This document shows, piece after piece, positions 1 to 32,000 of a stretch of DNA of 32,000 bases (within the stretch, counting starts at the first letter, position 1; each line of letters opens with the position of its first letter). The translations under genes and the position numbers were made by a program. Below the pieces are notes generated by a model. It did not search any database. It saw only the letters and a program-made list of their open reading frames with translations, and was not told where the DNA came from. Origin of the DNA: Labilithrix luteola (lineage in GTDB: Bacteria > Myxococcota_A > Polyangia > Polyangiales > Polyangiaceae); contig NZ_CP012333.1 in the NCBI RefSeq assembly GCF_001263205.1, positions 5,290,556 through 5,322,555 of the forward strand, in the 5' to 3' direction.

Positions 1-384
1 CGTTCGCATCCCCGCTGCAACGGGAGAGTCGCGGTGACCGGCTTCTGCTTGGGCGGAGCGCTCACGCTCGCTGCCGCACGCTACATCCCGGCCTTGGCGG
101 CGGCGGTGCCCTTCTACGGTCTTCCACGGTTTCCATCCGACGAGTTCACCAACGTCAAAGCGCCGATCTGCGGACACTACGCAAGGGTCGACGACTGGGC
201 GAACCCCTCGGTCGCCGAAGAGATCCAGCGGAAAGTGCGCGCCGGCGGCGGCCAGATGGATCTCTACATCTACGACGCCGGCCACGCCTTCATGCGCTCG
301 ACCGATTCCTCCAGGTACGAGCCGAAGAGCGCAGAGCTGGCGTGGCAGCGCACCGTCGACTTCCTCCAAAGGCACATCGGCTGA
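1..384 (+). CDS. dienelactone hydrolase family protein, 5' end outside window
   Basis: Frame 1 is open from base 1 to TGA 382-384. The translation ..RVAVTGFCLGGALTLAAA.. carries the G-x-C-x-G nucleophile elbow of Cys-His-Asp dienelactone hydrolases, plus a late ..IYDAGHAFM.. His motif. Confidence 0.7.
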   Translation, partial: RSHPRCNGRVAVTGFCLGGALTLAAARYIPALAAAVPFYGLPRFPSDEFTNVKAPICGHYARVDDWANPSVAEEIQRKVRAGGGQMDLYIYDAGHAFMRSTDSSRYEPKSAELAWQRTVDFLQRHIG

Positions 385-590
385 CGACCACCGTTCTCGG
401 CAAGCGGGCGAGCGGCACGAAAGGCGGCGCGAGGACTCTTTCAGCTCAGTTGACAGCAGGTCGCTCAGGCCTCGCTGCATGAGCTGCGAGACCTCCTCGC
501 GGCCGCTCCCTTGCCGAGCCGACGAAGCCCTCTCCAGTGCGCGGCTACGCCGTCAAACGCCGGATGAAGTGACCCGACGCCCTCGGTGGG

Positions 591-1880
591 TCACGGTTTG
601 GGAGCGTGTGTCACGCCGCGGTACATGGCTCCGTGCGGGGCGGTCGCGATGACCGTCGACATCGGTGTGCCGGTGGCTGGGTCGACGAAGCGAACGAGCT
701 TGTCACCGTCGGTCGTCGTCGCAACGATGATGACATCGTCGCCCTCCTTGTAGGCGGCCAGCCCACGAAGCCCCGAGTTCAAACTCTCCCTGAACGTCGT
801 GGAGTAGGTCCACGTCTTCGATTTACTATCGTAGACGTATTTCCTCACTCCGCCCGGGACACCTGCATTCACACCCATACCGTCGACGGCGACGTAGAGA
901 CGCTCTGCCCCCGGCTTACCATCGAGATCGACGAACTCGAATTCGGAGGCGCCAATGGGGTCGGTGACGACAGGGGTCTCGACCTGCGGCCCCGTCGTCG
1001 GGAGTCCGGTACCGATGCTGACGATCCTCCACTCATTGGTCGAAGCGTAAAGTTGGTCTTCGAAGATACGCACACAGTTGTGGGCGTAATACGGAGCTAC
1101 GACTTCAGTTCCGTTCGTCGCGCCGCCTGCCACGCTGTTGCCGAAGCGCAGATATTGGAGCGGGCCGTCCCCGGGGTTGTTGTTGGCGTTCCCCCCGATC
1201 CAGATATCGTTGCCGGAGATTGCTGCGCCGCCGACGTAGTTGGCAGCGAATGAATCGGAAATCAGCGTCGACGTGTCCACGCTACCATCGGCGGTTATCC
1301 GAGCGACGACGCGAGGGTTGTCGGAGGGGGCCGAGCTATAAGGAGGCGTCGCGTCGTCACTGTGCCCCGTGTAGCCCGTGACGACGACCGAACGACCATC
1401 TGTCGAGCTCGAAATCGCGCCTTCTCGAACCTGCGACGGGGCGGCTGTCTGCACAATGGCTCGTTGATCGCCGTTGACTTGGGTGGGCAAACGGATGCTG
1501 CGTACGAGCGTGTTCCCTCCGAGCTCGTACTCGTCGAGAAACAGCTGCCCTGCTCCCGGGGAGATGCTGCCGCCGTCGAGCTCGCCTACCCGGAGAACCA
1601 CGATCTTGTGGGCTGGCCCAGCATCGTCGGTCGCAGCATCGTCGGTCGCAGCATCGTCGCTCGCGTCCCCGGAATCGGCGTCGGTGCCGGCATCGCCTCC
1701 GTCGTGCAGCGAGGCATCTTCGACGGTGGGGCGATCCCCGTTCGTGTTTCCACCGTCTCTTCCGCCCTCGCTCGGCCCGTCCGAACGCAGCGCCTCGGTA
1801 TCGTCGCTGCACGCGTACGTGAACATGCCGGCAGTGACAGCAAAGACGAACGTCAAAGCACAAGTCCTACGCATGAACAC
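591..1880 (-). CDS. secreted lipoprotein-like protein, unknown function
   Basis: 429-aa ORF. The N-terminus MFMRRTCALTFVFAVTAGMFTYAC/SDD is a signal peptide ending in Cys. An acidic linker has DDAAT x3 (15-bp repeat 1621-1665). The rest is Gly/Ser/Thr-rich beta-type sequence. No family recognised. A decayed paralogue lies at 11574-12233. Confidence 0.75.
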   Translation of the reverse strand: MFMRRTCALTFVFAVTAGMFTYACSDDTEALRSDGPSEGGRDGGNTNGDRPTVEDASLHDGGDAGTDADSGDASDDAATDDAATDDAGPAHKIVVLRVGELDGGSISPGAGQLFLDEYELGGNTLVRSIRLPTQVNGDQRAIVQTAAPSQVREGAISSSTDGRSVVVTGYTGHSDDATPPYSSAPSDNPRVVARITADGSVDTSTLISDSFAANYVGGAAISGNDIWIGGNANNNPGDGPLQYLRFGNSVAGGATNGTEVVAPYYAHNCVRIFEDQLYASTNEWRIVSIGTGLPTTGPQVETPVVTDPIGASEFEFVDLDGKPGAERLYVAVDGMGVNAGVPGGVRKYVYDSKSKTWTYSTTFRESLNSGLRGLAAYKEGDDVIIVATTTDGDKLVRFVDPATGTPMSTVIATAPHGAMYRGVTHAPKP

Positions 1881-2098
1881 GCTCTCCGTTCCGAGCTTGG
1901 AGCTGCTTTGCCCTGCTCAAGTAAAAGTGCGTGGCTCGCGACGTCCGTGATCACCAGATTCGTACGGGCCCGGTCGATTTCTCCTCTCGGTCTCCCGGTC
2001 GGCTCCGCGCGCCCATGGTCGCGCTTTCACGCCGGGGGCTCGTGAACGAAGGTGACGAGCGTCGACCGAGGTGACGACCCGAACTTCCACCCGCCTGG

Positions 2099-2142
2099 CG
2101 AGAGAGCTGCGAGAGAGCTGCGAGAGAGCCGCGAGAGAGCCT
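2099..2142. repeat. 11-bp tandem repeat x4 (gcgagagagcY)
   Basis: Read directly: gcgagagagct gcgagagagct gcgagagagcc gcgagagagcc. It lies in the divergent intergenic region between 591-1880(-) and 2301-3332(+). Confidence 0.9.
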
Positions 2143-2300
2143 ACAAGCGGCGCCAGGTGACGCCGGACCGACGCCGGCGTGAGGCACGCGAGGAACGGTG
2201 GTAAAGTACGCCCACTCGCGTGGCAACAGGTGTTTGGGCGACGATCGCCGGCGTTCTGGTCGTAGCGGGGTCGCCGTGTCCTCGTCTCGAACGCAGGCGG

Positions 2301-3332
2301 ATGCGCGCCGGATGCGTCGTTCGCTTTGTCCGGCTCGCGATGGGCGCGCTCGTTTGCGCGCTCGTCGTGTCGCTCGGAGGCGAGGCGGATGCTCTCGAGG
2401 CCCACGTGGAGGAACGGGAGGTCGTCGAGCTGACGATCGCGGGCAGAACGGACCCGAAGCTCGAAGCCTCGCTTGCCGAGCTCCTTCGGCATGCGGGATT
2501 TTCCCCGCGATTTGCGCATGTGGCGCGACCATCACCGAAGAGCGTCACCACCTCGCCATATCTCGTCGCCGTCGTTTCGCTCGACCTGACACGAGTGGAC
2601 TCGATCGAGCTCGTCATCGTCGACGCGCGCCACGCGACCGTGCTTACGCGCGGCGTGCCCACAGCGGACTGCCTCGATGAGATCGCGCGCGAAGAGATCG
2701 GCCACATCGTCCTCTTCGCGGTCGAGGCGATCCGGCGGGGCGAGACCGTCGGGACCCCGCAGCCGCGGGCGCTCGTTCTCGCTCCGCCAAAAGAACGCGC
2801 GAGAGGCGAGCTCGAGACGGTCGTGACGCTTCGGACGTACGCGAACGTCGCGCCCGTCGTGGTCGGAGTCGGCGCTGCGGTCGGGGCGTCCACTCGCGTG
2901 AGCTCGTTTCATCTCCGTGGCCTCGTGGGGTTCGAGCAGCGCTCCGCGGTCGTCGTCACGACGCGCGCCGCTTCTGCCCGATTCGAGCAGCGATCCTTGA
3001 GGATCGCGGTGTCGGCGGGCGTGCCGCTGAGCGCGCGCACCGAGCTCACCCTCGCGGGCGGCGTTTCCGCGGATCTCCTCGCGGTCACGACGACGGCGCT
3101 TCGTGCAAACACCGAACGCGTGCGCAACGCCTCGGACCTGGTGCCGGTCCTCGACGCGACGGGAGGGATCACCTTCCAGCTCGCGCCTCGCCTCTTCGTG
3201 AGCGGAGCCGTCGGGGCGGAAATGCCACTCTCCACTACGGAGTACGCGCTCGAAGCCGAGCGCAACGTCGTCTTTCTCGCACCAGATGCCGTGCGCCTCG
3301 TCGGCCGGTTTAGCCTTGGCGTGAGTTTCTGA
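2301..3332 (+). CDS. putative outer-membrane beta-barrel-like protein
   Basis: ORF 2220-3332. ATG 2301 is preferred because MRAGCVVRFVRLAMGALVCALVVSLGGEADA looks like a signal peptide. The C-terminal half has alternating strand-like segments and the protein ends ..RFSLGVSF (terminal Phe), as in OMP barrels. Start and function are uncertain. Confidence 0.5.
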   Translation: MRAGCVVRFVRLAMGALVCALVVSLGGEADALEAHVEEREVVELTIAGRTDPKLEASLAELLRHAGFSPRFAHVARPSPKSVTTSPYLVAVVSLDLTRVDSIELVIVDARHATVLTRGVPTADCLDEIAREEIGHIVLFAVEAIRRGETVGTPQPRALVLAPPKERARGELETVVTLRTYANVAPVVVGVGAAVGASTRVSSFHLRGLVGFEQRSAVVVTTRAASARFEQRSLRIAVSAGVPLSARTELTLAGGVSADLLAVTTTALRANTERVRNASDLVPVLDATGGITFQLAPRLFVSGAVGAEMPLSTTEYALEAERNVVFLAPDAVRLVGRFSLGVSF

Positions 3333-3418
3333 CCGCCTTTTAGCTCAGGCGTAATGCCTCGCGATCGAATTCGCCGTGGCTCGTGATCAAGTTCGCCGGC
3401 GAGCGATCACTTAAGGCC

Positions 3419-4600
3419 ATGGCCCAGGCGCTCATGCTTCGTCGTGTCGCGGTGCTCGTCGTCGCGGCCAGCCTATGTAGCGCGGGGGGCGCCTGCTCGT
3501 CCGGGCGCGAGATCCTCGCGAAGGAGGGCCCTCCCGTCTTCGGCTCCGAGACGGAAGAGGCTGGCGCCGACGTCTCGCCGGATCTGCTTGCTGAGCTTTG
3601 TCCGTCGACGGAGTGCCCCCCGGGGCGCGTGGCTTGTCCGAACAAGCCATTCCCCTGCGCCGTCGATCTCTCGTCCGACGACGAGAATTGCGGCGCGTGC
3701 GGGGTTCGCTGTCGGCAGGACGAAGCATTCCTGGAGACGTTTCATGCCATCATGACGTGCTCGAACGCGGCGTGTCAGTTGGTCTGCTCGCCCGGATACG
3801 CCGACTGCAATGGCAACGTCGAGGACGGCTGCGAAGTCGAGACCCTCGAAAACCCGAAAAACTGCGGTGCATGCGGGACTGTCTGCGACGTTTGCTACGC
3901 AGGCAGGTGCGGTTGCAAAGGCTCCGACACCTACTGTCCGGGAGCGGGCTGCGTGTCCCTCTATTCCAGCGACGACAACTGCGGCGCGTGCGGCAACGCC
4001 TGTCCCGAGAGCCCGGAGAGCAACAAGCCGCCGTTGCCACCGGAACAGCACGCGTACTACGGCTGCGCGTTCGGCATCTGCGAGCAGCCAAAGTGTGACC
4101 CACCGCACGCCGACTGCAACCACGACCTCGGAGATCCCAACGGCGACGGATGCGAGGTCGCGGATATCACTTCCGACCCGAAGAACTGCGGCACATGCGG
4201 GAATGAGTGCGGCCCGGGCGAGTCTTGCTCGGACGGCAAATGCATCTGTCCTTGCGGTGCCCCCTGCTTCAATCTCAACAGCGACCCCGACAACTGCGGA
4301 CTATGCGGGTTCTACTGCCCTGGCGACAACCGCTCTCGGCTTCTCCAAGCCACGTCTCTCGGCGTGGCCGATCCTGCGCACGGTAGACCGATTTGCGATC
4401 AAGGAGTCTGCGGATACCGCTGTTCGAGCCATTGGGGCGATTGCGACGCGGACATTTCGAATGGCTGCGAGACGAGCCTCCTCGTCGATCCTCTCAATTG
4501 CGGAGCGTGCGGTGTTCGATGCGACGGCATCGAGGGCCAGGCATGCGTCAACGGTCAGTGCCTGATGAAGGAGTGTCCGGAGAAAGGAGGCACGCGATGA
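3419..4600 (+). CDS. secreted Cys-rich repeat protein (six D-x-x-NCG-x-CG-x-x-C motifs)
   Basis: ORF 3383-4600. The likely start is ATG 3419 (MAQALMLRRVAVLVVAASLCSAGGAC signal). Motifs are DDENCGACGVRC, NPKNCGACGTVC, SDDNCGACGNAC, DPKNCGTCGNEC, DPDNCGLCGFYC and DPLNCGACGVRC, interleaved with DCN/DCD..DGCE elements. Confidence 0.8.
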   Translation: MAQALMLRRVAVLVVAASLCSAGGACSSGREILAKEGPPVFGSETEEAGADVSPDLLAELCPSTECPPGRVACPNKPFPCAVDLSSDDENCGACGVRCRQDEAFLETFHAIMTCSNAACQLVCSPGYADCNGNVEDGCEVETLENPKNCGACGTVCDVCYAGRCGCKGSDTYCPGAGCVSLYSSDDNCGACGNACPESPESNKPPLPPEQHAYYGCAFGICEQPKCDPPHADCNHDLGDPNGDGCEVADITSDPKNCGTCGNECGPGESCSDGKCICPCGAPCFNLNSDPDNCGLCGFYCPGDNRSRLLQATSLGVADPAHGRPICDQGVCGYRCSSHWGDCDADISNGCETSLLVDPLNCGACGVRCDGIEGQACVNGQCLMKECPEKGGTR

Positions 4601-5790
4601 GACTCCGCTGGATCGGAATCGGTGGCGTCATTAGCGTCGTCGTGCCACTGGCGTGTGCCAGCGAAGGAGATGTCGGCCCGCAGGGACCGGCCGACGCGGG
4701 GAGCGGCGCTGACAGCGGTGTGGTCGCAGACGGCTCCGGAGACAGGGCCGACGCCGAGGTCGACGCTGAAGCGGGCATCGACTCGTGCGCCGTCTTGGGG
4801 CTCTGTGTAGCTTCCGCTCCCATCGACTCGAGCATCAACTTGACGTCGGTCTGGGGATCGAGCGCCAGCGATGTATGGGCTGTCGGAACGAACCGTACGG
4901 TCGTCCACTACGACGGTTCCAAGTGGGAAAAGCACGTCATCGAGAACGACCCAACGTCGTCGGCCACGATGCGAGCCGTCTGGGTCGGTAGATCCGACGA
5001 CGTCTGGATCGTCGATGGTCTCGTGCTGCGCCACTCCACCGGCTGGAAGGGGGACGCGACGGAATGGTCCTCCTACCACTTCTATCCTCCGGGCACTGCC
5101 ACCGGCAACGCGCCCTTTGGCCTGAGTGGGAGGGACGGTAGCGTCTGGATCGCGCGTCTTGGATGGGTGCAATACGATCCCCCCGGGACGCTCATCAAGT
5201 GCAGCGGTTGGGGCGAGGGTGGCGCTCTCGTCGATGCCGAGCACTTGGGTTACAGCGGAAACGACCAAACGTACTTCACTTCCGGATACGGCGCGGTCGC
5301 GATGACTCGCGCGGACGAAGCGTGGGCGACGAGCCTCGCGGTGGCGGTGTGGTCGGGGTCTCGCGTCATGCGCGTCGTCCGGTCGGACACCGAGCCAACG
5401 GTGTGGCGGCACGAAGAGTTCGATAGCCGTACCGTGAGGGAGCTGCACGGCATATGGGGCAATGAGGATGTCGTCTGGCTCGTGGGAGAAGGGGGAGTCA
5501 CCCGTCGGATGACGCGCTCCGCGATCCCGTCGAGAGCCTTCGAGGTCATCGAGACTCCGGTGAATGACACTCTCCGAGGGGTCTTCGGTTTCGGTCCCGA
5601 CGACGTGTGGGCGGTCGGCGACGAGAGCACGATCCTGCATTGGGACGGGCAGTCCTGGACGAAGCTCGCGACGCCCTTCGACGGTGCAGGCCTGAAGCCA
5701 CGGCTCTTCGGGGTTTGGGGTAGCTCGAAAGACGATGTGTGGATCGTCGGAGGTGGCGTGGTGATCCACTTCGAGAGGAGGGGCGCGTGA
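4597..5790 (+). CDS. beta-propeller-like repeat lipoprotein (DVWAVG..DG..W repeats)
   Basis: ATG 4597 overlaps the upstream TGA (ATGA) and gives the signal MRLRWIGIGGVISVVVPLAC. Repeats include SASDVWAVGTNRTVVHYDGSKWEK, SDDVWIVDG, EDVVWLVGEGG, PDDVWAVGDESTILHWDGQSWTKL and KDDVWIVGGG. The longer track ORF 4393-5790 overlaps the previous gene and is not needed. Confidence 0.8.
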   Translation: MRLRWIGIGGVISVVVPLACASEGDVGPQGPADAGSGADSGVVADGSGDRADAEVDAEAGIDSCAVLGLCVASAPIDSSINLTSVWGSSASDVWAVGTNRTVVHYDGSKWEKHVIENDPTSSATMRAVWVGRSDDVWIVDGLVLRHSTGWKGDATEWSSYHFYPPGTATGNAPFGLSGRDGSVWIARLGWVQYDPPGTLIKCSGWGEGGALVDAEHLGYSGNDQTYFTSGYGAVAMTRADEAWATSLAVAVWSGSRVMRVVRSDTEPTVWRHEEFDSRTVRELHGIWGNEDVVWLVGEGGVTRRMTRSAIPSRAFEVIETPVNDTLRGVFGFGPDDVWAVGDESTILHWDGQSWTKLATPFDGAGLKPRLFGVWGSSKDDVWIVGGGVVIHFERRGA

Positions 5791-7040
5791 TCTTCGCTCG
5801 TAAAGTGAGCGCTTTCAGCGTCGGCACGGCATTCGCGCTCAGCCTCCTCTTCGCATGTGCGAACAGCGAGGTCGGGTCGGGGCCGCCGCCGTCGCCGCCA
5901 CTCGTGCTCGATGCCGGCCCTGAGGTCGCGCCCGATGCCGCGCCCGATGCCGCGCCCGATGCCGCGCAAGAGGTGCCCGATGCGACTGCCGCCGTGCCAG
6001 GTAAGTGTAGTCGCGGCGGATTCTGCTACGTGTCCATGCCGGTACTGGCACCGCTCATCGCGGTTTCTGCGTCGAGTATCGACGACGCCTGGATGCTTCC
6101 GAAGGATACCCAAACCATCCTCCGTTGGGACGGGACGTCCTTGAAGGAGGTCTACGAGTACACGGGGACCACTCCAGAAACGATCTCCTTTCGCGCGATT
6201 TGGGCCGAGAAGAAGGACAACGTATGGGCCGTGGCCACGGACAAAGATCGCTACTACATCGTTCGTTATGCGCCGACGGGCGGTGGACCGGCCGTCTTCC
6301 GTGAGTACCCGACGGAGCAGCTCGCGCCGATTTACACGGGCATCGCGTGGGTGAACAGCGTCTGGGGCACGCCCTCATCGGGCGCGCTATGGGTGGCCGC
6401 TGGGAGTGCGATTCTTCGCTTTCGCGACAACGGCAGCGGAGCGCTCGCCGTCGATCGCTTCGTGCCGATAAGCGTTACCGGCGGATATTACCAATGGTTC
6501 TCCGTCTGGGGATTCGGTGACAAGGACGTTTACCTTGGCGGTGGTGAATATGCCGGGAGCGTCTCCCGTGCCGCCATTGCCCACTACGATGGGACTGCCT
6601 GGTCGATCGAAACTTCCGCTTCGGACGGCGAGTCCGTCTACTCGCTTCGAGGAACCCCGGTCGGCCAACCACGCCAGCTTTGGTATACGCGGTGGCAAGA
6701 TCCCAGACGCAGCTCGACGCGCATCCTGCCGATTGGCGCCGACGGGCAGCTCGGTGAGGAGTTGCTCGTTTCCGAAATGCCCGCGTGCAACGGGCGCTTC
6801 GGTGGTGCGGCGACGCCGATGGATGGATGGTTCTCCAACGGGCTCCTCGTCTGCCGATGGACGGGAACGAAGTTCGAGGACGTCCCCACGTCCGTCGGCG
6901 GTCTTCCGGTCGTCCAGCAAGTGAACGGGGTCTGGGCGGGGAGCGCGGACGACGCGTGGATCGTCGGCGCGTCGGCGACGGGGCGCGGCGGCTTCGCTGC
7001 GTTGCGAACGCGCGCAACGGCGGAGGGAGGCAAGCCATGA
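5787..7040 (+). CDS. beta-propeller-like repeat lipoprotein, paralogous in style to 4597-5790
   Basis: GTG 5787 overlaps the upstream TGA (GTGA) and gives VIFARKVSAFSVGTAFALSLLFAC/ANSE. The linker has APDA x3 (12-bp repeat 5928-5963). Repeats include DDAWMLP..ILRWDGTS, DNVWAVATD, KDVYLGGG..IAHYDGTAW and DDAWIVGAS. Confidence 0.75.
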   Translation: MIFARKVSAFSVGTAFALSLLFACANSEVGSGPPPSPPLVLDAGPEVAPDAAPDAAPDAAQEVPDATAAVPGKCSRGGFCYVSMPVLAPLIAVSASSIDDAWMLPKDTQTILRWDGTSLKEVYEYTGTTPETISFRAIWAEKKDNVWAVATDKDRYYIVRYAPTGGGPAVFREYPTEQLAPIYTGIAWVNSVWGTPSSGALWVAAGSAILRFRDNGSGALAVDRFVPISVTGGYYQWFSVWGFGDKDVYLGGGEYAGSVSRAAIAHYDGTAWSIETSASDGESVYSLRGTPVGQPRQLWYTRWQDPRRSSTRILPIGADGQLGEELLVSEMPACNGRFGGAATPMDGWFSNGLLVCRWTGTKFEDVPTSVGGLPVVQQVNGVWAGSADDAWIVGASATGRGGFAALRTRATAEGGKP

Positions 7041-8350
7041 TGCCGCGCCGCGTTTCGATCGGTGCCTTCTTCACCGCCGGATGGCTCGTCCTCGCGTGTA
7101 CGTCGGTGGTCGTGGAGCCCGCGCCTCAGGACGTTTCCCCGGACGCATCCGTTTCGTCTTCACCGGAGGACGCGAGCGTGCCGGAGGACGCGAGCGTGCC
7201 GGAGATCGTCACTCGCGATGGAGGCGTGCCTCGCCGCCTCGACGTGACCTGCGAAAAGGATCCCTGCTACGTCTCGGTCAGCGGCAATGGCGGTCGGCAC
7301 TTCTGCGGTCTGCTGAAGGACGGCACGGTGCGGTGCTGGGGGCGAGACACGATGTCCACCGTGTCCGCGCCAGAAGGTGGCGTGAACGGCGACGGTGCCC
7401 TCGGGCGAGGTACTCCCGTCTCGATTCTCGAGGGCGCCACGCCGGCGCCCGTCGTCGGTCTCGACGGTGTCACGCAGATCAGCGTCGGCCCGAATCTCGG
7501 CACGTGCGCGCGCAGGTCGGACGGCTCGGTGGTTTGTTGGGGCCGCAACGAATACGGCCAGCTTGGCCAGGCGCCGACGCAGGCGACCCTACCGCTGCCG
7601 ACACGCGTTCCGGCGCTCCCGCCGGTCGACTTCGTCGCGCTCGGTGCGCGCACGGGCTGCGCTATCGGCACCGCGGACCACGCTCTTTACTGTTGGGGGC
7701 GGCGCGACGACGTCATCGGCGGCGCCATCGACGCGGGCGACGATTCGGACACGTTCCCTCCGCAGATCATGCCGCTCTTTCCGCCTCCGGTACGAGCGCT
7801 CGCGATTGGCTCCTCACCTGACGACGACACCATCATGACCCTCCTCGACGGAGGCGTTCTCGCGACACTTGGCGCTCAGCCGGTGGGTGATTCCTCCGTC
7901 AAACCGTCTACGGCGTTTCCGATTACGCTCGCAGGAGTCGCCCGGCTTGGCGTGTTCGCCTACGTGGGCGACGACGGACGCCTCCAGCGCTGGTATCCGA
8001 GGAACGGCGAGCTCTACATTCCAAGTCCCAACTCGGTCGTCGAGGTCGCGATTTCGTCCGTGGACGGGCAGGGGGGCGCGCTGCTCTCGGACGGGCGCCT
8101 CTTCCGTTGGGGACCCAACGCGGCGGGAACGCTCGGACTCGACCCGGAGATGTTGGAATTTGCCGAGTATCCCGTGGAGATGAAGGACGTCACCTCCGAT
8201 GGCGTTGTCTCGTTCGCGACGACCATCGGATCGACCTGCGCCTCGCGGGTCGATGGCACCATCAGGTGTTGGGGGGCGAACACTCGCGGCGAGCTTGGGC
8301 GCGGAACGGTCGACGGGATGGCTCATCCAGAATCCGAGAAGATCCGATGA
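7037..8350 (+). CDS. RCC1-repeat (regulator of chromosome condensation-like) lipoprotein
   Basis: ATG 7037 overlaps the upstream TGA (ATGA). The signal is MMPRRVSIGAFFTAGWLVLAC. Repeated C/RWG..N..G.LG motifs: VRCWGRDT, VVCWGRNEYGQLGQ, LYCWGRRDD, FRWGPNAAGTLGLD, IRCWGANTRGELGRG. Confidence 0.85.
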   Translation: MMPRRVSIGAFFTAGWLVLACTSVVVEPAPQDVSPDASVSSSPEDASVPEDASVPEIVTRDGGVPRRLDVTCEKDPCYVSVSGNGGRHFCGLLKDGTVRCWGRDTMSTVSAPEGGVNGDGALGRGTPVSILEGATPAPVVGLDGVTQISVGPNLGTCARRSDGSVVCWGRNEYGQLGQAPTQATLPLPTRVPALPPVDFVALGARTGCAIGTADHALYCWGRRDDVIGGAIDAGDDSDTFPPQIMPLFPPPVRALAIGSSPDDDTIMTLLDGGVLATLGAQPVGDSSVKPSTAFPITLAGVARLGVFAYVGDDGRLQRWYPRNGELYIPSPNSVVEVAISSVDGQGGALLSDGRLFRWGPNAAGTLGLDPEMLEFAEYPVEMKDVTSDGVVSFATTIGSTCASRVDGTIRCWGANTRGELGRGTVDGMAHPESEKIR

Positions 8351-10080
8351 AACGCATCGCGGTTGCTGCTCTCGCCGTCGGAGCGATCTTCGCCTGTGGC
8401 GACGAACGTAAAGCCTTCGCACCGAATGTCCCTCCGACCTTCGAGCTGGAGGCAGGCTCATCGTCGTCGAGCTGCGGCGTCGCACGTTGCGCGCGCGATC
8501 TTCACGCGATCGTCGACGAATGTGACGAGTCGCACGTGATCAAGTCATGTGCAGCGAACGAAGGTTGTTCGGACGCCAAGTGCGTTCCTGCGTGCGAGAT
8601 CGACAGCGCATCGACAGGATGCGAGTTCTTCGCTGTCCCGCCTTCTCCTCAGCCAGAGAGCGCCGGATCGTGCTTCGCGGCCATCGTCACGAACACGTGG
8701 GACGCGCCTACGCGTATCGATGCCGAATACGCCGGCAGGTCGCTCGATCTTGCGACGTCGGCGAGGATCGTGCGGTCCGAGAATGGCGAGGTCGTGTATG
8801 CGCCGTTCTCCGGGGAGCTCCAGCCCGGCGAGGTCGCCGTGCTCTTCCTCAGCGCGAGCCGAAATCAATCCCAGTCACAGAACGTCCCTTGTCCCCTCGG
8901 CGTCATACCCGCGCTCGAGGACACGTCGCGCAACGGCACGCTGAGAGCCTCCACCATCCAGATCAAAACAACGGCGCCGGTGAGCGCTTACAGCATCTAT
9001 CCATTCGGTGGAGCCACGAGCCATACCCCCGGTGCCTCGCTCCTTCTTCCGGTTAGGGCGTGGAAGAGCGGTTACGTCGTGACGAATCCTGCGGAGATAA
9101 TGCGTCGCGGCGGCAAACCGGCCTACGCCGCAACGCAGATCGTGGCGGCGGAGGACGACACCGACGTGGTGGTGATCGGAAGCCAGCATATCCAGCCCGG
9201 CCGCGACGTCGAGGGAGCGGCGCGAGGTGTGCCGCAGACCTATCGGCTACGCCGCGGCGAACAACTTCAATTCGAGCAGGATCCCGAGCTGACGGGGACG
9301 CGCATCTCGGCAAACAAGAAGATCGGCGTTTGGTCCTCTCACGCGTGCATGGATATTCCGACTGGCTATTGCTGCTGCGATTCGGCGCATCTTCAGCTCT
9401 TCCCGGTCGGCACGATGGGACGCGAGTATGCTGTCGTCCCATACCTCGCGCGCGCGGGCGCCGAGGTCGGGGAGGATTACCTCTTCCGAATCACCGGTGC
9501 CGTTGACGGCACTGTCCTCACCTACGAGCCTGCGCGGCCGGAAGGCTCGCCCGCGACCATCGACGCGGGCGAGTCGGTACCCTTCACGAGCCGGAGTCCG
9601 TTCGTCGTGCGAAGCCAGGATTCCGACCATCCGATCGCGGTGTATGCGTTCATGACTGGGGCGATCGAGGGCACCGGCGAAGGTGATCCCGACTTCACGT
9701 CGGTGGTACCGACGGAGCAGTATCTCGGGCGCTACGTCTTCTTCGTCGATCCGACGTATCGCAACTCGCAGCTCGTCGTCGTGCGGTCGCGCGAGGAAGG
9801 CAAGAGCTTCGAACCCGTCGTCCTGGACTGCGCCGGCCCGCTCGATGGTTGGCAGGCGGTCGGAACGTCCGGTAAGCACGAATATACGAGCGTACGCCTG
9901 ACGAAGAGCTTCGAGCCACAGGCCGTAGGCACCGGGACCTGTGGTGCTGGACGGCACGTGCTCGAGAGCCGAGGTCCGGCCGCGGTGACCATCTGGGGCA
10001 CGGACAACTGGGCGAGCTACGGGTATCCGGGCGGGGCGGCGATCCGCTCTCTGAACAACGTCGATCCGGTGGTGAGGTAG
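8347..10080 (+). CDS. large lipoprotein with IgGFc-binding-protein-N-terminal-like domain
   Basis: ATG 8347 overlaps the upstream TGA (ATGA). The signal is MKRIAVAALAVGAIFAC. Recognised by pattern: ..TGCEFFAVPP.., ..GDPDFTSVVPTEQYLGRYVFFVDPTYRNSQLVVV.., ..LDCAGPLDGWQAVGTSGKHEYTSVRL.. and a C-terminal ..TIWGTDNWASYGYPGG. These resemble the IgGFc-binding N-terminal family layout. This is an inference, not a search result. Confidence 0.65.
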   Translation: MKRIAVAALAVGAIFACGDERKAFAPNVPPTFELEAGSSSSSCGVARCARDLHAIVDECDESHVIKSCAANEGCSDAKCVPACEIDSASTGCEFFAVPPSPQPESAGSCFAAIVTNTWDAPTRIDAEYAGRSLDLATSARIVRSENGEVVYAPFSGELQPGEVAVLFLSASRNQSQSQNVPCPLGVIPALEDTSRNGTLRASTIQIKTTAPVSAYSIYPFGGATSHTPGASLLLPVRAWKSGYVVTNPAEIMRRGGKPAYAATQIVAAEDDTDVVVIGSQHIQPGRDVEGAARGVPQTYRLRRGEQLQFEQDPELTGTRISANKKIGVWSSHACMDIPTGYCCCDSAHLQLFPVGTMGREYAVVPYLARAGAEVGEDYLFRITGAVDGTVLTYEPARPEGSPATIDAGESVPFTSRSPFVVRSQDSDHPIAVYAFMTGAIEGTGEGDPDFTSVVPTEQYLGRYVFFVDPTYRNSQLVVVRSREEGKSFEPVVLDCAGPLDGWQAVGTSGKHEYTSVRLTKSFEPQAVGTGTCGAGRHVLESRGPAAVTIWGTDNWASYGYPGGAAIRSLNNVDPVVR

Positions 10081-10087
10081 TGCTCGG

Positions 10088-10729
10088 ATGAGCGCCGCAG
10101 CGCGCAGCATCGACTCTCTGGCCGCGCTCAAGGCGTTCTCGCCGAGCGAGCGTGCGCTCGCCGGCGATCCGGCGGAGATCCGCGAGCTCATCGAGCTCTT
10201 GATGCCGGACGCCATTCGGGTCGCGGGCAGCGCGCTAGGAGAGCACCACCCCGATCTCGACGACGCCGTGCAGCTCGGCCTCCTCGCGGTCATCAAGCAG
10301 CTCCCGTCGTTTCGTGGTCACGGCAGCTTTCGTTATTACGCGATGCGGATCGTCCAGCGGACGGCGTATGCGTTGCGTCGCAAGAGCAAGAGGATCGTGC
10401 TCCTCGCAGAGAAGATGCGCGCGGACGACGGCGAAGAAGTCGCGGATGACGCTTCGGAGCCTGTCGATCAGAGCCTCCGCCGCGTGCTCGGCGAGCTCTT
10501 TCAGACTCTCCCGGAGGCGCAAGCGGAGACCTTCCTCTTGCGTGTCGTACTCGAGTACGACGTGGACGAGGTCGCCGCCGAGACAGGCGTACCCGTCAAC
10601 ACCGTGCGCAGCCGGCTAAGGCTCGCGCGCGAGGCGCTGCGCCGTCGGATCGAGGCGGACCCGCGGCTCGTCGGCCTCCTTTCGGACTCGCATCGCCTCG
10701 GTACGAAAGGACGCACGACCGATGAATGA
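10088..10729 (+). CDS. ECF-type RNA polymerase sigma-70 family factor
   Basis: Region 2-like ..DAVQLGLLAVIKQLPSFRGHGSFRYYAMRIVQRTAYALRRK. Region 4 HTH ..LPEAQAETFLLRVVLEYDVDEVAAETGVPVNTVRSRLRLAREALRRR. It starts 7 nt after the upstream TAG. Confidence 0.9.
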   Translation: MSAAARSIDSLAALKAFSPSERALAGDPAEIRELIELLMPDAIRVAGSALGEHHPDLDDAVQLGLLAVIKQLPSFRGHGSFRYYAMRIVQRTAYALRRKSKRIVLLAEKMRADDGEEVADDASEPVDQSLRRVLGELFQTLPEAQAETFLLRVVLEYDVDEVAAETGVPVNTVRSRLRLAREALRRRIEADPRLVGLLSDSHRLGTKGRTTDE

Positions 10730-11561
10730 CATCGACGCCATCGTGAAGGAGGCGGAGGGAAGGATCGCGAGGAGCGGCCGCTCGGCGCTCGCGCGCGCGC
10801 GCGCCGAGGATCGGGTCTCCCGGCTCGTCGAGGCGACGGTCGCGAGCGCGGCACGACCGCCGCGGACCTCTTCGTGGCGATGGCTCGCCTCCGGAGGCGT
10901 CGCCCTCCTTGCAGGTGCTGCCCTCACGTCCGTCTTCGTGCGGACGCCGCCGGCGCCGTCCGCGCCCGCGAATACGCCGATCGCAATGCAGGCGGTGCCG
11001 TCACCGACGCCTGCCGGCGTCGATGTCGAGAGCCTGCCGAACGCGCCACCAGAGGTATCGTCGTCACTTCCGGCGCCGCGTGCATCGGCACGTCCGCATG
11101 TCGCTGCTGTCGCCTCGATCGCTCGGAGCGAGCCCTCCGCGGAGGCGCTCCCCGAACCGGCACCTTCTGCGCCCGAGAATCCCGCGACGGAGATCGAGAG
11201 CGCGTCCGAGCTGTTCGAGCGCGCGAACAACTCGCGGCGCGCGGGTGACTATGCTTCCGCCGAGAAATTGTACCGGCGCCTACTCGACGCATACCCCGGC
11301 TCGCGCGAAGCGGCGACGTCGCGGATCGTCCTTGGGCGGATACTGCTCTCGCGAAGCGAGGCCAACGCGGCGCTCGCGCTGTTCGATCGCTACCTCGCGG
11401 ATACGCCGAAGGGCTCGCTGGCCGAGCAGGCGCTCGTCGGTCGCGCGCAATGCTTGCAGAGACTACAGCGACACGATGAGGAGCGCGCGGCATGGCGACT
11501 ACTGCTCGAAACATTCCCGGGATCGCCGAACCGGACGGAGGCGCTCGAACGACTGCGCTGA
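10722..11561 (+). CDS. putative membrane-anchored anti-sigma factor with periplasmic TPR/YbgF-like domain
   Basis: ATG 10722 overlaps the sigma gene's end by 8 nt. It has a short cytoplasmic N-region, one TM segment (WLASGGVALLAGAALTSVFV), a Pro/Ala-rich linker and C-terminal TPR-like helices (YRRLLDAYPGSREAATSRIVLGRILL..FDRYLADTPKGSLAEQALVGRAQCL..LLLETFPGSP). The anti-sigma role is inferred from position only. Confidence 0.65.
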   Translation: MNDIDAIVKEAEGRIARSGRSALARARAEDRVSRLVEATVASAARPPRTSSWRWLASGGVALLAGAALTSVFVRTPPAPSAPANTPIAMQAVPSPTPAGVDVESLPNAPPEVSSSLPAPRASARPHVAAVASIARSEPSAEALPEPAPSAPENPATEIESASELFERANNSRRAGDYASAEKLYRRLLDAYPGSREAATSRIVLGRILLSRSEANAALALFDRYLADTPKGSLAEQALVGRAQCLQRLQRHDEERAAWRLLLETFPGSPNRTEALERLR

Positions 11562-11573
11562 TCTGCGGCTCCC

Positions 11574-12233
11574 TCAGGGGATCGGCGAGTGCGTCACGCT
11601 GCGGTACACGACGCCGCTCGGCGCCGTCGCGATGACGGTCGACGTAGGCGTGGCGACACCGTCGTCGACGACGCGAAGGAGCTTGTTTCCCTCCGTCGTC
11701 GTTGCCGAGACGAAGACAAGCGGCCTCTACACCCGAATCCTCGGGCGGCGACGCTTCCCTCGGCGGCGCCTGGAATCGCGATAGTCTCGCGATGAGGCTG
11801 TCGATATACGTGCGTAGTGGCGAGAGGCTCGTTTCACCCGGGAGTCTTCGCGGCTGCGATCGCGTTCGCGTTACTGCTGACCTGGTCGACGGCCTCCGCC
11901 GATTCGTGGCGAGGGCTCGTCTTCTTCGAATGGACTCCCGCTGCCGGCGAGGAGTGCCCTTCGGAACGCGAGTTGACCGAGCAAGTCGAGGCGTCGCTTC
12001 ATCGTCGCGTGTTCGCGCCGCAGGAGAACGCCGATCGGGTCGGAAAGGGACCCAACGGGTGCAAAAGGCGCCATTGGCGACGAAGTGAAGGCGCCGATTG
12101 GTCCCGTTGGCGACCGTTTGATCCCGCTCGAGGACGATTCCGGGACGATTGCAGCGACGCCAGATGACTTGTTGATCGTTGCGTTGAAGGCGGCGATCTT
12201 GGACCCCGCCACGGTCGGCGACCTTGCCATCGC
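11574..12233 (-). pseudogene. decayed 3' fragment of a paralogue of the 591-1880 lipoprotein gene
   Basis: The reverse translation of 11574-11726 is LVFVSATTTEGNKLLRVVDDGVATPTSTVIATAPSGVVYRSVTHSPIP*. This aligns with the 591-1880 product's C-terminus IIVATTTDGDKLVRFVDPATGTPMSTVIATAPHGAMYRGVTHAPKP*. There is an in-frame TAG at 11727-11729. Similarity continues in a second frame (..LRTYIDS..EDSGVEAA) and then returns to the first frame (ORF 11871-12230, ..SPTGP..SDPIG..). No signal-peptide half is present. Confidence 0.55.
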
Positions 12234-12339
12234 GCGTCTCGCGATGGGGGTTCTCCTTCATGTTCTCGGCGTGACCAAGTGAGCTTGCCGCGTCGCTTGC
12301 TCCCAAGCCATTCGGGCAAAGAGTGCGTACACTTTCGTC

Positions 12340-13160
12340 ATGACGATCATGACGGCGTCGCAGACAAAAGATGGAGCCGTGAAGCGTCGCCGTTTCTGGG
12401 TCCTTCTCCCGCAGCCGCTCATGGCCCGCCTTTTTTTCGCGCTGGTCGTTCCGTTCGTCGTTATCGTAGCGCCGCTTTTGCCAACCGATCTCGTGCCGTT
12501 CGCGTTCGGGTCCCTCTTCGTCGCGCTCGTTGGCCTTCAGTTTACGGCCAAGCTGGAGCTCGGTGCGGACGGTTTTTCGGTCTCTTGGTTGGGGAGGTTC
12601 AAGAGATTCGTTCCGTATACCGAGGTCTCCGCAGTGTCGCGGGAATTTCGATGGACGCAACCGAATCACCGCGTCGTCGTCGCGCGCGGCGGTGCCCCCG
12701 TCGTCTACGTTCCTGTCTGGAGCGATTGGGCGGCGGAACGGATCGAGCGAGCACTTCGCGATGCCGTCGATGCGTCACGGCGACCGTCACGGAAGCGGGC
12801 AGAGGTGCCGCCCGAGCCGAATCTGGCCGTGCTCGAACGTGGAGACCGAAGCGCCGAAGAATGGGTCGCGCACCTTCGGCGAATCGGCGATGGCGTAGCG
12901 CCACGTTTGGCCAGTCCCCCACGGGATGCGTTGTGGACTGTTGCCCAGCATCCGGATGCGCCCCCCACGCCCGGGTCGCGGCCGCTGTTGCGCTCACGGG
13001 GGCGTCCGCCACGGAAGCTGACCGCGTCCGGATTGCCGAGATCGCCGGCGACTTGGCTGCATCTTCGATTCACGACGCAACCAAGCTCTCGACGGAAGAC
13101 GAAACAGTGCTGGTGAAAGCCCTCGCCGTGCTTCCCGATGCGAAACAGGGAACGCGATGA
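12340..13160 (+). pseudogene. membrane protein (TM hairpin + PH-like domain), reading frame broken at a C6 run; could also be a sequencing error
   Basis: Frame of ORF 12340-13116 gives plausible protein up to ..ALWTVAQHPDAPP, then turns Arg/Pro-rich. Frame of ORF 12279-13160 becomes plausible exactly there (HARVAAAVALTGASATEADRVRIAEIAGDLAASSIHDATKL..KQGTR*). The switch maps to cccccc at 12961-12966. Adding one C restores ..DAPPHARVAAAVAL... Confidence 0.5.
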
Positions 13161-13558
13161 GCCGCCCGAATCGTGGGCGCCGAGGCGAAAAGGGACCTCG
13201 CGAGGACAATTCCCGGACGATTGCGACCTCGCCGCGCCGTGCGCTCTCAAGAACGCGATGAACGATGGTATCCGTTCGGCGAATCGCGTTCCTGAGTGAT
13301 TGGAGATGGCCATGCGCCGCCCGGCGCAGCTCGGACAGAGGCCGCGAAGCTTGCGCCGGAAGCGCGTCTCGCGCCCGCACTGCAACTCGGTACTTTCGAT
13401 GAGTTGGAGGCGACGACCAATCGCCCGGGCCACACGAGGCCGGTGACATCGGTCGGAGAGCGACGGCTCGCGAGGCCCGCGCCGCGCGGCGGCGACGATT
13501 GACGGACGGGGGCGCGCCTGCGTAAGGTCGGCTCGAACTCGAATTGTCGAGGGGGAAC

Positions 13559-14398
13559 ATGACGAAGAAAGCGAAGACGAAGCGTCCGGTTGTGCATTCC
13601 ATGAACGAAGCCTCCGCGAAGGCGGCGTTCGAGAAACTGCGACCGTCGCTCGAGGCGCTGTCGCGTGAAGCGCTCACCTCGGTTCGCTTGGACGTGCAGA
13701 TCGCGGCCGCCATCGCTCATTCGGTAGCGATCCGTGATCTCGCCGAGCCGCGGCGGACGCGGCTTCAGATCGTCGCCAAGTCAGGCATGTTCGACATGTC
13801 CGACTTCGAGCGGCTCGCGAACGTTGCGCTCGCCGTCTGGTACGCACGGCAGCAGCAACAGCAGACGGATGCGCTGCGCTCCGAGGCGATGGTGCCGGCC
13901 GTCACGCTCAAGGATGCGCAGACCGTGCGCGGGCGCATGCTGCGCGTGCTGGAGTACTACTTCGATGACGACGCCGACGTGGGTTCGCGCCTCGTCGCCA
14001 TCCGCGCTGGCAGCGGTCTCCAAGATCTGGCCAACGATCTCGAGCAGGTCGCCGACCTCTACGAAGAAGACGACGTTCGCTCGGTGATCAGCAAGGACTC
14101 GAAGCACTGGCGAAAGGACGACGTCGCGTCGGCTCGTCGCCTGGCGCAAGCGATCTTCCGAGGCCTCGGGCTCGGAGCGAGCGGTGACGCGGCGTCGTGG
14201 GCCGACCTCACCCAGCGCGCGTGGACCGTCCTCGACGAGCTCTACGGGGAGGTCCGCGCCGCGGGGCGGTTCGTGTTCCGCAAGGACGAAGACGTCGAGG
14301 TGACCTACCCATCACTGGTCGCGGCAACGCGAAGCCCCGTGAGTCGCGGCAAGGACGAGCCCGACCCCGTGACGCCTGCCCCCGCCCCGACGCCCTAG
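13559..14398 (+). CDS. hypothetical protein
   Basis: ORF 13544-14398. ATG 13559 is preceded by gaggggg (13549-13555). The 279-aa sequence is helical-looking and balanced (MTKKAKTKRPVVHSMNEASAKAAFEKLRPSLEAL..). No family recognised. Confidence 0.65.
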   Translation: MTKKAKTKRPVVHSMNEASAKAAFEKLRPSLEALSREALTSVRLDVQIAAAIAHSVAIRDLAEPRRTRLQIVAKSGMFDMSDFERLANVALAVWYARQQQQQTDALRSEAMVPAVTLKDAQTVRGRMLRVLEYYFDDDADVGSRLVAIRAGSGLQDLANDLEQVADLYEEDDVRSVISKDSKHWRKDDVASARRLAQAIFRGLGLGASGDAASWADLTQRAWTVLDELYGEVRAAGRFVFRKDEDVEVTYPSLVAATRSPVSRGKDEPDPVTPAPAPTP

Positions 14399-14412
14399 CG
14401 CACGGCGCTGAC

Positions 14413-14445
14413 GCCGAAGTCCGGTGAACGTCGCCGGACTTCGGC
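14413..14445 (+). terminator. 12-bp perfect stem-loop 15 nt after stop of 13559-14398
   Basis: gccgaagtccgg (14413-14424), a 9-nt loop, then ccggacttcggc (14434-14445). No U-tract follows, and the right arm also belongs to the first 42-bp repeat unit. Confidence 0.35.
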
Positions 14446-14703
14446 AGCGTCGTGAGTGGAGCTTCGCGAAAGTCCGCAGAGCTCGGCAGAGTCGAAAAGC
14501 GGTGCCGGTGAAGTCGCCGGACTTCGGCGCGGTCGAAAGCGGGCGCCGATGAAAGTCGCCGGACTTTCGGCGGAGTCGAAAAAGGGCACCGATAAAAGTC
14601 GCCGGACTTCGGCGGAGTCGAAAAAGGGCGCTGGCGAAAGTCGCTCGACTTCGGTGAAGTCGAAAGGGACGGTAGTGAAAGTCGCCGAACCAAAATCGAC
14701 GCC
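14426..14703. repeat. tandem array, about 6.5 units of 41-43 bp, each with an internal dyad (GAAGTC-GCCG-GACTTC type)
   Basis: Units start at 14426, 14468, 14510, 14551, 14594, 14636 and 14677 (partial). The consensus is roughly gaaagtcgccggacttcggcggagtcgaaaaagggcNccgat. Unit length varies between 41 and 43, so no constant reading frame exists. Confidence 0.85.
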
Positions 14704-14962
14704 ATTTGCCGCAGTTGGCATGCTCAGGTGCGGCTCAATGTCAGTCGGTGCTTCGTCGACCGCCGCTCTACGTGTCCCAGACCTGACGCAACTCCCTCAA
14801 CGTCTCGCGCTGATTCATGGCGGTGAGCCGGCGTCGCTGGGCGACGGTCAATCGTCTCGCCAGCTTGCTGCGACGTCGACAATAGCGCTCGATCGTACCC
14901 GTACGGCGAACACCGTCGTGACGTCGTAGCGTTTCTGCGGGAGCGTGCGTCGGGAGGTACCG

Positions 14963-15219
14963 ATGGCGCGCGGTCAGTGGTCGGAGGTCGAAGCTCGCGG
15001 AGTTCTCGACGCGTGGCGGCGTACCGGTCTGTCGCTCCAGCGATATGCGCGCCAGCGAGGGATCGTTCCGCAGCGACTTCACTGGTGGAAGCGAAAGCTG
15101 TCGGCCGTCGAGACGGCCAACGCGGCAGAGCCGGAGCCCGTGCTGTTGCCCGTGCGGGTGAAGTCAGAGTCGCGCCGCGGCGAGCCGGTGACAGTCCTCC
15201 TCCGCACCGGCCACATGCT
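14963..15219 (+). mobile_element. IS66-family Orf1 (TnpA)-like HTH gene relic, 3' truncated
   Basis: ATG 14963 lies after gggagg. MARGQWSEVEARGVLDAWRRTGLSLQRYARQRGIVPQRLHWWKRKL..LLPVRV..PVTVLLRTGHMLRL follows the layout I associate with IS66 first-ORF accessory proteins. No tnpB or tnpC follows. Protein-like sequence stops where tmRNA-end copy A begins (15220). The track ORF runs on to 15409 as junk. Confidence 0.45.
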
Positions 15220-15251
15220 GAGACTCTCAGGTGGAGGCGCCGGGAATCGAA
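15220..15251 (-). repeat. copy A of the tmRNA 3'-end/att core
   Basis: gagactctcaggtggaggcgccgggaatcgaa matches gagactcttaagtggaggcgccgggaatcgaa at 20449-20480 at 30/32 positions, in the same orientation. Confidence 0.8.
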
Positions 15252-15629
15252 AACAGGAGGAATCCCAGCAGAAGGCGCACGTTCCGGCACGAATCTGGAC
15301 GAGTGCATCGACGCCGACGAGCCGGCTCGAGCCGAAACTGGCCTGCCAAAACCGGAACCGTCGGAAGGAGTCGACACGACCGAGGACGCATTCGTTGCTC
15401 CGTCGGTAGGCGCCAGCGATGCCCGCTGCTCGGTCTCGGCCTCGGCCTCGGCCGCGTCGCTCGCTGCTGATGGCCAGGTACTGCGTCGCGATCCGATCGC
15501 TGCTCACTTTCGGTGGGGCCTGCGCGGTCGGCCATGAATCATCTGACTTGTGAGCGACCCTACCTGGAGGAGTTTAGCACCGCGCTACTCGAGATGATGG
15601 AGGCGGCGTGACGCCCTGCAATTACTCCT

Positions 15630-16058
15630 TCACGTGGGTGACACGGAAGCCGAACCCTTCGATGAGGGCCGCACGCAGCCGGTTTCCCCGTATGGGTATG
15701 CATGGGGCTCGTACTCCAGCCGAGCGTGGTCGGGCCGTACACGTCGAAGGCGAATCAGGTGATACTCACCGTTTCTGAACGCGTCGATCATCGACCCGAA
15801 GTCCCACGGCGTGACGAGGTTCGGGTCATCCATCCGCTTGTCCGCCGGCGTCGTTTGCCAGCGACGCAGCCAGTCGTGGCGCTCCGCCTCGGTCGGCCAC
15901 CAGAAACGCGAAAGCGCGTCGTCGTCGTCGAAGAAACGTGTCCAAAACTCATCATCCCGAAAGTCGTCGTCGGCCTTTGCCTTGGCCAGGGCGCCAACGA
16001 CCGCGCCGAGGCGCGCGTACGCCTCCTCGTTGTCGAACGTGAACTCGACGAAGGACAT
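15630..16058 (-). CDS. hypothetical acidic Trp-rich protein; C-terminus possibly frameshifted
   Basis: ORF 15630-16181. Start ATG 16058 is preferred (MSFVEFTFDNEEAYARLGAVVGAL..FWWPTEAERHDWLRRWQ..). After ..YPYGE the listed frame ends GCVRPSSKGSASVSPT*. The +1 frame reads ..RLRAALIEGFGFRVTHVKE* (stop 15622-15624) and looks more protein-like. Confidence 0.55.
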   Translation of the reverse strand: MSFVEFTFDNEEAYARLGAVVGALAKAKADDDFRDDEFWTRFFDDDDALSRFWWPTEAERHDWLRRWQTTPADKRMDDPNLVTPWDFGSMIDAFRNGEYHLIRLRRVRPDHARLEYEPHAYPYGETGCVRPSSKGSASVSPT

Positions 16059-16264
16059 GCGCGAACCTTTTTGACGCGCCGGCGTGCGGTCATCAACGGA
16101 AACAGCACATGCGATAACGACCCCCGGAAAACGCGAAGCCCCGACAGGTCGAGTCCAAAGCGCGAGGCCGCTGCTATCCAAACGCCATCAACCGTCGCGT
16201 GCCGCGGTGTCGGTTCGATCGTCCTTGGGCGGCGTGGATGCGCGAGGAGGGGGCTGGGGAGGGA

Positions 16265-16326
16265 GGAAGGGGAAGCGCAGCTCCCCTTTCGAACGAGGTT
16301 CTCAGGTGGATGCGCCGGGGCTCGAA
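16265..16326 (-). repeat. copy C of the tmRNA-flank hairpin + 3'-end/att core (degenerate)
   Basis: Hairpin ggaagggga/tcccctttc (16265-16290) is followed by tcgaacgaggttctcaggtggatgcgccggggctcgaa (16289-16326). This matches 20443-20480 at 31/38 positions, with the same hairpin-then-core layout as 20417-20480. Confidence 0.7.
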
Positions 16327-16744
16327 TTACTACAGAGGGCAGCAACCGAAAGACGAAGCGTGGTGCGGCCTTGGCCCAGTTCACTTCGCGACATCCGCTG
16401 GCCGTCCTTCCATCCCGTTCCGCCGCGTTCCGCCTCGTTCCCTCGCGAAGGTCGAGCTTTCGGCAGCCTGACGGCGCCTGTTTCCAAGTCGCGCCGCGCG
16501 TAACGGTTGTCGCCGGTGGGACATGTGCTCCTCACGAGGGGGTTGAATGCACGATCGACAAAGTTGCGGACTTCGACCACGGCGCCGCCCGTTCGATCTC
16601 GAAAAGCGGCGTGCAAGCGAAAGACGAAGGCTTCCACGCCCACCAGGACGGCCAGTCGGCTCTCACCAGCGAGAGCGGGGGGCGTTGGCTCGTCCGCGAC
16701 GACGACGTATGCTCGCCGTTTGCGTTCCCGCGGAGAACACGAAA

Positions 16745-17869
16745 ATGTCGAAACTTCTTCTCGAACAGGTCGAAAAGCATCGGAAGGAGATCAAACACGA
16801 GGTCATCACCTATGGCCTTTCGGAGCTCATCACGATGCACAAGGCCGAGGACATCCAGATCAGTCCCGACTACCAGCGAACGTTTCGTTGGAATCGCGAC
16901 CAGCAGACCCTGTTCATTGAATCCTTGATCCTGGAGATCCCGTTCCCCCCAGTGTTCTTTTACGAGAATGATGACGGGCGATGGGAGTTGCTCGACGGGC
17001 TCCAACGTCTTTCCACCATCATCAAGTTCATGGGAAGCGGGAAGGACGTCCCGGCCGATTGTCGTGGTGCGAGCAAGAACGAAGTCGACTGGCACGACGA
17101 TACGCAGAACATTCTGGCGGAGCCTCTCCAGCTTCGCGAGACGGAGTACCTGTCCGAGTTAGGTGGCTTCACGTTCGTAAGGTTGCCGACGTCCCTCCAG
17201 CTCAACTTGAAGAGGGCACGCATTCAAATCTACGTCCTGAAGCGAGAGACCCACTCTTCCTACAAGTACGAGGTGTTCAAGCGATTGAACTCCGGCGGCG
17301 AGCCTCTAAGCGAGCAAGAGGTCCGAAATTGCGCCACTCGTCTGTTCGACAATAAGTTCCCCGACTTCATTCAGAAGACCTCCGAGCTGCCAACATTTCG
17401 TCAGGCAATCAAGTTGGACGACGATGAGCTTCGCGCAGCTCGCGCAGACGAACTCACGCTCCGCTTCTTCACGATGAAGAACTGGCACGACGTGTTTAAA
17501 CACGACGTCGGCGAACTGCTCACCGAATTCATGAAGCATGTGGCATCGCAAAAGATCGAGTTCGACTACGATCAGGAACGCGGCCTCTTCGAGAAAACGT
17601 GGGCCGTGATAGCGGCGGCAGTCCCCAACGGGGCCATTTTTCGCCCTCGCGGAGGGGGTATGTTCTCACCGACCGTTTTTGAGCTCGTGTCGCTCGCCGT
17701 GGCCTTCAACATCGATGACGCTTTCGAGCTGGAGCCGGCGGCGCTTGCGCAAAAGCTGGACGAGCTCGTGGCGTCTGCGAAGGCGGAGGGCCTCACGGGC
17801 GCTGGAAGCAACTCTCGCAAGAAGACTCGCGGTCGCGTCGACAAGGCGCGGTCGTATCCGCTCAAATGA
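16745..17869 (+). CDS. DUF262 (ParB/Srx-like, GmrSD N-domain type) protein lacking a DUF1524/HNH half
   Basis: ATG 16745. The longer track ORF has an Arg-rich, implausible N-extension. Motifs: ..AEDIQISPDYQRTFRWNRDQQTLFIESLILEIPFPPVFFYENDDGRWELLDGLQRLSTIIKF (DGLQR at 16994-17008). The C-terminal 200 aa are helical with no His-Me/HNH-like motif seen. G+C is 28/60 in 16745-16804. Confidence 0.85.
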   Translation: MSKLLLEQVEKHRKEIKHEVITYGLSELITMHKAEDIQISPDYQRTFRWNRDQQTLFIESLILEIPFPPVFFYENDDGRWELLDGLQRLSTIIKFMGSGKDVPADCRGASKNEVDWHDDTQNILAEPLQLRETEYLSELGGFTFVRLPTSLQLNLKRARIQIYVLKRETHSSYKYEVFKRLNSGGEPLSEQEVRNCATRLFDNKFPDFIQKTSELPTFRQAIKLDDDELRAARADELTLRFFTMKNWHDVFKHDVGELLTEFMKHVASQKIEFDYDQERGLFEKTWAVIAAAVPNGAIFRPRGGGMFSPTVFELVSLAVAFNIDDAFELEPAALAQKLDELVASAKAEGLTGAGSNSRKKTRGRVDKARSYPLK

Positions 17870-18600
17870 GTTGCGCGACCGACTTCCTCGCGGGAACTGA
17901 TCCGGTGTTCAAAGAATGTACGGAGGGCATCGCTACCCTCTCGCGCATCGTCGTAGCGTGTCCTCAGGCGCTTGCGGGACAAGCGAGAGCGTCGTTAGTG
18001 CCCGCGCTCTACGCTTACTGGGAACGTTTTTTTCGGATTACCTTCGCCGAATTTCTGCGCTGCATCTCCGAGGCGAACATCCCGTTTGCAAATATCTGCA
18101 GCGCCCTGGCGCGCTTTAAGGTTCGTAAGCATGCACTTCTGCTCGATAGCTCGCATCGTGCGCGGATCCTGCACACGATCGACAATAGGAGCCTGACAGA
18201 CACCAAGGCGTTTCTTCAGGAAATCCTGAATGAGATGAACGATATCGACCGTGCTTTCGGGCAACCAGTTGTCTTCTTCGATCCGAGCGCTTGGATCGAG
18301 ACTGATTCCAATGTCCGCTACGAGGTCGTTGAGAAGGTCTGTCGAAACGTCGGCGTCGATCCTGAGGCCCTCAAGCAGATTCTCTCGGCCTCCAAGATCG
18401 CGCTGTATCCACGGCTCAAAGAGCTTGTGGACATGCGCAACGATATCGCGCATGGCACAACGATCGCCCCGCTCGGACAGTCGAAGTGGGACGAGCTGCA
18501 GTCGTTCGTCTCGACCCTGATGAATGCGGTACAGCTTCTACTCTACGAGACGCTTGCCAACGGTCAGCATCTCGCTCCGACCGCGTCAGTGCCGCCGTAG
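17866..18600 (+). CDS. HEPN-type (R-x4-H) putative RNase, MAE_28990/MAE_18760-like
   Basis: ATG 17866 overlaps the DUF262 stop (ATGA). The 244-aa protein has ..LYPRLKELVDMRNDIAHGTTI.. with R191 (18436-18438) and H196 (18451-18453) forming Rx4H near the C-terminal third, plus an N-terminal ..ALYAYWERFFRITFAEFL.. helix. Subfamily assignment is from memory. G+C is 28/60 in 18181-18240. Confidence 0.7.
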   Translation: MSCATDFLAGTDPVFKECTEGIATLSRIVVACPQALAGQARASLVPALYAYWERFFRITFAEFLRCISEANIPFANICSALARFKVRKHALLLDSSHRARILHTIDNRSLTDTKAFLQEILNEMNDIDRAFGQPVVFFDPSAWIETDSNVRYEVVEKVCRNVGVDPEALKQILSASKIALYPRLKELVDMRNDIAHGTTIAPLGQSKWDELQSFVSTLMNAVQLLLYETLANGQHLAPTASVPP

Positions 18601-19851
18601 TCGCAGGAGCGATTCGGTGTAGCTCCGAGTGTCGAGGTACCGGCGCGATTTGCTGTTGAGCGAGGTCATTACTCGCCGTACCGGCATGCGAAACATGATC
18701 TCGGCGCTCAGCCCCATCTCGCGAGCGATGTCGGCGAAAAGCGCGGCGAGATCAAGTTCGTGCTCCTTGTAGTAAGACGATTGCAGAACGAGAAGTGCTT
18801 GTCCGCGTGCAGTCAGCGTCCGGCGAATTTCAGCAAGTGATTCGTCTGCGTCGTTGAAGTACTGAAGCAGGTTGCGAAGGTAGTAACCCTTCGACCGGTG
18901 TGAAGGATGGTCTCGAACGCTTGCCAACACGCGGCGAAGTCGGCGCGGCCAATGTTCGGGGATTTCGTCTGTTCGAGGAGACCGGATCGCAGTCGTGCCC
19001 ATAAGCGCGCGCCGCAACGTCGCGAACGCCCCGGCGTCGCACCCTAGCACGGCGAGTTCCAAGCGGGTGGTGACTGCGTAGTCGATGCGCGTGCAGTACG
19101 GGGGGGAGCCCAGGATCAGGTGGACGCTTCGCGACGCTATGGGGAGCGAGCGTGCGTCTGCAAGCACAACACGCGATTTGTCAGCCAGGTCCTTCCGAGG
19201 AGGGTTCACACTCGCGTACTGCTCGGCGATGCGGACGAAGTCGCGGGAGATATCCCGCGTCGAAATGTTGATATTCGCGCCCGGCCGAGACCAGGTGGGA
19301 TTTGAGACCCGCGTTCGCGGGACGAGGTCGCTGACAGCGCGTACAAGTGCAAACAGTAGGAACGCGGCGCCCGGTGGGATGGCGGTCCAGTCGGCCGGAA
19401 TGTCGAACTCGCGACGTATCGCCGTTGCGATACCTTCCACGCGGCGCGCCGCGGACGTTGGCATCCATTGCTCAAGTTCGTCGATGGGGGCACTGGACGT
19501 AGCGATGCGCCGGGCGAGCGGCCGCGCAACTTCGACGGCCTTCAGCCGTTCGGGGGCAGGACAGAGCTTGGCTGCTGAAAGGACGACGGCAAATGGGTTC
19601 AGGTCGATACCGACCGCACGGTGACCTTCCTCGACCGCTGCGCAAAGCGTAGTACCGCTCCCCGCCCAAGGGTCGAGCACGAGTGAGCCGGGCCGGAGCT
19701 CCGCTTCGGCAATTGCGGCGGAGGCAAAGCGTGACGAAAATCCCGCGTAGTACGGGTACCAGGTATCGACGCCCTCATCCCGAGCCAGACGCTTCGGGTT
19801 GAGAACGAGGGGGAGCGCTTCCGTCATCGCGTGATGGCCCATTCGTATCAT
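18586..19851 (-). CDS. DNA amino-methyltransferase (N4-C or N6-A), motif order I..TRD..IV
   Basis: Motif I is VLDPWAGSGTT (19648-19674). AVGIDLNP follows. About 180 aa later comes motif IV, GSPPY (SPPY = 19096-19107), then ..EIRRTLTARGQALLVLQSSYY. Alternative starts are at 19842 and 19827. The 3' end overlaps the convergent HEPN gene by 15 bp. Confidence 0.85.
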   Translation of the reverse strand: MIRMGHHAMTEALPLVLNPKRLARDEGVDTWYPYYAGFSSRFASAAIAEAELRPGSLVLDPWAGSGTTLCAAVEEGHRAVGIDLNPFAVVLSAAKLCPAPERLKAVEVARPLARRIATSSAPIDELEQWMPTSAARRVEGIATAIRREFDIPADWTAIPPGAAFLLFALVRAVSDLVPRTRVSNPTWSRPGANINISTRDISRDFVRIAEQYASVNPPRKDLADKSRVVLADARSLPIASRSVHLILGSPPYCTRIDYAVTTRLELAVLGCDAGAFATLRRALMGTTAIRSPRTDEIPEHWPRRLRRVLASVRDHPSHRSKGYYLRNLLQYFNDADESLAEIRRTLTARGQALLVLQSSYYKEHELDLAALFADIAREMGLSAEIMFRMPVRRVMTSLNSKSRRYLDTRSYTESLLRLRRH

Positions 19852-19883
19852 GGACCGGCTTCACATCGTCGGAGGTTCCCCTC

Positions 19884-20144
19884 GTGGCGGTGACGCCGGC
19901 CCTCGTTGTGGACAGAAGCATCGCGCTCGAGTGGTTGAGCGTCGAGCTTCGATGTGGCCTCCTCACCGTCGAACGGTTGGAGTGAAAGGGCAAAGTCACG
20001 GAGACGAAGGGCATGGAGTATCGTGTCGCCGCGATGACGCAGCGGTTCAAGAACGCTCTGGCCGCTCATCGCGATCTAAGGAAGCGCGTGCTGTACACCG
20101 ACGAAGGCGGGCTCTTGTCGAAGATCGACCCATCAACGCCGTGG
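19884..20144 (+). pseudogene. tyrosine recombinase (integrase) internal fragment with in-frame stop
   Basis: Translation: ..VAVTPALVVDRSIALEWLSVELRCGLLTVERLE*KGKVTETKGMEYRVAAMTQRFKNALAAHRDLRKRVLYTDEGGLLS... The pattern W.(D)V.L..G.L.V.RSEWKG.V..TKG...R.VPMT.RL..AL..HR is typical of phage-type integrases. TGA at 19983-19985 replaces the expected Trp. Both the N-terminal and the catalytic C-terminal parts are missing. Confidence 0.5.
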
Positions 20145-20821
<677 letters not shown>

Positions 20822-20842
20822 AATTGGCCGAAAGGCTAGGAG

Positions 20843-20871
20843 AACCTACGTCCAGGTCGGCTCCGCTGCAA
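20843..20871 (-). promoter_or_regulatory. weak sigma70-type promoter candidate for ssrA precursor
   Basis: On the minus strand: TTGCAG (20866-20871), a 17-nt spacer, then TAGGTT (20843-20848), ending 21 nt upstream of the mature 5' G. This would give a short leader for RNase P. The hexamer matches are weak. Confidence 0.2.
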
Positions 20872-20904
20872 GGGGGCATCGGCCAAACGACCTCGACAAA
20901 GGCC

Positions 20905-21504
20905 ATGCGCCCCCTCTTCTTCTGCCTGTTCTCGGCGCTCGCGACGCTCCCGACCGTCGCGGTAGCGGTCGCCGCGGCAAGCCTCGGCGGCTGCTCGAGG
21001 GCAGGGGCGGGGGTCGTCGCGCCGGTCGAGCTTGCGATTGGACCGGTCGACGCGGGGGCAGAGAACGCCGACACCGGCGCGGCGCAGAAGCCCGAGAAGA
21101 AGAAGACGTGCACCGCCCAGCTCATGGCGGGCGAGATCGATACCGGGCCTGGGTGCGTGCTCGACGAGCGGATCAGCCATGGCCCCGGAAAGCTCATGTA
21201 CCCCTGCGAGGGGGACGGGGCTGCGCAGGCCTCGTTCGACGATCAGGTCTACGACGGCAAGGTTGTCGGGAACGTCCTCACGCTTCGCCTGACCACCGAG
21301 CTCGACTGGGAAGACGGCTGCCGATGGCAGTCAGAGCACATGCTCGGTGGGCGCCTGATTCGCGGGGAAGCCGTCGAGGACGATCCCGTCGAGCCGCTCC
21401 AGTGGCGCTACGAAGACCGTGCCATCTCGGGACGCAACTGCTCGGGCGCGTGTCTGGCTCAGGCCGAGATCGAGGTCGTGCGCAACGTCGGCAGCGACGA
21501 CTGA
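20905..21504 (+). CDS. lipoprotein, unknown function
   Basis: ORF 20734-21504 overlaps ssrA, so ATG 20905 is preferred. It gives MRPLFFCLFSALATLPTVAVAVAAASLGGC (an LGGC lipobox). The product is 199 aa with 6 further Cys. Confidence 0.7.
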   Translation: MRPLFFCLFSALATLPTVAVAVAAASLGGCSRAGAGVVAPVELAIGPVDAGAENADTGAAQKPEKKKTCTAQLMAGEIDTGPGCVLDERISHGPGKLMYPCEGDGAAQASFDDQVYDGKVVGNVLTLRLTTELDWEDGCRWQSEHMLGGRLIRGEAVEDDPVEPLQWRYEDRAISGRNCSGACLAQAEIEVVRNVGSDD

Positions 21505-21554
21505 ACACAACGCCCACGCGGGCGTCGCAAATCAATCACGGCTATCCTTGGCTC

Positions 21555-22604
21555 ATGTTCACGGCGCCCCTCGGCGGTCGGTACGCTGTCCAGAGCGAAC
21601 TTGCGAGCGGTGGCAGTGGGCGCATTTATCTGGCCGAAGACCTGAGGCTCGGTCGGCCAGTCGTGGTGAAGATCGTCGCGACGTCACTCCAAGCGTCCCT
21701 CGACGAGGCCGTGCGACGCCTCGAGCGCGAGGCCCGCGTCGCCGGAGGCATCCATCATCCGAACGTCTGCGCCGTGTCAGACTTCGGGAAGCTCGATGAC
21801 GGGCGGCCCTTCCTCGTGATGGAGCACTTGACCGGCGAGTCGCTCGCCACGCGCCTTGGGCGCGAGCGTTCGCTGCCGATCGCGGTCGCGATGGACTTCG
21901 CGTACCAGATGCTCGGCGGGCTCGACGCCGCGCATCGCCGCGGGGTCATTCATCGCGACATCAAGCCGGAGAACCTGTTCCTCATCGAGATCGGGCTCGG
22001 GAGACATCTCCTCAAGGTGCTCGACTTCGGCACCGCTCAGGTGCTCGACACATCCTCGCCGTACGGCGACGAGCTCACGGACACCGATCGCGTGATGGGG
22101 ACGATGGCATACATGTCGCCCGAGCAGCTGAAGGGCGTGCGCGACTTCGACGCGCGTACCGACGTGTACTCGGCCGCGGTCGTCATCTACGAGATGCTCG
22201 TCGGGACGCGACCGTTCGGTGATGTGCCGAGCGATCGTCTCGCCGAAGCGATCGCGTTCACCCGGGCTCCGTCGATCTTGCACAGACTGCCGAACCTCGC
22301 GCACCCGGTGGCACGCGCGATCGACACAGCCCTCTCCGTCGATCGAACGCGTCGTCCGGCCGACGCCGCAGCGTTCCTCGCGATGCTCGCCGCGCCGCCG
22401 TCGCCGACGAGCATCGTCGATCGATCGGTACCCGAAGCCGATCCGTTGCAGATCATTTCCGACTGGGATTTGCCCACCCATCAGAACCGCGCGCAGGATG
22501 ATTGGGACCTCGTGACACTGGAGCGCGATCGTCGCGCGCTGGTGGCGTCGAACGAGGACGTGCTTTCCATCGATGTGAAGATCGACCGAGAACCGCTTCG
22601 CTAA
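21555..22604 (+). CDS. Ser/Thr protein kinase (Hanks type), soluble
   Basis: ATG 21555. Motifs: GSGRIYLAED..VVVKIV (Gly-loop and Lys), HRDIKPENLF (catalytic loop), VLDFGTA (DFG) and MAYMSPEQ (APE-like). The N-terminal part of the track ORF 21108-22604 is Arg-rich junk. Confidence 0.9.
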   Translation: MFTAPLGGRYAVQSELASGGSGRIYLAEDLRLGRPVVVKIVATSLQASLDEAVRRLEREARVAGGIHHPNVCAVSDFGKLDDGRPFLVMEHLTGESLATRLGRERSLPIAVAMDFAYQMLGGLDAAHRRGVIHRDIKPENLFLIEIGLGRHLLKVLDFGTAQVLDTSSPYGDELTDTDRVMGTMAYMSPEQLKGVRDFDARTDVYSAAVVIYEMLVGTRPFGDVPSDRLAEAIAFTRAPSILHRLPNLAHPVARAIDTALSVDRTRRPADAAAFLAMLAAPPSPTSIVDRSVPEADPLQIISDWDLPTHQNRAQDDWDLVTLERDRRALVASNEDVLSIDVKIDREPLR

Positions 22605-22606
22605 CG

Positions 22607-24763
22607 TCAGCGCGGCACGATCGCGAACTGCGGCTCGTTCGAGTAGTCGGGCTTGACCGGCCGCGCGGCAAACTTGGCCCACGCGGCCGCTCCCCCGGCG
22701 GCTCCCGACTGCGCAGCCATCGCCAGGGCGGGCTGCATGTTCGCCGGGTAGCCTTCCGCGGAAGACGCGTACCCCGACATCTCACCAGGCTTGGTCAGCG
22801 TGAGCGCGTCAGCCATCGCCTGGCTCTCACACGCGGTGCTTCTCACCGCGGGGTCGACGGAGGCCTCGTAGGCCTGCGCGAAGGTGGTGAACACCGGAGT
22901 GCTCGCCGAGCTACGCACGATCATCGTGTACATGCTCGCCGAGATCCAACAGAAGCCATCGGCGGACATGCGGCCGATCGGGAATTGGGACTTGAATGCG
23001 ATGAGCGGCTTTGCCTTGTCGAAGCCCAACTCGAGGATATGCCCGATGGCCGACGTAAAGAAGTCGTCCTGCCAGGGCGCGATCCCCGTGTTGTTCGCAT
23101 ACGCGTATGCGCCGTCGGTGATGATGCCAAGAGCGTTGGAGTCGGGACCGCTTCCGTAGTGTGTGGTGTAGTAATCGATATTGTCGTTCAGACGATCGAC
23201 GAAATACTGCTTCATCGGATCAGCGTCGGGGGTGAACGCCGCGGTCTCACCAAGAGCGCGCAGACCCCACGCCTGACCGCGCACCTGATCCGGGTGCAGG
23301 AGCCCCTTCTCATGATCGCGGTAACCAGGGTTTGACTGGAACAAACCGAAGTTGCTCCAGAACTGCATCTCCTCGAGATAGTAATGATCGCCGGTCAACA
23401 GATAGGGCAGGTACACGAGCGAGGGCGCGTGTGCGTAGTCGGCGCTGTAGGGGGTGCTGCAGGTCGAGCACGCCGGAAAGGCCTCGGACTTACCTGTCTT
23501 CGGGTTCACCGTATCGCCATGGTTGCCGAGCAGCGTCATGTACGGATAATCGACGAGTGAGACCGGTGTGCCTTTCTCTTGATCGCGATAGTGGATAGAC
23601 CAGCTTCCGGAGCCGTCAGCCGTCATCATGGTGGCTCGCGCCGCGCCCGGATCCATCGACAGGAGGTAAAGCGTGGCCCATGCCGGCAGAAGGCCGATGT
23701 CGGGGCGCCCTCCGGTCGTGGGCATGTATTTCTCGGCCAGGCCGATCTGCATCGGATCCCACGGAGCGGCCGGTAAGGAAGCCCACTTCTCCAGCGCAGC
23801 AGCGCTCGGGACCACGGCGGGATCGTAGTTGGGGACCGCTCCGGTCTTGATGAGGTAGCGCGGATCGTGCACCACGAAGGGCTCGGGGGCACGGTTCCAG
23901 TAGTACGTTTGGCGCCAGCGGGCGTGCGCGTAATGCGGTTGGGCGGTCTTGCTGTAGACCTGCTTCCCACCGACCGTGATGGTGAGATCGTACGTATAGG
24001 CGCTGGGCGCGGGCGCGTAGGCCCAGTCGTTCTCGACGATGACATCGACACGTGCGCTACCGCCCGCGTCCATGCGTACCTGGAAGCGAGCCGCGAGCTG
24101 CGGGTGCACGTTGCCGTTCGAGTCTTTGAGCGGTGCGGCGAGCAGCGCCTCTTTGGCGAGCGGACCGTCGAGCCAGGTCGACGTAGCCACGGCGAGCAGT
24201 GGCTTGACCGACGCCGCGTACTCGGTGCCGTCGACCTTGATACGGACTTCGGCGTCGAAACCGCTGTTCGCCAACGTCGTGAGATCGAGGCCGGGAGCGC
24301 TCGCTGCCGGAGCAGCCGAAACGAGGTCGAGGTCGAAACGTCCCCCCGCCGCGACCGTCGGCAGCTTCGCAGTGATGACCGCGTGACGAAGCGATCCATC
24401 GGCGTAGGTCGCCTTCTTGTCGACCTGCAGTGCAACGCCGTTCCCGTCCTTGTCACGCCCCGCGAGCGTGACCCCGGCTGGCACGTCGCCAGCGGCGAAC
24501 GCGTGGCCGAAACCAACGATCACGTTGCTGCCGCCGCTGCCCGAGTCGACGAAGGTCACACGCGCGAGCGTCGAGCCTATGGGGGCGGGTATGGATCCAT
24601 CGGGCGAGGGGGCGGAGCCATCGAGCGAGTCGTCCGGTGATAAACGATTCGCGGTACCGGGGGCGTCGTCGCTCGAGCAAGCGCTAACGGCCAGTAGTGC
24701 CCCGGCAAGCAAACAAAGCCCGAAACTTCGACGCCGTACATGCTTGGTGAGGTCGCCTGTCAT
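22607..24763 (-). CDS. large secreted lipoprotein, unknown function
   Basis: 718-aa ORF with balanced composition. The signal is MTGDLTKHVRRRSFGLCLLAGALLAVSAC/SSDD. The sequence is Trp/Tyr-rich (..LTGDHYYLEEMQFWSNFGLFQSNPGYRDHEKG..), compatible with a carbohydrate-active fold, but I cannot assign a family. Confidence 0.8.
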   Translation of the reverse strand: MTGDLTKHVRRRSFGLCLLAGALLAVSACSSDDAPGTANRLSPDDSLDGSAPSPDGSIPAPIGSTLARVTFVDSGSGGSNVIVGFGHAFAAGDVPAGVTLAGRDKDGNGVALQVDKKATYADGSLRHAVITAKLPTVAAGGRFDLDLVSAAPAASAPGLDLTTLANSGFDAEVRIKVDGTEYAASVKPLLAVATSTWLDGPLAKEALLAAPLKDSNGNVHPQLAARFQVRMDAGGSARVDVIVENDWAYAPAPSAYTYDLTITVGGKQVYSKTAQPHYAHARWRQTYYWNRAPEPFVVHDPRYLIKTGAVPNYDPAVVPSAAALEKWASLPAAPWDPMQIGLAEKYMPTTGGRPDIGLLPAWATLYLLSMDPGAARATMMTADGSGSWSIHYRDQEKGTPVSLVDYPYMTLLGNHGDTVNPKTGKSEAFPACSTCSTPYSADYAHAPSLVYLPYLLTGDHYYLEEMQFWSNFGLFQSNPGYRDHEKGLLHPDQVRGQAWGLRALGETAAFTPDADPMKQYFVDRLNDNIDYYTTHYGSGPDSNALGIITDGAYAYANNTGIAPWQDDFFTSAIGHILELGFDKAKPLIAFKSQFPIGRMSADGFCWISASMYTMIVRSSASTPVFTTFAQAYEASVDPAVRSTACESQAMADALTLTKPGEMSGYASSAEGYPANMQPALAMAAQSGAAGGAAAWAKFAARPVKPDYSNEPQFAIVPR

Positions 24764-24808
24764 TCGTGTATCCTATGTTCGTATTCGCCAGATGGGGGCA
24801 GCCGAGTG

Positions 24809-25155
24809 TCATGGCGACGGGCGTATCGCCCACACTCCGCGATCGGCGTTGTTGACGCCAAACAGAAGTCCGAGCGACGGGATGTAGCCGCACTTGGAGT
24901 GGATGCCGCCGCCGTTGGTAGCCGACGTCACGGGCTTGACCCCCGTGGTCGCGATTTGGGTCCAGACGTCGGCGTCCGGATCCCAAGACCAGATGCGCTC
25001 GCGTCGGAAAGGGCGTCGGCGGCGTGATCGGGAGCTCCGTCGCTGCTCTCATCGAGCGCGTCCGACCCCGCGCCCGACCTCGCGTCAGTCGTGCTGCATG
25101 CCGCGGCGGCGAGTACGGCGCAGAGCACATACCCATGACCAAGAAGAGATCGCAT
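24809..25155 (-). pseudogene. gene relic: lipoprotein signal peptide fused out of frame to a C-terminal beta-propeller/Kelch-like tail
   Basis: ATG 25155 gives MRSLLGHGYVLCAVLAAAAC/STTDA..DALSDAS, which then runs into junk (stop 24928). A different frame from about 24997 reads ERIWSWDPDADVWTQIATTGVKPVTSATNGGGIHSKCGYIPSLGLLFGVNNADRGVWAIRPSP* (stop 24809-24811). Confidence 0.35.
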
Positions 25156-25341
25156 TAAGCAATCCGCCGCACTGCACGCATCGCGCCAGCTCCACACGCC
25201 GAACCAGCGCGCGCGTTTCAGGAGCTGTGAGGCAAGCTACATCGATTCACGAGTGGCATCGTTTTCGATGCGGATGCGGCGCGTCTTTGCGAGACGAGCT
25301 GCGAGCCGGGGTACTCGGTTCACGAAACGCGATTGCTCGAA

Positions 25342-25375
25342 TTGAGATCACACTTCTCAAATTGAGAAGTTGAGA
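25342..25375. promoter_or_regulatory. cluster of TTGAGA/TCTCAA hexamers in an unusually AT-rich stretch upstream of 25443
   Basis: aTTGAGAtcacactTCTCAAaTTGAGAagTTGAGAtg. The hexamers sit at 25342, 25355 (inverted), 25362 and 25370. A second dyad, tctcacgccgtgaga, lies between this cluster and ATG 25443. Confidence 0.25.
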
Positions 25376-25442
25376 TGAGGTGCCTTGGAGATGTCCGGAT
25401 GAAGTGTTGGTCTCACGCCGTGAGATCTGAGAAGCTGGCGCG

Positions 25443-26300
25443 ATGCATTTGCGGTGGCTGGTGTTCGGTCTGCCAGCACTCATGGTGGCGAGCGCTTGCA
25501 GCTTCCGCTCACTCGAGACGCTCACGGCGGGGAACGACGACGCGTCCATTCGAGTTGGTCGTACCGACGCCGAGGATGCGGCTCGAGATGGTGGTGTCGA
25601 CGCTGAGGACGCGCGGGACGGAGGCGACGGAGGGCCGGTCGCGTGCGCGAACTCACCGTCGAAAACATGCGCCGCCGTCGGCATGTGCTGTCCCGCCGCG
25701 ACGCCCTTTTGCCGCTTGAACATCGATCTGCCGAACAAGACATTCGCCGTGTCGTGCGCCGCGCAGGCCGATAAGCGCCAAATCGGTGATGAGTGCGATC
25801 CCACGGCCGGTCAGTGCGCCGACGGGCTCTCGTGCGGGCTCGTTTATTCGACGAGCGTAACGTACACCTGCGTTCCTCTCTGCTCGAGCGACGCGGACTG
25901 CGCTCCGTGCGCCGAAGGGCAATGCAGCTACGACACGAAAGCGGGTGGGGTCTGCTCGCATCCACTCGCGAAGAACTCCACGGTCAAACAATGCGGTGCT
26001 TGCGACCCGATGGCCCCGGGGAACGCGTGCGGTGCGGACTATTGCCTTCCGCAGGACCTCACAGGGCCACCGAGTTGCGGGCGAGGTGGCGGGTCCGACA
26101 TGAGCTGTCACTGGACTGCGGATTGTCCGTCAGGGAGGTATTGCGTGTGTGCAAGCGGGTTTGGTAACGCCTGCGGCTACTCGCCAACGGCAGGTTCGTG
26201 CATGGCGGGCTGTTACATTTACGACGTTGGAAAGCCGTGTCCGACGGGCGGCACCTGTACCGCCATTCCTGGGAGCGCGAACTACGCTGTTTGCAAATAA
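25443..26300 (+). CDS. Cys-rich secreted lipoprotein (paralogue 1)
   Basis: 285 aa. The signal is MHLRWLVFGLPALMVASAC. An acidic linker precedes a Cys-rich domain (..ACANSPSKTCAAVGMCCPAATPFCRLNIDLPNKTFAVSCAAQAD..YAVCK*). It is nearly identical to 26538-27383. Confidence 0.8.
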   Translation: MHLRWLVFGLPALMVASACSFRSLETLTAGNDDASIRVGRTDAEDAARDGGVDAEDARDGGDGGPVACANSPSKTCAAVGMCCPAATPFCRLNIDLPNKTFAVSCAAQADKRQIGDECDPTAGQCADGLSCGLVYSTSVTYTCVPLCSSDADCAPCAEGQCSYDTKAGGVCSHPLAKNSTVKQCGACDPMAPGNACGADYCLPQDLTGPPSCGRGGGSDMSCHWTADCPSGRYCVCASGFGNACGYSPTAGSCMAGCYIYDVGKPCPTGGTCTAIPGSANYAVCK

Positions 26301-27194
26301 CGTTGTATTCGAAGCGCGTCGCAGCGGCCGCGGGGCAATGCAAGCGTCCCTTCCAATCGAAGCCTCCCCATAGGGGCTCCGATCCCGAAGCGCCAAGACG
26401 AAGACCGAAAGCTCACCCGCGAGCTACCATTCGTAAGATCGAGTCGAGCGAGCGACACCGTGAGGTTGGTCGACTCACGCCGAGGAGCTTGGCGAACAGC
26501 GTTCCGCCGGCCCCCGCGACGCGTATCGGGCACACCATCATTTGCAAATGGCGTAGTTCGCGCCCCCAGCAATTGCGGTGCACGTCCCGCCGGTCGGACA
26601 CGGCTTTCCCACGTCGTAGATGTAACAGCCCTTCATGCACGAACCAGCCGTCGGCGCGTACCCGCACGCGTTACCAAACCCGCTCCCACATATGCAATAT
26701 TGCCCCGCCGGACAATCCGCGGTCCAGTGACAGCCCGTGTCGAAGCCGCCTCGCCCGCAACTCGGTGGCCCTGTGAGGTCCTGCGGAAGGCAATAATCGG
26801 CACCGCACGCGTTCCCCGGCGCCATCGGGTCGCAAGCACCGCATTGTTTGACCGTGGAGTTCTTCGCGAGCGGATGCGAACAGAACCCACCCGCTTTCGT
26901 GTCGTAGCTGCATCGCCCTTCGGCGCACGGGGCGCAGTCCGCGTCGCTCGTGCAGAGGGGAACGCACGTGTACATCACGCTGGTCGAATAAACGAGCCCG
27001 CACGAGAGCCCATCGGCGCACTGACCGGCGATCGGATCACACTCCTCCCCGATCTGGCGCACATCGGCCTGTGCAGCGCACGACACGGCGAACGTCTTGT
27101 TCGGTAGATCGATGTTCAAGCGGCAAAAGGGCGTCGCGTCGGGACAGCACATGCCAACGGCGGTGCATGTTTTCGAAGGCGAGCTCGCGCATGC
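25641..27194. repeat. inverted duplication: arms about 25641-26300 and 26538-27194, spacer 237 bp
   Basis: The arms are the Cys-rich domains of the two convergent paralogues. Spot checks at the nucleotide level show about 1 mismatch per 10-40 nt (for example gactattgccttccgcaggacctcacagggccaccgag versus gattattgcc..). Similarity stops at the stop codons. Confidence 0.85.
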
Positions 27195-27383
27195 GACCGC
27201 GTCGGGGCTCGGGGCGAGCGATCCATCCGGCGTCCCGTCTGGTGCCCCATCTGCCGTAGCGTCGCCGCCCGCGGTCGACGAGCGCGGGTCGAGATCGTGG
27301 TCCTCGAGGCCGAGGACGAGACCGCAGCCGGCGACGACCGAGAGCATCGCGACGACGGCAAGCCTAGAAGCGCATGACCGCAT
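26538..27383 (-). CDS. Cys-rich secreted lipoprotein (paralogue 2)
   Basis: Within track ORF 26538-27767. ATG 27383 gives MRSCASRLAVVAMLSVVAGC (a VAGC lipobox). The product is 281 aa. The start overlaps the upstream gene's end by 20 nt. Confidence 0.8.
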   Translation of the reverse strand: MRSCASRLAVVAMLSVVAGCGLVLGLEDHDLDPRSSTAGGDATADGAPDGTPDGSLAPSPDAVACASSPSKTCTAVGMCCPDATPFCRLNIDLPNKTFAVSCAAQADVRQIGEECDPIAGQCADGLSCGLVYSTSVMYTCVPLCTSDADCAPCAEGRCSYDTKAGGFCSHPLAKNSTVKQCGACDPMAPGNACGADYCLPQDLTGPPSCGRGGFDTGCHWTADCPAGQYCICGSGFGNACGYAPTAGSCMKGCYIYDVGKPCPTGGTCTAIAGGANYAICK

Positions 27384-28395
27384 CGAGCCCGCCTCCTTCC
27401 CTTCCGACGGACGGCACGAGACGCAAACTCGTCCGGGGCGCGTCGAGTGGCTCCGTGAGTAGAAGGTAGGCCGCCACACCGCCTGCAAGGATGCCCGCAC
27501 CGAAGCCGATGGTGGAGAAAAGTGCCGAGCGCCTCGCCGCATCATGGCCATCGAGCCCTTCGCTCGTGGGGCACGTCCGCGTGGGACACAGTGTGTTCGC
27601 GTCGCTCTCCTCGGACGCCGCGCGCAGGCCGAAGAACGTCCCCACGCCGAGTCCCACCCCCGCCGCCCCGACCAGTACCCATCCCAGCGTTCGACGGGAC
27701 TTGGCCGGTACCCGGGCGGCCGCGGTATCCGGCGGATTGCGCGGGGTGGCGGCAGCCGATCCAGCAACGGGTGGGGAGGCCTCGATCGGCTTGTCCTCGA
27801 GGGCCGGGATCTCGACGGTGAGGAGCTTATGTCCTCGCTCGATCGTCACCTTCCGTGACCACGGCGTCTTCGACGCGGCACGCGCCGTGAGCACGTGCTC
27901 GCCTGGATCGATCGGGATATCCGAACCGAGCGTGCCTTCGGTCAGCGGTGTATCGTCGAGCTTCACGTCCTGGCCGGGAACAGGATGGCTCACGACGATA
28001 CGAATCGTCGGCAGCTCCGCCTCCAAGGCCTGCGCGTGCGTTCGGGCGAGCTTTTCGCGATCCGGTTGTCGGGTGCGCTCGGCGATGCGAGAGGCTTCGG
28101 TAAACTCGATCCACGCGGTCGCCGTCTTCCCTTCGAGCTCGTGACACGTGGCGAGGTGAAGGAGCGTTCCGAGCTTCGGCTCCAGCCGATGACTCTCGGC
28201 AAACTTCACGCAAGCTTCGGAGATCTTGCCTTGCGCAGCGAGCTGCTTCGCTTCCCGGAAGATCGCCTCGGCCGCTGCACGCTCTCTCGCCGACGGCTCC
28301 GCCGCGGCCGCACTCGACATCGCGAGTGTTGCGAGCATCACCAACGTGAGGAGACCCCTCGAACGACGCCGCTGGAAGAAATCCGCGCAGGTCAT
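27364..28395 (-). CDS. membrane protein with helical N-domain, PEGA-like beta domain and C-terminal TM segments
   Basis: ATG 28395 overlaps the kinase TGA (ATGA). The signal is MTCADFFQRRRSRGLLTLVMLATLAMSSAAA. The PEGA-like segment is ..IRIVVSHPVPGQDVKLDDTPLTEGTLGSDIPIDPGEHVLTARAASKTPWSRKVTIERGHKLLTVEIP. TM segments are TLGWVLVGAAGVGLGVGTFFGL and ..IGFGAGILAGGVAAYLLL. Confidence 0.75.
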   Translation of the reverse strand: MTCADFFQRRRSRGLLTLVMLATLAMSSAAAAEPSARERAAAEAIFREAKQLAAQGKISEACVKFAESHRLEPKLGTLLHLATCHELEGKTATAWIEFTEASRIAERTRQPDREKLARTHAQALEAELPTIRIVVSHPVPGQDVKLDDTPLTEGTLGSDIPIDPGEHVLTARAASKTPWSRKVTIERGHKLLTVEIPALEDKPIEASPPVAGSAAATPRNPPDTAAARVPAKSRRTLGWVLVGAAGVGLGVGTFFGLRAASEESDANTLCPTRTCPTSEGLDGHDAARRSALFSTIGFGAGILAGGVAAYLLLTEPLDAPRTSLRLVPSVGREGGGLDAVMRF

Positions 28396-29864
28396 TCCCG
28401 TCCTCCCAGATTGTCGAAGGCGGACGGGCCCCGCGCCTTCGTCGGCCTTCCGCTGGAAGGAGGCGGCTTGGTGCGCACGCGCGCGCTCGGCACGGGGTCG
28501 CTCGATGTGCCGGCGACGGCGACCGAGTTGGCGGGAGACGTCGAGACGGCGGAGCTGCCGGTGGCAAAGGAGGTGAGTTCGCCGCTCGCAGAAGGCGTCG
28601 GCTTGCTGGTGTCGACGACGGTCGCCGCCCTCGAAGGCGAATGTGCGGTTTGCACGTTTCGAGTGGCCGAGACGAGTGCGCCGGCGGCTCCGAGGAGGAC
28701 AAGGAGCGCGACGCCGACCAACGCGGCGGTCCTCGACGGGCGAGAGCGTCTCGTCTCCGGTGCCGATGCCCGCGTGTCGAGCGCCGTCTCGAGCTGCGTG
28801 TCGTCCTCGGTAGCGGACGGTGGCGTGACCGCCGCCTCGCGCGACGTCTGAGACGGGGTGATCTCGTTGAGCGCGTCGTGGACGTTGATCCCAAGACTGC
28901 TTCCCGCTTCGATCTGCGCCACGTGACGAGCTCTGTCCGCCAGCGTGGCGGCAGAGATGTTCGTTAGCCAGGCTCCGACCTCCGCAGCCGAAGCGATCGG
29001 GCCGCACGCTTCGATCGCAAGCGCCATCGCTTGCGCGGATGAATACCTGTTGGCTGGGGCGCGCTCGAGCCCGCGCATCACGGCCGCCTCCAGAGCAGCT
29101 GGAATACTGGGAGCGAAGGTGCTGGGAGGCTTCACCTCGTCGTGCAAGATGCTTGCGATGATGCCCCCGTCGGTCTCTGCCCGGAAGAGTCGGCGCCCAG
29201 TCAGCATCTCCCACGTCACGACTGCCGCCGCGTAGATGTCTGCCCTCGCGTCGAGTTTGCCATCGGAGAGCTGCTCTGGCGGCATGTACGGGAGCTTGCC
29301 CTTCACCCTCCCTTCCCGTGTGTGCGTGAGCCGTGTCGTCGCCTTGGCGATCCCGAAGTCGAGCACGCGCGCCATCCCGTCGGCGCCGACGAGGATGTTT
29401 TGTGGGGAGACGTCGCGATGCACGATCTCGAGCCCGACGCCGCGCTCATCCGTCGCCGTGTGTGCTGCGTGAAGACCTTGCAGAACGCCGGATGCGATGC
29501 TCGCGACGATGTGCGGTGGGATGCGCTCGCGGGTTTGTGACAACTGCTTCATGAGAGCGGACAGCGACTCTCCATGAATCCATTCCATGACGAGGAAGAG
29601 CTCGCCTTCAGCGGCCACGACGTCCACCGTCGCCGCGACGTTGGGGTGCCGGATGCGCGCCGCGAGGCGTGCCTCGTCGAGGAACCCGGTGACGAACTCG
29701 GGATCGCGCGCGAAGTGCGAGTGGAGCCGCTTGATGGCGACGGTGCGCGAAAAGCCGACCGGCCCGAGGAGACGACCGTAGTGAACGGTTGCCACGCCGC
29801 CGCTGGCGATCTCTCCGTAGAGGGCGTACCGGCCGATATGACGCGTGCCAACTCCCGCGAACAT
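28392..29864 (-). CDS. Ser/Thr protein kinase (Hanks type), membrane-anchored
   Basis: Motifs: IASGGVATVHYG..VAIKRL, HRDVSPQNILV, VLDFGIAKA and LPYMPPEQ. A C-terminal TM segment (AALVGVALLVLLGAAGALV) precedes a Ser/Thr/Pro-rich tail. AAGGGG lies immediately upstream of ATG 29864. Confidence 0.9.
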   Translation of the reverse strand: MFAGVGTRHIGRYALYGEIASGGVATVHYGRLLGPVGFSRTVAIKRLHSHFARDPEFVTGFLDEARLAARIRHPNVAATVDVVAAEGELFLVMEWIHGESLSALMKQLSQTRERIPPHIVASIASGVLQGLHAAHTATDERGVGLEIVHRDVSPQNILVGADGMARVLDFGIAKATTRLTHTREGRVKGKLPYMPPEQLSDGKLDARADIYAAAVVTWEMLTGRRLFRAETDGGIIASILHDEVKPPSTFAPSIPAALEAAVMRGLERAPANRYSSAQAMALAIEACGPIASAAEVGAWLTNISAATLADRARHVAQIEAGSSLGINVHDALNEITPSQTSREAAVTPPSATEDDTQLETALDTRASAPETRRSRPSRTAALVGVALLVLLGAAGALVSATRNVQTAHSPSRAATVVDTSKPTPSASGELTSFATGSSAVSTSPANSVAVAGTSSDPVPSARVRTKPPPSSGRPTKARGPSAFDNLGGRE

Positions 29865-30115
29865 CCCCTTAACCTATATCTTTTACATCGGCAGACGTGT
29901 CGCGCGAAGAATTCTCGAGTGGCCGACTCGGACGCGGGCTCATCGACGCCTGTCGCGTACGAGAGTGAGAGCGGGCTGCTCCTTCGAGCATGTAGGTACG
30001 TCCACCAGCAACGCTCGATGATGCATGGTTCCTGCCGTGCGAGGGCGGACGTCCAGGATCCTCGTGGGGGCCGCACGCGACGACGACGAGCGACCTTGCG
30101 TGGTAGAACGAAGCC

Positions 30116-31480
30116 ATGAACTCCGACGAGCAGAAGACCGACAGCGTCCGTCCGCTCGCCCCGAGCGGAAGGAGGCTCGTCGCCAGCCTCGACGGAAAGC
30201 TCGTCTTCATCGATCTCCCGAGCCGGGGCCGGCTCGTGCTCGGGCGTGGCAGTTACGCGGACATCGTCCTCGATCACTCGTCCATCTCTCGCCGGCACTT
30301 GGCGATCGATCTCTCGGAGCAGTCGGTTACCATCGAGGATCTCGGCAGCGCGAACGGCACCTCGCTCGCGGGCAAGAAGCTCGGGAAGGGGGTACCCGGC
30401 GCATTTCCGGCTGGCGCGGCGCTCGAGGTCGGTTCGGTGCTCCTGACGCTCCAGGACGCGCGCGCGATGGCGGTCGCGTCGATGGCGAGCGAGGAGGCGG
30501 TCGTCGAGGACCCTGCGATGCGCGAGGCGCACGAGACTGTGCGTGTGGCTGCGGGCAGCTCGCTCAGCGTGCTGCTGCTCGGGGAGACCGGTGTTGGCAA
30601 GGAGCTGTTCGCGCGCCGCATCCACGATCTCTCGCCGCGTCGTGACCAGTCGCTCATTCGCGTGAACTGCGCGGCGCTCGTCGAGTCGCTCCTCGAGGCC
30701 GAGCTCTTCGGCTACGAGCGCGGTGCGTTCACCGGAGCGACACAGGCCAAGCCTGGGCTGCTCGAGGCCGCGTCGGGAGGCACGCTGTTCTTCGACGAGG
30801 TTGGTGAGCTCCCGCTGCCGACGCAGGCGAAGCTTCTCCGCGTGCTCGAGAGTGGCGAAGTGACGCGTGTTGGCGCGCTCAGGCCGCGCAAGGTCGACGT
30901 TCGCTTCGTCAGCGCGACGCACCGCGAGCTCCGCGCGCGCGTCGCGTCCGGCGCGTTCCGTGAGGACCTGTTCTTCCGGCTCGACGGCGTGTCGATCCGC
31001 ATCCCACCCCTGCGGGACCGCGCGTCCGAGATCCTACCGCTCGCGCAGCGGTTCATTGCGATCGCGTCCGCGGCGGCGAACCGTCCTGCCCCGTCGCTCT
31101 CCGACGCCGCGATGGCTGCGCTGGTCGCGCACACGTGGAGCGGCAACGTTCGCGAGCTCAAGAACGTCATCCAGCGGAGCGTGCTCTTCTGCAAGACGCC
31201 TCGCCTCGAGGCGAGTGACCTTCGCTTCGACGCGATGGTGTCGGCGGGCGGCGGCGGCGGAGCGCCAACGGTCGCGGCGTCGACAGCGCGGGCGGGAGGG
31301 GCCGAGATCGAGGGGCTCTCGCCCGAGAGGCTTGCTCGTCGCCAACGGGTGCTCGAGGCGCTCGAGTCCACGCTGCACAACCAGACGCGCGCGGCGGAGC
31401 TGCTCGGCATCTCGCGACGCACGTTGCAGAGCTGGATGATCGATCTGCGGATCCCACGGCCGCGGACGGCTTCTCGCTGA
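30116..31480 (+). CDS. sigma-54-dependent transcriptional activator with N-terminal FHA domain
   Basis: FHA domain: ..GRLVLGRGSYADIVLDHSSISRRHLAIDLSEQSVTIEDLGSANGTSLAG... AAA+ domain: LLLGETGVGKELFARRIH, GAFTGA (ERGAFTGA), GGTLFFDEVGEL, VRFVSATHREL and FREDLFFRL. C-terminal Fis-type HTH: NQTRAAELLGISRRTLQSWM. Confidence 0.9.
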   Translation: MNSDEQKTDSVRPLAPSGRRLVASLDGKLVFIDLPSRGRLVLGRGSYADIVLDHSSISRRHLAIDLSEQSVTIEDLGSANGTSLAGKKLGKGVPGAFPAGAALEVGSVLLTLQDARAMAVASMASEEAVVEDPAMREAHETVRVAAGSSLSVLLLGETGVGKELFARRIHDLSPRRDQSLIRVNCAALVESLLEAELFGYERGAFTGATQAKPGLLEAASGGTLFFDEVGELPLPTQAKLLRVLESGEVTRVGALRPRKVDVRFVSATHRELRARVASGAFREDLFFRLDGVSIRIPPLRDRASEILPLAQRFIAIASAAANRPAPSLSDAAMAALVAHTWSGNVRELKNVIQRSVLFCKTPRLEASDLRFDAMVSAGGGGGAPTVAASTARAGGAEIEGLSPERLARRQRVLEALESTLHNQTRAAELLGISRRTLQSWMIDLRIPRPRTASR

Positions 31481-31606
31481 CGTTCACGTCGAGGAGGGGG
31501 CGGTGCGCTGCACCTCCCGGAGCCTGAACGTAGAGCTCCTGCGCGTCTCCGGGAATGAATCTCATGCGGGCTCGTCGTTACTTCTACAAGGGCGAGCGCG
31601 CCCGTA

Positions 31607-31622
31607 AGGCCTGCTGCTTGCA
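31607..31622 (+). promoter_or_regulatory. sigma-54 (-24/-12) promoter candidate
   Basis: aGGCctgctgcTTGCA has GG at 31608-31609 and GC at 31620-21, the canonical 12-nt GG-to-GC register of TGGCACG-N4-TTGCW. All of TTGCA matches. It lies about 86 nt upstream of ATG 31708 and 127 nt downstream of the activator gene. Confidence 0.45.
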
Positions 31623-31707
31623 GTGTCGAGCCTGCGAACCTGAAGGCCAACGACGTTCGCGCGAGCGCGATTGGCGAGATACGAAGAAGAGTCAGGAGAA
31701 CTTGCCT

Positions 31708-32000
31708 ATGGCTGCTGATTCGAACCACAAGCGTCTCGATGCGCCTCCTCTGGTCGAGCCGCGTCCGATCGATATGGGGATCCCCCTGAATCCGGCGATT
31801 CGAGCGGTGCGCAAGCAGGCCCACCGAACCGACGACGCGGATGCGTTCGTGCCGGACCCTTCGGAGGGAAGCCACATCGGGCCCGATGACGCGGAGTCGT
31901 TCGCGGAGGAGTTCATCGCCACTGCGACGACAGGTGAGTACATCGACATGGACGCCCAAGACGAGGTCTCCGACGAGGAAGACGGAGGGCCGTATCTGGA
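31708..32000 (+). CDS. hypothetical acidic protein, 3' end outside window
   Basis: Not in the ORF track because no stop falls within the window. ATG 31708 is preceded by caggaga (31693-31699). The frame is open to the window end (MAADSNHKRLDAPPLVEPRPIDMGIPLNPAIRAVRKQAHRTDDADAFVPDPSEG..). Confidence 0.5.
   Translation, partial: MAADSNHKRLDAPPLVEPRPIDMGIPLNPAIRAVRKQAHRTDDADAFVPDPSEGSHIGPDDAESFAEEFIATATTGEYIDMDAQDEVSDEEDGGPYL

Follow-up and report, generated by a model that had tools for sequence, protein, structure and literature searches.

The locus raises the question of whether two coupled genes for a DUF262 (ParB-like) protein and a HEPN protein, together with the DNA methylase gene that faces them, make up an anti-phage module, and whether such a module would be of a new or a known kind. 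The window, that is, the whole stretch of DNA analyzed, comprises 32,000 nucleotides of Labilithrix luteola, in which the three genes (A, B, and M) are real and intact (Table 1) and retain every residue conserved in alignments of homologues of their families. A first-pass annotation had described a 374-aa DUF262 gene joined through ATGA to a 244-aa HEPN gene, with a convergent SPPY methylase overlapping the latter by 15 bp; these coordinates were reproduced exactly, and the DGLQR and RNDIAH sites lie where it had placed them. Its claim of lower G+C also holds, both in three of the 60-mers that it sampled (28/60, 28/60, and 42/60) and across whole genes (A 56.6%, B 56.9%, and M 62.7%, versus 65.6–65.9% in the flanks).

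Table 1. Features of the module and its surroundings, in window coordinates.
Feature	Position	Strand	Remarks
ssrA 3′-end copy, second and better kept	15220-15251		94%; direct repeats and alignment
ssrA 3′-end copy, degenerate; distal islet boundary	16295-16326		84%; direct repeats and alignment
Gene A	16745-17869	+	374 aa (ORF list)
DUF262 motif I, QRxxxW (QRTFRW)	16874-16891	+	Q44, R45, W49 invariant in 34 homologues
DUF262 motif II, DGxQR (DGLQR)	16994-17008	+	Predicted nucleotide-binding center; D84, G85, L86, Q87, R88 invariant in 34 homologues
DUF262 motif III, FxxxN (FKRLN)	17276-17290	+	F178, N182 invariant in 34 homologues
A/B stop-start overlap, ATGA	17866-17869	+	Translational coupling
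Gene B	17866-18600	+	244 aa (ORF list)
Second conserved patch of B, YAYWERFF	18010-18033	+	Y49, E53 nearly invariant
B residue N149	18310-18312	+	Invariant
HEPN Rx4H motif, RNDIAH (R191..H196)	18436-18453	+	R191, N192, H196, G197 at least 90% conserved in 86 partners
B/M convergent 3′-end overlap	18586-18600		15 bp
Gene M	18586-19851	-	421 aa (ORF list)
Methylase motif IV, SPPY (M residues 249-252)	19096-19107	-	Catalytic; S249, P250, P251, Y252 invariant in 42 homologues
Methylase motif I, VLDPWAGSG (from M residue 58)	19654-19680	-	AdoMet-binding; D60, P61, W62, G64, G66 invariant in 42 homologues
att-like sequence, ssrA 3′ end plus 11 nt; proximal islet boundary	20449-20480		Direct-repeat family D5 and alignment
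ssrA (tmRNA) gene, 3′ end facing the module	20458/20460-20821	-	ARAGORN; Rfam RF00023, 164.8 bits

Gene A encodes a ParB-like DUF262 domain followed by a helical C-terminal domain (NsnA-C or "ParBDB"-like), without an HNH/DUF1524 half. Profile searches agreed with the first-pass annotation on both counts: PF03235 (GmrSD_N) covers residues 28–196 (E = 5.6e-29) and is the sole Pfam family found, with no match to DUF1524 at E ≤ 1. Nor does any adjoining gene carry DUF1524, as judged from ORFs and Pfam. Among PADLOC models the best match is NsnA (E = 2e-58; residues 13–369 on model positions 41–376 of 385), and PD-T4-2_A is matched over a similar length (E = 2e-43; residues 26–369 on model positions 41–358 of 363). 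The best folds for the AF2 model of A (pLDDT 88) are ParB-N and BrxU, both weak (E 0.03–0.06). All three motifs by which DUF262 is defined (PMC12065111) are present, and A is predicted to be an NTP-dependent DNA sensor, a role described for DUF262 (PMC10952713, PMC12065111): in GmrSD, BrxU, and SspE this domain reads DNA modification, and NTP hydrolysis switches on the attached nuclease (PMC10952713, PMC12065111).

Gene B is the predicted RNase effector. Its earlier HEPN assignment was upheld by two Pfam families above their gathering scores, PF18735 (HEPN_RiboL-PSP; E = 4e-16, 59.9 bits against a cut-off of 28.4) and PF18737 (HEPN_MAE_28990; E = 1e-11, 45.7 bits against 26.8), and the Rx4H motif is intact. 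Public annotation gives B only 200 aa; the 244-aa start is supported by conservation of residues 1–44 across 28 homologues, with F7, C18, G21, and L25 invariant. The AF2 model consists entirely of helices (pLDDT 93), and a Foldseek search of the PDB returned no solved HEPN structure resembling it, with nothing below E 0.4; by sequence, the PDB yielded only a CRISPR-associated protein at E 0.027. Among 1.84 billion proteins the family numbers 1046 representatives at E ≤ 1e-3, 36 of them at E ≤ 1e-30.

Homologues of A and B are consistently neighbors. A is followed by B in 89/92 loci by HMM search, and the order holds in every locus with room for B: of the other three loci, one is PF18735-positive and two end at contig ends. 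All downstream partners of A homologues match PF18735 (86/86), and a B-frame start lies at most 20 nt from the A stop in 87/88 loci, with the same 4-nt overlap in 24. Pairwise identities of A and B are correlated across loci (rho 0.83). This synteny supports the coupled pair proposed from the window alone. The relatives are carried by prophage contigs, a P2-like phage, plasmids, and a P4-like satellite, and since they ride on mobile elements a defense role fits.

The window module adds another example to a known kind of system: it is a distant relative of PD-T4-2, which was described from E. coli ECOR65 as an anti-phage system of a DUF262 and a HEPN protein (Vassallo 2022, PMC9519451). The pair had been called uncharacterized; PD-T4-2, however, has the same DUF262 plus RiboL-PSP/MAE_28990 HEPN make-up, so at the level of architecture the pair is already a named and tested system. 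PD-T4-2 has been both cloned and knocked out of its native strain; it works with A and B alone and protects both K-12 and ECOR65 against T4 (PMC9519451). Mutation of the HEPN histidine of PD-T4-2B (H127A), one of four mutants reported to lose protection (PMC9519451), affects the residue equivalent to H196 of the window B.

Both systems are two-gene operons in which a DUF262 gene without a nuclease half precedes a small HEPN gene. The window A (374 aa) is a full-length homologue of the PD-T4-2 DUF262 protein (about 365 aa; L099:5001-6092), with 28% BLASTP identity over residues 19–368 (E = 1e-36) and an hhalign probability of 99.9%. The effectors are less alike. PF18735 and PF18737 are the top HHpred families of PD-T4-2B, as for the window B, clusters of PD-T4-2B also carry PF18735, and an Rx4H with invariant histidine is common to both; judged by sequence, the Pfam family and this motif appear to be all that they have in common. 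B is 244 aa long versus 167 aa for PD-T4-2B, and the PADLOC PD-T4-2_B model matches neither B at E ≤ 1 nor any of the 86 partners. Orthology of the effectors is unproven because the two family profiles align over only 22 columns around Rx4H (hhalign probability 12%, E = 0.0024). The PD-T4-2 genes, on the same strand, are separated by 4 nt (L099: 6095 and 6100), whereas those of the window overlap at ATGA. PD-T4-2 has no methylase, and in the A tree it lies, with other E. coli pairs, outside all methylase-linked clades; the window pair has M. Within the literature searched we found no published mechanism for PD-T4-2. Homology to this tested system makes a defense role the best reading, and we consider with good confidence that the module is homologous to a genuine defense system.

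The insertion site offers a further parallel, as both elements are inserted beside ssrA. A, B, and M sit on a 4.1-kb islet between the ssrA 3′ end and a degenerate copy of it, and they are its only genes. A copy of the hairpin downstream of ssrA (repeat family D6) adjoins the distal boundary at 16266-16286, and the better kept copy farther out marks the remnant of another tandem insertion. The locus had been reported as an ssrA-linked island next to an integrase relic. The first part stands, ssrA being recovered by both ARAGORN and Rfam, but the relic does not: no integrase was found by Pfam among the 13 flanking ORFs, or in the window by tblastn with a P4-type integrase query or by a scan for the tyrosine-recombinase signature. 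The islet in this respect differs from PD-T4-2, whose P4-like satellite lies next to integrase-ssrA-smpB. We consider it likely that the locus is a PD-T4-2-type anti-phage module in a methylase-linked form, carried on an integrase-less islet at the ssrA 3′ end.

Other known systems match the locus in part. The closest description of the gene set is an entry of Anantharaman 2013, "HEPN in operon with ParB and DNA methylase" (PMC3710099, Table 1), which names exactly the three components of the window, and both HEPN families relevant to it are matched by B. The entry is purely computational, without name, experiment, or gene order, yet as a tabulation from 2013 it removes the novelty suggested for the three-gene association. 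Menshen (NsnABC; Millman 2022; Li et al. 2025, PMC12065111) has in NsnA a protein like A, with a ParB-DUF262 domain, a helical "ParBDB" domain, and the same three motifs. It differs in its NsnB ATPase and NsnC effector, which the window lacks, A being followed there by the HEPN gene; Menshen is ruled out since neither the HEPN protein nor the methylase encoded after A matches NsnB or NsnC in PADLOC. The DUF262-DUF1524 enzymes GmrSD, BrxU, and SspE have the NTPase-type sensor domain with DGxQR in common with A, and BrxU is among its best, though weak, structural matches; they carry a fused DNase, however, whereas the predicted effector of the window is a separate RNase. With no DUF1524 in A or next to it, a GmrSD-type Type IV enzyme is ruled out. 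Dazbog (DzbAB) is likewise rejected, as A has no match to DzbA at E ≤ 1 (PADLOC) and the DzbB model touches 1/86 partners (E = 8e-4).

Gene M is a methylase whose family is found almost only beside such pairs. In Pfam it matches N6_N4_Mtase through the AdoMet motif alone, and in PADLOC the MTase_II model at E = 6e-24; motif I precedes motif IV by about 190 aa. M is an intact, putatively active amino-methyltransferase of the N6-adenine or N4-cytosine class. Homologues of M (E 1e-33 to 1e-127) adjoin A-B in 46 loci. An M-type methylase lies beside A-B in 42/80 genomes, usually directly upstream, and across all genome and metagenome loci with the pair 38/43 M-type ORFs abut A from directly upstream in the same orientation, at a median distance of 4 bp and with no endonuclease between, in many phyla. 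A methylase-centered search of IMG/VR, run independently of A, gave the same picture: 16/18 M-family homologues with room have A-B immediately downstream. Identities of A and M are also correlated (rho 0.48, Mantel P = 0.001), and the nearest relatives of all three window genes are those of the same two loci (L001 and L015), which have the convergent B/M order of the window in place of the usual M-A-B. The earlier suggestion that M might be an unrelated neighbor with a separate history is contradicted by the 42 genomes, the 16 methylase-first loci, and these shared nearest relatives, and on balance M is probably a functional partner of A-B.

The main competing view is that A-B is a stand-alone PD-T4-2-like module and M the leftover half of an XhoI-like Type II restriction-modification system from the same defense island, with no functional tie to the pair. 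Methylation is not required by the pair in general, because PD-T4-2 and about one third of relatives (~30/80) lack an adjacent methylase. An XhoI-family endonuclease (PF04555, E 1e-77 to 1e-82) accompanies the methylase in 11 related loci, where the methylase could simply be part of a conventional Type II system. The endonuclease lies between methylase and A in two loci (L010 and L020) and goes with a second type of methylase in about 9; a different, unrelated N6_N4 amino-methylase, often with such an endonuclease, is found in 8 genome loci beyond the 42 with an M-type gene. In the window itself M is convergent and not co-transcribed with A-B, its G+C is higher than that of A and B, and the co-divergence of A with M is weaker than that of A with B. 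Against this, an orphan relic would not be expected to remain intact and operonic for so long, whereas M-type genes abut A without an endonuclease across many phyla and the pair follows nearly all M homologues with room downstream in the search made without A. The closest relatives of the window show no XhoI remnant, and the window itself has neither an ORF nor a fragment of an endonuclease, XhoI-family or otherwise; CTCGAG is not avoided there (37 sites against 25.8 expected). A complete Type II system is ruled out for the window, which has the methylase motifs but no cognate endonuclease, and we regard the leftover-half reading as unlikely.

Two further proposals keep M tied to the pair but change what the pair would do. 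Anantharaman et al. proposed for restriction-modification-linked HEPN genes, citing PrrC as an analogy, that a latent RNase is restrained by its modification or restriction partner and freed once that partner comes under attack from a phage anti-restriction protein (PMC3710099). The window resembles PrrC/EcoprrI in combining a latent RNase with DNA-modification genes, and loci with methylase, XhoI endonuclease, A, and B would suit a second line behind a Type II system. There is, however, no sequence relationship to PrrC, the window has no Type I system, most methylase-linked loci, including this one, have no endonuclease to guard, and it is the DUF262 protein rather than the methylase that is universally conserved beside B; as PD-T4-2 also functions with its two genes only, B is improbable as such a guard. 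Restriction-modification-like gene sets can also behave as selfish addiction modules, and with an islet of just three genes and no integrase, M could be an epigenetic antitoxin and A-B the toxin, the main effect being to stabilize the ssrA islet rather than to arrest phage. This established selfish behavior has to be set against the phage phenotype of the homologous PD-T4-2 and against the third of relatives that would have no "antitoxin", and we give addiction as the main effect little credence, although addiction and defense are not mutually exclusive.

For the preferred reading, a methylase-linked PD-T4-2-type module, analogy with GmrSD, BrxU, and SspE suggests how the parts may work together. 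A would bind DNA and read its modification state, then activate B, with which it probably forms a complex; B would cleave RNA (tRNA or mRNA) and halt phage growth, perhaps at the expense of the cell, while M would mark host DNA and so keep A-B from responding to self. The overall logic would be that of restriction-modification with an RNase in place of the DNase. The earlier idea that the pair senses foreign or modified DNA and then damages RNA is plausible, and that unmethylated DNA is the trigger of the RNase is a tentative suggestion. More speculatively, the methylase-linked form (M-A-B), that of the window included, may be a restriction-modification system that cuts RNA, in which M marks self, A detects unmarked DNA, and B is switched on, the methylase-free PD-T4-2 branch having been rewired to phage-modified DNA. 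If true, the outcome of epigenetic self/non-self discrimination would be a shut-off of translation and not the cleavage of DNA.

The module consists of two coupled genes, encoding a DUF262/ParB protein (A) and a HEPN protein (B), and a convergent gene for an SPPY methylase (M). An ORF list and a script reproduced the three reading frames, the DGLQR, RNDIAH and SPPY motifs and the ATGA overlap that the first-pass annotation had described, as well as the 15 bp shared by the convergent 3′ ends of B and M. The lower G+C content that it had read from short samples was confirmed by script at the same counts (28/60, 28/60 and 42/60), and whole-gene values are 56.6% for A, 56.9% for B and 62.7% for M, with both flanks at ~65.7%. 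In the public record B (AKJ09_05146) has only 200 aa and lacks the 44 residues encoded at its 5′ end (17866-17997). Because these N-terminal residues are conserved in 28 homologues, we prefer the longer frame with its ATGA-coupled start and regard the start given in the record as a probable error. A sigma-70 promoter scan gave no match, as expected for this phylum.

Positions of the module genes, their motifs and the tmRNA gene, in window coordinates or protein residues
Feature	Position	Strand	Length and source
A	16745-17869	+	374 aa, ORF list
B	17866-18600	+	244 aa, ORF list
M	18586-19851	-	421 aa, ORF list
DGLQR	16994-17008		script check
ATGA overlap of A and B	17866-17869		script check
RNDIAH in B	18436-18453		script check
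SPPY in M	residue 249		script check
VLDPWAGSG in M	residue 58		script check
tmRNA gene (ssrA)	20458-20821	-	

Pfam matches show that the DUF262 and HEPN domain calls first made from the sequence were right. A matches PF03235 (GmrSD_N/DUF262, E 5.6e-29), with no DUF1524 found by Pfam, and carries three DUF262 motifs (QRTFRW, DGLQR and FKRLN, as defined in PMC12065111) whose key residues are invariant in 34 homologues. B exceeds the threshold for both PF18735 (HEPN_RiboL-PSP) and PF18737 (HEPN_MAE_28990), and the only near-invariant residues across its family (86 partners) are Y49, E53, N149 and R191-N192..H196-G197. M is an amino-methyltransferase with both catalytic motifs present. AF2 structure prediction gave confident models, all-helical for B (pLDDT 93, from a 29-sequence alignment) and with pLDDT 88 for A; Foldseek against the PDB returned only unrelated helical bundles for B and only weak matches, to ParB-N and BrxU, for A. 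PDB sequence searches with A, B and M found no close match, and NCBIfam offered nothing useful for A or B.

A and B form a conserved pair. Among 14 metagenome loci collected via B and 80 genome loci collected via A, 92 have an A ORF, and in 89 of these a B-family ORF lies directly 3′ of it, so the synteny on which the first-pass proposal depended is found, with the A→B order conserved. One of the other three loci is PF18735-positive and two end at a contig edge. All downstream partners of A match PF18735 (86/86) and nearly all match PF18737 (85/86), the distance from the A stop to a start codon in the B frame is no more than 20 nt in 87/88 loci (24 have a 4-nt overlap like the window's), and pairwise identities of A and B are correlated (rho 0.83). 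Prophage contigs, plasmids and a P2-like phage commonly carry members of the wider family. The HEPN partner in Stomatobaculum longum (L090:7085-8344) is a 419-aa ORF, and one of the partners, presumably this ORF, also matches GNAT acetyltransferase models (PF13302, E 4e-27), which suggests a HEPN-GNAT fusion. At a locus in a Nitrospirae MAG (L021:2241-5615), A is shortened to ~245 aa and a 456-aa ORF stands between A and B, the pair having probably been split by a mobile-element insertion.

The first-pass annotation took the pair to be uncharacterised, but it belongs, as a distant member, to the named and tested PD-T4-2 family. This E. coli system is listed as "DUF262, HEPN" by Vassallo et al. 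2022 (PMC9519451) and was validated there both in K-12 and through its deletion from ECOR65; the top HHpred matches of its HEPN protein, PD-T4-2B, are PF18735 (97.8%) and PF18737 (96.9%), and H127A is among four mutants that lose protection (PMC9519451). We recovered PD-T4-2 via a 50-nt lambda-red arm printed in Table S8 of that study, which located it in 17 complete E. coli genomes. A DNA-similarity search from an Aggregatibacter locus had not found it, and a search from E. coli plasmid pairs returned other DUF262-HEPN pairs (IncF, IncX1, lambdoid prophage) and not PD-T4-2. Its A protein is a full-length homologue of the window's A (28% identity, E 1e-36, hhalign probability 99.9%), and PADLOC on A matched PD-T4-2_A (E 2e-43) and NsnA (E 2e-58), each at full length. 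A weak PADLOC match to REase_II (PDLC03418) suggests that DUF262 genes beside M-family methylases may be catalogued as R genes. PD-T4-2B, at 167 aa against the 244 aa of B, has only the common Pfam family and the motif in common with B (22 columns by profile-profile comparison, probability 12%), with R122 and H127 invariant in the PD-T4-2B family. PADLOC matched no defence model to B, and none of PD-T4-2_B, NsnB or NsnC to the 86 B-type partners; single-sequence hhalign comparison of the HEPN partners from E. coli with the B profile was not informative. In E. coli 2009C-3133 (L099, NZ_CP013025.1 3548901-3558950), PD-T4-2 occupies one end of a P4-like satellite with psu, ogr/delta and primase-helicase genes, directly adjoining an integrase and ssrA-smpB, and this integration site, ssrA, is of the same kind as the window's.

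At least four DUF262-HEPN pairs, all distant from one another, occur in E. coli alone (L095, L096, L098 and L099), with HEPN partners of 211, 180, 182 and 167 aa. Their settings are an IncFIA/FIC plasmid, an IncX1 plasmid (beside the replication gene), the capsid region of a lambdoid prophage and the P4-like satellite. None of the three HEPN partners from L095, L096 and L098 was confidently assigned to PD-T4-2_B by PADLOC. Membership of other known DUF262 systems was rejected for the window's pair: NsnB and NsnC are absent for Menshen (NsnABC), DUF1524 is absent for GmrSD-type Type IV enzymes, and neither protein matches Dazbog (DzbAB). Later reviews treat PD-T4-2, Menshen and Dazbog as uncharacterised DUF262 systems without DUF1524. 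Anantharaman et al. 2013 (PMC3710099, Table 1) list "Ribo L-PSP-HEPN ... operon with ParB", together with a MAE_28990 entry, and the association of a methylase with HEPN-ParB genes is already on record in that table; beyond it, literature searches found no named or tested methylase + DUF262 + HEPN system.

M belongs to the A-B module. Whether the pair travels with or without a methylase had been asked in the first-pass annotation, and it does both: homologues of M (phmmer E 1e-33 to 1e-127) stand beside the pair at 42/80 genome loci and 4 metagenome loci, an unrelated second type (~320-aa N6_N4, PF01555, E 1e-41) at 8 further genome loci, and about 30 loci are methylase-free, with no recurrent DNA methylase in their flanks. 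Neighbour clustering over all loci with the pair places M-type ORFs immediately upstream of it on the same strand in 38/43 (median gap 4 bp). An IMG/VR search by methylase alone, independent of A, gave 19 full-length homologues, and A is directly next in 16 of the 18 that have downstream room (B too where the contig continues). These linkages speak against the unrelated neighbour that the first-pass annotation had considered. Identities of A and M are also correlated (rho 0.48, Mantel p 0.001). A neighbor-joining tree of A shows that loci with and without a methylase group by clade: one large clade is M-type and another large clade is methylase-free; one or other methylase is always present in the window's subclade, and the E. 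coli pairs, including PD-T4-2, fall outside and have none. The nearest M, A and B to those of the window all come from the same two loci, L001 and L015. M is shifted downstream in this Myxococcota subclade: it converges on the pair in the window and in both L001 and L015, lies at a greater distance in L016 and reads in the same direction in L017. Compact M-A-B operons occur in several cultured strains, among them Parageobacillus thermantarcticus M1, Paenibacillus cookii, Pseudoalteromonas distincta ATCC 700518 and Ruegeria lacuscaerulensis. Two IMG/VR loci (L114 and L116) hold M-family methylases of 33-34% identity with no A-B pair downstream.

An XhoI-family endonuclease (PF04555, E about 1e-80) stands beside the methylase in 11 loci. 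It accompanies either methylase type, and L010 and L020 have the order M-XhoI-A-B; the window and its closest relatives show no trace of an XhoI remnant. CTCGAG occurs at 37 sites in the whole window, against 25.8 expected from shuffles. The 4.3 kb at 15594-19925, which include the module, have zero CTCGAG sites, a gap of doubtful significance that is partly due to the lower G+C content.

The components of the module, their intact motifs, their coupling and their conserved partnership are direct observations, and for the mechanism we draw on work on GmrSD, BrxU and SspE (summarized in PMC10952713 and PMC12065111). By analogy with these DUF262-DUF1524 enzymes, A would read the modification state of DNA in an NTP-dependent manner and control B, and the Rx4H site of B would cleave RNA; for PD-T4-2 itself, the H127A result implies RNA cleavage via Rx4H. 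M would most likely supply a self mark. A missing self mark may be the trigger, at less than even odds, because methylase-free relatives exist and function.

Other readings assign M or the pair a different role. M could be an unrelated gene or the relic half of a restriction-modification (R-M) system, which we consider unlikely since its linkage to the pair is dedicated, operonic and long-lived. B could also act as a PrrC-like guard of an R-M system, the role proposed for R-M-linked HEPN genes (PMC3710099), but most loci have no endonuclease to guard, and this seems distinctly improbable. We give an equally small chance to an addiction module, a function that would not be exclusive with defence.

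The window's copy occupies an islet at ssrA. The ssrA-linked setting described earlier stands, with the tmRNA gene near the module, while neither the integrase relic reported alongside it nor any integrase was found. A sequence made up of the final 21 nt of ssrA and the next 11 nt (20449-20480) has two further copies, a first remnant at 16295-16326 (84%) and a second, 1 kb beyond it, at 15220-15251 (94%). The nearer copy places A, B and M in a 4.1-kb segment between ssrA and the first remnant. Between M and ssrA lies a 120-bp tandem repeat (20143-20442, 2.4 copies, 88% matches), each unit of which has a CTCGAG site and a 15-bp-stem hairpin (-31.6 kcal/mol, z -3.9); the same hairpin directly follows the ssrA 3′ end, and its core occurs once more at 16266-16286, next to the distal ssrA remnant. 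The 1 kb between the remnants (15252-16294) holds a 183-aa ORF (15630-16181, - strand) with no Pfam match and may be what remains of an earlier insertion into the same site. A 42-bp tandem repeat (14421-14687, 6.4 copies, 73% matches) lies beyond the second remnant. Just past ssrA, the product of an ORF at 21108-22604 contains HRDIKPENL, a signature of Ser/Thr protein kinases; this gene is an ordinary one for a host of this phylum and is unrelated to the module. Relatives of the module have no adjacent tRNA or tmRNA genes, so the ssrA site is particular to the window's copy.

Our analysis puts numbers on the A→B and M→A linkages and shows that either of two methylases can occur, occasionally with an XhoI-type endonuclease. 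It also adds the gene rearrangement in the window's clade, the boundaries of the ssrA islet and the finding that PADLOC models miss the effector. For genome annotation, PADLOC's present models detect only the first gene of the module, so the system is overlooked. The methylase-linked relatives also provide a concrete handle on what the DUF262 protein of PD-T4-2-type systems senses. Because one methylase family is almost dedicated to the pair, the linkage points to DNA methylation state as the sensed signal, an idea that the cultured M-A-B carriers make directly testable.
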